Made by a program: the position numbers and the translations under genes. This document shows, one piece after another, positions 1 to 64,000 of a DNA stretch of 64,000 nt. This stretch comes from Candidatus Bathyarchaeota archaeon (lineage in GTDB: Archaea > Thermoproteota > Bathyarchaeia > Bathyarchaeales > Bathycorpusculaceae). Positions within the stretch are counted from its first letter, which is position 1; every line of letters begins with the position of its first letter. The notes under the pieces were generated by a model, which was not told the DNA's origin, ran no database searches, and saw nothing but the letters and a program-made list of their open reading frames with translations. The stretch covers positions 1 to 64,000 of the forward strand of contig CAVRFW010000013.1 in the NCBI GenBank assembly GCA_963720565.1. The letters run 5' to 3'.

Positions 1-555
1 TCTCGTCCGATTATCTATCTGGCGAGTGTCGTCAATTAAACGTTAAAACCCTGCAGATAACCCAAATTGACAAGACAAATATGATCACAGACACTGTTTT
101 GCATGACGTGAAAATCTTGGGGTGCTGGAGAATTAGTATATAGCTCGTCAGAGGCTGAATTACCAAATTGCTTCCAACGGGTTTCTATAGCGTCATCAAT
201 GTGACCAGCGCATACGACAGCTCTTTACAGAGTATTGAATTGACTGATGCAACAATTATGTTCAGAAGAACACCTGATGGAGAATCAGAAATCTACAGTG
301 GCGATATGACGATTACAACTTATTCCTCGAACTCTTTGACTATCCGGGCGAAGCAACCACAACTAATCTTGAATGGTTCAGTCGAAGGCAAAATACATGG
401 AGCTTTCATCTACAACAAAAACTACTTCTACGCACGTGCACAGCAAGAAAATATGATTAAAGGAAGTTTTACGTTAAATGTTCTCTTCTTCTGGTATTAC
501 CTTCACTGAGCTGCACGAAATTCGTGATATTTCAGAAATTGCCACTTATCCATAA
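1..555 (+). CDS. 3' part of a hypothetical (probably extracellular, beta-rich) protein; starts before the window, apparent frameshifts near 125-165 and 490
   Basis: Open frame from base 3, ORF 168..509, and a shifted frame continuing ...ITFTELHEIRDISEIATYP* to TAA at 553-555. Confidence 0.45.
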
Positions 556-753
556 GTGCGCACTTCAAACACGACTGGTCATTTGACCATCATGTATCCC
601 TTCTCTCTAAGAATCCAAACTACACGAAATTTTGCAGTTATAAATAGCTAAGAAAAACCTCCCGAACGGGTCTGTTAGTGTTAGGGCGGAGATATGCTTA
701 TGATGGCAAAGCATTAATTCACCTCTCAGAACGCCAAATTTGCGCTAGACAAA

Positions 754-1633
754 TTGCTTGAAAATCTTAAAAGACTCTACCGCCTCGTCAATGTAAATTG
801 TCAGTGTGGCAATGAAAGTTTTGAGATTTTGTCAGAAAAGGATAGGTATGGGTTACCTGTCACAACTGTCATCTGCAAGAGATGCGGATTGATATATCAA
901 AATCCCACGCTGATTAATGAGTCATCAAAGGACTTCTATCAACATCTATATAGAAAACTGTACGAAACATCTACAATTAAAGGATTTTTTAATGCTCAAT
1001 TTGGTAGAGGGGAACGTATTGTAAGTTGGCTCTATGACCGAAGGGGGTGTCTCCCAAGAGAGTGGTTGAAATTGGCTGTGGCGCAGGGGGGCTTCTTAAG
1101 GTTTTTCAAAACATGGGTGCCGAAACTCTCAGGCGTAGACTTCGATGGAGATTTCATCAACTACGGACGTAGCAAAGGTCTGCAGCTTGAACTAGGTGCG
1201 TGCCGAAAAAGTTCCTCAACAAAGTGCCGATTGTGTTATTCTCTCACACGTTCTTGAACATTTTTCTGATATACAAAAGGAACTTGATGCTATTCGCGAT
1301 ATACTCTCCCCAAAGGGTTATCTATATGTGGAATTGCCCGGCATTCTTAACTTAAAACAATACTCCTACGACTTCCTGAAAAGCCTTCAAAATGCCCACA
1401 ATTACTACTTTACATTGGGAACTTTAAAACAAGTTCTGAGCTTCTACGGATGGGTACTCGAACAAGGAAATGAAAACATTTGTTCACTATTTAGGTTCAC
1501 GGGTCACCGAAGTCATTTTTCGAAAAACTACTATCCGCAGATTAGTAAAAAACTCGTCTACTTTGAGAGAATGCGACATATAGGTCAATTGAAATATGCA
1601 CTTTCAATAAACCGATTTTTGCAAATTGGATAA
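754..1633 (+). CDS. Class I SAM-dependent methyltransferase with N-terminal Cys/Zn region (glycosylation-locus type), frameshifted
   Basis: CQCG...CKRCGL at the N-terminus; a shifted frame near 1060-1090 reads VVEIGCGAGG (motif I); ORF 1196..1633 has DCVILSHVLEH and GYLYVELP. Confidence 0.75.
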
Positions 1634-1805
1634 CGCGCAATTCAGTTTCTCGGAGACTAAATAACACCTTGTTTTGTACAAGCCCATTTATGAACATTAC
1701 CCACATATTTTTAATAGTCAATAGCATCTACTGTTTCAGGTTTGCCATGAATGTATAAGAGAAATACATCATTTCGATTATTCCTGCACGTGGCAGCAGC
1801 AAAAG

Positions 1806-1997
1806 AGTGTTCCTGTCTCTGCCAAGCGGAAATATCCCAAGATTGCCTGGAAAAGAATGAGCGGTATGCGTGACAAGGTCATCCATGAATATTTCGGAGT
1901 TGATCCTCACATCCTCTGGGATACTTCAAAGATTGATTTACCAGCGTCCAACCAGCTGTTGAAAGAACTTTTGGGTAAAACATCAAATCAGCAGTGA
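1806..1997 (+). pseudogene. C-terminal half of a HepT/DUF86 (HEPN) ribonuclease toxin; no start codon, no MNT partner
   Basis: Manual translation: SVPVSAKRKYPKIAWKRMSGMRDKVIHEYFGVDPHILWDTSKIDLP...* with the R-x4-H HEPN motif (RDKVIH). Confidence 0.8.
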
Positions 1998-2069
1998 TTT
2001 GCGCGCTCCTAAATGGCTGTCCATAACAAGTAAACTCTTGTCTGCCATTTTCATACCAAACCCAAACTA

Positions 2070-2314
2070 CCCGTCCTCGAACACTTCAACCTCAGCGAAG
2101 GCGGAGTACGCATCCTCGACCGCACAATAGCCAACAAATCAGCAGTGGAACAGTCGTGGACATCTACTTCAAGCTAAAGGAGTATGGCGCGAACACTGCC
2201 AAAAAAAAACAGCTGCCGACACATAGACTTCGCATTAACAGTACCCTCCATACAAAAGAGTAATCACCACAAAACGCAAAGAAGGCTGGAAACTCCGCGA
2301 TAATTGAAGAGTAA
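2070..2314 (+). pseudogene. Decayed 3' fragment of a small archaeal Zn-finger (CxxC-x3-CxH) protein, copy 1
   Basis: Reads PVLEHFNLSEGGVRILDRTIANK...CRHIDFALTVP...KRKEGWKL with several indels; homologous to 9040-9279. Confidence 0.7.
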
Positions 2315-2476
2315 GGCTAAAGATTAACCCGCATAGTTTTTTCCCTTTATCTTAGCATTTTGTAAACGCTTACTAAGATTAAATGAAATAATAATATGTA
2401 GAGAATCGCTTCTTATGTGACGATTAGAAGAGCACGCGCTCAGAATCCACTTTGAATCACCATCTTCTCTTCGTTT

Positions 2477-2893
2477 TCATCCAAGCAAAGTCGAGATAGC
2501 AACGAACAGCAAACCAATGAATAATGAAGCAAAACCCAGTTTATGCCACCTAAGTTTGTGTTCAAGAATTACACTATGCGTTTTCCTCATCTTTTCTGTC
2601 ATATATGGACTAATCGTGTATTTTCTTGGGAAAAGGGACACCACAAAAAAGAGAACTGCAAAGGAGAAAAACAGGTTAGGCGTTACGGTTACTGCTGAAA
2701 CGGTTTTCAGGATTTGCAGCAAAACTGAATCGGCCACCGTGATGCCTGTCGCAGTTGTAACCATCCAGTTTGCACGTTCATCCAACTGTGAAAGCGAAGA
2801 TGAAATCCATGATTCTCCAGTTGCTCGCCAAAACTCAATTTCGCTTTTTGGGGGTGGTGCGTTATCTGGTTTTTGTCCAGCTGTCAAATACAT
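2477..2893 (-). CDS. Hypothetical 3-TM membrane protein (Pycsar-effector-like layout)
   Basis: ORF 138 aa preceded by GGAGG; three hydrophobic segments, SLFPR after TM2 and a basic KLRWHK before TM3. Confidence 0.6.
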   Translation of the reverse strand: MYLTAGQKPDNAPPPKSEIEFWRATGESWISSSLSQLDERANWMVTTATGITVADSVLLQILKTVSAVTVTPNLFFSFAVLFFVVSLFPRKYTISPYMTEKMRKTHSVILEHKLRWHKLGFASLFIGLLFVAISTLLG

Positions 2894-3158
2894 TCTCCTC
2901 CAAAGCTAGCAGTAACCAACCGCTGTGCCGCAACATTCCTTGTCTGGGTTTTCACAGGGTGTGTAGACTGGTTCTTTTTTTGCCCCCAGCCTTGACAATA
3001 GGGCCTGTCGTTATTTTTCTATAGAATCTATATTTACATTCTATACAAACAAATTCTACAATTACCTCTGCCAAAGTATCCTCCCCGAATGTACTCAAAT
3101 TAAGATGTATTTAAAACAATGGAACGCGCCTTGTTTCAAGCAGACAATTCGCGCGCGC

Positions 3159-3253
3159 TCAAAAGAGATTCAAACAGACAAAAAAGACATCCTGGTGAAG
3201 CTGAAACTATACAATGCCCTGTGATAAAAAGGCACTATTCGAATTCCTAGAGG
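3159..3253 (+). repeat. 95-bp paralogous slice of the junction of the gene pair at 8401-8495
   Basis: Ungapped alignment to 8401-8495 with 9 mismatches by manual count; flanked by GCGCGCGC at 3151-3158 and 3264-3271. Confidence 0.9.
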
Positions 3254-3423
3254 AAAGGTGAAAGCGCGCGCTTTTATCCATACTATCCTCTTACTCTGCT
3301 GTTTCAATAAAGCCTGCTGCCTTTAGTGTTCTAGCGCCGTTTCCTTTTTCTGTGAGCTAAACGCATCATGGAAGAAAGCTGCTAGCTTAGGCTCATGAAA
3401 GCGTGCGCGTTCAAGTCCAAAAG

Positions 3424-4077
3424 TTAGTGTTGCCTTTTGAAAATGACAATTCCTACAGTTGCTGTTATGAGTGTCAGGAGCATGACCCATGTGGAAGACT
3501 CTGGAATAGGCGTAGGAGTTGGTGTCGGACCAACCGTTGGAGTGGGCGATGGGGTTGGCGTTGGTTGAGTAGGGCTTCTGCTCTTGCCCAAATCCAGCGT
3601 GTAGTAGGTGTAGCCGTTTTTGGAGTAAACGCCTAAGCCTGCTTCGTTGAAGTCCCCCATCATGTTCGCGTAGTGTCCTGCGCTGTTCTTCCACATTTCG
3701 TAAACTTTTGCTGCGTCTGGCGCGCCGTACGCGTATGCGATGTTCTCTCCCAACGAAACGTAATCTGTGTAGCCAGCAGCGATTATTCTTTGGTCAAAGG
3801 TTCTCCCATCCAAGGATGTGTGAGAGAAGTAACCCTGTTCAGCCATATCCTCTGAATGTAAGTAAGCCGCAGCCAACAAAAAAGAATTAGCCGCTATGGG
3901 AGTCTTTCCCAGCGCCGCCCTCTCCGCATTCAATATAGCCAAGAAATCACTCTCAATCGAGGTCTGCGCCTCCACCCGCAATAGCGGAGGCAACTGCACA
4001 AAGATGCAAACCGCAAAAAACGAAAGCGCCAAGACTATGAACATTTTGTGATTATGCGTTCGCTTTTGGGTTGACAC
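3424..4077 (-). CDS. Secreted CAP/SCP-domain protein with PT linker and PEF-CTERM-like anchor
   Basis: LNAERA, HSEDMA..YFSH, GENIA, WKNSAGHYANM motifs; C-terminal IPES + TM + KRQH. Confidence 0.9.
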   Translation of the reverse strand: MSTQKRTHNHKMFIVLALSFFAVCIFVQLPPLLRVEAQTSIESDFLAILNAERAALGKTPIAANSFLLAAAYLHSEDMAEQGYFSHTSLDGRTFDQRIIAAGYTDYVSLGENIAYAYGAPDAAKVYEMWKNSAGHYANMMGDFNEAGLGVYSKNGYTYYTLDLGKSRSPTQPTPTPSPTPTVGPTPTPTPIPESSTWVMLLTLITATVGIVIFKRQH

Positions 4078-4220
4078 GAATCTAGATTTTTTTGGAGGTA
4101 TTTATGCGCATTCGAGGAACTGTCGAACGCAACTGCAAATATAGCGTTTAGCTCACGGAAAAGCCTAAGAAGAGATAAAACGTTCGCGTGGAAATAGAAA
4201 AAGGAAGATGTTTGATTGGT

Positions 4221-5897
4221 TTAGTCAATTGTCCATATTATTACTCGCACGTAGTTCCAGTACGTATCCGTTGCGCCCCTGTAGAGGGTTATTGTGTCTG
4301 CCGTGGAATCCGTCCAAGCTAAACCTGATTCTACATCGGTCTTGACCAAGAAGAAGCTGTTGTACCCTGACTCATCTGAGTAGGTGTTTCCTGCTATGGC
4401 GTATCCTCCGTCACTGGTCTGAACCACAGAGCAGGCATAGTCATCGCTTTCTCCTCCGAATGTTCCTGTCCATGTTAGGTTGCCGGCGGCATCGGTCTTG
4501 ACTAGCATAAAGTCGTAAGCATCAGAATCATACGAGTAGGTGTTTCCTGCTATGGCGTATCCTCCGTCGCTAGTCTGAACTACAGAAAATGCATATTCGT
4601 CGTTTCCTCCGTCGTACGTTTGAGTCCACTCTTGATTGCCATCTGCGTCAGTCTTGACTAGCATGAAATCGTAGTAAGAATCATAGCCTGCTATGGCGTA
4701 TCCTCCGTCGCTGGTCTGGATCACGGAGTAGGCATAGTCGTCGCTCGTGTCTTCTCCGTATGTTTGATTCCACTGTGGAGTGCCAGTTGCGTCGGTCTTG
4801 ACCAGCCAGAAGTCTCTGTCACCCGCGTCATAGGAAGCAGTTTCGCCTGCCAACGCGTAGCCTCCATCACTGGTCTGAATCAAGGAATAAGCATAATCAT
4901 TTCCTGTTCTCGCGTATGTTTGGTCCCACTCTTCGACACCATCCAAGTCTGTCTTGACCAGCCAGAAGTCGTAATCCCCCGAATCGTACGAGTAGGTGTT
5001 TCCTGCTATGGCGTATCCTCCGTCGCTGGTCTGGATCACGGAGAATGCATATTCGTCGTTTCCTCCGTCGTACGTTTGAGTCCACTCTTGATTGCCATCT
5101 GCGTCAGTCTTGACTAGCATGAAATCGTTAGTGTAAGAGTCGTACGAGTAGGTGTTTCCTGCTATGGCGTATCCTCCGTCGCTGGTCTGAACTATTGAAC
5201 ATGCGTAGTCGTCGCTTCCTTCGTCGTATGTTTGGGTCCATTGTCGATTGCCATCTGCGTCAGTCTTGACCAGCACGAAATCGTTAGTGTAAGAATAGTA
5301 CGAGTAAGTGTAGCCTGCCAAAGCATATCCTCCATCATTGGTCTTAACCATAGAATAAGCGTAGTAGTCATTTTCTCCTCCATACATTTTCTGCCATCCT
5401 TGTACTTTGCTTAAGCCATAGTCTCTCTGATGTGTTCCAGCATCTACCGCGGTCTTCCCCGTTATGTCAACTAAAATGTCTGTGCCATTCAAGTCGTGAG
5501 TTATGTCAAAGTACACTCCACGCAATGCAGCAATGTCCACCCAGCCGCTGTCATAATCCGGCAGATACGACCCTTGCGGTCCAGGCGGTCCTTCCGGTCC
5601 AGTTTCACCAGTTGCACCTGTCGGGCCAGTAGCTCCTGTTGCACCCGCAGCGCCAGCAGGCCCCGTGGCTCCGGTTGCTCCGGTCGCTCCAGTTTCGCCC
5701 TTTTCACCTTGAGGACCTTGCTCACCTTGAACACCCTGCTCACCCTGAATTCCCTGTACTCCCTGTGCCCCAGGTCCGGGCAAAATGAAAGCGCCTAACA
5801 ATCCACTAACAAGACAAAGAGTCAATGCACCAACGAATATCAGCGGCAATGTGCTCTTGTTTATTTTTATTACTTTCTTAGGTACCATTTCTATCAT
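4221..5897 (-). CDS. Membrane-anchored collagen-like protein with a 7-repeat ([10 protein letters not shown]) beta-propeller
   Basis: N-terminal TM, 22 consecutive G-X-Y triplets, seven ~50-aa repeats. Confidence 0.9.
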
Positions 5898-6118
5898 CGA
5901 AGAAATCTCAGCTGAGAAAGAGATATGACTTATGAATATGCAATCAACACGCTCAATTCATCCAAAGAAAACCGCTACTTCTGAACAGTCGACGAATCAG
6001 TTGTCCAGGATCGTTTGCCATGCCCGAGATCATGATACGCATGTCATGTTCCAAGAATACCGCTCACGTTGAAAGCAACCACGAAAACGTAAAACCCTAT
6101 CAGCGCACGCATCTTAGC

Positions 6119-6649
6119 CTAAGGTAATTGAGCTTTATCAAGGTCAAGGAAGTCATTCTCTATCAAGTCGTCAATTTTTTGAACTTCAGCATCATTATTT
6201 GAATCGCAGTTTCTATACTGCCCTTCGATATAGTTCACTCGCCTTCTCAGTTTTCCACCATCATTAATGAAAGCTATCAGAGTATCCTTCCATGTTGTTG
6301 CTTGAGCGAACAAGCTCGTGGCACCTAGTCCAACTGAACCAACTATGCCTCCCAAATTCGCGTAGGCAAGAGCAACAACTAAGAAAACAACTGTTGCAGC
6401 TATGAAGATCAGATTTATAATTGCCTTGTTGCGCAAATCTATTAGTTTTGACTCGACTGCCTCTTTGTATTTGTTCAATTTCTGTCCTACTCGTTCATAC
6501 TTTGTTAGAGTTGTTCCAGTTTTTGTCAAAGCAAACTGACTGCTTGATCGAGTAGCTGAACGTACACTAACCACTGATCCCAAAATCTTTGTCGCTAGCG
6601 CCGAATTTACCTTTGAAAGATCGGGCGAATCCTGTGTCTCTTTTCCCAT
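6119..6649 (-). CDS. Hypothetical 2-TM protein
   Basis: ORF 176 aa with GAGG RBS, upstream TATA-like CTTATATG, central hydrophobic hairpin. Confidence 0.7.
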   Translation of the reverse strand: MGKETQDSPDLSKVNSALATKILGSVVSVRSATRSSSQFALTKTGTTLTKYERVGQKLNKYKEAVESKLIDLRNKAIINLIFIAATVVFLVVALAYANLGGIVGSVGLGATSLFAQATTWKDTLIAFINDGGKLRRRVNYIEGQYRNCDSNNDAEVQKIDDLIENDFLDLDKAQLP

Positions 6650-6812
6650 ATCAATGCCCTCACTTCCACATCGTCTTACTTTACATATAAGATTTTTTCG
6701 TGAATTGCAGGCACGGAAAACGCGCGTTGTTCAAATGGAAGGGAGGAAAAAAGAGAAAGCTAAGACAGGAACGAAAACCGTTTTTGACTAAATAAAGTAA
6801 CAGCCAATCGCG

Positions 6813-7091
6813 CTATGCAGGCTCAAGAATCACGTCCATGACGTAGCGTCCTTGTTCATCGTTCAGCAGCAGCCGGCGCTGAAGTTTGGGTATGGTGATG
6901 CGCCCGTCTTTGCCCATTCTAGCGTAGAAGCTCTGCCACCCGCCAGCGTAGACGTTGACGGCGATCATGCTGACCTTCAGCACCTGTTCTGGCTCCATTT
7001 TGAAGCGCCACCGCACGTTCCTTGGGATTTGGATGCGGTTTCCCTTCTGAAGTTGAGTTTTGAAACTGACCTTCTCAGAAAGCGGCAACAC
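6813..7091 (-). CDS. AbrB/MazE/SpoVT-like DNA-binding protein (tandem swapped-hairpin)
   Basis: GNRIQIPRNVR and MGKDGRITIPK motifs. Confidence 0.75.
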   Translation of the reverse strand: MLPLSEKVSFKTQLQKGNRIQIPRNVRWRFKMEPEQVLKVSMIAVNVYAGGWQSFYARMGKDGRITIPKLQRRLLLNDEQGRYVMDVILEPA

Positions 7092-7328
7092 GCTCAGCCT
7101 CTGACGCAGACAGCCTCAATGAGCCGTTCTGCGTCGTTTACAGACGCACCCTGCAGAACTATTAAGCGTTGTTCAAAGAAACCAGCCTAGAACAGCTTGT
7201 CCCACGACTGCAAAATGCAAAGACAACTACAACTAATAAGAAATCGCAGAAGGCAAACCGCCAACCTAGGTCATTCTTCCGTTTGGCGTACGCGCTAGTT
7301 GCAGTCTCTTTTCCCCTTTTGCAAAATC

Positions 7329-7361
7329 TATTATAGTAATATAACTATAATATTATAGTTA
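7329..7361. promoter_or_regulatory. Operator-like palindrome next to the promoter of the 7414-8971 gene pair
   Basis: Perfect 20-bp palindrome TAACTATAATATTATAGTTA (7342-7361) plus an extra TATTATAGT half-site at 7329, directly before TATA-like CTTATATAA. Confidence 0.7.
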
Positions 7362-7413
7362 ATCTTATATAATTGGAAGCTCTGCTAGAAACAGATGTCA
7401 AGGAGAAAACCCA

Positions 7414-8466
7414 ATGGACACGCCCACCTTTCGAATCCTAGACACACTTTCATCCAGCATTGGCGATCCACTCTCAATTAATCAGCTCACCGAACGCATC
7501 AAAAAAAGCCACGGCACAGCTTACTACGCAAACATCTACCAGAAACTGCAGGATCTAAAAAACCAAGACTTGCTCACCCTAGACCAGATAGGAAGGTCTT
7601 CTAGCATCAAACTAAACTTCCGAAACTACCTGCTAATAGACGCGCTCGCAGAAATGGAACTAAGGAAAAAAAGAAAATTCATAGAAAGAAAAACAAATCT
7701 CTTGCCACTTCTAACAGAAATGAACAAAGCATTCAATGATGCAGACTTCATAAGGACAATCGCTGCGACGTTTCCGGAGAAAAACCTCAAACTCAACCGG
7801 ATCGAACTCCTCTTCCTCATATCGCAAACGCCAAATCACCACAAACAAACAATCGAAATTTACGAAGAAATGCAACAACTCCAGAACAAACACAACCTCA
7901 AAATTGACAGCTTAGTCTTAAACAAACACGATTTTCAACAATTCATCATCAAAGACGAAATTAATCCGGTCAGGGAATCCTTAAGCGAAAAAATCATCCT
8001 TTCCGGTCCTCAAGCATTCTGGAGCCAAATCAAAGATATAACCGAAAATACACAAGTCAGAATTTTGCGAGAAGAAACAAAACCCCTCAAAATACCTAAT
8101 GCAGACTTAACCTATAACCTCAACAGGTTTGGATATCAAGAACTCGGACGTCCGATAACTCAAGGCAGAAACATCAGCATCGAATATATTGTGACCAACT
8201 TGCTCCTCCAAGACGACGCTAGATTACAGGAAGCAACGCCAGTGATCCTCGCTAAAAACACCTTCAACAGCAACATTCTAGCCTTCCTAAGCAAGAAATA
8301 TGACACAAAAGCAAGACTCATCGGCATAATGAAGATACTGCGCGACTACAAACCAACAAAAGAAACAAACCAGACAATAGACCTTTTAAACACGTTCGTC
8401 TCAAAAGAGATTCCAACAAACAAACAAGACATCCTATCGAAGCTGAGATTATACAATGCCCTGTGA
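7414..8466 (+). CDS. Winged-helix protein with a degenerate nucleotidyltransferase-like middle domain (putative antitoxin/regulator)
   Basis: N-terminal LSINQLTERIK..YANIYQKLQDL wHTH; overlaps the start of the next gene by 11 nt. Confidence 0.7.
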   Translation: MDTPTFRILDTLSSSIGDPLSINQLTERIKKSHGTAYYANIYQKLQDLKNQDLLTLDQIGRSSSIKLNFRNYLLIDALAEMELRKKRKFIERKTNLLPLLTEMNKAFNDADFIRTIAATFPEKNLKLNRIELLFLISQTPNHHKQTIEIYEEMQQLQNKHNLKIDSLVLNKHDFQQFIIKDEINPVRESLSEKIILSGPQAFWSQIKDITENTQVRILREETKPLKIPNADLTYNLNRFGYQELGRPITQGRNISIEYIVTNLLLQDDARLQEATPVILAKNTFNSNILAFLSKKYDTKARLIGIMKILRDYKPTKETNQTIDLLNTFVSKEIPTNKQDILSKLRLYNAL

Positions 8467-8971
8467 TAAAAAAGCACTATTCGAATTCCTAGAGGTCATA
8501 AACGAAAGCCTATCAAAGAAAATCACTCTTGTCGCCGCAGGCGGAACAGCCATGACCCTGCTTGACCTTAAACCCTCAACTATGGACATCGACTTCACCA
8601 TCCCAAGCAGTGACCTTCCAGAATTTGAACAAGCCCTCCAAAACAATCCCTCCGGGTTCAAGGTCGACCGGTGGACAGATGGGTATGTTTTCTGCCAATC
8701 TTTGCCAAACGATTACATCCGGAACAGCAGTCAAATAAGAGAATTCAGCCACATATCCCTAAGAGCCTTACACCCGATTGACATAATCGCAACCAAGGTT
8801 GGCAGACTAAACCAAAGAGATATCCAAGACATCGAAAACATAATTAAAAACTGCCAAATCTCAGAAGCAGAAATCAAGGCAAGAGCATATCAGGTAAGCC
8901 CAACATTCGTTACCAAAGAAGAAGACTACCTTTATCATCTGGACTGGATTATCAAGAAATTTTTCCATTAA
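8456..8971 (+). CDS. DUF6036/AbiEii-like nucleotidyltransferase
   Basis: GGTAM...STMDIDF motif and C-terminal DIIATKVGR...RDIQD. Confidence 0.8.
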   Translation: MPCDKKALFEFLEVINESLSKKITLVAAGGTAMTLLDLKPSTMDIDFTIPSSDLPEFEQALQNNPSGFKVDRWTDGYVFCQSLPNDYIRNSSQIREFSHISLRALHPIDIIATKVGRLNQRDIQDIENIIKNCQISEAEIKARAYQVSPTFVTKEEDYLYHLDWIIKKFFH

Positions 8972-9039
8972 ACCAAATAGTGCACGCAACAGATTTCCAC
9001 CAAACTTGTGGTGAAGCACAGAACGGTCCCCAAGGCGAA

Positions 9040-9279
9040 AGCTCAACCATTTTCAATCAGAGAGAGCACACATACGTATCCTCGACCGCACCCTATCTAA
9101 CAAGACAAGCAGCGGCACAGTCGTAGACATCCACTTCAAGCCAAAGGGAATATGGTGCGAACATTGCCAAAAAAGCAGCTGCCGACACATCAACTTCGCC
9201 CTAACAGTGCCCCAATGCAAAAGTACACACTAAAAAACGAAAAGAAGGCTGGAAACTACCCGCCGTCATCGAAGAGTAA
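9040..9279 (+). pseudogene. Decayed 3' fragment of a small archaeal Zn-finger protein, copy 2
   Basis: IRILDRTLSNKTSSGTVVDIHFKPKGIWCEHCQKSSCRHINFALTVP / KKRKEGWKLPAVIEE*; no start; homologous to 2070-2314. Confidence 0.75.
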
Positions 9280-9485
9280 AATTGTTACCCAAGGGTGTAT
9301 TTCTTAGCTCGAAAAGACTTGTGAAGGCGAAGCAGGAACCGGAAGGATAGACTTGCTGGACCCTATAGTTCTGCGTATGCTGGAACGAATTTCAAATCCT
9401 TATTCTGAAACAACAAAGAAGATACCTATCCTATCTTCATACGAAGAGCAAAAATTAAGACAGAGCAACTTAGCCATGGATTCGT

Positions 9486-10918
9486 TTGCCAAGACGAACG
9501 ATAAGAAGAATTCGGGGGGCGAAAAGCAGTGTGCTCATTTTCGCGGTCATTTTCGCAGTTTTCATATTGTCTTCTTTCGATGTGTGCTGGTTCCCAGGGG
9601 AAACTGCTGACAAAGGCTTTGTCTTTGCCTCAAACTGGACAGAGCATCTGCATTCATCCGAGGAATTTACTGTCTACTACCAAACCGCTGCGTTTTATGA
9701 GGGAAGAAACTGGCTTACAGAAGACAACCTTCCCGAATACTCGGTAGACTCGATCATGATCGGCAACCACTCCTACGCGTTAGCTGAGCCGGCGACGGCG
9801 GCTCTCCTTCTTGCCCTTCTACGCCATTGCCAGGATCATCTCGGCAACGGATTTCTTGGTTCGCTCACTCATGATCGGGATGATCTTCTACACGTGTTTA
9901 AGTGCTCTCTTGGCTCGCAAAATATCTCTCCAGCTAAACCAGAGTCCAATCACCGCAAACTTGACAGCCCTACTGTTTGCGTTCACCACAATGGCCTTTT
10001 CCTATTCCAGGCTTCTCTATCCCCAACCCATTGTCACCCTGCTGATGCTTTTCACCATAGTGTTTCTCCTATCCTGGAAGGAACATGCCAATTCGAAAAC
10101 CCTGTTGTTAAGCGCACTGTTCTTCGGTCTAACCGTATTCTCCTTCAACGCATTCGTAATCACGGCGCCCTTCTTTCTGTACTACCTCTTCAAAGCCGGT
10201 ATCATCAAAAAAAGCAAAGATCTATACAGCATAATCCTAGGAGTGCTGCCAAGCCTCATACTATTTCTCGTCTGGAACCTATCTGTAACAGGCAATCCCA
10301 TCTTAACAGCCAGACAACTCGTGCATCCCTCAATAAGCTTCCAAATACTCTACACAACAACAAACGCTACTTGGCTAAACATAGAAGGCCTAATGGGTTC
10401 ACTGTTCTCGCCGATAGGCGTATTTTTCGTGTCACCCATACTGCTCGCGGCCTTCGCAAACTTCTCCTCGTTCAAAACAAACGCAAAAAACGAAACCGTA
10501 CTTTTCGCCTCGATCATAATTGCCTTCTGGCTTTTCATATCCCTTACAAACTTAGGGGGCGCTGCAGAAAGAGACTTCTGGGTCGGAGGATGGGCAAACA
10601 TAGCCCGATACATGCATGCACCCTCGACACTGCTTACCATCTTCGCATCGGCAATCTTCGCCAGGACTCACCATACCAAAAACCTCATAGCCGCCTTCAC
10701 AGGCATCGCTTATGACGTTAATCAGCTTTCTCGCAAACCTCAGCTACGGAATCCGCCACGATTTCATGGTAGGCTTCCTGAAGGATTTCCCAAGCACCAG
10801 CCTTCTAATATGGCCCTACCAGATGGGATCCAGAGAACTGGGAATCATCTCAATAGCCATAGTCCTCGCCTCCTTGGTATATCCTGCTTACTTGTTCAAA
10901 AACAAATACGGCAGGTAG
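9486..10918 (+). CDS. Polytopic membrane protein, GT-C (PMT/ArnT-like) glycosyltransferase-like; two frameshifts (~9810, ~10710)
   Basis: Three overlapping ORFs (9486, 9811, 10712) join into one multi-TM protein; SEEF loop after TM1, LFSPIGVFFVSP and ARYMH motifs. Confidence 0.65.
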
Positions 10919-11034
10919 ACGCGCTCAAACTACTGCCTAGTTCGCCAACGCGTTCTTCCAAGCGCGCATAGAAGCAGTTCATAGGCAATATAGTTCTGTC
11001 TGGAGGATTGAGAAAAGAAAAAAAAGAGGTTTGT

Positions 11035-12201
11035 TTAGGGTTCAGACGTGGCGGTGACACTGAAGGTTTGGAAGCCCTCACCCATCAGTCTTAACGTGTA
11101 GTTCTCGCCTGCCAATGGAGTTATGACCATTGCAGGATTGTCAGAGTCAAATCCTGTTTGGAGGGCAATGACGCCATTGAAAGTCAGCGTGGCACTTTCG
11201 CCTGGCTGCAGTGTCAGCGAGGAAAACCATGCACCTTCGGGGTTGGTTTCGCGGTGGGTCCCGAAAAGCGGCACCAGTTCTGACCCGCTTATTTTGAAGG
11301 GAATCGTGCTCGGATGGAATCTCTCAAAGAAGTTCTCAAACATACCTTGCCATTCATGCATCATGCCTCGATGGTGTCTTTCCCATAAGGTCCTCTCCCA
11401 AGTTCGGCTTGCGTTGAATTCGCCATGCAGTGTCAACCCGAAAAGTCGAAAAGCGAAGTCGCCTTCGTTCTTCAGTTCTACCGAAAGCATCGTAACATTA
11501 TTTTTCACCAAAAGCGAAGCTGAAACAATCGCCACGTTCTTGTCGAATGCTTCCTTGACACGTATCAGTCTTGTCCTGTGGTTTTCGCCTAGCCTAACGA
11601 TTGTCCCAACCGTTAGTTGAGATGAACTCAGGCTATTGACAACTATGGCAGTGGCGCTTGGAACCAACACGTAATAATTCACGAGTGCCCCATCAGCATC
11701 TGTCGCTTGTATCTGCACGAGGGTCGGATTAAAATCCAACAGCACTCCTGACATTGTCTGATTGACGTATCCATCTGCAACATTAATCACGAGCGTGCTT
11801 GACAAAGTTGTCACGTCATGCGTTGTTCCGTTGATCACGGCTTCAACGTCAGCTATGGTGAACTGCATCTTATCCACTGTTGAACCGACAGGAAGCGTTG
11901 TGGTAGCAAGTGTCTGAGTCATGTTAATGAGCGAGAAGAGATTCACAGTCCCCGAAGCGCCCACAGATAACCATTCTACCGTTCCGTCTGGATAGGTAAC
12001 ATGCAACAAAACACCGGAATACGCCATGTTAAGAACCGTCGTTCCCGCAGGAACGGTCGGAGGATCAGTCAGCATAACCGCGAAAGTCGCTGCATTGGCA
12101 TTCGGTAACATTGATGGATTTGCCAGCAAAGAAACAAAAATTATCGCGACTGCAACTAAGACTGCGGCTGAACCGTACCTAAAAGTCCATTTTCCCGACA
12201 T
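11035..12201 (-). CDS. DUF4382-like secreted protein
   Basis: Signal/TM segment followed by FAVMLTDPP, GTVNLFSL, VLLDFNP. Confidence 0.7.
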   Translation of the reverse strand: MSGKWTFRYGSAAVLVAVAIIFVSLLANPSMLPNANAATFAVMLTDPPTVPAGTTVLNMAYSGVLLHVTYPDGTVEWLSVGASGTVNLFSLINMTQTLATTTLPVGSTVDKMQFTIADVEAVINGTTHDVTTLSSTLVINVADGYVNQTMSGVLLDFNPTLVQIQATDADGALVNYYVLVPSATAIVVNSLSSSQLTVGTIVRLGENHRTRLIRVKEAFDKNVAIVSASLLVKNNVTMLSVELKNEGDFAFRLFGLTLHGEFNASRTWERTLWERHHRGMMHEWQGMFENFFERFHPSTIPFKISGSELVPLFGTHRETNPEGAWFSSLTLQPGESATLTFNGVIALQTGFDSDNPAMVITPLAGENYTLRLMGEGFQTFSVTATSEP

Positions 12202-12282
12202 CTAATCATTCTCCTGCTAACCGTGAATCGCGTTTGGGAATAAGAACCTACATTTTTGAAAGTTCATTCAAAATCCTTGAAT

Positions 12283-12747
12283 CTAACTTTCAGTGGTCTT
12301 GAAACATGACCCAACAGGGCAGAGACTCAGAACAGGGAGCCTTCGCCAGAGCCTCAATGTTTCGTACCAAAACACAACAACCATGGCTAAGCTAACAACC
12401 ACGAGGTGAGGCGTGAAATTCGACAAAAACAGAGCGGCGAAAGAAAAGAACACTATCAAGATAGTGAACAGCAAAGCAAAGAAGAAAAACTGCGGCACAA
12501 TGGTTTTCCCAATCCTTGCGTAGCCTTCAAGAACCTTATCTGATGATTCTTTGGCTGCTGAGTAGACTCCATAGTCGTTTTGAGTGACAAATCCGGCTTC
12601 TGAAAGCTTTCCTAAATGATAGGAAGTCAGGGAAGGAGATGACAAGCCAACTCCCCGTTGGATGTCTCTAAGCTCAGAAGGACCGTGTCTGAGCAGGTAC
12701 AGGTAGACCTTGAGGGTGTTGCCTCTGATTTCTCGGCTTCCTGACAT
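12283..12747 (-). CDS. Membrane-bound winged-helix transcriptional regulator
   Basis: TLKVYLYLL..LRDIQRGVGLSSPSLTSYHLGKL followed by two TM helices. Confidence 0.85.
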   Translation of the reverse strand: MSGSREIRGNTLKVYLYLLRHGPSELRDIQRGVGLSSPSLTSYHLGKLSEAGFVTQNDYGVYSAAKESSDKVLEGYARIGKTIVPQFFFFALLFTILIVFFSFAALFLSNFTPHLVVVSLAMVVVFWYETLRLWRRLPVLSLCPVGSCFKTTES

Positions 12748-13152
12748 GTGACGCCCGAAAATAAAGAGTGAATATCAATACTTAAGAGTTACTATTCACA
12801 CACACCTACCCCCTCTAGGGCACTTAAACTCGCCAATCAGTCCTACCGCAACCCCCAGAATTCTCCAGCGACTAAATGGCCACTAGCAACTCCTGTTAAC
12901 CATTGTCCATTGTCATGCAGGCTTTCAAGTTCCTCTCAATTTCCAATAGACTCTATGATTGCGCGCGCTAATACAGCCTTAAATCGCGGTTTTTTCATCC
13001 TATCTCGTCTATATGGATAATCATAAATAGGGAGGGTTTGAAACAAGAACCAATCCAACTCAATCGAGTGCATTTAGCCGCCAATCAATATTTTTGATTA
13101 ACAAAGGATACATAGCTCATCCACTCAAGACCATAGAATGAGGGCTAAATAA

Positions 13153-13713
13153 TTGGCGATGTTAGAGACAAGGGAATTCACCATTGACCAAAGACTTCTT
13201 TCAGTCAGAAACACCTACGTAGTTAAAGACAAGTATGGTCAACAGTTGGGCTTTATCAAACAAGAATTTCTAAGCTGGGGACCACACTTCTGGTTCGAAG
13301 ACAACTCTGGTGAACGTCTAGGTGAAATCGACGGCAAAGTAGTTACCGTTCATCACGAGTACCAAATCAAAGATAAAGAGGGGCAGATAAGAGCGAGCGT
13401 TAAGAAAAAGATCCTGAAATTGTTCGGAAGTGAATGGTGGATGGAAACTCCAGATGGACACGAACTAGCAAGAATAAAAGGTAACATCGTCAACCACACA
13501 TACGACATGACCGCACCTGACAAAACGGTGATCGCTAAAGTCCACCTCAACTGGGCAACAATCCGAGACGAATACTGCATAGAAATAACCAAACAAGACT
13601 TCAACCCACTCTTGATTCTCGGATACGCAATCGCCATGGACCACGTCGAACACCAAGATAGGAGTTCCGCGTCGAGCGGAGTCAAAGTTATCACAAAACT
13701 CCTTGGACATTAA
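13153..13713 (+). CDS. LURP-one/Tubby C-terminal (scramblase-like) family protein
   Basis: IDQRLLSVRNTY, IKGNIVNHTY, IRDEYCIEI repeated beta-hairpin pattern. Confidence 0.85.
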   Translation: MAMLETREFTIDQRLLSVRNTYVVKDKYGQQLGFIKQEFLSWGPHFWFEDNSGERLGEIDGKVVTVHHEYQIKDKEGQIRASVKKKILKLFGSEWWMETPDGHELARIKGNIVNHTYDMTAPDKTVIAKVHLNWATIRDEYCIEITKQDFNPLLILGYAIAMDHVEHQDRSSASSGVKVITKLLGH

Positions 13714-13817
13714 CAAAACAGAACGCTAGAAACCTCACAAGTTCCCAGCACGCTCAAGTCCGTGCGCGCTAAGCAATATTTTTAAGCGCAAACTTGAGAG
13801 ACGCTTATCGATGTTCA

Positions 13818-14407
13818 ATGACAACTTCGAATGAATGGTGTGTAGCAGTTTTCAAATGCAGTCCTGCTTTGGTGAAAAAGGTGCTTGTTGAAGTCTACAG
13901 GTTTGCCGATGACCTAAAAGGTGTGCGGAGTCTGCATTTCTTGGTCAGAGATAGAGTTGAGGACGAGGTTGTTTTCAGTTTCAGAGTAATGGTTGAACCC
14001 AAATTCAAAGAGATAGTCAAAAGCAAATTAGCTTACAAACTGGGCACGTTACTATCCAAAGACAAGTACATCATCGATCCAACTGCAGAAAACAGTCTTG
14101 GGCAATATGTTGCTTGGCTGCCTGAAGAAGAGAATTCGGGATTTTGGGCAAAGCAAGTTTAACCAGTTCATCGACCTTCTCAAAAACATTGAGCGCCCTT
14201 GTCGTTCAGCTGATTGAGAATGACTACTCCGCTTCAGGCGAGAGAGTTGAACTAGCACACGTTATGTCTTGGATGCTTGGATGCACCGAGTATGGACTGC
14301 TTAGCACCTCTGGAATGGAAGTAGGGTACTATGACCGCTTGGAAGACAAGTATTGTTCGTATTTGAGACAGGACTTCCCAAAGTCAACTGATAAAAAGAA
14401 ACCATAA
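13818..14407 (+). CDS. Hypothetical protein, frameshifted near 14130-14190
   Basis: Overlapping ORFs 13794..14162 and 14144..14407, upstream TATA-like TTTTAAG. Confidence 0.6.
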
Positions 14408-14536
14408 ACTATACCTTGAGACGAATTCCGTTTTCCTAAGCCGCAGGAAACAGCCATTGAATCTGTAATTTTCTAATTCCTAAAAAGAATAAGGAGCAGA
14501 AAAGACGGGAACGCGCAACAGAAAATATTGACGGGA

Positions 14537-14918
14537 TTATTTAACCCATAGATTGAAAATGTTTTCTCCTGAAAGGTCATAACGGTCTTCGCCGACTTCA
14601 GGCGTATATTCTCCAATGCTCGTTATTGTTTTGTCGTCTGTAACGAGGAAACATTTTGCTTCAAGTATAGGTCTGTCCAGACCCCTCTTGAACAAAAGCT
14701 ACGTACCAACCGTTCGTAGCTTGTTTTGTTTGGATTGATTGTGGCGGTAGATTGTCATTTGGGTAGTTTTTGTATTCTGGGTAGGCAGCTTTCAATAAGG
14801 AAATGGCTTCAGATTCTGTTAGGCCACTTTTGTTGCCGTTTGCAGTATAGAAGACAGCAACAGCCATTAGCACTACAACTACGAATACTATGATGCCGAT
14901 TTTTTGGTTTTGCTTCAT
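14537..14918 (-). CDS. Small membrane-anchored hypothetical protein, frameshift near 14675
   Basis: ORF 14661..14918 continues in a shifted frame RPILEAKCFLVTDDK...NLWVK*. Confidence 0.6.
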
Positions 14919-14989
14919 TTTATTAACCTATGAGAAATGAAGGTCATAAACCTTCTCACTATCAACGGGTTGGGTTGGTTTGGGTTGGA

Positions 14990-15085
14990 TTATAATTTAG
15001 GTTCCTCCTTCCTTCCGTTGACGTTAAAAGACTTCAGTTTAAGCACTGCTATTCCTAAAATTGCAAGAGCAATCATCCAGAGCGC
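14990..15085 (-). pseudogene. Orphan C-terminal TM + basic tail fragment
   Basis: ALWMIALAILGIAVLKLKSFNVNGRKEEPKL*, beginning inside the GCGCGCGC run at 15082-15089. Confidence 0.45.
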
Positions 15086-15244
15086 GCGCTCACAAATCGG
15101 GATGCGATAAGGTTTTGTAAAAATTAGCTAAAAGTAGAAAAAGAGGGTCCTACTGAACGTTTTTTTTTGCTTCGGTCGCCTTGTTCCAGTTCCCTCATTT
15201 CACGGATGAAGCCCCTGAGCAACTCACAGCGAGCGCGTTATGAT

Positions 15245-16629
15245 TTAGCATAACCTATGCTTCGTCAGGATGGTGTTGTCGGCCCCCTCATCGAGAACCG
15301 TTGTGCCTTTCCTCGCTACTACACGGCAATGACTAGTGCCGTCCGAGAGCCATATATCTGCAAGGACAGACGCAAAACCTTTGAAGGTGTTACCGCTGAT
15401 TACGCAGCCAGTGGAAGATCCGCTGTATATTCCGCCTACGTAGATTCCTGCAAATCCCGTGCCTGTGATTCTGTTATCGATGACCTTGACATCTCGAACA
15501 GGCCAGCAACAAATCCCTCCCCACTCTGTGTCCAGCGATATGTCGTTGTCAGAGATAATCGCATCCAGAGACTTGCCGCCAGGCGGTTCGGTCGCCTCGG
15601 ATGGACAAGCCAAGTCCCAGAGCTCTATCGCCTCCCCATCACCACCTACATGAATGGTGTTGTGGTGTATGAGGAAGAACGCATTCGCAGGTACAGGACC
15701 AGGATACGAATCCCAACCCAACCCCCCAGTCCAAGCCTTTACGTTGTAAGCAACGCACCCCTGCCAGCATAGAACGCCAAACCCGGTTTGTATGTCCTTC
15801 ATTTGATTGTACGAGATTTCTACTCTCGAGTTGACGATATCAAACAGGAATACGGAGAGCTCATTCCTAAGAAAGACTGTCCGAGTGATTATTGCTTTGC
15901 TGTTCAGCAGGTAGCCAATTCTGAAGCCGTTGTCGATATGTTCAAAGGAGCAGTCGGTCACGGTTTGGCTCCCCGATACCGGTTCGCCGGTCATTCTTTC
16001 TTCAAAGTAGCCCTTAATCCCTAGTAACAGTTAGCGCCGTTCAAGACGTTGTAACTTGTCCCACCTACTTCATAATCTCCTTCATGACCGACGAATCGAA
16101 CCCGCTCAACCCTCGAGTCTGCATTTCCCATTATTCTTATCACGTCGGTGCCTGTGAGATCATTGATTTCCCATGGGAAGGGAGGGGCCCAGTGTTCAGC
16201 TGGCTCTCTGGCCGTGATGTCGAAAGTCATGTCTCTTATCCTGATATCACCATCTTTGAAGCCGAAGAGAAAGACAAAACCGTCGTCTTCAACACTGCGT
16301 ATGAGTCCTGGAAGAGTTGGATCTAGCCCTCTGAGGGTGTCAATGACCGTTAGGTCTCTGCCAGCTCCTTCGAACGTTCCCCGAAAGTTCTCCACGAATA
16401 CATTGCCGCAGTAGAAATGCCCAGCCGTCAGCTTGACAGTGCTTCTTGGGCCTGCTGCCACAGCCGAGTCAAATGCGCCCTGAATGCTTGCGGTGTCATC
16501 TCCTCCACTAGGGGAGACTACAAACTTGTATGGGTTAGCCCGAACCGTGGTGGTCGCAGCCATTAGAGGCGCTATTGTGAACAGGATCAGAAGAACTAGC
16601 ACTGGAATCAAAAACAGCTTTTTCTTCAA
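15245..16629 (-). CDS. Secreted right-handed parallel beta-helix protein, frameshift near 16030
   Basis: Signal peptide, VSPSGGDDTASIQGAFD start motif, IHHNTI/ISDNDI/VIDNRI/ISGNTF repeats; GGAGGTGA RBS. Confidence 0.8.
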
Positions 16630-16756
16630 TCTTTTTCACCTCCTCTCCAAATTATAGTTGAGAATGAATCAACAAATCGTCGAAAACAAGTTAAGCAACT
16701 TCAGAATATATGGTTAGGTGAGTGACAAGACTCAATCACCTCCATTTTAGGCGAGA

Positions 16757-18850
16757 ATGGTTTTGGTCAAGGGCGAGGAAAAAATCAAAAGTGTTCTCAA
16801 GGATTTCGGTCTAACGGAAACGGAGGCTGAAGTCTACATGTTTCTCGCCAAACACGACTCTTTGAAAGGCACAGAAATAGCCAAACAAATCAAGAAAGAC
16901 AAAGCCCAAGTCTATCATATCCTCAGAAGCCTGCAAGCAAAAGGACTCGTTGAGTCAACCCTCGAAGCGCCTGTACGATTCGCGCCCGTCCCCTTCGAAA
17001 GAATTATCGAGTCAACCATAAGAGCAAAACGCGAAGAAGCCACACGCATAGAAAAGGCCAAAGGAGACCTGCTCGACTACTGGAAAAACATAAGCAAAAC
17101 CAAACCTGAAATGCCAACAGAGAAGTTTGTCCTAATCGAGGGACACCACAAGGTATACCCGAAAATCTCAGAGATGATAGCCAAGACCAAAAACCAGCTA
17201 TCAACGATAACCACAGTCAATAGCTTGTTGCAGGCTGACCAGTTCGGTCTTTACGACGTTGCCTTCACTCACCCATTGAAGTCTCAGATCCAGTTCCGTT
17301 TTCTAACAGAATTGTCCAGCCGAAACCTGAAGGGAATGAAAACAATTCTGCAGAAAATGTCTCGGAAAGGATTCAATTTCAGGGTGAGAAACCCCGATTT
17401 GGGTCAAAAGATGTTTCCGCGAATGGTCATCAGAGACAACGAAGAAGCATTCTTTTTCATAACGACGCCTCGAACGGCGTGTTCCACGGAGGAAGATGAT
17501 AATCTGAGCTTGTGGACTAACTGCAGAGACCTTGTTCAAGCATTCAGCGGCCTATTCGAGGATCTGTGGTGCAACTCAACTGATATGCAGAAAAAGATAG
17601 CTGAGATTGAAACTGGAAAACCGCCGCCCAAAACCTGCGTTATCAGCGATGCGGAAACAGCGCACAAAAAGTATCACGAAATCATGCACTCGGCTGAGAA
17701 GGCGGTCGCCATGATGACCTCTTCAAAAGGACTAAGTGCAAGCTGGAAAGGCAAAAGCCTCATTGAGGAGTGGACCAAAAGAGGCGTTTCCGTGAGGATC
17801 ATGGCACCAATAACGAGCGAGAACTTGGAAGCCGCGCAGCAATTATTGAAGAGCTGCGAGGTAAGGCATATTCCAGTATCATATTTAGGAACAACGATTA
17901 TTGATGGACAGCACCTTTTCCAGTTCAAAAACCCTCCACCCGAAAAGGAAGAGTTGCGGGTGATGCCGTATTTTGAGAACACCTTCTACACGAATGATTC
18001 CGAATATGTGACAAAAACGAAAAATATGTTTGATGACATCTGGAGAAAGGCAAACGCACCCTCAGCCATCACGGTTAAATCAGTCACCACACCCAGCGCG
18101 ACCACGACTACCCCTATTCCCGAAGGAACATTGACTAGAGCAATCAAAAAAGCTAGCGGACCGACCGTTCTTGAAGAGCAAAGACCCTTAGAGAAAACAA
18201 CGGAAAAAGACATTTTGAACAAGATACTTACCGCTAAGAGAATCCCAGCCAAAGATCCTTCAAAAGAGATAACAAGACATTACGGCACTAACGCACAGGC
18301 TATCATTCACCCACCAGCCCACTTTAACCTGCCCGATATACTATTCTATATCTTCCACAACCACAAGAATTCTTCATTTGGGGCAGAGGATGCCATATTT
18401 GTCAATTTGTGGCTTGAGACCCCGAATGGTCATGCTTACGTGGCCGTGACTTACGTCGGGGACAATCCCGAAGCCGCTGAGTTTTGGAGAAATTACACGT
18501 TTCCAGGTTCGCCTGCTGCGCAAAATGTTCAACTGGTCAAAAAAGACGAGTTGCAGATAATGGTTCATGGTAACACTCTTTTTGCTGGTTGGACGACACC
18601 GATACAGCTTTTGCCGTCACTTAGCCTTCCTCCTTCATGCATACTTCTCGAAGGATACGGTGAAGTAAAAACCTACACATACACTCTGCTCTATCCCAAA
18701 GGCCACAGAATGCGGGTAGAGGCGAACGGTTTAGAGGCTTTTGTTACTTTCCTTCACCCCTTGTCGAAGTATTCAGGACCTGGGACCGACGGATTCCTAT
18801 CCAGAGAGAGCATCGTGGAATATTACCCTCCACAAACAAGCACTTGCTAG
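16757..18850 (+). CDS. Long TrmB-family transcriptional regulator (HTH + two effector-type domains + C-terminal extension)
   Basis: FGLTETEAEVY..VYHILRSLQAKGLVE..P HTH; duplicated RFLTE/RIMAP...FEDLW/FDDIW domains. Confidence 0.9.
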   Translation: MVLVKGEEKIKSVLKDFGLTETEAEVYMFLAKHDSLKGTEIAKQIKKDKAQVYHILRSLQAKGLVESTLEAPVRFAPVPFERIIESTIRAKREEATRIEKAKGDLLDYWKNISKTKPEMPTEKFVLIEGHHKVYPKISEMIAKTKNQLSTITTVNSLLQADQFGLYDVAFTHPLKSQIQFRFLTELSSRNLKGMKTILQKMSRKGFNFRVRNPDLGQKMFPRMVIRDNEEAFFFITTPRTACSTEEDDNLSLWTNCRDLVQAFSGLFEDLWCNSTDMQKKIAEIETGKPPPKTCVISDAETAHKKYHEIMHSAEKAVAMMTSSKGLSASWKGKSLIEEWTKRGVSVRIMAPITSENLEAAQQLLKSCEVRHIPVSYLGTTIIDGQHLFQFKNPPPEKEELRVMPYFENTFYTNDSEYVTKTKNMFDDIWRKANAPSAITVKSVTTPSATTTTPIPEGTLTRAIKKASGPTVLEEQRPLEKTTEKDILNKILTAKRIPAKDPSKEITRHYGTNAQAIIHPPAHFNLPDILFYIFHNHKNSSFGAEDAIFVNLWLETPNGHAYVAVTYVGDNPEAAEFWRNYTFPGSPAAQNVQLVKKDELQIMVHGNTLFAGWTTPIQLLPSLSLPPSCILLEGYGEVKTYTYTLLYPKGHRMRVEANGLEAFVTFLHPLSKYSGPGTDGFLSRESIVEYYPPQTSTC

Positions 18851-19244
18851 TAGTTCTCGCGTGCGGGCGCTGGTAATCTGAGTCTTTGTGATGTCGCCAA
18901 TCCGTTTCCTCTCAGCGCAGGCGAGTAACGTTTATCCAGAAGCGGGGACGAATGGTAATTGGTATATATAGGTGGCATAAATCCAACCAAATGTCTGATC
19001 TTCGGGTGGCATCTCCACTTCCAGGTAGTTCAAATCAACCCCTCCTTTTCTTCATTGGCTTCATGAATTTTATTTAAACCGAAATCAAAACGAACTCCTT
19101 GATAAGGGAAGGTTGCTCAAAACAGAAGCTGGGCAAGTTTTTGTGATCTCGTGTTTTAGTAAAACCCTGCTACCTCTGTTTCAAGAACAGAAATTCCTGG
19201 TGTCACTTCGTCTGTGTGCACCTAGGTGCTTGCCTGCCTGTGTC

Positions 19245-19380
19245 AAGTGAGAGAGAGTACGATATAGAGAGTGTGAGAGTGAGTGAGAGAGTGACAGTGG
19301 GAGTGACAGTGTGAGAGTCACAGCGGTGCTGAGTGAGTGATGAAGAGAGAGAGGACTAAATTTTAATCGAGAGAGAGAGT
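19245..19380. repeat. GA/GT low-complexity tract (GAGAGT, GTGACA units) containing ACTAAATTTTAAT
   Basis: Directly visible; intergenic. Confidence 0.85.
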
Positions 19381-19617
19381 TCAGAACCAGCAAAAGAGGG
19401 CAGACCAGTAAACGCACGTACACTACGCTTAGGAGCAAGGCACAAAACATGGTAAAAATGGGGTATTCAGAGGGCACTATATCTCTCCAGCACGTACCAG
19501 AATTATAGACGTCTCTTTCTACTAAACTACTAAACGGGCAAAAAAGGGTGATTTTGGCTGAAAAAAGGCGGGACTGGGACATGCATTCATAAGGTTATGT
19601 TGGTTTCACAGCCACAG

Positions 19618-20505
19618 TTACTCTTTGCGAATAACTATGTACGGTTCAGACTTCATCTTCTTGATGTATACGACCAACGCCACTAAAGCCACGATTGCCA
19701 CAGCAAGTACATACATTATGTCTCTTGTTATCGTTAGTTCTGTGTCTCGCTTGTCAACTGTGTTTCCCAGACTGTCTTTTTCAGCCTTGAGGGAACAATA
19801 GGTCTGGTTGAGTGTTTTGTAACTTTCTTCAAGCGAATCATAGGAAGTTTCTAAAGCGTCATAGGTTGCTTTTTGATTGAAATGGGTGGAGTTTAACGAT
19901 TCAAAGGTTGCCTGCAGAGAGTTGTATTGATTGAGCAATGAGCTGTATGTTGAGTTTAGTCCACCATACTGCGTGGAAAGACCATTGTAGGAGCCGAGCA
20001 GAGTCTCATAATCTGTCAAAAGGCTACTATAGTTTGCCACCAACTCATCATAAGTCACTGTTCTTACATGGGTTGCGTAAAAAATGTAAGTTGAGGTTAG
20101 AAGAGTCCTGTCGGTTTGAACATACATATAGCAGGAGAGGGTCTCATGCGAATTTTGAGGCAACGTGAATTGTATCGGGTTTTGAAGAGGATTATTTGGG
20201 TTCATGTTCAGCGAAAGTATCTGCTTTTCGTTGACTTGTTGCCAGCTCATGTCAACGAGGGCTTTAATGACGAGCGTGAAGTTCAGCAACTTGAGTCCAG
20301 TCTGCGCTGTTATCGTCAAGTTGAGCGTTATGGCTTCTGCAGGATGGGCTTCTTCAGGAAACTCTCCCAAATCAATAACAACTCCTGCGCCTTCAAATGA
20401 GACATTACCAACAGGCAAGGCATCTGTCTCAAGAATAGTTTCCGATAAGAAGCACAGTAAAGCAACTAGGCAAACTATGACTTTAAGTCTCATCGGAAAT
20501 TCCAC
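19618..20505 (-). CDS. Secreted/membrane-anchored protein with coiled-coil stalk
   Basis: Signal peptide, heptad Y..L...Y..L repeats, C-terminal TM + KK. Confidence 0.8.
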   Translation of the reverse strand: MEFPMRLKVIVCLVALLCFLSETILETDALPVGNVSFEGAGVVIDLGEFPEEAHPAEAITLNLTITAQTGLKLLNFTLVIKALVDMSWQQVNEKQILSLNMNPNNPLQNPIQFTLPQNSHETLSCYMYVQTDRTLLTSTYIFYATHVRTVTYDELVANYSSLLTDYETLLGSYNGLSTQYGGLNSTYSSLLNQYNSLQATFESLNSTHFNQKATYDALETSYDSLEESYKTLNQTYCSLKAEKDSLGNTVDKRDTELTITRDIMYVLAVAIVALVALVVYIKKMKSEPYIVIRKE

Positions 20506-21084
20506 AAGACTATCTGTGAAAGCGTATTTATAATTAATTAATTATAGATAACGATCTTCTGTCAGTGTGTGTGCATTAAATTTTAGTCTTGTATGTGTAA
20601 GGAATGCGGCGCTAAACGGAGTATTTTATGGCATAATAGCTTGGTTAGTCTTCACATTCGGGGTTAAGAGATTCTTAAAAACATAATGCGCGCGTCAGTT
20701 TCGCTGGTTGGATAAAAAAATACAGAGTCTGGGAAGCTAATCGCGAGGTTTCCCTTTTTCCCGAAAACTCGCGCGGTCATGTTTCCCAAGAATCAGAGTA
20801 GGCACGCTCTATCAGTGTGGCTCTGCATTTGGACCAGTTGCCTAGCTGTATTCTTCCCTTAATTAAATATAGAAATATTGCACTTGGTGCATGGGCGAGC
20901 GCCACATTCAGGACAACAAACGACACGTATTATTCTTTTTTAGCGCGCCCGAAAAATGCTTTAGGCTTCAAATATGAACAAGAAAAGACATGCTCAAAGG
21001 TAACGCACACCCTTAAGTCTATTAGCAACAGTGCATTGAAGCCAACTAGCGCGCGCCGAATGACAGAGCGCGCTAGAAACTGAG

Positions 21085-22107
21085 ATGGAGAAGTATCTTG
21101 TGACGATAAAACACGTTCGCCTTGTCGATGCAAGCTCAGCTAGCGGGCTTGTTGCAGAGATATACGCTCAAATCAAAAAGGATTTCGGCAAGGTCGTGGA
21201 GCCCTTCGTTCTGCATTCCCCTTTGCCAAAACTCTTGGCCGGAGCCTGGATGGCTTGTCGCGAAACTGAACTAGCGGGTCGCGTTCCCAGATACATGAAA
21301 GAGGCTGTCGCCGCAGCCGTGTCGATGACTAATCGCTGCCCATACTGCGTGGATGCTCACACGATAATGCTAAATGCGGCCGGAGAACACAATGCTGCAA
21401 CCTCAATAAGTCACGCCAATTACGCCAAAATAGGGGATGCCAAAACACGTTCCCTTGCGCAATGGGCATCAACCACGAATACTCCCAACAACGAGTCGCA
21501 GAGCTTGCTTTCGTTTGCACCCCGGGAGGTGCCCGAGATCATCGGAACCGCCGTGTTCTACCACTACATGAACCGAATGGCAACCGTGCTACTGAGTGAA
21601 ACGCCATTACCCTCCAATGCATACTGGCTGAAGAGTCCTCTCAGAAGAATCGCGGGCAGGATGTTCGTCCGTGCAGTCCGCACCCCCAAGACCGCGGGTG
21701 AATCATTGCGCTTTCTTCCCAACGCAGAGTTGCCATCAGACCTGCGCTGGGCAAAACCAAACCCCACGGTCGCCCAAGCCTTCGCCCGTTTCTCAGCAAC
21801 CATCGACGAAACCGGAGAACAATCCATACCTCTCCAAGTGCGCAAGCACCTAACGATGTTCATCAGCAAATGGGCGGGAAGACCAGTCCCACCCGACAAA
21901 CACTGGCTTAGCTCCGAAACCGACCAGTTCAACGAATCAGCAAGAAGCGCAGCCCAGATAGCATTGCTAGCTGCCGTGGCGCCTTGGCAAATAGACGACA
22001 GCACCATTCTCAGGTTCAGACGATACTTCCCCGAGGATCGCATGCTGCTGGGCACAGTGGCTTGGGGAAGCTTTTTAGCTGCCAAAAGAATCGGAACATG
22101 GGTATGA
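21085..22107 (+). CDS. AhpD/carboxymuconolactone decarboxylase family protein
   Basis: KEAVAAAVSMTNRCPYCVDAH motif. Confidence 0.9.
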   Translation: MEKYLVTIKHVRLVDASSASGLVAEIYAQIKKDFGKVVEPFVLHSPLPKLLAGAWMACRETELAGRVPRYMKEAVAAAVSMTNRCPYCVDAHTIMLNAAGEHNAATSISHANYAKIGDAKTRSLAQWASTTNTPNNESQSLLSFAPREVPEIIGTAVFYHYMNRMATVLLSETPLPSNAYWLKSPLRRIAGRMFVRAVRTPKTAGESLRFLPNAELPSDLRWAKPNPTVAQAFARFSATIDETGEQSIPLQVRKHLTMFISKWAGRPVPPDKHWLSSETDQFNESARSAAQIALLAAVAPWQIDDSTILRFRRYFPEDRMLLGTVAWGSFLAAKRIGTWV

Positions 22108-22222
22108 CCCTCCAACTCTTGAAACGATATCACTCCATTGCTAAGCGAAGAGCGCACGCGAGTGCACCGCTAAATTAATAAACCAAACAACCGCATCAGA
22201 CAGACTTGGAGATGAACAGACT

Positions 22223-22903
22223 GTGAAAAAAACGATTTATCTATCCGTCGCAACTTTAACTCTTATTACATTACTCTTCCTGGTCTCCTCTGCCCGAGCA
22301 TACACCGACACTGTGAACAGATTCTCAATAACTCCACCAACCGGATGGACTATTGAGCAGGATATGGAAGGTGTAATTGTCGCATTTCTAGGTCCACAAG
22401 ACCCAGACGTAGGTCCTGTTAACATAAATATTGATATTCAGGAAACTTCTCAAACGCTTGACACTATAATCGAAAACACGAAGCAATCATGGTCAACTTC
22501 CTATTCCGATTACTCTCTGATTACAGATGAAAGCTTGGTTATCAATGGTCATGCTTGTCATGAACTTGAAGTCTCATACACAGACGATGAGACACCCATT
22601 ATGCAAGACTCTGTTCTCTTCCTTGAAAATGACGCCTTGCTCCAGGTAACGTATCTTGCAGGTCCAACAACTTATGATACTTATTCAGACGATTGGGTTG
22701 AAAGTCTTAACACCCTTCAGCTTGAATCTACCCCGTCACCTTCACCTGATGGGTTTAGCTTTCATTTTGAACTAACTGGGCTTCCATTTCTGTTGTTGCT
22801 CACAGCGGTTGCAGCAATTGTCGTTGTAACAGTCGTAGTCTTGGTGAGGAAATCCAAAGCCAATTCTTCAAGAGCCATTCCTCCACCCCCACCCCCTCAA
22901 TGA
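22223..22903 (+). CDS. PsbP/DcrB-like exported protein with C-terminal TM and poly-Pro tail
   Basis: Signal peptide, FSITPPTGW motif, TM + RK + PPPPPP. Confidence 0.8.
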   Translation: MKKTIYLSVATLTLITLLFLVSSARAYTDTVNRFSITPPTGWTIEQDMEGVIVAFLGPQDPDVGPVNINIDIQETSQTLDTIIENTKQSWSTSYSDYSLITDESLVINGHACHELEVSYTDDETPIMQDSVLFLENDALLQVTYLAGPTTYDTYSDDWVESLNTLQLESTPSPSPDGFSFHFELTGLPFLLLLTAVAAIVVVTVVVLVRKSKANSSRAIPPPPPPQ

Positions 22904-23197
22904 CTCGACACCCGGAAGGGCACGCCACCGTTCTCTCAACTGGCGGAAAGACATGAACGAAAAAACTGCAAAGAACACGCCGCAGTCTTTGAAGATTTGA
23001 GCAGAAGAATAGGGCTTTCCAAGATGAGACCGAAGGCACTAGCGCGTTTATCAACCTCCCACGTTAGGCAAAACCAGCATCAAAACTGGTCTATTTCACT
23101 CATGTCTCTGTTTTTGGTCTATGCTTATTCTGAATACTGATTGACGTTTCATAATGTTTTAGCTTCGCCATAGCCCATGTATAGTTTGGATTGATGA

Positions 23198-23362
23198 ATG
23201 GTGGCGCAGAGAAAGAAACGGTATCGAGTGACAAAGGTTCTCCGAGAAAAGATCCAGGTTGATGTGGAAGAAGGGGACATAGTATTTGAAACGGTTGAAG
23301 AAATCTTAGCACCAAGCATCAAAACCAGACGTGACCCCGAGTATTCCAGTGGATCCCGGTAA
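23198..23362 (+). CDS. Small hypothetical protein (54 aa)
   Basis: Manual ORF MVAQRKKRYRVTKVLREKIQVDVEEGDIVFETVEEILAP...; upstream AT-rich promoter-like stretch. Confidence 0.45.
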   Translation: MVAQRKKRYRVTKVLREKIQVDVEEGDIVFETVEEILAPSIKTRRDPEYSSGSR

Positions 23363-23466
23363 CTTTCGGGTTCTTGACGGATTTTCGGAAGCGCACAGCA
23401 GCGAATGTTTTGCCGCATCTTCCCCGTTAGGTCTAATCATGCTTGTGCGCGCCAATCAACAGAACC

Positions 23467-23583
23467 TCACAAGTAATTCTTGGTTGGGCTGGTGTACCAT
23501 TTCCAAACCTCGTCAGCAGTCTTCTCACTATAGCCTGTCTTGCACAGTGACGATTTGAATGTCTTCTCTTTCTTCTTGCCCAA
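23467..23583 (-). CDS. Small hypothetical protein (38 aa)
   Basis: Manual ORF (TTG) MGKKKEKTFKSSLCKTGYSEKTADEVWKWYTSPTKNYL*. Confidence 0.5.
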   Translation of the reverse strand: MGKKKEKTFKSSLCKTGYSEKTADEVWKWYTSPTKNYL

Positions 23584-23821
23584 CCAACACACAGGTCCTT
23601 AAAATCACCACGAAAAAACTGTAATTAAGCTTTTCGAATTCCAAATACAACTCGTAGATATGCACTACACAAATACACAAGCAACACCATAATTTAACAG
23701 AGAAACAAACACCAATCTAGTCATCGACAGAGCAAAACACACATATAAAAAGAACTCCGAACAAACATTCGGAGTGCGAAGCCAACATTCCATTCGCTCG
23801 TATAACGAGGAAGAATCTGGA

Positions 23822-23995
23822 ATGAAGAAAATCAAGGCAACCCCGCGTTTCTTAACTGCTTACGAAAACAAGCACAAAACATCTCTTTGTTGCTCAAGAT
23901 GTGGAAGAAAAATTGGCGCAGACGAATATTTGCTGCGAACCACTCATTTCATCCGCTATTACTGCCTATCCTGTTCAAGGAAAATTGAAATCTAA
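23822..23995 (+). CDS. Small Zn-ribbon protein
   Basis: CSRCG...YYCLSC; ATG at 23822. Confidence 0.6.
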   Translation: MKKIKATPRFLTAYENKHKTSLCCSRCGRKIGADEYLLRTTHFIRYYCLSCSRKIEI

Positions 23996-24170
23996 GCGCG
24001 CGTCCGAATAGCACAAAAAACTAATTTCTATGAGCCAAATAATTTGAATTATGTTTATGAAGAGCGAGCACGGTTCAACCTATGAGGCTAAGAAAAATTG
24101 AAGCTGTAATGAGAACTTGGGGGTTAAGGGTTCTCTTGGGAGTCTGGCCGGTCTCCATTCTCCTCATATC

Positions 24171-24959
24171 CTATTCGTCAAGTTTCTTGTTGCATGATGG
24201 GCACGTTGCGTCTTTTGCTTGAACTGGGCTGTTACAGTAGGGGCATATTCGCTTCTTTCTTATCAGGTGTCGGCCAGGCTTTTCCTTGGCTATCTTTCCA
24301 TCACGTAGAAGAAGGAGTCTTTCTGTGTGAGATGCTGCGTGTGCGTCGTGTGTGACCATGACTATTGTGGTTCCTCGGTTAAGATTGAGGTTTGCGAGTA
24401 ACTCAACAATTTCGCGTTTGTTTTTGCCATCCAAGTTTCCTGTTGGTTCGTCTGCCAAGATTATGGCTGGATCGTTAGCCAAAGCCCGTGCAATAGCTAC
24501 TCTCTGCTGTTCCCCAGCACTGAGGCGTTGAGGTCTGTGTTCTTCTCTTCCCGAGAGACCCACCATACCCAAAAGTTCACTCGCTCTCTGTCTTCTTTCG
24601 CTCTTAGATTTCTTCGTGTTTTCCATAGGCAATTCCACGTTTTCTCTGGCATTCAAATAAGGAAGTAGATTGAAGGTTTGGAAAACAAAGCCAATTTTGT
24701 CTCGCCGTATCTTGTAAAGCTCTCCTTCAGGCAGGTTTGCCACATCCACCCCGTCCAAGAACACTTGTCCGCTTGTGGGTTTGTCCATACACCCTAGAAC
24801 ATTTAGAAGCGTTGTTTTTCCAGAGCCTGAAGGCCCCATGATTGATGCAAACTCGCCTGTGTTGACTTGGAGGTCTAGGTTTGAGAGTGCCTGGACTCTG
24901 CGTTTGCCCAGCGTGTATTCTTTTGACAGCTTCTCTATTCTTAGCACTGCTTCACTCAT
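24171..24959 (-). CDS. ABC transporter ATP-binding protein (LolD/MacB-like) with C-terminal Zn-ribbon
   Basis: GPSGSGKT, LSAGEQQR, ILADEPTGNLD, VTHD; CPYC..CPSC tail. Confidence 0.95.
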   Translation of the reverse strand: MSEAVLRIEKLSKEYTLGKRRVQALSNLDLQVNTGEFASIMGPSGSGKTTLLNVLGCMDKPTSGQVFLDGVDVANLPEGELYKIRRDKIGFVFQTFNLLPYLNARENVELPMENTKKSKSERRQRASELLGMVGLSGREEHRPQRLSAGEQQRVAIARALANDPAIILADEPTGNLDGKNKREIVELLANLNLNRGTTIVMVTHDAHAASHTERLLLLRDGKIAKEKPGRHLIRKKRICPYCNSPVQAKDATCPSCNKKLDE

Positions 24960-26409
24960 ATCGCATCGCCTCCGCTGGTCTTGTTCTGGATGCCCGCCAA
25001 GCAGGATACAGACTTCCCAGAGTCCCCAGCAGTACGGATGCTCCAAGCGCAGTCAGCATGAGCTCTGGAGTTACGATTATGGTTGCGGTCGACGTCGTGT
25101 TGAGTGGTCGTCCGAAAAAGCTTGTCCCTCCAAATTGCGTTACTGTTGGGAGCAGCAGTCCTGAAAGCGCTGGGGCAGCCACGCTGCCTATTATAATTCC
25201 CACAACTCCTGCGATTAGACTTAGCAGCACACCTTCTAGCATGAACTGACGCATGACGGTCCAGTTGCTGAATCCAATGGCTTTGAGCGTGCCGATTTCT
25301 TTGGTCCTCTCACGTACTGTGTATAACATCACGAACAAAACAATGAGGCTAGTTGCGGCGACAGCGACGACGATTTCCCCAAAGGCGGTTGTTTGCATTT
25401 GACTCACAGAAGCTTCCGCATTTTCGAGCGCAGTGGTGTAGCTTGACTGTAGTGCTTGAAGCTCTTCTAATCGTTCCTGGGCTGTACTAACGATGAGTTC
25501 AGGGTGCAAGGTATTTATGGAGCTTGCTACGTCAGTTACTGATCCGCTGTCTTCCGCGAACACGTGAAGGGTTGTTATGTATCCAGTGTTGTCTGTTAAG
25601 GCTTGCGCGTCGGAAAGGTTCATGTAGAGTGTTGTTCGGTCCTCTACTCCTGACGACCCGTGAACACCAATGACTTCGAAGGTTTCTCCCAGTATCTCTA
25701 TTTCATCTCCGACATCTGCTTGAAAATAGACAGTGTTTGCTTCACTTAGAAGGACAACGCCTGTGTCTCCAGTTCGTAGGTTTCTGCCAGCGGTTATGTT
25801 CGCTGGCAAAATAGGATAATTATCTATGAGGCGCGAGGTCAGCTGTATTCCCTCAATGATGTATTCTGTGTTGAGACGGGTGAAGGTTCTTCCGTCTGGA
25901 GCCGTAATTGTCTGGTTTTCTCCTTCAGATGCTTCTAGAACTGCAGCGACCGCGGCAACTGCTTCTATCTCGGCTATGTCTGAATAGAGCGTTTCGTTCA
26001 TGGCAACACTACCTCCGCTGCCGAATGATCCTCCGCCAAATTGGCCAGGTCTTCCTCCGCCACCAAATTGACCGGGGGTAAAGTTGCCGGGATTGGGAGG
26101 GGCTATGCCACCAGGACCTTGAAATGCAGATCCATCACTGGAATCTGGAGGGTTGGTGAAGCCGAATCCTTCAAAACTCGGGGTTAATGTACAGTCTATT
26201 TGTGTTAACGTTTCGTTTATTGTTGCTTCGGTTAAGGTTATTGTGGTTCCAAGGTCCTGGGTTAGTCCAAGTGTCGATTCCTGGTTTGCGATTGCGCCTG
26301 CAGGAATAGAGATCATGATCGCCATTGAGAAACCCAAGGCGATGATTACCAGCAAAGCTCGGATTTTTCTCCGAGATATGTTTCTAACGGCTCTAGTTAC
26401 GATTCCCAA
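24952..26409 (-). CDS. ABC transporter permease (FtsX/MacB-like)
   Basis: TVRERTKEIGTLKAIG and YPAWRASR motifs; large extracytoplasmic domain. Confidence 0.95.
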   Translation of the reverse strand: MGIVTRAVRNISRRKIRALLVIIALGFSMAIMISIPAGAIANQESTLGLTQDLGTTITLTEATINETLTQIDCTLTPSFEGFGFTNPPDSSDGSAFQGPGGIAPPNPGNFTPGQFGGGGRPGQFGGGSFGSGGSVAMNETLYSDIAEIEAVAAVAAVLEASEGENQTITAPDGRTFTRLNTEYIIEGIQLTSRLIDNYPILPANITAGRNLRTGDTGVVLLSEANTVYFQADVGDEIEILGETFEVIGVHGSSGVEDRTTLYMNLSDAQALTDNTGYITTLHVFAEDSGSVTDVASSINTLHPELIVSTAQERLEELQALQSSYTTALENAEASVSQMQTTAFGEIVVAVAATSLIVLFVMLYTVRERTKEIGTLKAIGFSNWTVMRQFMLEGVLLSLIAGVVGIIIGSVAAPALSGLLLPTVTQFGGTSFFGRPLNTTSTATIIVTPELMLTALGASVLLGTLGSLYPAWRASRTRPAEAMRYE

Positions 26410-27070
26410 TGCTCTTTGTCTCCTTTGGCTGCATCCTTTTTTCTAGTAATCTGGATTGATTTGATCCGCCTGTTTGCGCTATTAAGCGTATTCCCAATTC
26501 TATTCCAAATTCGCTTTACAGCTCGAAATGAGCCTAGCGGCAGAACAAGGTGGGCGTGCTTTCTGAAAAGCCATAAACGAAGGAATTGCAACCGGCGGTA
26601 ACCCAAGCTCCACAAAAGCGCGCGCGCTCATGGAGGAAATTCAACAATGAGAAAGGATTCGAGCAGGCAATAGGAGGCATCGCGCTCACTCCAATAACCC
26701 CAACCGCCTTGTCCAGCGGCAACAGAATATACCAAAAGGAAAAATCGTTTAGTTGTCCCTATCGTGCAAGGACAATGTTACCATCGAATTCTCACCCCGA
26801 CTTGAGTAGGCTGCAGCGAGAACTTAGCGACTGCCTGCTCCCTAGCAAGAAAAAGCGTTCGTTAACGGTTTGCGAAGAAAACTTTGCAATTCCGTGAAGC
26901 TGCCTTCTCAAAAACCCTTAAGAAACGAACAACCACTCAATGTTTCGCGGAGCAAGGAAGCAAACACTGAGAGGGGGAATGGTGAAACCCCCACCATTGA
27001 AATCTGTTTCTGAAGAAAGCACCGAAAACTGCAGTGATTTGCGCGAGCGAGTGGGGGAGGGTTAGCTTTC

Positions 27071-28261
27071 GTGATAGAAAATGAAATTTCAAATCAAAGT
27101 ATTTCCACCTTGAGGCAGCTTAAAAGCCACCTAAGACTTTCTTCGGAAGAAGAGAAACGTCTAGCGGAAGTTATTCAGGCTCACCCCATGCGCATAAGTT
27201 CCCACTACCTGTCACTGATCGACTGGAACGACCCATACGACCCCATAATGAGAATGGCGGTTCCCTCGCCCGACGAGCTCAACCTTGATGGTTGCTGGGA
27301 CACCAGCGGCGAATCCGAAAACACAAAAATGCCAGGGATCCAACACAAATACTCAGAAACCGCACTGATTCTCGCCACAAACCAATGCGCCATGTACTGC
27401 AGGCACTGCTTCAGAAAACGCCTGGTCGGGCTACCAACCGAAGAAATTCTAAAACGCTTCGAAGACGCAGCAGAATACATAGAGACACATCCCGAAATAA
27501 ACAACGTCCTCATCAGCGGCGGAGACCCGCTAACGCTCTCCAACAAAATCATCGAACGCTTCCTAAAAGTCCTAACTAGAATCCCCCACCTCAACTTCAT
27601 AAGAATCGGAAGCAGAGTCCCAGTCACCCTTCCAAACAGACTCAAAAACAAAAAACTCCTAAACATCCTCAAAAAATACTCCAAAAACAAGAGACTCTAC
27701 ATCATAACCCAATTCAACCACCCAAGAGAAATAAACCCTGCCTCCATCAACGCAGTAAACAACCTAATCAACGCGGGCGTCCTGGTTAACAACCAAACCG
27801 TCCTCCTTAAACAGGTCAACGACGATCCAACCACGCTCGCTACCCTGATGAACAAACTTACAACGATAGGCGTGACACCATACTACGTATTCCAGTGCCG
27901 TCCACTTGAAAGAGTCAAACATCACTTTCAGGTCCCAATATGCGAAGGCATTAGAATAGTGGAGGAAGCGAAAGCAAACTGTAACGGCTTAAGCAAACGC
28001 TTCAAGTATATCATGTCCCACAGAACAGGCAAAATAGAGATACTAGGCATCATCGACGATGACGTATACTTCAAATACCACGAAGCCAAAAACAAGAAAA
28101 ATCTAGGCGTGATGTTCAAGCGCCAAGTTAACGAACAAGCGGGGTGGCTAGACGATTTCGAATCATACCCTGACCTTGACCGCGTAGAAAGAAAACTCAA
28201 AGCCAGATTTCCAATCATAGAAAGGTCTCCCACCGAAATAACAATCCCAGAGCAAGACTAA
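27071..28261 (+). CDS. KamA-family radical SAM protein (lysine 2,3-aminomutase-like)
   Basis: GIQHKY, CAMYCRHCFRKR, ISGGDPL, TQFNHP, NQTVLL, PYYVFQ. Confidence 0.92.
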   Translation: MIENEISNQSISTLRQLKSHLRLSSEEEKRLAEVIQAHPMRISSHYLSLIDWNDPYDPIMRMAVPSPDELNLDGCWDTSGESENTKMPGIQHKYSETALILATNQCAMYCRHCFRKRLVGLPTEEILKRFEDAAEYIETHPEINNVLISGGDPLTLSNKIIERFLKVLTRIPHLNFIRIGSRVPVTLPNRLKNKKLLNILKKYSKNKRLYIITQFNHPREINPASINAVNNLINAGVLVNNQTVLLKQVNDDPTTLATLMNKLTTIGVTPYYVFQCRPLERVKHHFQVPICEGIRIVEEAKANCNGLSKRFKYIMSHRTGKIEILGIIDDDVYFKYHEAKNKKNLGVMFKRQVNEQAGWLDDFESYPDLDRVERKLKARFPIIERSPTEITIPEQD

Positions 28262-28395
28262 AACTTCTTTTCAAATCAAAAACCGGATGAAGCACGCGCT
28301 CCAATACCGCAAGCTGCGTCAAATATTTGGTCGAATATGCTTTGTGAGATTCTTGTCAAATCGTAAATGAAGCTGGAGGGCATTCATTTTCCTCG

Positions 28396-28701
28396 TTAGC
28401 GCAGGCGCACGAGCCCTTCGATGGACCTGAGCAGCTGGTACCCGAACAGTATCGCTACGAAGTACGTCGGCCACAGAATCGCGGGCCAGTCTCCAGGCAT
28501 GTAGTGCCACAGGTTAGTGGACACCGCGAAGAACTCCATAAGCGCAAGGGCGATCAGCCCGCTGAAAGCCAAGAAGACCTGCTCCTTCACCTCTCGTCTG
28601 CCTCGTCTCTTGCGCCTAATAATCAGCACGGCTGCCCATGACAGGAGGAAGGCGAAGAACAGGACGTACCAACCTGAGTTGAAATCAAGCAATAGGTTCA
28701 T
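28396..28701 (-). CDS. Small 3-TM hypothetical membrane protein
   Basis: ORF 101 aa; MEFFAVSTNLWHY motif; upstream TTTATAA. Confidence 0.75.
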   Translation of the reverse strand: MNLLLDFNSGWYVLFFAFLLSWAAVLIIRRKRRGRREVKEQVFLAFSGLIALALMEFFAVSTNLWHYMPGDWPAILWPTYFVAILFGYQLLRSIEGLVRLR

Positions 28702-28793
28702 GCCGCAAACTGAACGCCGTGCAATTATAAAAGCGTTCCCGAAAGCCTAAACCACCACCCTCTTCATTATTTAGGAGTACGTAAGGGCGCTAT

Positions 28794-29084
28794 CTACCAG
28801 CAGTACCATTTTCCCGTATTCAGGTAAGCCATCATATCCTTCATCTCCGAAGCGTCAAACCAGCTTAGAAGTAACACGTCAACACTCTTACCTTCTATAT
28901 GCCTTACAGCACCATCTTTGTCCACAAACCAATACTCGGGGCATCTTCTATCTTGGAATATCTTAGAATAGAGCTGCCCTTCACCTTCAATCTCTACACC
29001 GCTGGAATACCCTCTCCTTTCGCAATCTTCATAGGAGATTTCTCCATACTTCAACCCGCGACTCAACAGAGGTGCGTTCTCCAC
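28794..29084 (-). CDS. Hypothetical protein
   Basis: ORF 96 aa, no recognised motif. Confidence 0.5.
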   Translation of the reverse strand: MENAPLLSRGLKYGEISYEDCERRGYSSGVEIEGEGQLYSKIFQDRRCPEYWFVDKDGAVRHIEGKSVDVLLLSWFDASEMKDMMAYLNTGKWYCW

Positions 29085-29410
29085 CTAAATCATATTATGA
29101 TATTGCTTATCTAATTATCCATGCTTCAGAAGACGTATACTCGATTCCGACTATACCCTATATTGATTATGATATTCTACCCTACCCCTCTTCTTGCCTG
29201 ATGCATCTTACAAGTGATCAAGGCCTGCAATCATAATCAATGAGCTTGCGAAGACACTGACTTTCTACGAGATGAATGGGCAACAGGTAGAATAGCCAAG
29301 AAAGTAATTGTGTACTATACTATTGAGAATCACTTCGCTTTTTGTGAGGAGCGCATTTTTGCTACACTGTTTCTTTTTGATCCAAACCTGATTTTCAGAA
29401 ATCGACTAGA

Positions 29411-29483
29411 GTCGCGCTATTGTTGCTGATGCTAAGAAAGAAATAGAGTCTGGGAACTGCAAATCTTCACTTTCCCTTTTTTT
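29411..29483 (+). pseudogene. Remnant 3' tip (VALLLLMLRKK*) plus terminator of a lost beta-propeller paralog
   Basis: Matches the LMLRKK* ends of 52283-54903 and 55095-57678; followed by TTCCCTTTTTTT. Confidence 0.65.
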
Positions 29484-29537
29484 GGTGGTTAACAATAGCG
29501 TGAAACAAACATTATAGGAGACGATTCAGAGAAACGA

Positions 29538-29649
29538 GGAGCTGAGTGGGCTCTACGTTAGAGTCAAGAGGCTATGCAGTAGCCTTCATGATTTGCACCT
29601 AAATTTTCCCTTTATCCTTTCAGGTTTCGCTCCGGAGCCTCGGCAAACC
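29538..29649 (+). ncRNA. Putative BHB-bounded structured RNA, copy A
   Basis: GCTG-AGT-GGGCTCT ... GGAGCCT-CGGC-AAA-CC; three G.U pairs in the flanking helices; relaxed outer helix. Confidence 0.6.
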
Positions 29650-29748
29650 ATAGCTGAATTGCTTATTACTGACGAGGACTATTTTAAAGGGAGAAGCATT
29701 TACGGAATAAATAATCCTCAGCAGACAATCCAGTTTCACTACAAAGAA

Positions 29749-30546
29749 CTAATAGATGTCTCCTGACGCGGTTTTCCATAGCAAATCAAAATAGTTTTGA
29801 GCGAAATCAACGAAACTTGGGTTATTTGACCAGAGGAGAGGCACTTCACCCAGGATACCTGTCTCAGTCGAAAAGAAAACTTCCTTGTCAATTACTGAGA
29901 AAACTATTGGTCTATCGTCGAAGCTTAGTTTCAGTTTGAAGCGTGGCTCTTCCACAAGATGTCGCATGGTTCTTGAGAACAACTCCTTCTCTTTTTCATT
30001 GATATAAAAAATGAAACGCGTATCTACCTGTCTACTCAGTGCTTGTTGGGTAATTGCTAAGAAATGTTGAGTATTCTTGGCGCTATTCTTCCATGGAGCC
30101 AAGACGCATATGCTAGCACTAGCCTCTTTGATTGCTCTTCTTGACTTCATCAAGATAGTCTTTTTTCCTGAAATAATCGAGAATTGAGATGTGTTTTGTT
30201 CATCTTTCGCGTTTTCCGTGTTTTGATTCAATTTCTCTACGAGTTTTAGTGCTTCTTCATGCAGGGTAGAGTTTTCCTTATTTTTACGTTCAACAAGAAC
30301 TGAGAGAGCCAGTTCGGGTGAATTAGCCCTGAAAAGGCTGGGTGACGCAATAAGTTTTTCAACCAATCCCAGTTTCTGCAATAAGGGCATTACTCGGTAG
30401 ATGTCTTGCTGGGCTATGTTGGAAATTCTTGAAATTTCTTTTGCACTAGTCGGACCTAGTTTGATCAGTGAAAGATATGTTTTAGCTTGGTTAACTGTGA
30501 GGCCAAGTTGAGTTAGAGTTTTAACGTTTTTTTCACTTTTTAGCAT
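29749..30546 (-). CDS. TrmB-family transcriptional regulator
   Basis: LGLTVNQAKTYLSL..QDIYRVMPLLQKLGLVEK; LWSNNPS..YFDLLW. Confidence 0.9.
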   Translation of the reverse strand: MLKSEKNVKTLTQLGLTVNQAKTYLSLIKLGPTSAKEISRISNIAQQDIYRVMPLLQKLGLVEKLIASPSLFRANSPELALSVLVERKNKENSTLHEEALKLVEKLNQNTENAKDEQNTSQFSIISGKKTILMKSRRAIKEASASICVLAPWKNSAKNTQHFLAITQQALSRQVDTRFIFYINEKEKELFSRTMRHLVEEPRFKLKLSFDDRPIVFSVIDKEVFFSTETGILGEVPLLWSNNPSFVDFAQNYFDLLWKTASGDIY

Positions 30547-30678
30547 GTTTAGACAGTATTACAGTCTCTTGTTTGTTATCTTTTATAATTTTTGCATCTT
30601 TCAGTGGGAGTAGCACTTAAAAGGTTTTAATAGCTTTCATCCTTAAAGGAACAAATCGCAAATCTTGGAGGTCAAAAC

Positions 30679-33204
30679 ATGAATCTCCAAAAAACCAAAA
30701 TTCTTTCTATGCTATTTCTGACTTTGCTGATGCTTTCTGCAATTCCATTCGTCAACATACCTCTTGTAAAAGCTGCCGACATCAAAACATATGCGTTTGT
30801 AGCTGTAAGTCCGAACCGAATCTCGCTTGGCGAGCAGGTAGTTGTGAACATTTGGCTTCAACCAATCCCCCCTAGCCAATTCTATGTTTTTCATGGTCTT
30901 TCGGTAAAAGTTACGAAGCCTGATGGAACCATAGAAACATTAGGACCATACACAACATATACGATTGGGTCAGCATACTTCAATTATGTACCTGCGTCAA
31001 TTGGCAATTACAGCTTCAGCCTAACCTATCCTGGTGAGAATTTTGCCAACGGCACGGTAACCTATTTGCCCAGTGAGAGCCCGCAGAGCGCAACGCTTAG
31101 TGTACAGCAAGAACCAATACCGGGAAGAGCAGAGACTCCGCTTCCCACTGAATATTGGACTCGTCCTATCAATGCAAGAAACAGACTGTGGAGTTCGATT
31201 GCAGGAAACTGGCTGATACGCGGTTACAATACCAGTTACAGCATGGGTAATAGCGATGCTGGAAAAGGTTTCAACCCATACAGCCAAGCGCCAAGAACCG
31301 CACACATAATGTATACAAAAGAGCTAGCTCTGGGAGGTCTTATCGGAGGAGACTATGATTCGACAGGCTTCTACGCTGGGCTAACATACGAAGCGAAACT
31401 TACTCCGCCAATAATCATGGATGGAAAAATGTACTATCGCGAGTACCCAAGCGACTTCGGGTATTTCCAAGGAGTAGCAGGATACTATCCAGGTGCCGTC
31501 TGCGTAGATTTGCGCACGGGTGAAGAACTATGGCGAAACGACAAAATGAACATAGACGCTGGACAAATATACAATTATGTCTCTGGAAACCAAATGGGCG
31601 GTATCCCATACTTGTGGGACTTCGGATCGTGGGGAGCTTTCGCATTCTTTGCAGTAGGTCCATCCCTAATGTTCAGACCCACTACGTGGCATATGTATGA
31701 TGGAAACACTGGAGACCCTATAGCCAACTTCACGGGCGCACTGCCATCAAGCTTCATACAGACAGCTGCTGTCGTCTACGGAGACGACGGAACAATGTAC
31801 GTGTACTTCCTCAGCGGAGCAGGTGGGTGGCTTACCATGTGGAACTCAACCAAAGCTCTCGAGAGCGCTAACATTGTTTCCAATACTATGGGGACTAATA
31901 TCGGCTTCTTGAGAAATGTGCCTGGAACCTACAACTGGAGCAAGGGAATACAGTGGAACGTCACTGTGCCAGTGCAAATGGTGCTGGATTCGTCTGGCGC
32001 GCTTTTCCAGTCTGCATCGGGCGTTACGGGCGACGTGCTCATAGCTGCGGTTGAAAGCAGGGCGATTTCGTACAAGGAAATAGGCTACAGCTTGACAACG
32101 GGACAACAGTTATGGGTGCATGATCTCGATCCTGATCACTACACCGCCGCTAGAGCCTTCGGGGAGGGCAAGTACGCCGGCATGAATCCCAACAGCAGAA
32201 GCTGGTTTGGCTACGATGCTAGCACGGGTAACCGTTTATGGACCAGTGATCCAGCCGACTATCCTTGGGGAACCTACGGTCTTTCAGGCGTGATCGCGTA
32301 TGGCAAGCTATACGCTCTAAGCTACGACGGAAAAGTGCACGCTTTTGACCTTGACACAGGTGATGAGATTTTCAACTACTATAGCGGCGAAGACGTATAC
32401 CGTGAAACTCCCTACGGAACTTTTCCGTTCTACTACGGTCCAATAATCGCTGACAACGTGGTCTTTGCCGGTAACGGCGAACACAGTCCGACCCAACCCC
32501 TGTTCAGAGGGTATCAACTACACGCTTTCGATGCTCAAACCGGAACTCCAGTGTGGACTCTGCCTGGATGGCATGTCATCCAAGCCATTGCCGATGGTTA
32601 CCTCGTATCATACAACGCAGAAGACAACAACATGTACGTTTTCGGCAAAGGGCCGAGTGCAACAACTGTTTCCGCTCCAAATGTCGGAATAACATTTGGC
32701 TCGTCTGCAATCATCAGCGGCACTGTCACTGATACATCGGCTGGTGCAAAACAGAATGAGCAGGCTGCTCGTTTTCCAAACGGCGTTCCCGTGGTTTCTG
32801 ACGCAAGTGTGAGCGCCTGGATGGAATACGTCTACATGCAACAGGCTTGCCCAGCTGACGTTACAGGCGTTCCAGTGACGATAGACGTGATAGACTCCAA
32901 CGGCAATTACCGGAACATAGGCACCGCCACAAGCGACACATACGGCGCATATAGCATCATGTGGACACCCGATATTCCGGGCAAGTACACCGTCATCGCA
33001 TCGTTCGCTGGGTCCGAATCGTACTACGGTTCTTACGCGCAAACTGCTTTCGGTGTAGAAGCACGACCTGAACCTTCGATGGGACCAACCGCACCACCTG
33101 CATCGTTGGCTGATCAGTATCTGCTTCCAGGAATCGGCGGCATCATCGCAGCAATCGCAGTAGTTGGCGTAGTACTAGCAGCGCTTCTGCTTAGAAAGAA
33201 GTGA
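30679..33204 (+). CDS. Cell-surface PQQ-like beta-propeller repeat protein, paralog 1
   Basis: Signal peptide, Ig-like domain, PLPTEYWTRPI, DLRTGEELW/DASTGNRLW/DAQTGTPVW blades, C-terminal TM + RKK. Confidence 0.9.
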   Translation: MNLQKTKILSMLFLTLLMLSAIPFVNIPLVKAADIKTYAFVAVSPNRISLGEQVVVNIWLQPIPPSQFYVFHGLSVKVTKPDGTIETLGPYTTYTIGSAYFNYVPASIGNYSFSLTYPGENFANGTVTYLPSESPQSATLSVQQEPIPGRAETPLPTEYWTRPINARNRLWSSIAGNWLIRGYNTSYSMGNSDAGKGFNPYSQAPRTAHIMYTKELALGGLIGGDYDSTGFYAGLTYEAKLTPPIIMDGKMYYREYPSDFGYFQGVAGYYPGAVCVDLRTGEELWRNDKMNIDAGQIYNYVSGNQMGGIPYLWDFGSWGAFAFFAVGPSLMFRPTTWHMYDGNTGDPIANFTGALPSSFIQTAAVVYGDDGTMYVYFLSGAGGWLTMWNSTKALESANIVSNTMGTNIGFLRNVPGTYNWSKGIQWNVTVPVQMVLDSSGALFQSASGVTGDVLIAAVESRAISYKEIGYSLTTGQQLWVHDLDPDHYTAARAFGEGKYAGMNPNSRSWFGYDASTGNRLWTSDPADYPWGTYGLSGVIAYGKLYALSYDGKVHAFDLDTGDEIFNYYSGEDVYRETPYGTFPFYYGPIIADNVVFAGNGEHSPTQPLFRGYQLHAFDAQTGTPVWTLPGWHVIQAIADGYLVSYNAEDNNMYVFGKGPSATTVSAPNVGITFGSSAIISGTVTDTSAGAKQNEQAARFPNGVPVVSDASVSAWMEYVYMQQACPADVTGVPVTIDVIDSNGNYRNIGTATSDTYGAYSIMWTPDIPGKYTVIASFAGSESYYGSYAQTAFGVEARPEPSMGPTAPPASLADQYLLPGIGGIIAAIAVVGVVLAALLLRKK

Positions 33205-33216
33205 ACAATCGAAACA

Positions 33217-33238
33217 AACTTTCACTCTCCCCCTTTTT
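33217..33238 (+). terminator. Pyrimidine/U-tract terminator
   Basis: ACTTTCACTCTCCCCTTTTT shortly after the stop; same style after all paralogs. Confidence 0.6.
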
Positions 33239-33287
33239 AGTGGGACAATAAAACATCCGAACAACAAAGAACAAAGAGGAGAAAGAT

Positions 33288-33398
33288 GGGCTGAGTGGGC
33301 TCTGGATTGAACTCTTGATATCGCAGTAGCGGTATAGATTTAGCATTCTCAATTCTCCTTTTTCTCTTATTTTTCGCGTTGCAGAGCCCCAGCAAACC
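33288..33398 (+). ncRNA. Putative BHB-bounded structured RNA, copy B
   Basis: GG-GCTG-AGT-GGGCTCTG ... CAGAGCCC-CAGC-AAA-CC. Confidence 0.65.
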
Positions 33399-33445
33399 CC
33401 AACTGCACGACCTTATTGTTGAAGCACAGTCAAGATTGGACGATT

Positions 33446-33906
33446 AACAACGGTGCATTTGCTTGGAATATTGCAACCGGCGATGTTGATTTTGACGGTG
33501 AAGTGGAGATTACCACTGTCGGGTGCATGGGAATCGATCAACTCTACGATCCTGACATAAGAATCTGGTCTGTCTAAAAAACGGAAGGTGACCAGCTTAT
33601 TCTTGTCCTTGTGCTTGTAGGAATAACTGCCGTGATAGGGATTTCCTCAGGCGTTCTTTTTGCGCTAAAGAAGCGCAAGCAACGTTGTTCCCACAATAAT
33701 GGATTATTAGGCTTGGACTGTCATACGCAATCCTTAAGCCAGAAGACACAGGTGCGAGTGTGCCGATCGAAATCTTCGGCACGGCAGCCACTACAGTCGC
33801 AGCATCCGTCATCGCCATAGCATTTTTCACAATTGCAATGCAAAGGCGAAAAGAACCCGCTTTCTACGCTTCTTATTCTTTCAACGAGATAATGAAAGAC
33901 AAATAA
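33446..33906 (+). pseudogene. Two adjacent orphan C-terminal fragments of surface proteins (FG-GAP-like repeat + TM; second TM + basic tail)
   Basis: WNIATGDVDFDGEVEITTVG...IWSV*KTEGDQLILVLVLVGITAVIGISSGVLFALKKRK, then ...IFGTAATTVAASVIAIAFFTIAMQRRKE...KDK*. Confidence 0.6.
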
Positions 33907-33938
33907 AGGGTGCCTAGCAAATTACCTGTGGGATTTGA

Positions 33939-34268
33939 ATGACAATCTTGTTTTACGTAAAAACAAATGAAAGCCCGAAAATAGTTGGAGAAGTAATCTG
34001 TAAATTCAACTATACCCGCGGTGAGCATCCTGAAGACGAATACAGTTGGATTGTGCAGGAAAGAAAGAGCGGAACCGAAGAATACTGGGAGATTAAGAGC
34101 AAGTACTCTGGATTGAAAGACCTTGCTTCTGTTGGTTTTACCTACCGAAAAGGAGACACTGTAGTCCTTTCAGATGTAGATGACGGATTTGCCTCAAACT
34201 TTTTAGACCCCTTGATTGAAAAGTACGGGTTTGATAACGTGAAATGGATAGTTGTTCCAAAACGCTAG
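33939..34268 (+). CDS. Hypothetical protein
   Basis: ORF 109 aa. Confidence 0.7.
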   Translation: MTILFYVKTNESPKIVGEVICKFNYTRGEHPEDEYSWIVQERKSGTEEYWEIKSKYSGLKDLASVGFTYRKGDTVVLSDVDDGFASNFLDPLIEKYGFDNVKWIVVPKR

Positions 34269-34342
34269 CCCCAACAAACAAGCACGGTTGCTGTCAGATA
34301 ACACGCCGGAAAATATGAGCGTCCAAAAGGCTGTTCAAGGGT

Positions 34343-34724
34343 ATGAAGCCGAAAATCGTGAAAGCTACTTCACTGAAAGAGTCATTGACGCCTGAAGGAT
34401 GTTTTATCTCTGAGAATTGGGGACTAGCTGAGTTTTGGGGATGCGGCAGTGTCGATTGCACGCGCCAGAGTTGAACCTGGAGTAACCACAAAGGCACATC
34501 ATTTGAAAGGAATACGAGAGATTTACCTCATCCTGAAGGGGAACGGAAAAGTCCGAATCGGCGGCCTTGAACCTGCCAACGTTACAGAAGGTGACGCCGT
34601 CATTATTCCAGCGGGAACAAGCCAAAAAATAACGAATGAAGGAAAAACTGACTTGGTTTTCTACTGCATCTGCACGCCCGCATTCACGCAGGACCGCTAC
34701 CGCGACGAAGAGACAAAAATGTAA
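34343..34724 (+). CDS. Cupin domain protein, frameshift near 34435
   Basis: MKPKIV.. start at 34343 joins SIARARVEPG..AHHL..EIYLILKG..GDAVIIPAG..FYCICTP. Confidence 0.85.
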
Positions 34725-34890
34725 CAGAAAGGACTAAGCTGCCGTGTACGCTTATTCTCCTTCTCTCTGGTCCACCGTACCCAACCGATTAACCTCTAGG
34801 TGCAAGCATAAGGAATACAGCGCTAGAAACGTACTTATTGAACTTGTTTGAAAGAATTGGCATTACTAGGGTTGATTCGGGGGAAAAGAG

Positions 34891-35803
34891 TTGAAGTATT
34901 TCGAGTGGTTAGCAACAACCAAAACCAAGTTGGTTGCTCTGCTAGTTGTGCTGGTTATCGTTCTCGCAAGCCTTATCGGAGCATTGGCGTTCAATCAATC
35001 GGATACACCTATTTCAACTCCAACTCCAGCACCTACTTCAACTCCAACATCCTACTCCAACACCCACTCCAACACCTACTCCAACTCCAACACCCACTCC
35101 AACACCTACTTCAACTCCAACACCCACTCCAACACCTACTCCTACTCCAACACCCACTCCAACGCCTTCACCTGCTCCAACTCCAACACCTCCACCAGAC
35201 GGAAACTGGGACGGGGGTACAGAATTTCTAATTCGAGACGAGATCCACACGTTTTCCGACAATTCACCTGTCGCCGTAGAGAACTGTGGCTGGCATTTCT
35301 GGTACGACACGTCAAGGTATCCTCAGAATTGGTACTCGCCTGTCGACTTCTGGAATGGCAAGATTTACACCCGCTGGGAGATTATAACACAGCCCACCAA
35401 CACAGCCTGCAGCTTCCAGATAGTCTGGTGGAAAGCCCTTCCAGAAGTAGTCAACGGCGTGGAAGTTGTGCAGGAGCTTTGGGATTTGCCCCAGCATCTT
35501 GCGGGGGGCGCAGGGTCAGTTGGCACATTCAGCACGGTGCTGAGCAACTTTCATGTTCAAGGATTAGGTATCGATTTGCACAACACAGGCAATCTCTGGC
35601 GTCAGGGAATCGCGATTATTGATGATGCCACCGGAAGCCCGGTATCTCCCCCTTCATGGGGATATGACGATGAGCCTTGGAACAGCCGCGCACAATGGTT
35701 CCCCATGAAAATGCGTTTGACTATCGTCGCCGTGGCAGCAGGAGCCACCTTCTCCGGATGGGATAGCTGGGTATCGACGCCTCCCACAGACGGCACCAGT
35801 TGA
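34891..35803 (+). CDS. Membrane-anchored protein with long PT linker and Trp-rich C-terminal domain; frameshift near 35050
   Basis: N-terminal TM in the frame of ORF 34891, PT repeats and globular domain in the frame of ORF 34946. Confidence 0.8.
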
Positions 35804-36038
35804 GAAAGTTAAGCGCGCGACGAGTAAGAAGACCAATCTTAGCTGGAAATATCACCTTTGTTTAGCTTACAGCATCAATACGGGAGCACATATTTGATTC
35901 TGGTTGTAAGAGAAGACTGATAGCCAAAGATGGTTCAAACAACAATGCGACGCGCTCACGTTGCAAAGTACAATCGTTTTTTTAGTGAAGCTGAGTTCTT
36001 AGAAAATCTTAAGAGCACAAAAAAACAGTTGAACATCC

Positions 36039-36158
36039 ATGCCCATTGAGCTAAGTATCAAGGAAGAGTTAGAGAAGGTTACTTCAGAAATTGCCAGATT
36101 AGAGCGCTGCAAGAAAGTTTTAGAAGACACTCTAACTCTTAAATTGGTCAAGCGTTAA
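36039..36158 (+). CDS. Small coiled-coil protein (39 aa)
   Basis: Manual ORF MPIELSIKEELEKVTSEIARLERCKKVLEDTLTLKLVKR*; TATA-like CTTAAG ~25 nt upstream. Confidence 0.5.
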   Translation: MPIELSIKEELEKVTSEIARLERCKKVLEDTLTLKLVKR

Positions 36159-36186
36159 GTTCCTTTAAGAAATATCGCGTTAACAC

Positions 36187-37579
36187 GTGTTTAGTTCAGG
36201 TTGCAAGAGAAAACTGACAGCCAAGAAATATACAAACAACCAAGCGCCTCCTAACAGCAACAATATACTTAATGGTAAATCAGAGACTTCTCTAAAAAGA
36301 GAACTAAACTTAGTCCAGTCTCTGCTCTTAGGCGTAGGCACAGCAATCGGCGGCGTAATGTTCGCCATTATGGGAAGAGCTGCCGACGCAGCAGGTCCCA
36401 GCATAGTTCTAACATTCCTGATAGGCGCTTTCTTTGCTCTTCTCATGGGGTTATCATACGCGGAACTCGGCTCTACAGTTCCAAGCGCCGCTGGCGGAGC
36501 AATAGCCTTTGTTGAACGAGCTTTTGGCAAGAAGACTCCAACTTTCCTTGCAGGCTGGTTCAGCTGGATAGGCAGCGTCACTGACTGCGCCATAGGCTCA
36601 GTGGTTTTTGCATTCTCAGTTCATTACTTCATCGGATGGATAGACCCGTTCCTCTTGGCAGTCATTACTCTGATTGTGTTTGCTTTGATTAATTTTAGAG
36701 GAACGCGAAGCATGGGAATCGTTCAATTCGGTTTGACAGCAGTTTTGATATTCACGCTTTGCTTTTTTATGGCTGGGTCATCCTTGAATTTCAGTTTCGG
36801 CAGGTTTGAACCCTTCTTTCCTAATGGCTTAACACCTACACTATTCATGGTTAGCTTCATCTTTCCAACTTACGCAGGCTACGAATCTATAACTCAGCTT
36901 TCAGAAGAAATCCGCGTGGCAGGCAAGACTGTTCCAAGAGCGCTTCTTCTCACATTAATCGTTGTTACGCTGCTTTTCACGGGTACTGTTGTGGCAATGA
37001 TTGGCGGTGCTCCACGTGAAGTGTACATAAACTCTTCTACGCCTTTGCAGGATGCAGCGAATTACTTTATGGGTCCAGCAGGCGGTGCAATAGTGTCAAT
37101 CGGCGCCATAGTTGCAACGTCTATCCACGATTAACGGTGCTATGGCGGGTGGTTCACGTATAGCTTTCGCTCTCAGCAGAAATGATTTCTTGCCATCTGT
37201 CTTCAAAAAAGTTCATCCAAGATATAGGTCACCGTTCGCAGCTTTGGCTCTAACCACGCTTCTTGCTGTTCTTTTTGTGTTGACTCGCGGGGTTGACTTC
37301 ATTGTGTACGCGATTACACTTGGCTACTCAGTGACAGCTATAATGGTGATTTTGGCGTTGATTCGTTTAAGGAAGACTGAACCCCATCTTTATCATCCTT
37401 TTAAGGTGCCTCTGTACCCATACGTTCCTGTCGCAGGCATCATAGTATTGTGCTTCATGATTGCAACGCTGAGTTGGGAGTCCTTGGTTCTGGGCATAGC
37501 TTTCGGTATGATAGGTGTAATTCTGCTGTTTGCTCTCAAAAGAATGAGAGGCAAGCAAACGAATGTAAGTGACAAATAG
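36187..37579 (+). CDS. APC-family amino acid permease, frameshift near 37120 (true start probably later than 36187)
   Basis: LKRELNL..GTAIGGVMF, YAELGS, YAGYESI..SEE, SRIAFALSR, PFKVPLYP. Confidence 0.92.
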
Positions 37580-37664
37580 CTGAAGCGCTCAGCAAAGAAT
37601 GTATAATACCACTTTTTTCAGGAGCGCGCGCGGAAAAGAAAGCCTAAGAAAGGCGCGAGTTCGA

Positions 37665-38138
37665 CTAAAAATTCTCCCTGACCAGGCGATAGAGAAACCA
37701 TTCTGAGCGTTCAGCCTTGTTTCTCTCGTAGAATTGTTGAGCCGATTTATTCCAGGTTAGAACGCTAAATTCGATTCTGCTACATCCCTGGAGTTTGGCG
37801 ATTTCTCTAATTTCGTCAAACATTTTCTTGCCGATCCCCTGTCCTCTGTACTCTTCAAGAACAAAAATATCCTCCAGAAAAAGGGTCGGCAGGGCAAGAA
37901 AGCTCGAATACGTGAAGAAGTAAAGCGCGTATGAAACGCATTTACCGCCGATTTTCCCCACGAACGCTTCATACTTAGGTTTCTCTGACAGATAGTCTAC
38001 ACGCAGCCTTTCCTTTGCTGCTTCATCCGGCGGAGATAATTTCTCATACTGGGCAAGCTTTTCAACCAAACCTAAAAATTCGTCAAACGTGCCAGCATCA
38101 ACTTTTCTGATAACCAACTGGTTTTCTTGTTTTTTCAT
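37665..38138 (-). CDS. GNAT N-acetyltransferase (diamine acetyltransferase-like)
   Basis: LFLEDIFV..YRGQGIGK..VLTWNKSAQQFY. Confidence 0.92.
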   Translation of the reverse strand: MKKQENQLVIRKVDAGTFDEFLGLVEKLAQYEKLSPPDEAAKERLRVDYLSEKPKYEAFVGKIGGKCVSYALYFFTYSSFLALPTLFLEDIFVLEEYRGQGIGKKMFDEIREIAKLQGCSRIEFSVLTWNKSAQQFYERNKAERSEWFLYRLVRENF

Positions 38139-38549
38139 GCAAAAAAGTGGTTGTTTCTAAAATAAAGCTTTGCCCTTGCCGATCGGGCTCTAGGCATCTT
38201 TCCAATGTTCAACACACACAGACTAAAATCTAGTCCCCCAAACCCAAACCGGAGAAAAAGAGGCAAAACATTGAATTCTAGTCTACCAACCAACTGTCTA
38301 CGATGTGGATGGATTTGCAAACCGCTCGCTTGAAAATGAATGTTTGAAAGAAGATACATCTGCCAAAACCCTTAAGTAACATGCTTTAGTGTCATGAAAG
38401 AAAAACGGTGCATGCTTCAAGTCCGCTTCACACAATTTGTGTGTTCAGAAACTGGAACATTCTGTTCTATAACATAGGACTTTAAGCTTGCCAATGCATT
38501 GGAATGCGGTTTCCATCGACTCGCTCTCGTTGCTGAGTGATTATGAAAT

Positions 38550-39911
38550 ATGTTTGAAAACATATTCTATTACCTGACGTTCATCCTTTGGGCGTTCATA
38601 CTATTCAATTTCGCCTACACAGTCATCCTAGCTTTTGCCGGGTTAAAACCTCAAAAGCCTACTCCAAAGCATGATGCAACCAAACGATTCGCAGTCTTGG
38701 TTCCAGCCCACAACGAAGCCAACGTAATAAGCGATTTGATAAATAGTCTCAAAAACCAAAACTACCCCTCAGACCTCTTTGACATTCACATAATAGCTGA
38801 CCACTGTGAAGACAACACCGCAGCAACAGCAGAACAATGCGGAGCAAAAGTCCACGTTCGCAACTCCGGACCTAAAGGAAAAGGCGGCGTAATACGGTTC
38901 TTCCTAGACAAACTATCAAGTGAATTGCCCAGTTACGATGCAGTCTGCATTTTCGACGCTGACAACATCGCACACCCGGACTTCCTACAAAAGATGAATG
39001 ATGCACTCTGCGAAGGAAAAACCTGCATCCAAGGATACCTAGGCACCAAAAACCCGCATGACAACTGGGTCACCAAGGCCATATACTCTAGCTATTTAAT
39101 CACCAATCGTCTGTGGCAGCTTGGAAAAGAGAACTTGGGATTGTCAGCAGCCTGCGGAGGAACAGGATTCTGCGTGTCCACCCCGATTCTAGAACGGTTC
39201 GGCTGGCCAGCTCAGAGCTTAACAGAGGACTTGGAAATGCAAATGCTCTATTCTCTTCACGGAATAAAGTTCAGTTGGTCTCATGAAGCAATAACCTACG
39301 ACGAGAAACCCCTTTCAATCAAGATTGCGATAAACCAGCGCGTCAGATGGACGATTGGACATCTTGATGTGCAACGCAGATACGTTATGAAATTCATTAA
39401 GAACATGATTAAACAAAGAGACATCAAACTACTAGACCAGATCATTTATCTGCTATCGCCATTATACTGGGTGGTTTTTAGCGTTTTGCTCTTTGGATTT
39501 GCTGCCGAGTTCCTTGTCGGCATACAAATGTTTAAGCTGGGAGTAACGGAAGCCTTTGTTCTAAACGTGCTATCACTGCTCATCTATCCTATTGCAGGGA
39601 TTTATTTGGAGACTAAATCATTGAAGGCCATGCATATGGTTCCGTTTCTGTTGGCTTTTACGCCGATTTGGTTTGTGGCCGTAGTTTTGGCATTAAAGAG
39701 TTTTAACAAGAAAGACTGGTTTCACACGCCCCATGGCGTAACAAAGGGGCAAAACAAGGTCCTCCCTAGCTGGAATATTGGCCGATTAGGCTATGCTTTT
39801 CCAAACAAAGGAAACCTCAGTCCAGTATTTCTGGTTAATCCCACTAACCCCCTTATCTCTGAACAAAAGCGTCCTAATAGAAAGGCCAAGACCGAAATAA
39901 AACCTGTTTAA
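38550..39911 (+). CDS. Processive GT2 glycosyltransferase
   Basis: VPAHNE, DADN, LTED, QRVRW motifs plus TM helices. Confidence 0.93.
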   Translation: MFENIFYYLTFILWAFILFNFAYTVILAFAGLKPQKPTPKHDATKRFAVLVPAHNEANVISDLINSLKNQNYPSDLFDIHIIADHCEDNTAATAEQCGAKVHVRNSGPKGKGGVIRFFLDKLSSELPSYDAVCIFDADNIAHPDFLQKMNDALCEGKTCIQGYLGTKNPHDNWVTKAIYSSYLITNRLWQLGKENLGLSAACGGTGFCVSTPILERFGWPAQSLTEDLEMQMLYSLHGIKFSWSHEAITYDEKPLSIKIAINQRVRWTIGHLDVQRRYVMKFIKNMIKQRDIKLLDQIIYLLSPLYWVVFSVLLFGFAAEFLVGIQMFKLGVTEAFVLNVLSLLIYPIAGIYLETKSLKAMHMVPFLLAFTPIWFVAVVLALKSFNKKDWFHTPHGVTKGQNKVLPSWNIGRLGYAFPNKGNLSPVFLVNPTNPLISEQKRPNRKAKTEIKPV

Positions 39912-40201
39912 AAGCAAGTTCTCCTCCGCAAGCTGAAGCTATCTCGTTTTAAGGGTCTTAGAGGAAACATGGAGCATGTGCCTTTTGGGGCATCACTACA
40001 CGATAGCGTTGAGTATTATCAGAAAGGACGCAGCAGTTACGATGAGATCCCAGACGGTTTTTTCATTCACAGATCTTTTTCCGTCCCAAACAAAATCCAC
40101 TGCTGTTTGTATCGGTTTTAAATCAAAGATGGCAACAACCTGGATAGTTGAGTATCCGGCTCTTGCTGACGCTGCTAATACTCTGTTGGTTGGATCAAAA
40201 T

Positions 40202-40624
40202 TTAGTATTTCTTTTCTTGAAATCTTCGCGATTTGCTTTCGTCCTCTTTATGTAGCCAAAGCCACTGCTTGCGATACCTTTCATTGCTCCAGACTTCTCG
40301 CTGCTCTTTCACCCATTTTTCAGTTCCTATGGTTTTTTGTCTTCTCAGATTCTCTATTGCAGGCAGATGGGTTGACCTAATAGGACTGTAGCAGAACTGA
40401 ATCAGCTTTGAACAGGGCAACTCCTCGCAGTCTTTGCATGATTTAAGGCCTTTCTTGTCCACGCAGCATTTGTAAATGTCACAGCTTCCATGATACTCTG
40501 AGATACCGCATCCGCAAGTGCAGCGGCACCCGTGACAGCTCTTGTCCAAATATTCAACACAAACGCCACAATAGAGACCGCATGGAGTAGCAAGTTTCAG
40601 GTAACCAGAATTGTCCAGTCTCAT
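40202..40624 (-). CDS. DUF3795 domain protein
   Basis: PCGLYCGVC..CHGC..CDIYKCC..SCKDCEELPC. Confidence 0.88.
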   Translation of the reverse strand: MRLDNSGYLKLATPCGLYCGVCVEYLDKSCHGCRCTCGCGISEYHGSCDIYKCCVDKKGLKSCKDCEELPCSKLIQFCYSPIRSTHLPAIENLRRQKTIGTEKWVKEQREVWSNERYRKQWLWLHKEDESKSRRFQEKKY

Positions 40625-40719
40625 CCCACGGGTTGAAAAGAATTAAAATCGCAAATATATACTTACGATTGACTGTGTGTGCACTAAATTTTTAGCCAAC
40701 CAACCATGGAAGGCGTTTT

Positions 40720-41139
40720 CTATTTCTTGTGTACTTTAGCCCGAATTCCGCGAGCATCTGCCGGGATTTTCCCCTTCAGCCCAGCACGATTGTAAGCCAC
40801 GGCAGCACGGATGATATTTTTCAGAGCGCGCTCATTAATTCCATCACTCTCGTGGAAATCGATTGCTCGCCACTTATTGCCTTCAAGGCCGGCATTGAAG
40901 AGCTTTTCTGGATCCAGAAGGCTTGCGCCTTGAGAGAAGGTCAATTTTACCTTATCCTTGTGAGCGTTGGCGACCGAGATTAGTCCATTGTGAGACCATA
41001 CTGGGGAACCCATCCATTTCCATTCCTCGACTATCTCGGGGTCAGCATCATGAATGATTTTGCGAAGATTGGCAAGCATTTTGCTGCGCCAGTCCGTAAG
41101 ATCTGCGATATATTTGTCAATAAGTTCGGATGGGTTCAT
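40720..41139 (-). CDS. DUF1801/YdhG-like protein
   Basis: IDKYIA..EEWKWMGSPVW..GASLLDPEKLFNAGLEG. Confidence 0.9.
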   Translation of the reverse strand: MNPSELIDKYIADLTDWRSKMLANLRKIIHDADPEIVEEWKWMGSPVWSHNGLISVANAHKDKVKLTFSQGASLLDPEKLFNAGLEGNKWRAIDFHESDGINERALKNIIRAAVAYNRAGLKGKIPADARGIRAKVHKK

Positions 41140-41258
41140 TGACGGTGCACACCACATTGAAGGCGTCCTATATTCTAATATCTTGCGGAAGAGAACTTTG
41201 GGAAAAAAGTTATAGCCAATATAGGTACAATCAGGAATGGCGAAAGAGGATTGCGAAA

Positions 41259-42080
41259 ATGGCGCGGTTGCTTTTTGAGGATTTAGCGAAGAAGATACTT
41301 ACTTCAGCTAGAATTCAGAAATTGCACAGTTGGGTTGAAAACGCAAGCTCTGCAAGGAAATCCAGGTCTGTGGATGCATTTGCAAACCAGTATGACAAGG
41401 CTGAAGAGATTCTCACTTTCTACACATTTGCTCCTTTAATGTTAAGTCTAAACAGACTGGGCTTAACCAATAGGGTTCTTGGATTAGTCGGCATCAGTCC
41501 ACATGAAGAGAACGTGGTCGCTGTAGACATAGAAAGGTTATGTCAACCTCCAGCTGGCTATTTGCACTGGCTTAGAAATGAGGTAAAGAGTCATCCAATA
41601 AGGTACATCAGAGAACAGGCTATAGCCCATTCTAAGACAAACAAGCCATTGGAGTCACACACTCATGTGGACGCATTTGTTGAAACCGACAAGTTGCTTA
41701 TCTTTTTTGAAATAAAGTTTACTTCCGATATCTCTTTTTGTACAACTTTTAATCCAGTGAGAAATCAGTTGGCAAGGCTGATTGATGTTGGGTTAGATGT
41801 GGCTAAGCTCAGCGGCAAGGAGGTTTTGGTACTTTTGTCCACACCTTCCAGATTCTATGAGAGCAGAAGTAGGCTTTACTACTATAAAGTGCAGGAGTAT
41901 TCGGATCCTTTGCTAATTAGTAATGATGTTGCTTGGAGAACTGTTTCAGAGATAAGGGATAATGTTTTAGCGGTTAAATGGGTTGCTTTAGAGGACCTCA
42001 TCAAGGTTTTCTACACAGACTTTAGGCATCCTGACAAGGAGGAGGCTCTGGATTTCTTCAAAGAAAGACACCTTGCCTAA
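41259..42080 (+). CDS. Hypothetical protein with PD-(D/E)XK nuclease-like motif
   Basis: THVDAFVET..LIFFEIKF..RNQLAR; likely start ATG at 41259. Confidence 0.65.
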   Translation: MARLLFEDLAKKILTSARIQKLHSWVENASSARKSRSVDAFANQYDKAEEILTFYTFAPLMLSLNRLGLTNRVLGLVGISPHEENVVAVDIERLCQPPAGYLHWLRNEVKSHPIRYIREQAIAHSKTNKPLESHTHVDAFVETDKLLIFFEIKFTSDISFCTTFNPVRNQLARLIDVGLDVAKLSGKEVLVLLSTPSRFYESRSRLYYYKVQEYSDPLLISNDVAWRTVSEIRDNVLAVKWVALEDLIKVFYTDFRHPDKEEALDFFKERHLA

Positions 42081-42114
42081 TTTTTGGGATGTTTGAAATG
42101 AAAAAGCTACTCCT

Positions 42115-42363
42115 TTAGTTTGTTTTAGCCGGTGGGTTCAAGCAGAGGTAGCACCCTGCAAGCTTATGTTCATGGTAGATTGGGCAGAACACACAGTTGC
42201 ATCCTAGTGCTCTCACTTGGTCTACTGGTTTTTTGGTGATTCCTCTGGCACAGTATAGGACTGTTTTGTCTGGATTGGTTAAGCATTCTGTGCAATGGCA
42301 TTTGTTCTCGGTTTCTTCATTGTCAGGTACTGGTTTCTTTTGTTTGGCGTGTTTGAAAAGCAT
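42115..42363 (-). CDS. DUF2769-like Cys-rich protein
   Basis: VPDNEE..KCHCTEC..LYCARG..GCNCVFCPI..YLC. Confidence 0.8.
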   Translation of the reverse strand: MLFKHAKQKKPVPDNEETENKCHCTECLTNPDKTVLYCARGITKKPVDQVRALGCNCVFCPIYHEHKLAGCYLCLNPPAKTN

Positions 42364-42490
42364 AATGATAGATAAGTGCCTCCATCTTTAAATTTCTTGA
42401 TACTGAGTCCTGGAATGTTTGAAGTGAAAAAGTGAAAACCAAGTACTTGCTAATCCTTCATCTTCAAAAATGTTTTGGAGAAATCCAACC

Positions 42491-43147
42491 TCAAGCTGGA
42501 ATGTAACGTTCCCTCTCCGCCGTGAGCGTTCCACTTCTTCCAATCTGCACTTGTTTCTCGCCTCTAAACGACAACACCCGAGCATTAACAATCCGGACAG
42601 TGTCTCCCACAGAAACAGACCTTATCTGCTCACCCCACAGCACAAGCTTCACAGTCCCACTACTGTCCTCGATCAACGCGTCAGCCAAAACCCCCGGGTT
42701 GCCAAAACGCGTAATAATGGAATGGGGCTCACAAATCTCCATAACCCTAGCGGTCAGGTTAATCCTTCTCATCCCAACATGCAAATCACTGATTGCGCTC
42801 AGCCCAAAGATGCAAGCACTCTTCTTAGCCACGTACCTGCGAATCCGCTCAGAATCCATAAACTTGCTAATCGGATTGATCTTCTCCGAAAGAAAAACCT
42901 CCCCCAGCTGAATCTGCGCCACAACTTTTGAATCATTCTTCATCAGGAAAATCCTTCTGTCCCCAACCCTCCCGCGGCATTCGATTGAAAGACTCCCGCA
43001 CATGTTTTTCTGCTTCTCCTTGGTCGAGACCAAAACTTGAAACAATCGGTCAGGGTCAACACTATGCTTCGCTGAAAGAACAGCGAGATACTCGCCCTCT
43101 GGCACGTTCCTATTCCTCAAAGTTTCTTTTCTCCCACAGTGATTCAC
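42491..43147 (-). CDS. OB-fold single-stranded DNA-binding (RPA/SSB-like) protein with N-terminal extension
   Basis: ISDLHVGMRRINL..ITRFG..IEDSSGTVKLVLW..VGDTVRIVNA..FRGE. Confidence 0.85.
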   Translation of the reverse strand: MNHCGRKETLRNRNVPEGEYLAVLSAKHSVDPDRLFQVLVSTKEKQKNMCGSLSIECRGRVGDRRIFLMKNDSKVVAQIQLGEVFLSEKINPISKFMDSERIRRYVAKKSACIFGLSAISDLHVGMRRINLTARVMEICEPHSIITRFGNPGVLADALIEDSSGTVKLVLWGEQIRSVSVGDTVRIVNARVLSFRGEKQVQIGRSGTLTAERERYIPA

Positions 43148-43584
43148 CAGAACAGAGAAAGACTGAGAAACACCGCTACGATACAGATCTTAAGCTTTCT
43201 ATCTAGAGAAGTTCTGCCCCTTGACTAGGATGCAAACTCCCCATATTAACCTACCCCAGTTCCTAATTCCCTCAACCGTCAAGCTTTGAGATGGAATCTA
43301 CAACTGAAATCCACCCAAAAGCAAGCAACGGTTCCAACGAAGCCTCTAGATTGAAGAATATGTTTTCGAATTGGAGTTCTATCTACAGGGTCGTGACTTG
43401 TGCCAAAGTCGATGAGAATGCCGAGGACCGGGTTTGGACCAACGATTTGTGGAGATGTCTCCCGCACAATCTCCTTCTTTCTTTTTTCGCCTTCGCTATC
43501 TATTTTTCCCCTCTCATAATCTAGCGAGCAGAGAGGCAAATGTTATAAAAAGACAAGACACAAATGGTTAATGGGGAATTTGCG

Positions 43585-44208
43585 ATGGTTGAATTTAAAG
43601 AAATGCCTTATGACGAAAAACTAACTGGCATACTGGGTTATACGAAGATGGTGGAAAGTTTTGCTCCACAGCTTGTTAAGAAGGAGTTGGGCGAAGAAAA
43701 AGCAGATGAGCTGCGAAACCTGTGGAAAAAGGGGGCAAAGCCCATTCCTGAAGATGCCTCTGACAAAGAAAGATATGAGATAGCTTACAGAAATTTCATG
43801 GAGAAATGGGTTAGCGCCAACAACTTCATGAGTACGCATCAGGGTGAAGATGGCACTAAAAAGTACATGCAGGCTGCGATAGCAGCATGGAATCGGAAAT
43901 ACGCCCTCCGCGGCCTAATGTTTAAAGTTGTTGGCGGAATATCGCGCAAGAATGCCTTTCGGGTTGTTTCAAAGGGACTTGCGTATCAACTTCAAGTGTT
44001 CAGCCCTTTTTCGGTGACTGAACTAAAGGAAAATCGCATGGTCTTCGCCGTTACTCCCTGCAAAATCCTAGCGGACCAAAATGGCAGTGGTTTCTGTGTA
44101 ATGGCTTGCCAGAATATTATTCCATCTTGGCTAGAAGCGCAGTTCAACGTGAAAATGAACCTGAGCCGACAGGGAAGCAACTGCAACGCCATCTTTGAAC
44201 CTTTTTAG
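43585..44208 (+). CDS. Hypothetical protein with C-terminal Cys cluster (V4R/ATC-hydrolase-like)
   Basis: VTPCK..FCVMACQ..NC pattern. Confidence 0.65.
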   Translation: MVEFKEMPYDEKLTGILGYTKMVESFAPQLVKKELGEEKADELRNLWKKGAKPIPEDASDKERYEIAYRNFMEKWVSANNFMSTHQGEDGTKKYMQAAIAAWNRKYALRGLMFKVVGGISRKNAFRVVSKGLAYQLQVFSPFSVTELKENRMVFAVTPCKILADQNGSGFCVMACQNIIPSWLEAQFNVKMNLSRQGSNCNAIFEPF

Positions 44209-44520
44209 CTCTTGCATCCTTCAGATAATGAGAGAAATTAGGCGAGTCAACGCTGGGTTTATTTCTTCCATGGTCTTCTGACGCCTTTACTATCCCAATA
44301 AGCACAACACATGCGAACGGTAACAAACATAGTTATTCCTTCATGGTAACAGAATTTCTTGTTTGTCGCACCAGCCTTTGATCCGTCGGGAAGCGAGATG
44401 AGATCTGCTTTCTGTGCTTTTTCTCGTGAAAAATTAGGAGGATGAGGGAATTAAATTTTAGTGCACACGCACTCAGCGCGCGCACAAAATCATAAATAGC
44501 GATTATGCAATTGGTGATTC

Positions 44521-44991
44521 TTGGGGGGCGTGGTTAGTTTGGAATCTGGTGGACATGCGCGCATCAAGAGTATCATACGCAATATGCTTGAAGCATACAA
44601 CAAGAAGGACTTAGCGAGCATGCTTTCTTTCTTTGCAGATGATGCGGTCTATATTAGATCTGAGGGAACTTTTAGAGGAAAGGAAGAGATCAAGCGGTAC
44701 TACACTTGGAGTTATTCGAATTATTCAGAGGTATCTCTTAAAGAGAAAGGCATCGTTATCGAAGGGGATAGGGCTGTCCTTGAGTGGGCTTTAGAAGGGA
44801 CTTCTGTCAGGGGTGGCGGCAAGAAGGCACAGCTCGAAGGGCTGGATATATTTGAGTTCAAAAACGGCAAAGTTCAAGAGGTTCATATTTATCAGGATAG
44901 GCTTCTGGTTGCCAAACAGTTGGCAAGCGGGTGGTTTGAGAAGACAATAATAAACGCCGTTGTGAATAGGATGGAAAAAGGTCTACGTTAA
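44521..44991 (+). CDS. NTF2/SnoaL-like family protein
   Basis: EAYNKKDL..FADDAV..GKEEI..FEFKNGKV. Confidence 0.88.
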   Translation: MGGVVSLESGGHARIKSIIRNMLEAYNKKDLASMLSFFADDAVYIRSEGTFRGKEEIKRYYTWSYSNYSEVSLKEKGIVIEGDRAVLEWALEGTSVRGGGKKAQLEGLDIFEFKNGKVQEVHIYQDRLLVAKQLASGWFEKTIINAVVNRMEKGLR

Positions 44992-45241
44992 CACTTAACA
45001 CACACACCCCAAGATTAGAATTTAATCAAAAAAAAATTAACGCCAATAGTAGACCGTCCGCCGCTCTGAAAAGGCAGGTGTGTATGCAGGCGTGCAGGAT
45101 ACATGCTGCTTTTCTACACCATTCGCAAGCGACAATTTTCAGAATTGAATTTCTGAAGGGATACCTTTTAAAAGCAGTCTACCATTAAGAGCTTAAGCAA
45201 AAGCGATTTTGCCGAGTAATATAACAGGAGTTGAAAAAGTA

Positions 45242-45382
45242 TTGTCATATGGTAAAGAGATGCACAAGGCAACCTGCGCCGACTGCCAGAAGGAATGTGA
45301 AGTTCCATTCAAGCCAGACGGAAGCAGACCAGTTTATTGCCGAGAGTGCTACAGCAAACGAAGACCACCACGAAGATATTAA
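45242..45382 (+). CDS. CxxC-x17-CxxC domain small protein
   Basis: Manual ORF MSYGKEMHKATCADCQKECEVPFKPDGSRPVYCRECYSKRRPPRRY*. Confidence 0.9.
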   Translation: MSYGKEMHKATCADCQKECEVPFKPDGSRPVYCRECYSKRRPPRRY

Positions 45383-45557
45383 GCTAACAAGCTAACATCT
45401 TAACTTCGTCTTAACAATCTATTTTCCTTTTTCTCTTTTCTTATTCAAATTTTTGGTGCAAGAAAAAACACTGAAATTTAATCAGCCATGAGTTGCCCTT
45501 GACTGGCGCAGGCTACTCTTCTAGATTCAATTCCCGTCGGACCCGCCCTATGTTTTC

Positions 45558-46520
45558 TTAGAGTTTCTGGCGTGTTGTTCGTTTGGGCGGTTCATCCGAT
45601 TGATTTCTTGGCGAGTTAGAGTTTGTTTTGGTTTCCGTGTTTAGGAGTTGCTTTAACCGCCAGATTAATACATCACGGTCATTGGGTTTTTGTTGCATCC
45701 ACAATTCACGGTTCTCTCTAAATTGTTCGCCTGTGATTTTGTGTTGCTTTTGCAGTTCGCCCAGCAACTTAGTGAATCCTTGCATGTCCAACTGTTCGCC
45801 GGTCACTTCGTTTGTTGTTTTTGTTTCCCCTGACAGGTTTGCTCCGACTGGTTCGCTGTCTGGCGGAGGATAAGTGTGGTATAAGAAACGTACAAAGTAC
45901 AGATTATCCCAGCCTTGAGTTATGGACAAGCTGTTTTTGGCTTTTGCCAACTCATCAGTATAGTGTTCATATTCTTGACCAAGTGAGTAGTACTTGGTCT
46001 GTACACTCGACGCATCGATCACGCGGTTAACAAAATGCCGCAGATGCTGATTGCTTAAGATGGGTAAAACCGTTCCACTTTCATAATTAAAGCAATATAT
46101 GATTTTTTTGGCAATTTGCTTGTCTTGCCCGAGTCCGCCTATTTTATCCCAAGGAGCATCCACTTTTTGTGCCAAAGACTTCCTGCTATCCACCACAGTG
46201 CGAAGCAAGTTCTTGAAGTCACCAATTTGAAGTCGAGCGTTGCGGTAAACGTTAGAGCTGCCAAAGGTTGGGTAGCCCAGCGACTTAAAGTAGTTTTCCA
46301 GAAATTGGAAGAATTCGCCGACTTCATCAGGATTTAATTTAAAGAGTTTATCAGGGTCTAACCATTCTATTGATCGAAGATTTTCGACAAAAGGAAATTT
46401 CTTTCTAAACTCTTTAAGCAATCCAAGCGCGGTATCAACCTCAGTTTTGACTAAGCCACTTTTGTCAAAGGCATTTGCTTTCTCTTGAATTGAATTACTT
46501 CGAAGCATTCTAACCCACAA
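45558..46520 (-). CDS. Hypothetical protein
   Basis: ORF 320 aa. Confidence 0.75.
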   Translation of the reverse strand: MWVRMLRSNSIQEKANAFDKSGLVKTEVDTALGLLKEFRKKFPFVENLRSIEWLDPDKLFKLNPDEVGEFFQFLENYFKSLGYPTFGSSNVYRNARLQIGDFKNLLRTVVDSRKSLAQKVDAPWDKIGGLGQDKQIAKKIIYCFNYESGTVLPILSNQHLRHFVNRVIDASSVQTKYYSLGQEYEHYTDELAKAKNSLSITQGWDNLYFVRFLYHTYPPPDSEPVGANLSGETKTTNEVTGEQLDMQGFTKLLGELQKQHKITGEQFRENRELWMQQKPNDRDVLIWRLKQLLNTETKTNSNSPRNQSDEPPKRTTRQKL

Positions 46521-46618
46521 CTAGTATTCATAATTTAGGCTAAATACATTTGCAGTAAACTTCGTAATATAATATAAAGCGCGCGTTAAAACTCACGATG
46601 TTGATCTTGTGCCCGAGG

Positions 46619-46735
46619 TCAGAGATTGAGTGTGTCGCATTTCGGGCATTTCCAATCCGAGTTTTCTTCAAGCGAAACAACAAATTGCTGACCACATTTC
46701 TTGCAGACTCTATCTGTTCTAAATTGACAAGGCAT
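46619..46735 (-). CDS. Small Zn-ribbon protein (38 aa)
   Basis: Manual ORF MPCQFRTDRVCKKCGQQFVVSLEENSDWKCPKCDTLNL*. Confidence 0.6.
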   Translation of the reverse strand: MPCQFRTDRVCKKCGQQFVVSLEENSDWKCPKCDTLNL

Positions 46736-46873
46736 TATTGGCACTCTTCACCGAAGACGCCTAAGAATAAGTAGAGCGCGGAAACATATAAGAACTCTGG
46801 AAAAAGCCGACAAATCCAGTGGGCTTAGTTTATCACACGCACGTGGAGAACGAATAGGGTTTTGGTTTAGCTT

Positions 46874-47284
46874 CTAAGTATTTTTCTTGGTTAGCCTTGG
46901 AGAAGTCTCCATGTCTTTCATGAAAACACCCCAAATTGGTCCAATCGTATCCGCAAACTTGCGGTGAACTTTGTATAAAGCTTTGAAATAAAGTTTGGTT
47001 GCCTGTTCGTATTCTGTTTGTGCCATTCTCTCTCCATGTTCGGGCAAGCAGGATTTGTATGCCTCGTCTATTTCTGAGTCAAGAGTCTTCTTTGCTTCCT
47101 TCACTATCATGTTATCTTGGGTGTAAATGTCCCATGCATTTTTGATTCCATCACGATAAGCCTTTCTTGCTTCTCTTACTTTCTCTTCGTCTTTACTCAG
47201 CGTCTTCCTTTCCCTAATCAAATGTCCCCAACTTGTGCTGACTTCGATTCTGAAGAATTGCTTTGCGTTCACATTTGTCACCAC
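46874..47284 (-). CDS. Hypothetical helical protein
   Basis: ORF 136 aa; start uncertain. Confidence 0.55.
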   Translation of the reverse strand: MVTNVNAKQFFRIEVSTSWGHLIRERKTLSKDEEKVREARKAYRDGIKNAWDIYTQDNMIVKEAKKTLDSEIDEAYKSCLPEHGERMAQTEYEQATKLYFKALYKVHRKFADTIGPIWGVFMKDMETSPRLTKKNT

Positions 47285-47692
47285 TCTACAATTAGAGAGC
47301 AGACGGCAACATAAACTTGTTATTGAAGCAACTCCTTGAAAGAATAGAACTTAACTCTTGTTTTGACTATGTGCGGGTCTGCCGCTCTTTTAAGCAGTTC
47401 TTTGATCTGGTCTATCAGTGTCTTCAGAGAATATTGTCATGGGAAACTATTTTTTATGCCCATTTTTCTTCATTTCTGCTTACTGCTGCTTCCACGTCTT
47501 TTTTCCTTTGTTTTTTGTTTTGCTTTTTGTTTCGTTTTTCGGTTTGTTTTTTGTTTTGTTTTTAATTTTGATTGCCCCTCCTGCACTATTCCTTCCACTG
47601 TTCAATTGTCCCGGACCCTTATTCGTTTTGCCTCCTGCCTCTTCAAGCAATCATCGAGTTTCTAGTTTAAACCAAAATGTGACGGATAAACT

Positions 47693-48157
47693 TCAACGCG
47701 CAAACTCGTTGTCTGCTGCTTCTTCTTTTTCCTTCTTTTCAGTTGGCTCCACAATTCTTACAGCATCATGGTGCCGTATCCTCAAAAACTTGTCAATCTT
47801 TTCCATGTCTTTTTCGAGAAGATAAAACTTCTCATGTAATTCTGCTTTGCGATGCGCCTGCTTGTAGGTTAAACCTTCAGTTTCCATTAAAGAGAGCTCA
47901 TATTTTTCGTGCCCCTGAAGAACACGCTCCCTTCTTTTTGGGTTCTCAAAAACGTCTTGCCTCATCCAGATTTCATCCTCTGGAATCTTACCACGCAAGT
48001 TCTCTGGCAATTCGTTCTGCGGGCACAAACCGTGAAGGGCAATGTAGTCACCCATTACTGACCGCGGTTTAACCACCACAGTGAAAGGCACAGTTGCTTT
48101 CCCGCGTCCATAAACATCATACGGCTTCTTTTCACTCTTGCTTCCACTTTTAGCCAA
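47693..48157 (-). CDS. Hypothetical protein (HExxE motif)
   Basis: IPEDEIWM..QGHEKYE..YKQAHRKA. Confidence 0.7.
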   Translation of the reverse strand: MAKSGSKSEKKPYDVYGRGKATVPFTVVVKPRSVMGDYIALHGLCPQNELPENLRGKIPEDEIWMRQDVFENPKRRERVLQGHEKYELSLMETEGLTYKQAHRKAELHEKFYLLEKDMEKIDKFLRIRHHDAVRIVEPTEKKEKEEAADNEFAR

Positions 48158-48300
48158 ATATCGACTCTCCCTGAGAATTGGAAAGAGATAAACAGTTACT
48201 AGTAGTTATTTTTTCCGAAACCATTTTTGGAAGCCCGCTGCGCAATTTCCGTTTCATACTCTTAAATAAACCACCAAACAATACAACATCAGGCGTCGAG

Positions 48301-48633
48301 ATGAGCAAGAAAAAAGCAGAAGAAAAAACCTATCATGACGCGTGCGTTAGAGAAATTGCCAATGAATTAAAAAAGGACAATTGGGCGGTGAAGGCAAGTC
48401 TGGACGATTGGGAAAAACCATCCAAAATCGGAGAGAGCGTTCCAGACATAGTAGCGAAGAAAGGCTGTTTGAAGCGGATTTGTGAGGTGGCAACTGAGGA
48501 TATGTTTGAGGGAAACAAAAAACGATATAGAGAGTTCAAGAACTACTGCGACGAATACGACTTTCACTTTTTTATCCTGGACAAGGATGGAAAACGAAGG
48601 CAAATCGACCCTGAAACCTTCGGAAAGAAATAG
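48301..48633 (+). CDS. Small protein with restriction-endonuclease-like PD...E motif
   Basis: HDACVREIA..VPDIVAKK..ICEVAT; ATG at 48301. Confidence 0.65.
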   Translation: MSKKKAEEKTYHDACVREIANELKKDNWAVKASLDDWEKPSKIGESVPDIVAKKGCLKRICEVATEDMFEGNKKRYREFKNYCDEYDFHFFILDKDGKRRQIDPETFGKK

Positions 48634-48759
48634 CTCCTTTTACCGTCGTAAGTACTCGCGCGAGGTGACAGGACAGTTGAATCCAAGAATCTCAAGGTTA
48701 AATAATAATATCGACGACCTTTCAGTACTGTTTAGCGTTTGCCCATATAGGATACCAAG

Positions 48760-49896
48760 GTGATAGTAATGACTGAAAAAAAGAATTACTACGAGATTCT
48801 AGGCGTTCCAAAATCCGCATCCAAAGACGTGATAAAAGACGCCTACAGGAAACTAGCGCTGCAATATCACCCTGACAGGAACAAGTCTCCGGGAGCTGAA
48901 GAGAAGTTCAAGGAGATATCTGAAGCCTACGCAGTGCTATCGGATGATGAGAAACGGCAACAGTATGACACATTAGGTGATGCTGGATTTGACCAAAGGT
49001 ATAGTCGAGAGGACATTTTCCGAGGTGCAGACTTCGACTCGATATTCCGCGACATGGGAGTCAGTTCCGGCTTTGGAGATCTCTTCAACGTTTTCTTCGG
49101 AGGTCAAGACTTCGAAGAAAGACAGGAGGTTATCAGCGGTCGAGATTTGCGCTACGAAGTTTACATAACCCTTGAAGAAGCAGCGAGTGGTGTTGAAAAG
49201 GAAATTGATATCCCACGGATTGAGAGATGCGAAGTCTGTGGGGGCTCTGGAGCTGCGACAGGCACTTCTGTGCAAACTTGTCCAAAGTGCAAGGGGTCTG
49301 GACAGCTCCAAAAAAGAAGCGGAAGCGGCTTTGGTACATTTGTGCAGATCGTGCCGTGCTCTGCATGCAAAGGCCGGGGTCAAATCATTGTTTCACCATG
49401 CAGAAACTGCAAGGGAAAAGGCCGCGTAAAAAGGGAGCGGAAAATTACGGTGAAGATACCGGTTGGCATAACTGAAGGATACCAGCTTAGGCTTGAAGGA
49501 CAAGGAGAAGCACCGCCTGGCGAAGGCCCCTCAGGAGATTTGTACATTCTTATCCACATGGTGCCTCATCGATACTTCATGAGAGATGGAGACAATCTCT
49601 TGTACAATCTAAATATTAGCGTTCCTCAAGCAGCATTAGGCGCGGAAGTTACTATACCCGCGATCGAAGGAAAGGCCAACCTGAGAATTCATCCTGGAAC
49701 ACAGCCTGGGCAAATTCTTAGGGTTAAAGGCAGGGGCATGCCGAGAATTGGAGGGTATGGCAGAGGCGATCTGCGAGTTCGTGTGAACGTGGTTGTTCCT
49801 GAAAAGCTGACTCAGCATCAAAGGACCCTAATGGAAGAGCTGGCCAGAGAACTAGACCAGAATGTCCAACAAAAGGATGAAAAACTGAGGTTCTAA
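48760..49896 (+). CDS. dnaJ: Molecular chaperone DnaJ
   Basis: J-domain with HPD, G/F region, four CxxCxGxG repeats, C-terminal domains. Confidence 0.95.
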
Positions 49897-50090
49897 GCGC
49901 ACTTAATAAGAATTTTGCATAGAAACGCCCAGATAATTGTTTCTTATTGCACGCCCTAAATCGCAGACAGGCACGAGTTTGTCAAGAAAATTTGACTAAG
50001 AAAACCGGTTTTTGGGCGTATTTAGTCAAGAAACCTTTACAAAAACCCCTTTAAGTAAAAAAGGACATAGCTTAACTGGGGACACGACTG

Positions 50091-51230
50091 TTGCAGAGTG
50101 TCATAAAAGGGCGGATTGAAAGTTTCCTGGCAACCGTCTTAGTGCTTATCCCTCTGATAGTTGGAAGCTTTGCAGTCTACGGCTCACAGTCTATGATCAG
50201 CAACGTTGAAATCAAGGAGCCTCTTGAAATACTCGACTATCCTGCCAACTTGGTTCTTTACCCGGGAGAAACTGTAGACTTCAACGTTACTGTTCAGAAT
50301 TATGCGTCTGTAACCTACTCTGTGCTACTTGACTTTCGTTTAAACGATACAGACTATCAGTCAAAGTACGTTACTTTCGCTGACAACAATTACAGTGTAT
50401 TGCCTGGAACGCAAAAGCTTCCTACGTTATTGACAGTGGCTCCGCACGCCCCATCGGCAAACCTTCTGATGACGATAAACCTTGTGCGTAACTTGCAGTC
50501 TAGTGTGTCGCCTTCACCAACTCCTCAAACACCGACAAAATCAGAGTTGCAGCCGTCCTTAGAGCTTCTCAGCGGAGGTGCCAGATGGGCTGCCCGGGAA
50601 GGCAAATCTGCCTTGTACGTTAATTGGCTGGATAATTGGAATGCACACCACCTGAGCGGTGGTGCCGACTGGGAGTGGTTCTCAGAGGCATCCATGCAAA
50701 ACTGGCGTTCATCGATAACGGCCGCTTTGGAACAGGCAGGTTTCGAAGTGACGCTTTCCGGAGACATACCTGACGACTTTAATTCCTATGATTTGGTTGT
50801 TCTCTTTGCATATTATGCGGTTGAGCCTCAGCATGAACCTCTAATCAGAGACTACATCTTGAATGGGGGAAGCTTGGTCGTATTGGCTGGCACTCAGCAA
50901 TATCTGACGGTTTATTCAAAGAGCCTTTCAACTAGTCCATCCTATTTCGGCGATTTCTCTGATGAAAACACGTCGATGCAGGAATGGTTTGGATGCAGCG
51001 GTTACGTAAATACTGGTGGGTCTGCAAGCCCTGCTTTTGACTATCCATTTGAAACCTCGCTTTCTGTGAACGACATACTCTTTAGTGGTGTACCAACGCA
51101 TGCAGGAGTCAATTCTTTGAACGAGAACGCTACAGCCATAGCATTTTGGAGTTCAGGTGATATCTTTGCTTTTACATATGAATATGGCGATGGCCGGATT
51201 TACTATCAAGCAATTGTTGAACAAATTTGA
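50091..51230 (+). CDS. Exported hypothetical protein (Ig-like + class I GATase-like domain)
   Basis: N-terminal TM; YDLVVL..IRDYILNGGSLVVL..YGDGRI. Confidence 0.7.
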   Translation: MQSVIKGRIESFLATVLVLIPLIVGSFAVYGSQSMISNVEIKEPLEILDYPANLVLYPGETVDFNVTVQNYASVTYSVLLDFRLNDTDYQSKYVTFADNNYSVLPGTQKLPTLLTVAPHAPSANLLMTINLVRNLQSSVSPSPTPQTPTKSELQPSLELLSGGARWAAREGKSALYVNWLDNWNAHHLSGGADWEWFSEASMQNWRSSITAALEQAGFEVTLSGDIPDDFNSYDLVVLFAYYAVEPQHEPLIRDYILNGGSLVVLAGTQQYLTVYSKSLSTSPSYFGDFSDENTSMQEWFGCSGYVNTGGSASPAFDYPFETSLSVNDILFSGVPTHAGVNSLNENATAIAFWSSGDIFAFTYEYGDGRIYYQAIVEQI

Positions 51231-51330
51231 TGCGTGCGTTGACTGCTTCTGCTATTAACAGTGACCGACAGAGTGACTGAGACAAAGTGACAGACTGACT
51301 GGAGGGGGATACACAAACGCAAGGGCACAC

Positions 51331-52125
51331 TTAGATATTTTTTTTGCCCGCAGTTTCCCAAAGGGTCTCAAAGTGGTCTTTAAGAATTGTGACCATGCTG
51401 GGGTTGTTCGTCCAAAGAGTCGTGGACTCAGCCAAAGACTTTGACGGAGAATAGTTGAAAGCCACTTCCTTGTTGTCGAAGATTGCGTAGTTTTTTCCAG
51501 AGGTATTTTTCACTTTTCTTATTTCTAGGTTGGGTTTTTTGAGCAGCGCTCGAGCATTTTCTGGAAAGTTGATTTCGGAGTCCAGTTCTTCTAATATTCC
51601 TCGATAATGCACTCCTCTGTTTAATGATTCTTCCCATGTGTTATAACAGTATTCGATGATTTGCATCCACCGTTTTGTGGTGGAGATGAAATCTACGCTG
51701 AATTTAGCATGGTCTTGTCCTGTTCTTAGTACTTGCAGCAGTTTATATTTCCCTTTGTTGACTACGATTCGGGATTCAGTGTCCTGGGGGGTTTCTTGGG
51801 TTTTGTCGAATTTTCGGACTAATCGGTCCAGTTTCTTCCGGTTTTCATTGTATTCCTCTAGTTGCCTCATCAGCAGAACTTGCGTTCCGATCTGGATTGG
51901 TACGGCCTCGTACTTGTACGGTGCTGCTAATTGTTTCTCGACTAAGCCAATATCTTGCAGTTCGTTAAGTATTCTATAGGTCTCCGTTCGAGGAGTCTTA
52001 GTCTGCTGTGAGAGGGCTATGGCGTCTTCTTTTCCATTTTTGAGAAGTGTGAGATAAAGATGTGCTTGGGAATTGGTTAGCCCCGTGTTTGTTAGGAATT
52101 GCACGTCTTCCTCTCGAATCGTCAA
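51331..52125 (-). CDS. TrmB-family transcriptional regulator
   Basis: GLTNSQAHLYLTL..ETYRILNELQDIGLVEK; LWTNNPS..HFETLW. Confidence 0.9.
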   Translation of the reverse strand: MTIREEDVQFLTNTGLTNSQAHLYLTLLKNGKEDAIALSQQTKTPRTETYRILNELQDIGLVEKQLAAPYKYEAVPIQIGTQVLLMRQLEEYNENRKKLDRLVRKFDKTQETPQDTESRIVVNKGKYKLLQVLRTGQDHAKFSVDFISTTKRWMQIIEYCYNTWEESLNRGVHYRGILEELDSEINFPENARALLKKPNLEIRKVKNTSGKNYAIFDNKEVAFNYSPSKSLAESTTLWTNNPSMVTILKDHFETLWETAGKKNI

Positions 52126-52169
52126 TTTTGAAGTCTCCGAGAAACCCGCCTATGTTTTATCTGCACTTC

Positions 52170-52275
52170 GAGATTTAGTTCTTTCTGTAATAATATTGTA
52201 TTATTACAAGAAGTTATCTTCTTTCAGTGCCACTTGGACGCAGAAGCATTATTGCTTCTTATAAAGAAAGGAGAA
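52170..52275 (+). promoter_or_regulatory. Duplicated promoter/leader block, copy 1
   Basis: 106 bp with about 10 mismatches to 54980-55085; contains inverted repeats TGTAATAATA/TATTATTACA, AAGAAG/CTTCTT and AGAAGCA/TGCTTCT, and the AAAGGAG RBS. Confidence 0.85.
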
Positions 52276-52282
52276 AAGCAGA

Positions 52283-54903
52283 ATGCATAAAAGTAATACT
52301 GCAATAGCGATTGTCCTATTTCTGATGTTTACGCTAACACTCACAGCATTACCTCTGGCTAAAGCACACGATCCTCCGTGGCAGATTCCAACGTATGCAT
52401 ACATACAAGCTGTTCCAAACCCCGTTGGTGTCGGACAGGCAGCCCACGTTTACATGTGGATTGACAAGATTCCTAACGGTGCCTCCCCAACCAATAACAT
52501 CCGACTGCACGACTACAAGCTCACGATCACGACGCCAGATGGCACAACAACAACAAAGACCTGGGCTACCGTTGAAGATACAACGTCAAACCAAGGTTAC
52601 TCTTTTACTCCCGCCCAAACAGGTACATTACACTCTCAAGTTCGATTTTCCAGGATTGACATTCACCTACACCGATTTAGTCTTTAGTTTCTTTGGTCCC
52701 CCTGGACCAAGTGCATACATCAACGATACTTATCTCCCTAGCACCGCAACAACTACGCTAACCGTTCAGGAAGAACCACTATACACGTACCCAACCACTC
52801 CACTTCCAACAGAATACTGGACACGACCAATATACGGAGAAAACTCAAATTGGTGGGCTATCTCTTCAAACTGGCTAGGCACTGGTGCACCCGGCTATGA
52901 TAACGGCATCGGAGGCGCTGGCTTCCCAGGCGACGCAATAGGCCCCCAAACCAGTCACGTCATGTGGACCAAACCCTTCCAAAGCGGCGGAGTCGTAGGA
53001 GGAAACAACTATGAAATCCAAGGAGACACATTCTTCGAAGGCTCAGCATACGCCAACAGATTCAACAACCCAATAATCGTTGATGGAATGCTCTACTACA
53101 AGGAACCCCTCTCTTTCGGCAGCGGGTCAGGCGGACCAACCAAATGCGTTGACCTGCGGACCGGACAAGTCATCTGGTCCCGCACCGACGTACCATCGCT
53201 ATCATTCGCCTACATGTATGACGTACAAAGCTTCAACCAGCACGGAGTCTATCCGCCAATTCTGTTTGCGAGCACCGGTGGATTCTTTTTCTCGGGCCCT
53301 GTGACTTTGAGAGCCTATGACGCATACACAGGCGACCATCTATTCAACTTGACAGGCGTCCCTGACGGCCAGACGGACATGGGTCCCAAAGGGGAGTACT
53401 TGGTCATCGGACTCACAAACTTGGGCAACTTCATGGCGCCAAACTACTATTTGACACAGTGGAACATGTCAAAACTATGGGAAAGCCAATACTTCGGGGC
53501 AAGCACAACACCCTCCATCATTCCACCAATTACCGACGCAACCAACCCAAGCCTATACGACTACAACATGTCAATGCCAACGCTCAACACTATGGCTTCG
53601 CCCACCATGCTTGCAGCCTTCACCGGGGACGTCGCGCTCTTCAGGAGCGGATCCTACCCTTGCAGGTGCAAGCACCTCGTTCAGTGCGCCAAGCAGCTCT
53701 CCCTACACGTACTTCGCAGTGAACCTCAACTCATCCAAGGGCGCAATCGGGTCCATTCAGTGGTCAAACACGGTCACCCCGCCAACAGGCAACATCACTG
53801 TCTCGTTCGCAGCAGCCGACCCGGACACCGATGTGTTCGTTGAATACCAAACAGAAACCATGCAGTACGTTGGATATAGCATGACGACAGGCCAGAAAAT
53901 ATGGGGACCAATCGGCAACCAAGACGCACTAGCCTTCTACTGGATGGGCTACAGCGGTCAAGGTGCCCAAGTTGCCTACGGAAACCTCTACAGCTGCAGC
54001 AACATGGCAGGAATAGTCTACTGCTTTGACCTGAAAACCGGAACCCAATTGTGGTCATACGGCAACGGCGGAGAAGGAAACAGCACACACAGCGGCTTCG
54101 AAGTACCGGGACCATATCCAACTATCATATATGCCATCGGCAACGACGTAGTATACACAGTGACCAGCGAACACACGGTTGAAACACCGATATACAAAGG
54201 CGCACTCACAAGAGCCATCAACGCCCACACCGGAGAAGAAATCTGGACGCTTTCAAACGACAACAACGCAGGTTCCTCAGCAGCTGCCATCGCAGACGGC
54301 TACGCAACCATCGCCAACGGCTATGACAACCAAATCTACGTCATCGGAAGAGGCTCTAGCCTAACCACTGCAACCGCGGGACCGAAAGTTCAGACATTCG
54401 GAAACAACGTGATCATAGAAGGCACAATCATGGACAGCTCCTCCGGCACGAAACAGGAAGAGCAGATTGCCCGTTTTCCAAACGGAGTCCCCTGTGCATC
54501 TGATGCAAGCATGAGTGACTGGATGAGCTACATCTACCAACAACAACCGTTTCCAACAGACTTCACAGGCGTCGAAGTATCAATTGACGTTTTTGACTCT
54601 AACGGCAACTACCGAAACATAGGCACAGCAACAACCGATGCAAAAGGCATGTACAGTTTCACATGGACCCCAGATATTCCAGGCGACTTCAAGGTAATCG
54701 TGACTTTCGCAGGCACAAACGGCTATTGGCCATCAAGCTCGGAAACAGTCTTCAACGTAATGCCCGCCCCGGAAGCCACCGTCGCCCCCACAGCATCCCC
54801 TGCATCATTAGCTGACCAGTACATGCTACCAGGAATTGGCGTCATAGTCGCTGCAATCGCAGTAGTCGGCGCTGTAATAGTGCTGATGCTCAGAAAGAAG
54901 TAA
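52283..54903 (+). CDS. Cell-surface PQQ-like beta-propeller repeat protein, paralog 2 (frameshifts ~52625, ~53660)
   Basis: Three overlapping ORFs join to the full paralog architecture ending LMLRKK*. Confidence 0.88.
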
Positions 54904-54952
54904 ACGCTTGAGAAGACCGAAATCTTCTCTTTCCCCTTTTTTAGTCAACCAA
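54904..54952 (+). terminator. Hairpin + U-tract terminator, identical to 57679-57727
   Basis: GAGAAGA-ccgaaa-TCTTCTC then TTTCCCCTTTTTT; 49-bp exact repeat. Confidence 0.85.
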
Positions 54953-54979
54953 CAAACACAGAGGAGAAATAGGCATTTA

Positions 54980-55085
54980 GAGATTTGGTTTTTTCTGTAT
55001 TAATATTGTGTTATTACAAGAAGTTATCTTCTTCCAGTCCTACTTGGTCGCAGAAGCATTATTGCTTCTTAAAATGAAAGGAGAA
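54980..55085 (+). promoter_or_regulatory. Duplicated promoter/leader block, copy 2
   Basis: See 52170-52275. Confidence 0.85.
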
Positions 55086-55094
55086 TAAGAAAAA

Positions 55095-57678
55095 ATGAAA
55101 TTTGCTAAAACTACATCTTTGTTTGCTTTGATTCTGATGATAACGCTAACAATCCCCATGATAATGCAAGCACCTGTAAAAGCGGATTCGACGGTGAATG
55201 TTAAAACTTATCTGTTTGTCAATGCGGCACCTAGCCCCGTGGGCGTCGGTCAAACTATATTCGTTAGCCTCTTCTTCAGCAAACCTGTACCCATTATCGG
55301 CGGATTCGGCGGCGCAACCCTGCTTGAAAATCTAAAGGTCAATATTGTCAAGCCAGACGGAACTAATGAGACACTCGGACCATATACATCTGACACGACA
55401 GGCGGTGTAGGCGGACTCACTTACACGCCAGCTACAACAGGAACCTACACCTTCCAAGGTATATTCCCTGGGCAAAATATTGGGATGGACTCTTTCACCA
55501 ACACTACCTATCATATGAATGCAGATATGAGTCCTGCCGTCACAGTTGTCGTACAGGAAGAAGCGGTAGGGGGCTATTTCTAGTCCTCCGCTTCCAACCG
55601 ATTACTGGACACGTCCATTATACGCAACAAACTACGATTGGGCGCAAAAGATTGGCGGAAACTGGTATGGCTTAGGAAGACCCGCGTTCAACCATTGCGG
55701 TGGATACGATGCCTCAAACAACAACTACAATCCATATAGCACTGCACCGAAAACTGCTCACGTTTTGTGGACCAAACCAACTACAACCGGAGGCCAACCT
55801 GGCGGCGAAACAATCGCTGATCAAAACAGCGCGTACTGTGCATCTTCTCCACTCTACCACAGCTTTGAGCCGGTGATTCTGAACGGAATAGTCTACTATA
55901 ATTATTGGGCAGCTCAAACAGACAATGCAGGCATCCTTGCAGTCGACATTCGCACAGGAGAAACACTCTGGCACAAAAACACCACTGACATATTGATTTA
56001 CGGTCAAGTTATGACGTTCCACAACAACGAGGAATTCGGCTCTCAAGCATTTCTATGGACATCACATGAGGCTGGCATAGGACCCATGGGCATGTTTGGC
56101 CCAACAATCATCTACGAATACAAAATAATCGATCCAGTAACAGGAAATGACATGGCCACCGTAACTGACATTCCCAGCGCAATCGGTGGTATGTTTTCAA
56201 CATCAATAGGCGCATCAATAGATAAAGAGCCAACCACTGGATTCTATTGCTCAGGAGGAATACTAATCCACTGGGTGGACAGCGGCAAACTCTACATGTG
56301 GAACTCAACTCTCATCCTAGCCCCTCCCTTTGCCTTCTTCGCGACACCATACAAGCCAACAGGCAGCTACAACTTCACAGCCGGCATACAATGGTCGGTA
56401 ACTCTCCCTGCAGCAAATCCAGCATATAGTATAGGACAAGCTCCTATAACCGACGAAGCAATAGTATTGACTTCATATCCCTCAATCCTTCCGACTTTCG
56501 CCACACAATACGGCGGTCCTACCGCTACAGACATAGCATACAATCCTAAAACTGGAGCACTCTTGTGGGGACCAGTAACCCAGACTTTGACGGAGCAGAA
56601 TCAAGTAGGCGTAGTAGCTGCAGGCGAGGGCGTCTATGTAAGACACGACAAAGATACAAATGAAGCGTTCGGATATTCACTGACAAATGGACAGAAACTC
56701 TGGGGACCAACCCAGCTTGTAGGCAACGCTCTAAGCCACCTATATGAATCTGCCGCAATCGCTTATGGCAGAGTTTACATTTGGGACTACGGCGGCTACT
56801 GCAACGCTATTGATCTTGAAACTGGACACCTTGACTGGACCTACACCCGCGGATCCTCTGGCTATGATAACCCATTCGGCTCATATCCTCTCTGGGTCTA
56901 CTCCTCCCAAAGCATTGCTGACGGAATGCTATTCCTCTCCGAAGGAAAGCTGTACGATCCACCTCTGTTCCCTAATGCACGAAAACTAGCCATAAACTGC
57001 ACTGACGGCTCAGTTGTCTGGTCGATAAACGGAGCATTCCAAAGAGACGTAGCACCTATCGCAGATGGCGAAATGCTTGCATGGAACGGATATGACGGCC
57101 AAATATACGCTTTCGGCACTGGAGCAACTAAGACTACTGTCACCGCACCTAACGTGGGCGTTACGACTTCCACGCCAATAACGATAACGGGTACAGTAAC
57201 GGATATCTCATCAGGCGCATCGCAAAATGCAGTTGCATCGAACTTCCCCAATGGCTTACCATGCGTTTCTGACGCAAGTATGACTCCATTTATGGAAGCC
57301 GTTTACGAGCAGCAAACAATGCCAACCAGCCTGACCGGAGTAACAGTAACAGTATCTGTCACCGACATAAACGGCAACAGTTACGACATAGGCACAACAA
57401 CAACTGACCCAACCACAGGTTTCTACAGCATAAACTGGACACCCACCATACCCGGCAACTTCCTTGTCACTGCAACTTTCGCAAACACTCAATCATACTA
57501 CGGATCCTCCGCTAAGACAGCCTTCTACGCAAGCGAAGCCCCTGCTGCCACTCCCGAACCGACTCAGGCACCTGCATCACTAGCTGACCAGTACTTGCTT
57601 CCTGCAACGGGCGGAATAATCGCGGCAATCGCAATAGTCGGCATAGCGATAATTGCGCTGATGCTCAGAAAAAAGTAG
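55095..57678 (+). CDS. Cell-surface PQQ-like beta-propeller repeat protein, paralog 3 (frameshift ~55580)
   Basis: ORF 55095..55583 continues in a shifted frame SPPLPTDYWTRP... into ORF 55765..57678. Confidence 0.88.
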
Positions 57679-57727
57679 ACGCTTGAGAAGACCGAAATCT
57701 TCTCTTTCCCCTTTTTTAGTCAACCAA
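57679..57727 (+). terminator. Hairpin + U-tract terminator, identical to 54904-54952
   Basis: 49-bp exact repeat. Confidence 0.85.
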
Positions 57728-57767
57728 TAACGAGTACAAAGGAGAAGGATGGAGAGTTTAGAAGGAT

Positions 57768-57873
57768 GGGGCTGAGTGGGCTCTGGAACAAGTCATGACT
57801 GTCTAGTCAGCAGTCAAGAGTTGAATTTCTTTCCTTTCTCCTTACAGTATAATTCCGGAGCCCCAGCAAACCC
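57768..57873 (+). ncRNA. Putative BHB-bounded structured RNA, copy C
   Basis: GGG-GCTG-AGT-GGGCTCTGGA ... TCCGGAGCCC-CAGC-AAA-CCC: strict bulge-helix-bulge. Confidence 0.7.
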
Positions 57874-58159
57874 CTATTTATCTTTACTCAGGAGGCGCTT
57901 GGGGTCCAAAATCTTCAAAGAAGCAAGTCAGTCTTGGATCTTTCATGGTTAATTAAGAATTCTGCATGGAAATACCCAGATAATTATTTCAACCTCAGTC
58001 TGAGTGCGTGTAACGCATAAGTTGGTTATTCTCAAATCTTACTGGCTGCTTCGTTTAGTTTTTTCCGTGTTTTTGCCTGTGCTAAATAGTATTAAATACA
58101 AGTTGGTCTGAAAGGAGCATTGGCCTTGAAAAGGGCTTATAATGAAAGGAGAATAGAAA

Positions 58160-60691
58160 TTGACTAGAAATAGAATTGCTGCAGCGATTGTTATGTTTCT
58201 GATGTTAAGCATGATCATTGCGACAGTTGCTTTTCCGGCTGTTCGAGCACAGATTCTTCCCTCGTTCCTGCTAATCAACGTTGCACCTAACCCCATCGGC
58301 GTCGGACAAACCGCGCAGGTGAACGCTTTTCTAAGTAAACCGCCAATGACAGCGGGTCTGGGTGGTTCCGGCGACATGTTCAAAGGCATCACGGTGGAAG
58401 TCACGAGGCCTGACGGAACAAAGCAAACTCTGGGACCATTCACATCTGACGCAACAGGAGGAACCTACACCGCTTTCACGCCTAGTACAGTTGGCAACTA
58501 CACATTCAAAGCGTCTTACCCAGGGCAACGTATAGAGGCATGGTCGTACTCGCCGTTTGGTCCCCCGACTTTTATCAATGTTACATATACGGCCAGTACT
58601 AGCCCAACAGTAACCCTTGTCGTACAGGAAGAAGCTATACCGACATATTCCAGTCCTCCCCTTCCGACGGAATACTGGTCTCGCCCAATATACGCAACAA
58701 ACTACGGGTGGGCTCAACTTGGCGGAAGCTGGTTTGGACTTGCACCGGCAGTATTCGCCACCACTGGAGGGTATGATGCAACTGGAAACTTCAATCCATA
58801 CACCACCGCACCAAACACTGCTCACGTAATGTGGACAAAACCCACGCATTTCGGAGGACAAGCAGGATCACCTATAAGCGCCGACCAAATGAGCCAATAC
58901 ATGTCCACAACGATAGCCACGAACTTCTTCGAACCCGTAATCCTTAACGGAATACTCTACTACACTCATTTTGCGGGTCCAAACGCCGCCAAAGCAAGCT
59001 GGGAAGCTGTAGACATACGCACAGGAGAAGTCCTGTGGAGCAGATCAGCGGGCGAAACAGGCAATGAAGTCATTCGCATGGGCCAAATCCTGCGTTGGCA
59101 TTCGATTCAAGAATATGGTTCTTGGGCTTTCCTATATAGCTGCGAATCGGGAGGATTCTTCCAAGCAATATCCTTCTTCTCAATATATGATGCATTCACA
59201 GGAGAATTCGTAGCAAACATAACTGGAGTTCAGAATCCATCATTTCTGATGGATCTTGAATCAGAACAGCAGGGAACATTACTAGGCTACTACGTCGCTT
59301 CAGATGGCAACTTGACTCTTTGGAACTCGACCCGACTAATGATGAGCAATAGTTGGGATCAGATAACTATCCGTCCAGCCGGCACATACAATTGGTCGAC
59401 AGGAATAGAGTGGTCAGTGCCGATGCCAACAACGGTTGGAAACGCACCCATAGGCGGATCGATGGGCATTGCCGCAATAACTCCCGAAGTGATATTGCTC
59501 CGTTATGCTCCTTCACCCGGCATGTTTGTCGAACTCAGTTACGGCTATCAGATCACCGCAGGTATCGATGCAAAAACTGGAAGGTTGCTCTGGGGACCAA
59601 CAAACCAAACAATACCTAACCTTCAAGACGTGGCTATAATAGCAGCAGACGAAGGTGTCTACGTATTGCACAACAAAGACACGAATGAAGCATACGGTTA
59701 CTCACTAGAAACAGGGAACCTAATGTGGGGACCAGTTAAACTTCCAGGAAACGCTTGGGCCGTTATGTCACGGTCCGCGGAAATCGCCTACGGCAAAATA
59801 TTCATCTGGGACTTCGGCGGCTACGTGAATGCTTTGAACGCAGATACAGGAAGTATCGAGTGGACTTTAGTCCCGAGAAGTGCTGGCTACAACACTGGCT
59901 ATGGCATCTATCCCCTTTGGTACACTGGAAGCATATGCGACGGAAAGCTATTCCTCTCAGAGAGCCACATGTACAATCCGCCGCTGTTCCCAGACGCTCA
60001 AAGACTCGTTATCGACTGCGAAACAGGAGAGCTTGTCTGGAGCGTACTAAGCTTCGACGGGCGAGTGCCTGCCGCTCATGCAGACGGCTACATGGTAGAG
60101 TGGAACAGCTACGATAACCAAATATACTCATTCGGCAAGGGTCAAACCGCCACCACAATCGCAGCTTCGCCAAAGGTTTCAGTGCAAGGCAACAAAGTAT
60201 TGGTTGAAGGAACTGTTACTGACGAATCACCTGGAACGAAAGATTCCGATAGGACAGCTCGTTTTCCAAACGGCGTCCCAGCAGTCTCTGACACAAGCAT
60301 GAGTGCATGGATGGAATACGTTTACATGCAACAGCCCAAGCCTACGGACACAACTGGCGTTGAAGTAGTCATAACCGTTCTTGATCCTAACGGCAACTGT
60401 TACGAGGTAGGCAGAACAGCAAGCGACATGGACGGCTTTTTCAAGCTGACGTTTGAACCAGAAGTCCCAGGCGAATACACCGTATATGCCTCGTTTGAAG
60501 GCTCAGAGTCATACTGGCCCTCATCTGCGCTCACCGCTATAAGTGTGGCAGAAGCAACTGAAGCTACTCCTGAACCAACACAAGCGCCTGCAACTATGGC
60601 TGAACAGTACTTGCTGCCCGGAGTAGTCGGCCTGTTCGCTGCAATCGCAATCGTCGGCGTCGTATTAGCACTGCTACTCAGAAAACGCTAA
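58160..60691 (+). CDS. Cell-surface PQQ-like beta-propeller repeat protein, paralog 4
   Basis: Intact 843-aa ORF, same architecture, ends LLLRKR*. Confidence 0.9.
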   Translation: MTRNRIAAAIVMFLMLSMIIATVAFPAVRAQILPSFLLINVAPNPIGVGQTAQVNAFLSKPPMTAGLGGSGDMFKGITVEVTRPDGTKQTLGPFTSDATGGTYTAFTPSTVGNYTFKASYPGQRIEAWSYSPFGPPTFINVTYTASTSPTVTLVVQEEAIPTYSSPPLPTEYWSRPIYATNYGWAQLGGSWFGLAPAVFATTGGYDATGNFNPYTTAPNTAHVMWTKPTHFGGQAGSPISADQMSQYMSTTIATNFFEPVILNGILYYTHFAGPNAAKASWEAVDIRTGEVLWSRSAGETGNEVIRMGQILRWHSIQEYGSWAFLYSCESGGFFQAISFFSIYDAFTGEFVANITGVQNPSFLMDLESEQQGTLLGYYVASDGNLTLWNSTRLMMSNSWDQITIRPAGTYNWSTGIEWSVPMPTTVGNAPIGGSMGIAAITPEVILLRYAPSPGMFVELSYGYQITAGIDAKTGRLLWGPTNQTIPNLQDVAIIAADEGVYVLHNKDTNEAYGYSLETGNLMWGPVKLPGNAWAVMSRSAEIAYGKIFIWDFGGYVNALNADTGSIEWTLVPRSAGYNTGYGIYPLWYTGSICDGKLFLSESHMYNPPLFPDAQRLVIDCETGELVWSVLSFDGRVPAAHADGYMVEWNSYDNQIYSFGKGQTATTIAASPKVSVQGNKVLVEGTVTDESPGTKDSDRTARFPNGVPAVSDTSMSAWMEYVYMQQPKPTDTTGVEVVITVLDPNGNCYEVGRTASDMDGFFKLTFEPEVPGEYTVYASFEGSESYWPSSALTAISVAEATEATPEPTQAPATMAEQYLLPGVVGLFAAIAIVGVVLALLLRKR

Positions 60692-60876
60692 ACATCTTGA
60701 AAGCACAAGCTTTCAACTTCCCCTTTTTTAGTCAAACAATAAGCAATCGAAATAACAAAAATTGGTACATGGATAAAGCCATCTAACACTTGAAACAATT
60801 GTATTGGGGCGCGAGCGCCTTTCTTATAAAGAACCTTCCCCATAAAGAACAAATCACAGAAACACTGCGTGCCAAG

Positions 60877-61251
60877 ATGAAGGCCAAGAATATTGTTGCC
60901 TGCGCAGACGGAGCGTACGTTAAAGATGGAAAAGTATTGCTTTTGAAGAGGGCGAAAGAGCCATTCAAGGACCGTTGGAGCCTTGTCGGAGGTCACGCTG
61001 AAGGAAAGGAGACATTGGAAGAAGCTTTGAAGAGAGAATTCAAAGAAGAGACTAATTTAGAGGTAGAGATTGGCGAGCCACTGGGAGAACGATTTGAGGA
61101 GACCTTTGACAGAATAAAGAAGATCGTGACGTTTGAGGTGACTTCTGCCAAAGGAGACATCCGCCTTAATTCAGAAAACACAGAATACGGCTGGTTCGAC
61201 CACATACCTCCAAACTCAGTCTTTGACTACGCCAAATACCTTAAGAAATAA
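60877..61251 (+). CDS. NUDIX hydrolase
   Basis: [24 protein letters not shown]udix box. Confidence 0.92.
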
Positions 61252-61549
61252 TTTAAGCATTGACCAAACGTCGTATGCGCGTGCAGAAAAACCCCCTCAA
61301 AATTATTATGCCTAACCGTTAGTATTCCACCAAAAAAATACGGGAAGCGAAAATAGCCGTTTCCAGAATGCCTAGCGCACACTTACCGAGTTATTGCATG
61401 GCAGAGAATGTTCTTTGAAAACGAGACCGAAAATTCCGCCTGGTTTGCAAAGAAGAATTGACTTGCCAGGTGAAGTGGGATTCTCAAATAAACTTAAAAC
61501 CGCAGAAGATCTGTTGACTCTCAAAGGCTTGAGTGCTGGGTGAAAAACC

Positions 61550-61723
61550 TTGGAAATAACTCGAGAGCAGTTTCTTGACTATGAGGCTGTGAGGCTTTCC
61601 GGAGTGACAAACATGAGCATCATCACCATTATTGAAGAACTGACTGAACTATCCCGGGAACAAATATTTGAGATAAGAAAGCGCTATGATGAACTGAAAA
61701 AGAAGTACGTCAAAAGAGAGTGA
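61550..61723 (+). CDS. Small DUF5049-like protein (57 aa)
   Basis: Manual ORF MEITREQFLDYEAVRLSGVTNM...; GGTGA RBS. Confidence 0.65.
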   Translation: MEITREQFLDYEAVRLSGVTNMSIITIIEELTELSREQIFEIRKRYDELKKKYVKRE

Positions 61724-61876
61724 ATGTACTCGGCAGACCGAATCCTCTGAAGAGACTTCTGCTAAGTTGAACTCTTAACCCCACCAGCTGCTTCTCTATG
61801 CACGAGCAATAATATTCTTGGCCCAGATTGAAAGGCTAAGCAGCCTGCTCTGTCCAGCTAAAATGAGGCACGCAAA

Positions 61877-62029
61877 CTATTCGTCGAACAGGGTGATTAT
61901 GTTGCCGAAAACTATCAGAGCCAAACCAATCGGAAGGTTCAGGTCAATGTGCTGCACGAGTGCATGAACCATAAGAACAGAACCAGCAACCAGAAAGAAA
62001 CCCGCAAGCAGCTTCCTCTTGTTTTTCAT
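61877..62029 (-). CDS. Small 2-TM protein (50 aa)
   Basis: Manual ORF MKNKRKLLAGFFLVAGSVLMVHALVQHIDLNLPIGLALIVFGNIITLFDE*. Confidence 0.55.
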   Translation of the reverse strand: MKNKRKLLAGFFLVAGSVLMVHALVQHIDLNLPIGLALIVFGNIITLFDE

Positions 62030-62210
62030 TTGCAACCAGCGCCTTCCAACTCTCTTTTCCTCATAAAAACCCTTTCAATAACCTGTACAGCACAGAAACA
62101 CCAAAAGGGAGAGCCCACGGAAACTAGTTCTTGCAGCGGCAGGAACACAGCAGCTCAACATCGCTTTTTCCCAATCCTTGTGCGCGTTTAGCCAGTCGGG
62201 TAGTAGCGTA

Positions 62211-63338
62211 TTACCGTTCTTTCAACTGGTGGAAAGACATGAACGAGAAAACAGCAAAGAACACGCCCGTCGCAGCGAAAACTGGACTATAACCCACAGC
62301 TTGAGCCACAAGCCCGGCCGCTAGAACAGACCCAAATTCTGCCAGACGCATAGGCACGTGAAGCAAACCGATGTCAACAGAAACGTTTCTCCGATTTAGT
62401 GCCACTTTGGCGACGAGGTGCTCAAAGAACGCGACGCCAAACCCACGCACGAAAGCGAGAGCAAAGAGCAACGCTGGGAAAAACAATCCCGAATCAGCAA
62501 GGAGGACAGATGCTGATATGGCAACCGCGCCTTGAATCACGGCGCGTCTGAGGCTAAGGGATATTCTCAACGTGATGAACGTTGTCACAGAGGCTATCAA
62601 GTTGTAGAGCATGAACAGCCCACCTATAACGATATAGCTGTAGCCCATCTGCTGATCCATGAAGACGGGAAGAAGAAACGTGAGCAGAGGATAAGTGGCG
62701 ACACTGTTAAACATCAAGGCAATGGAAGCCCACCAGAAAGCTGAGCCTTTCCCACGCGGGTCAAGAAGCCGCAAAATGTTGGAAGTCTCCACCTTCGACG
62801 TCTTTTTTCCCGTCTTCCAGAGTAACCCAGCGGGGATTCCAATAGACGCAGAAGCAAAAACCAACAGGACTATGGTCCAAGAGAAACCAGCGTACGCGAT
62901 CCCAATGCCCGCTGCTGCACTTCCAACAGCGGTTGCTAGCCATATTACTGCGTTGTTCCTCGTGGCTTCACGACCCTCCCGATTAGGCGACAGATGAAAG
63001 ATGGCTGTCCGGTTCACCGCCCAGTACGAGGCATCCCTTAAGCCCTCGACTAATTTGCCAGCGAAAAAAACTGGAAGCGATGAGGCAACATAATATATCA
63101 GGGTGGAAAGGACAGTGGCTGGCCAGTTAAACAGGAGAAATACGTGCGACCAACCTATTCGGTCTGCGACGGCGGCGAACAAGAGGCGGGCAACCAAGAA
63201 CACAATGGGCAACACTGACAATACCACGCCTATTTCCGCCAAATTCACGTTCTGAGCAACGAGCAACAACGGAATTAGAAGTGTTAATGAGCCGGAAACG
63301 AAATTATTCAGAAAAGTTATGGCGTTGACTCTTCTCAT
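62211..63338 (-). CDS. MFS transporter
   Basis: About 12 TM segments; AAVADRIGW motif A. Confidence 0.88.
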   Translation of the reverse strand: MRRVNAITFLNNFVSGSLTLLIPLLLVAQNVNLAEIGVVLSVLPIVFLVARLLFAAVADRIGWSHVFLLFNWPATVLSTLIYYVASSLPVFFAGKLVEGLRDASYWAVNRTAIFHLSPNREGREATRNNAVIWLATAVGSAAAGIGIAYAGFSWTIVLLVFASASIGIPAGLLWKTGKKTSKVETSNILRLLDPRGKGSAFWWASIALMFNSVATYPLLTFLLPVFMDQQMGYSYIVIGGLFMLYNLIASVTTFITLRISLSLRRAVIQGAVAISASVLLADSGLFFPALLFALAFVRGFGVAFFEHLVAKVALNRRNVSVDIGLLHVPMRLAEFGSVLAAGLVAQAVGYSPVFAATGVFFAVFSFMSFHQLKER

Positions 63339-63507
63339 TCAATTTAACCTCTCATTTCCCCAAGCCCCTATTACTCGCCACCATAATTCGGCAATTCTGG
63401 GAAGCAGCCCCTAATTAAAACTTCAGGTTTTCGGACGAACCGACAGTTTGAAACCATCTAGTCCATATAGAAGCGCGCCCGATAGTGGATAAAGATGAGG
63501 ATTTTAG

Positions 63508-64000
63508 CTATTGTGTTTTCATTTGTTTCTTACGTTTCTTAGCCAGCAGTACGGCAACGGTGAAGACAGCTACTATCGCGATGATAGCTGCTGCGGCGTA
63601 GAAGGCTTCAGGAGGCAATCCACCTGCGCCTGTCGGCTCAAGCGAGGAAGTAATTGTTGGAGTGGGTGTTGGAGTTGTGGATGTACTGTAGGTGATTTCA
63701 AGTTTCAATACGGAATATTCGCCGTATTCTTCACCATATTCTCTGCTGTCGAAAATTCCTCCTCTATACCCGCCCGCTTCATTGTCTAGCTTGATTAAGA
63801 AGCCCAAGTTCGGATACGCATCGCTCGCCCAGCCTTTCACAATGTTTGTGACTGTTAAGTTCAGGCTAGTCCAAGTCATCGGATAAGGAGGAATAACGAC
63901 TGTTGCACTGTCCTCCAGCGCACAGTCACCGCCCGGCGTTCCCCAGTTACTCGTAGCTGTTGTGAGCCCATCCATGTAATTGTATTCGTTCCATGTGACT
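63508..64000 (-). CDS. 3' part of a DNRLRE-domain surface protein with C-terminal TM anchor
   Basis: VTWN..WGTPGGD..LTVTNIVKGW..NLGFLIK..FDSRE..KLEITY; TM + KKRKK; truncated by the window end. Confidence 0.85.
   Translation of the reverse strand, partial: VTWNEYNYMDGLTTATSNWGTPGGDCALEDSATVVIPPYPMTWTSLNLTVTNIVKGWASDAYPNLGFLIKLDNEAGGYRGGIFDSREYGEEYGEYSVLKLEITYSTSTTPTPTPTITSSLEPTGAGGLPPEAFYAAAAIIAIVAVFTVAVLLAKKRKKQMKTQ

Follow-up and report, generated by a model that had tools for sequence, protein, structure and literature searches.

Three short elements (A, B and C) with common ends and a variable interior lie behind beta-propeller genes, or the remnant of one, in the 64,000-nucleotide stretch of bathyarchaeal DNA analysed here (the window). 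A sequence-only reading had proposed that these ends fold on the + strand into a bulge-helix-bulge (BHB), the substrate of the archaeal tRNA-splicing endonuclease EndA, and had left two outcomes side by side: a new family of spliced or circular RNAs, or a 3′-end processing signal travelling with the gene family. The locus thus raises the question of whether the elements form a genuine RNA family, whether their ends are an EndA site, and what their interior might do.

The element family and its end stem

Comparison with the sequence recovered all three elements with the positions and shared ends that had been proposed for them (Table 1). The 14-mer GCTGAGTGGGCTCT (at 29541, 33290 and 57771) and the 15-mer GAGCCYCRGCAAACC (at 29635, 33384 and 57858) each have three exact occurrences in the window, every time on the + strand, and both are contained in A, B and C without mismatch. 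From 5′ to 3′, a copy consists of a short G-rich outer strand, GCUG, a 3-nt bulge (AGU), one strand of the inner helix, an interior of about 70 nt, the partner strand of the inner helix, CAGC (CGGC in A), a second 3-nt bulge (AAA) and CC(C). The helices were as described, i.e. a central GCUG/CAGC helix, in which the CGGC of A leads to one U.G pair, with the bulges AGU and AAA each located 3′ of it. An inner helix of 7–10 bp had been claimed; this was correct for A (7 bp) and B (8 bp), and element C exceeded it with 11 bp. The short outer G-C helix, said to be imperfect in A, comprises three G-C pairs in C and two in B, with none adjoining in A. The arithmetic behind excised lengths of 100, 100 and 93 nt for A, B and C was found to be right, and the distance from the preceding stop codon, put at about 85–90 nt, was measured as 92 nt for A, 84 nt for B and 90 nt for C.

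Table 1. Coordinates, in the window, of the elements, their predicted parts and the neighbouring gene features
Feature	Position	Strand	Remarks
Element C, whole BHB-framed unit	57768..57873	+	model match 114.9 bits, E 1.2e-24; strict hBHBh′
C, outer helix 5′ strand GGG	57768..57770	+	pairs with CCC 57871-57873; 3 contiguous pairs
C, central 4-bp helix 5′ strand GCUG	57771..57774	+	pairs with CAGC 57864-57867
C, 5′ bulge AGU	57775..57777	+	predicted cut after 57776, from the canonical BHB rule
C, inner helix 5′ strand	57778..57788	+	pairs with 57853-57863; 11 bp, one U.G
C, interior hairpin UGACUG/CAGUCA	57796..57816	+	family-wide support modest
C, pyrimidine-rich antisense tract	57824..57850	+	unpaired in predicted circle
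C, anti-Shine-Dalgarno UUUCUCCUU	57835-57843	+	within antisense tract
C, 3′ bulge AAA	57868..57870	+	predicted cut after 57869
C, predicted excised, possibly circular, 93-nt RNA	57777..57869	+	predicted from geometry; circular fold computed
Element B	33288..33398	+	108.4 bits; strict hBHBh′; predicted excised RNA 33296-33395, 100 nt
Element A, decayed copy behind gene remnant	29538..29649	+	88.9 bits; predicted excised piece 29547-29646, 100 nt
Propeller (PQQ_2) surface-protein gene before C, 637-aa frame	55765..57678	+	N-terminal part in other frame, 55095-55583
Propeller surface-protein gene before B, 841 aa	30679..33204	+	
Paralog C-terminal anchor remnant (..LLLMLRKK*) before A	29411..29446	+	
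Terminator-like hairpin GAGAAGA/UCUUCUC, C-rich stretch and T6 run	57685..57717	+	between stop codon and C
Shine-Dalgarno and TTG start of next paralog (58160-60691)	58138..58162	+	candidate target
Shine-Dalgarno and ATG start of paralog fragment 55095-55583	55072..55097	+	candidate target

To search for further copies, a covariance model was built from the seven intact copies of one genome and run with stricter search filters. These seven copies (E 5e-26 to 4e-17) all belong to the host genome, which comprises 2.09 Mb in 13 contigs and is 88.8% complete. Besides A, B and C, they are located at C3:32908-33011(-), C5:3966-4067(-), C9:16769-16868(+) and C12:137-247(+), the prefix denoting the contig; decayed or truncated copies were observed at C12:107391-107514(-), C13:112545-112657(-) and C5:347861-348001(+). 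The genome total amounts to seven strong and two weaker full-length model matches and one truncated copy that was spotted by eye. Among 101 related genomes, the host genome included, 18 showed matches, with 2–15 matches per genome and about 130 hits altogether. Matches occurred in 13 of the 60 genomes of family f1 and in four of the six of family f7, and none was obtained in ten other families of the same order. An even sample of 151 genomes across the class yielded 11 genomes with matches at E up to 1e-5 (7/15 in f1, 3/5 in f7); with this one-genome model and threshold, no match was seen among the sampled genomes of 29 other families of the class. These searches confirmed that A, B and C belong to a real multi-copy family, beyond what chance would produce.

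Rfam 15, consulted for an already described family, gave no match to the elements and none at gathering score anywhere in the window. When the loci of six copies were compared with Rfam at E up to 10, the sole match was sR28 (16.2 bits, L002 2001-2079), which lay off the element, and a full-text literature search found no description of such an RNA family. The proposal that the RNAs are neither tRNA nor rRNA was supported, as ARAGORN detected no tRNA in the window and the elements have no tRNA or rRNA host. A tRNA intron or disrupted tRNA was rejected on the same ARAGORN result and on the joined exons, which, read from the sequence, would form a GCUGAGA loop without U33.

Base pairing of the end stem was investigated in 37 aligned copies. 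Standard pairs were present in 96.2% of cells, compared with 88.5% in shuffles, and 11 of 16 pairs showed changes on both sides, values that were reached by none of 500 shuffles; the alignment had been fitted to the covariance model, which favours these pairing figures. Controls in which the pairing partners were slid gave at most 55.5% pairing in the same copies. The slid controls and the types of pair observed (the first inner pair, for instance, occurs as G-C, G-U and A-U) provide convincing support for covariation of the end stem. In the inner helix, nine of the ten modelled pairs change on both sides across copies. The preference for folding of the + strand, deduced earlier from three copies, was also seen in the whole set, with 42 G.U compared with 17 A.C cells in the modelled pairs.

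The 3-4-3 geometry was likewise kept in the homologs. A strict hBHBh′ motif, i.e. four central pairs, 3+3 bulges, at least three inner pairs and at least two adjoining outer pairs, was found in 43 of 51 distinct copies, among them B and C; A falls outside this class because no outer pair adjoins its central helix. The central helix is near-invariant, with GCUG in 49/51 and CAGC in 49/51 copies, and the 3′ bulge is AAA in 49/51. The 5′ bulge is always 3 nt long and varies in sequence (AAA in 20 copies, AGU in 17, AGA in 6, AAU in 5 and others in 3). The outer helix has a median length of 3 bp and reaches at least 5 bp in 19 of 50 copies; it measures 2–3 bp in the host genus and up to 9–12 bp in genomes of family f7.

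Constraining the copies to the BHB fold raised the energy above that of the minimum-energy fold by a median of only 0.3 kcal/mol, and by at most 1 kcal/mol in 33/51 and at most 3 kcal/mol in 45/51 copies. The cost was 2.4 kcal/mol for C, 2.8 for B and 13.2 for A. In the minimum-energy folds of B and C the central helix appeared in a shifted register, and in that of A the end stem was absent. Single-sequence folding gave z values of -2.89 for C, -0.15 for B and -1.40 for A, and is convincing for C only. The hairpin that had been described inside every copy is present in C; its support across the family is only modest, with a stem of at least 6 bp in 23 of 51 copies compared with 150 of 510 shuffles. 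By geometry, fold energy and antisense target, element A is not a working member of the family but a decayed copy: no outer pair adjoins its central helix, and its top-scoring start window lies outside the family.

The end motif as a candidate EndA site

The substrate motif of EndA is described, in the part of PMC6379350 cited here, as a pair of 3-nt bulges with a 4-bp helix between them, and B and C fit this definition exactly. The same genome offers a second structure of this kind. Its 16S rRNA is located at G000:C9:260696-262189 (best match to the archaeal SSU model), and the flanks of the gene fold into an 18-bp processing stem at C9:260617/262207 that continues into a 3-4-3 BHB with the 5′ side UUCC-CUCC-AAA-UCCAG and the 3′ side CUGGA-GGAG-CAA-GGAA, the bulges being AAA and CAA. 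By analogy with other archaeal pre-rRNAs, we infer that the pre-16S stem of this genome is an EndA site. The elements and the pre-16S BHB have the same handedness, the bulge of either strand being situated on the 3′ side of the central helix. That this handedness is the canonical one of the BHB is supported by the tRNA 37/38 argument. Beyond geometry and A-rich bulges, no sequence likeness was found between the element BHB and the pre-16S BHB.

The enzymes of the pathway are encoded in the genome. Two genes of the EndA family were detected (99 and 76.9 bits, above the Pfam cut-off), each with an open frame of 189 aa, in the regions of G000:C9:270157-270390 and C5:259007-259261, suggesting a heterotetrameric EndA; this type has a broad substrate range according to the part of PMC6379350 that deals with it. 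The EndA-family genes and the 16S rRNA confirm the host as an archaeon. RtcB is encoded as well (493 bits); a +1 break interrupts its frame near G000:C5:338215, perhaps through a mistake in the assembly of this metagenome-assembled genome, or else because the gene is broken. ARAGORN reported 41 tRNAs, 12 of them with introns, although some very long 'introns' among these are doubtful.

The near-invariance of GCUG/CAGC and of the AAA bulge (49/51 each) also lends itself to a different explanation, since an EndA that reads shape would not need it. The element might be a structured antisense molecule, or a fragment of a 3′ UTR, that EndA does not cut, its stem acting as a clamp or as a protein-binding site on a linear RNA. 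Because the central helix and the 3′ bulge vary so little, the geometry could have arisen incidentally from a site that another protein recognises by sequence, and the short outer helix of the host genus is compatible with this as well. Against an uncut linear RNA speaks the exact 3-4-3 spacing, together with a handedness shared with the pre-16S BHB of this genome, and so does the 5′ bulge, which varies in sequence while its length is fixed at 3 nt. Moreover, EndA substrates outside tRNA and rRNA do exist, as stated in the part of PMC7714728 cited here. An uncut linear RNA seems to us rather unlikely, although the conserved bases speak for it.

Antisense complementarity of the interior to family starts

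The interior had been regarded as variable, apart from its hairpin and pyrimidine tract. At the level of sequence, this 'variable interior' with its tract mirrors, in antisense, the Shine-Dalgarno/start region found in the propeller gene family, which gives the element a likely job. When the reverse complements of the seven interiors were used in blast searches, the best matches, other element copies aside, were starts of propeller paralogs, for example C9:7030-7049 (20/20 identical, with the C12 copy), C1:70428, C3:164095, C9:12689, C13:55072, C13:52266, C9:9956 and C13:58138. Beyond the Shine-Dalgarno sequence itself, the complementarity covers the spacer, the start codon and the initial codons.

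To rank the family starts among all gene starts of the genome, 1905 start windows (-35 to +44) were taken from a crude gene finder, and one that overlapped a truncated element was dropped. The remaining 1904 windows were scored against the seven interiors; 15 family N-termini had been set by blastp, separately from the score. The family starts occupied ranks 1–8, 10, 14, 15, 159, 172, 204 and 463, and made up 11 of the top 15. A Mann-Whitney test gave p 1.7e-10 for family starts against all other windows, and p 2.8e-10 against the 1168 other windows with a Shine-Dalgarno-like motif; since the family starts are paralogs, hence not independent, and purine-rich, these p-values overstate the difference and the ranks are the fairer measure. 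For six of the seven copies, B and C included, the best of the 1904 windows was a family start, G000:C9:7052 in the case of C and C9:9975 in the case of B. Duplex energies discriminated poorly: compared with 300 background windows, 5 of the 15 family starts lay below the background minimum with B, and none of the 15 with C.

In the computed circular fold, the excised piece is predicted to form a rod in which the inner helix is capped by a 7-nt loop (CAGCAA+U) and 25–30 nt of the interior pyrimidine tract stay unpaired. In this fold, an anti-Shine-Dalgarno pentamer was unpaired to 80% or more in 34 of 49 copies.

The same relation was observed in a distant relative of family f7, G076, which is assembled in a single contig of 2.15 Mb. 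Eleven of its 13 elements are located 41–52 nt behind paralogs of 832–929 codons (stop-to-stop frames), these distances being taken to the start of the model hit, some 10 nt ahead of the outer helix. The reverse complement of a G076 interior reads GAAGGUGAAAAAAUGAAAAAAC and is identical at 22/22 positions to the start region of one paralog; GAAGGTGAAAAAATGAAAAAAC of a G076 family start is the reverse complement of the interior (22/22). The reverse complement continues as AUUGCUACUAUCACUUUG, which corresponds to the IATITL codons (11–16) in the signal peptide of another paralog. A match to a start followed by later codons indicates that the interior derives from the 5′ end of a gene with an internal deletion. 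Interiors of G076 scored a median of 16.5 on G076 family starts versus 10.5 on those of the host genome, and host-genome interiors scored 15 on their own family starts versus 10 on those of G076; the non-family background for G076 was borrowed from the host genome, which is a weakness of this comparison. That the antisense tract tracks each lineage's own start sequence holds in these comparisons.

Taken with ends that have the shape of an EndA site, a middle that mirrors the ribosome-binding start of the family suggests that the element is likely to be cut out, possibly as a circle, and to damp the translation of sister genes. Transcription would proceed by read-through past the T-run or start from a promoter of the element itself. 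EndA would cut after the second base of each bulge, and the product would probably be ligated by RtcB, giving a circle of 93–100 nt. Being rod-like, the circle would expose a pyrimidine tract of 25–30 nt, which would base-pair in trans with start regions in sister paralogs and repress these rather than the gene in front. We consider the chances about even that the element is such an EndA-excised, probably circular, trans-acting antisense RNA.

Some trans-acting antisense sRNAs, including bacterial ones derived from 3′ UTRs, mask Shine-Dalgarno/start regions. A pyrimidine-rich, single-stranded tract directed against the Shine-Dalgarno sequence and start codon, and a position at the 3′ end of a protein gene, are common to them and to the elements. 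The elements differ from them in that they are predicted to be made by splicing enzymes and to be circular, that their putative targets are paralogs of the preceding gene, and that the host is an archaeon. A family in which a cut signal for a splicing enzyme is joined to a gene-family-specific tract against the ribosome-binding site, with 2–15 matches per genome, would be the first instance of archaeal splicing machinery making trans-acting regulators and a natural example of circular antisense RNAs, and it points to possible control of a large family of cell-surface proteins in uncultured sediment archaea.

In its most extended form the proposal would be that each expressed surface-protein gene co-produces, via the tRNA-splicing enzymes, a stable circular antisense RNA that shuts off translation of the sister paralogs; this full circuit we hold to be unlikely as it stands. 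If true, it would constitute a paralog-exclusion (coat-switching) circuit in Bathyarchaeia, and EndA/RtcB would be a dedicated pathway for regulatory circular RNAs in archaea.

The complementarity might instead act in cis. On read-through transcripts, the tract would then mask a Shine-Dalgarno sequence, either that of the following gene or that of the mRNA carrying the tract, and excision by EndA would relieve or set the masking. Such a switch would be in accordance with the start region of the next paralog (58160), 290 nt downstream of C, and with a purine tract directly 5′ of the element (AAGGAGAAGGA before C) that is complementary to the interior pyrimidine tract. The matches, however, point away from the neighbours. 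The gene in front was never the best match in the host genome (13.5 vs 20.5, 11.5 vs 16, 6 vs 16 and 10 vs 16) and was so in only 1 of 11 cases in G076, and the downstream gene 58160 scored 11 with C compared with 16 for the best target of C. In addition, only C precedes an intact paralog in this genome; B precedes paralog debris. A switch in cis is thus improbable, and action of the excised RNA in trans remains our preferred reading.

Genomic context, related systems and weaker explanations

The assignment of the preceding genes to a beta-propeller family was in agreement with their products, which show PQQ_2 beta-propeller matches, Ig-like domains and, at the C-terminus, a hydrophobic anchor followed by LRKK. 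In 42 of the 51 distinct copies, an ORF of at least 80 codons ends at most 260 nt upstream on the same strand; 36 of these 42 ORFs end in a membrane-anchor-like stretch with a basic tail, and a run of at least five T is found between stop codon and element in 39 of the 42. Several of the other copies are located at contig ends.

All 15 paralogs in the genome, whether or not an element follows, have a hairpin with a covarying stem (GAGAAGA/UCUUCUC, UGAAAGC/GCUUUCA or GUGAAG/CUUCAC) and then UUUCCCCUUUUUUAG. As this arrangement looks like the genes' own terminator, the element appears to be situated 3′ of it. The suggestion of a 3′-end processing signal that travels with the gene family stood only in part: the elements do travel with these genes (36/51 copies behind anchored ORFs), but a pure processing signal is less likely because a separate terminator-like hairpin and T-run precede the element position in 15/15 paralogs. 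The distance from the end of the T-run to the outer helix has a median of 29 nt and is 24–30 nt in 19 of 39 copies, a spacing that would also suit a TATA-like box of a separate small transcription unit. RNA runs matching this DNA had only small shares, 0.05–0.15 of the sampled words. Contigs assembled from four RNA runs were compared with positions 57000-58600, and identical short pieces were found on the upstream gene (57161-57311 and 57442-57606); positions 57648-58133 are outside this cover, so that the contigs are silent either way on transcription of element C and on circular or spliced junctions, none of which was seen in them.

The closest known systems are the archaeal BHB introns and pre-rRNA stems processed by EndA and RtcB, which, in the part of PMC6379350 cited here, have two 3-nt bulges on opposite strands and a 4-bp helix in common with the elements; their flanking helices would correspond to the inner helix and the short outer helix of the latter. 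Cuts after the second bulge base and a circular product are predicted to be shared as well. In contrast to these introns and stems, the elements are multi-copy, have no tRNA or rRNA host and show a near-invariant central helix; what they carry is an antisense tract directed at a family of protein genes, and their cleavage is only predicted here.

The part of Schwarz et al. (2020, PMC7714728) drawn on here names only two BHB-spliced RNAs other than tRNA and rRNA, the cbf5 intron of Crenarchaeota and the HVO_1309 leader of Haloferax volcanii. The latter contains a 46-nt BHB intron in the 5′ UTR, which was found to be circular and was cut in vitro by recombinant enzyme, and in the same part of that paper the excised pieces of both are without a known job. 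As with the elements, these BHBs lie outside tRNA and rRNA on transcripts of protein genes (PMC7714728). As described there, each occupies a single locus within a leader or coding sequence, whereas the elements are multi-copy, are located behind genes past a terminator-like signal and, unlike the two introns, carry complementarity to a target.

Animal tricRNAs (PMC4536317) are stable or functional RNAs from the pathway of tRNA-splicing endonuclease and ligase, as predicted for the elements, and the circularised, permuted SRP RNA of Thermoproteus (PMC4731332) would share this endonuclease/ligase pathway with them. The former derive from a host tRNA intron and the latter from a host SRP RNA; neither is antisense to a gene family according to the relevant parts of these sources. 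A survey of circular RNAs (PMC12558985) is, by the part of it that bears on the subject, also among the nearest papers.

Inverted-repeat ends like those of the elements also resemble terminal inverted repeats, and a repeat without function would have to be considered on this account, either as a MITE-like mobile element or as a relic of inverted 5′-end duplications carried along by tandem gene duplication. Decayed and truncated copies are indeed present, paralogs with and without an element share their flank up to approximately the 5′ edge of the element, and the interior clearly comes from the 5′ end of a gene. Compensatory changes within single copies and an excess of G.U on one strand would, however, be unexpected for ends bound by a transposase, and indicate pairing as RNA. 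Together with the single context of 36/51 copies, found in at least 11 genera, they speak against a MITE or IS end. The antisense tract, moreover, is in step with the start sequence of each lineage, and a repeat without function is very improbable compared with the antisense RNA favoured here.

A spliced ORF was rejected as well. Removal of C would join ATG GGG CTG AG to A CCC... in a 53-codon frame, and neither the start codon nor the frame ahead of the element is conserved in B or in most relatives. Least credible of all is a function of the minus strand as a small ORF or decoy ribosome-binding site: a Shine-Dalgarno-like sequence with ATG occurs there in 32/51 copies and five G076 copies yield 17-codon ORFs, but the Shine-Dalgarno-plus-start arrangement is absent from 13/51 copies, C included, and the ORFs are of irregular length, with anything between 1 and 21 codons or an open frame up to the end, for which reasons the small ORF was rejected, and the helix substitutions favour the + strand. 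The minus-strand ATG itself is explained by complementarity of the interior to the start codon of the target.

Sequences flanking the elements

A hairpin of 6-7 bp followed by UUUCCCCUUUUUUAG was found behind all 15 propeller surface-protein paralogs in the genome of the window, either with or without a bulge-helix-bulge (BHB) element after it, and its stem covaries from copy to copy. Together with UUUCCCCUUUUUUAG the hairpin is of the terminator shape known in bacterial style, here in an archaeon. In this genus every element is directly preceded, on its 5' side, by a purine tract that is complementary to the interior pyrimidine tract and could mask this antisense tract until excision. The purine tract was absent 5' of the elements of G076, a distant relative in family f7.

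Element C and the copy on contig C3 also share approximately 70 nt of downstream sequence (CCAAAATCTTCA..TCATGGTTAATTAAGAAT), indicating that the duplicated block extends past the BHB unit. Two f7 genomes carry tandem pairs of elements approximately 35 nt apart, in which the interior of the second element differs. The decayed copy on contig C12 has lost the 5' central helix, and the 3'-end motif AGCAAACC occurs twice just upstream of it.

rRNA processing stem and ligase gene

The pre-16S rRNA processing stem contains a canonical 3-4-3 BHB with the bulges AAA and CAA; no 23S was found within the 8 kb examined at this 16S locus. The gene of the ligase RtcB, located outside the window, comprises two overlapping reading frames. 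The protein reads GVRLL and is then carried on in the +1 frame with TTSLSEKDVRPRL; either the frame is broken here by a single base, or the assembly is wrong.

Broken paralogs and neighbouring regulator genes

Several broken propeller paralogs lie within the window. Small Lrp/AsnC-like ORFs (family assigned by eye) were observed in pairs beside paralogs and also beside the stand-alone element copy on contig C9.

Coordinates of the features (G000, genome of the window, followed by contig; L, element locus)
Feature	Location	Strand	Remark
Terminator-like hairpin + UUUCCCCUUUUUUAG	window 57685-57717, 33205-33238, 60692-60731		
Purine tract (AAGGAGAAGGA, AGAGGAGAAAGA)	window 57740-57767; 33268-33287		same place at other copies
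Conserved downstream flank	window 57895-57960; downstream flank of G000:C3 copy (L032)		
Tandem elements	L073:1501-1630 and 1664-1787; L062:1657-1793 and 1501-1621		
AGCAAACC, twice	G000:C12:107515-107560		
Pre-16S stem BHB	G000:C9:260617-260632 and 262207-262222		71 nt before, 18 nt after 16S
RtcB gene	G000:C5:338032-339343		frames overlap at 338201-338232
C-terminal repeat and anchor debris of paralog	window 33399-35803		directly after B
Paralog frame, 482 codons	window 53455-54903		N-terminally truncated
Gene in front of C	window 55095-55583 and 55570-57678		two frames
TrmB-family regulator	window 29749-30546	-	between A and gene 30679
Lrp/AsnC-like ORF pairs	G000:C9:15100-16700; C3 and C5 loci upstream of paralogs	opposite	by eye
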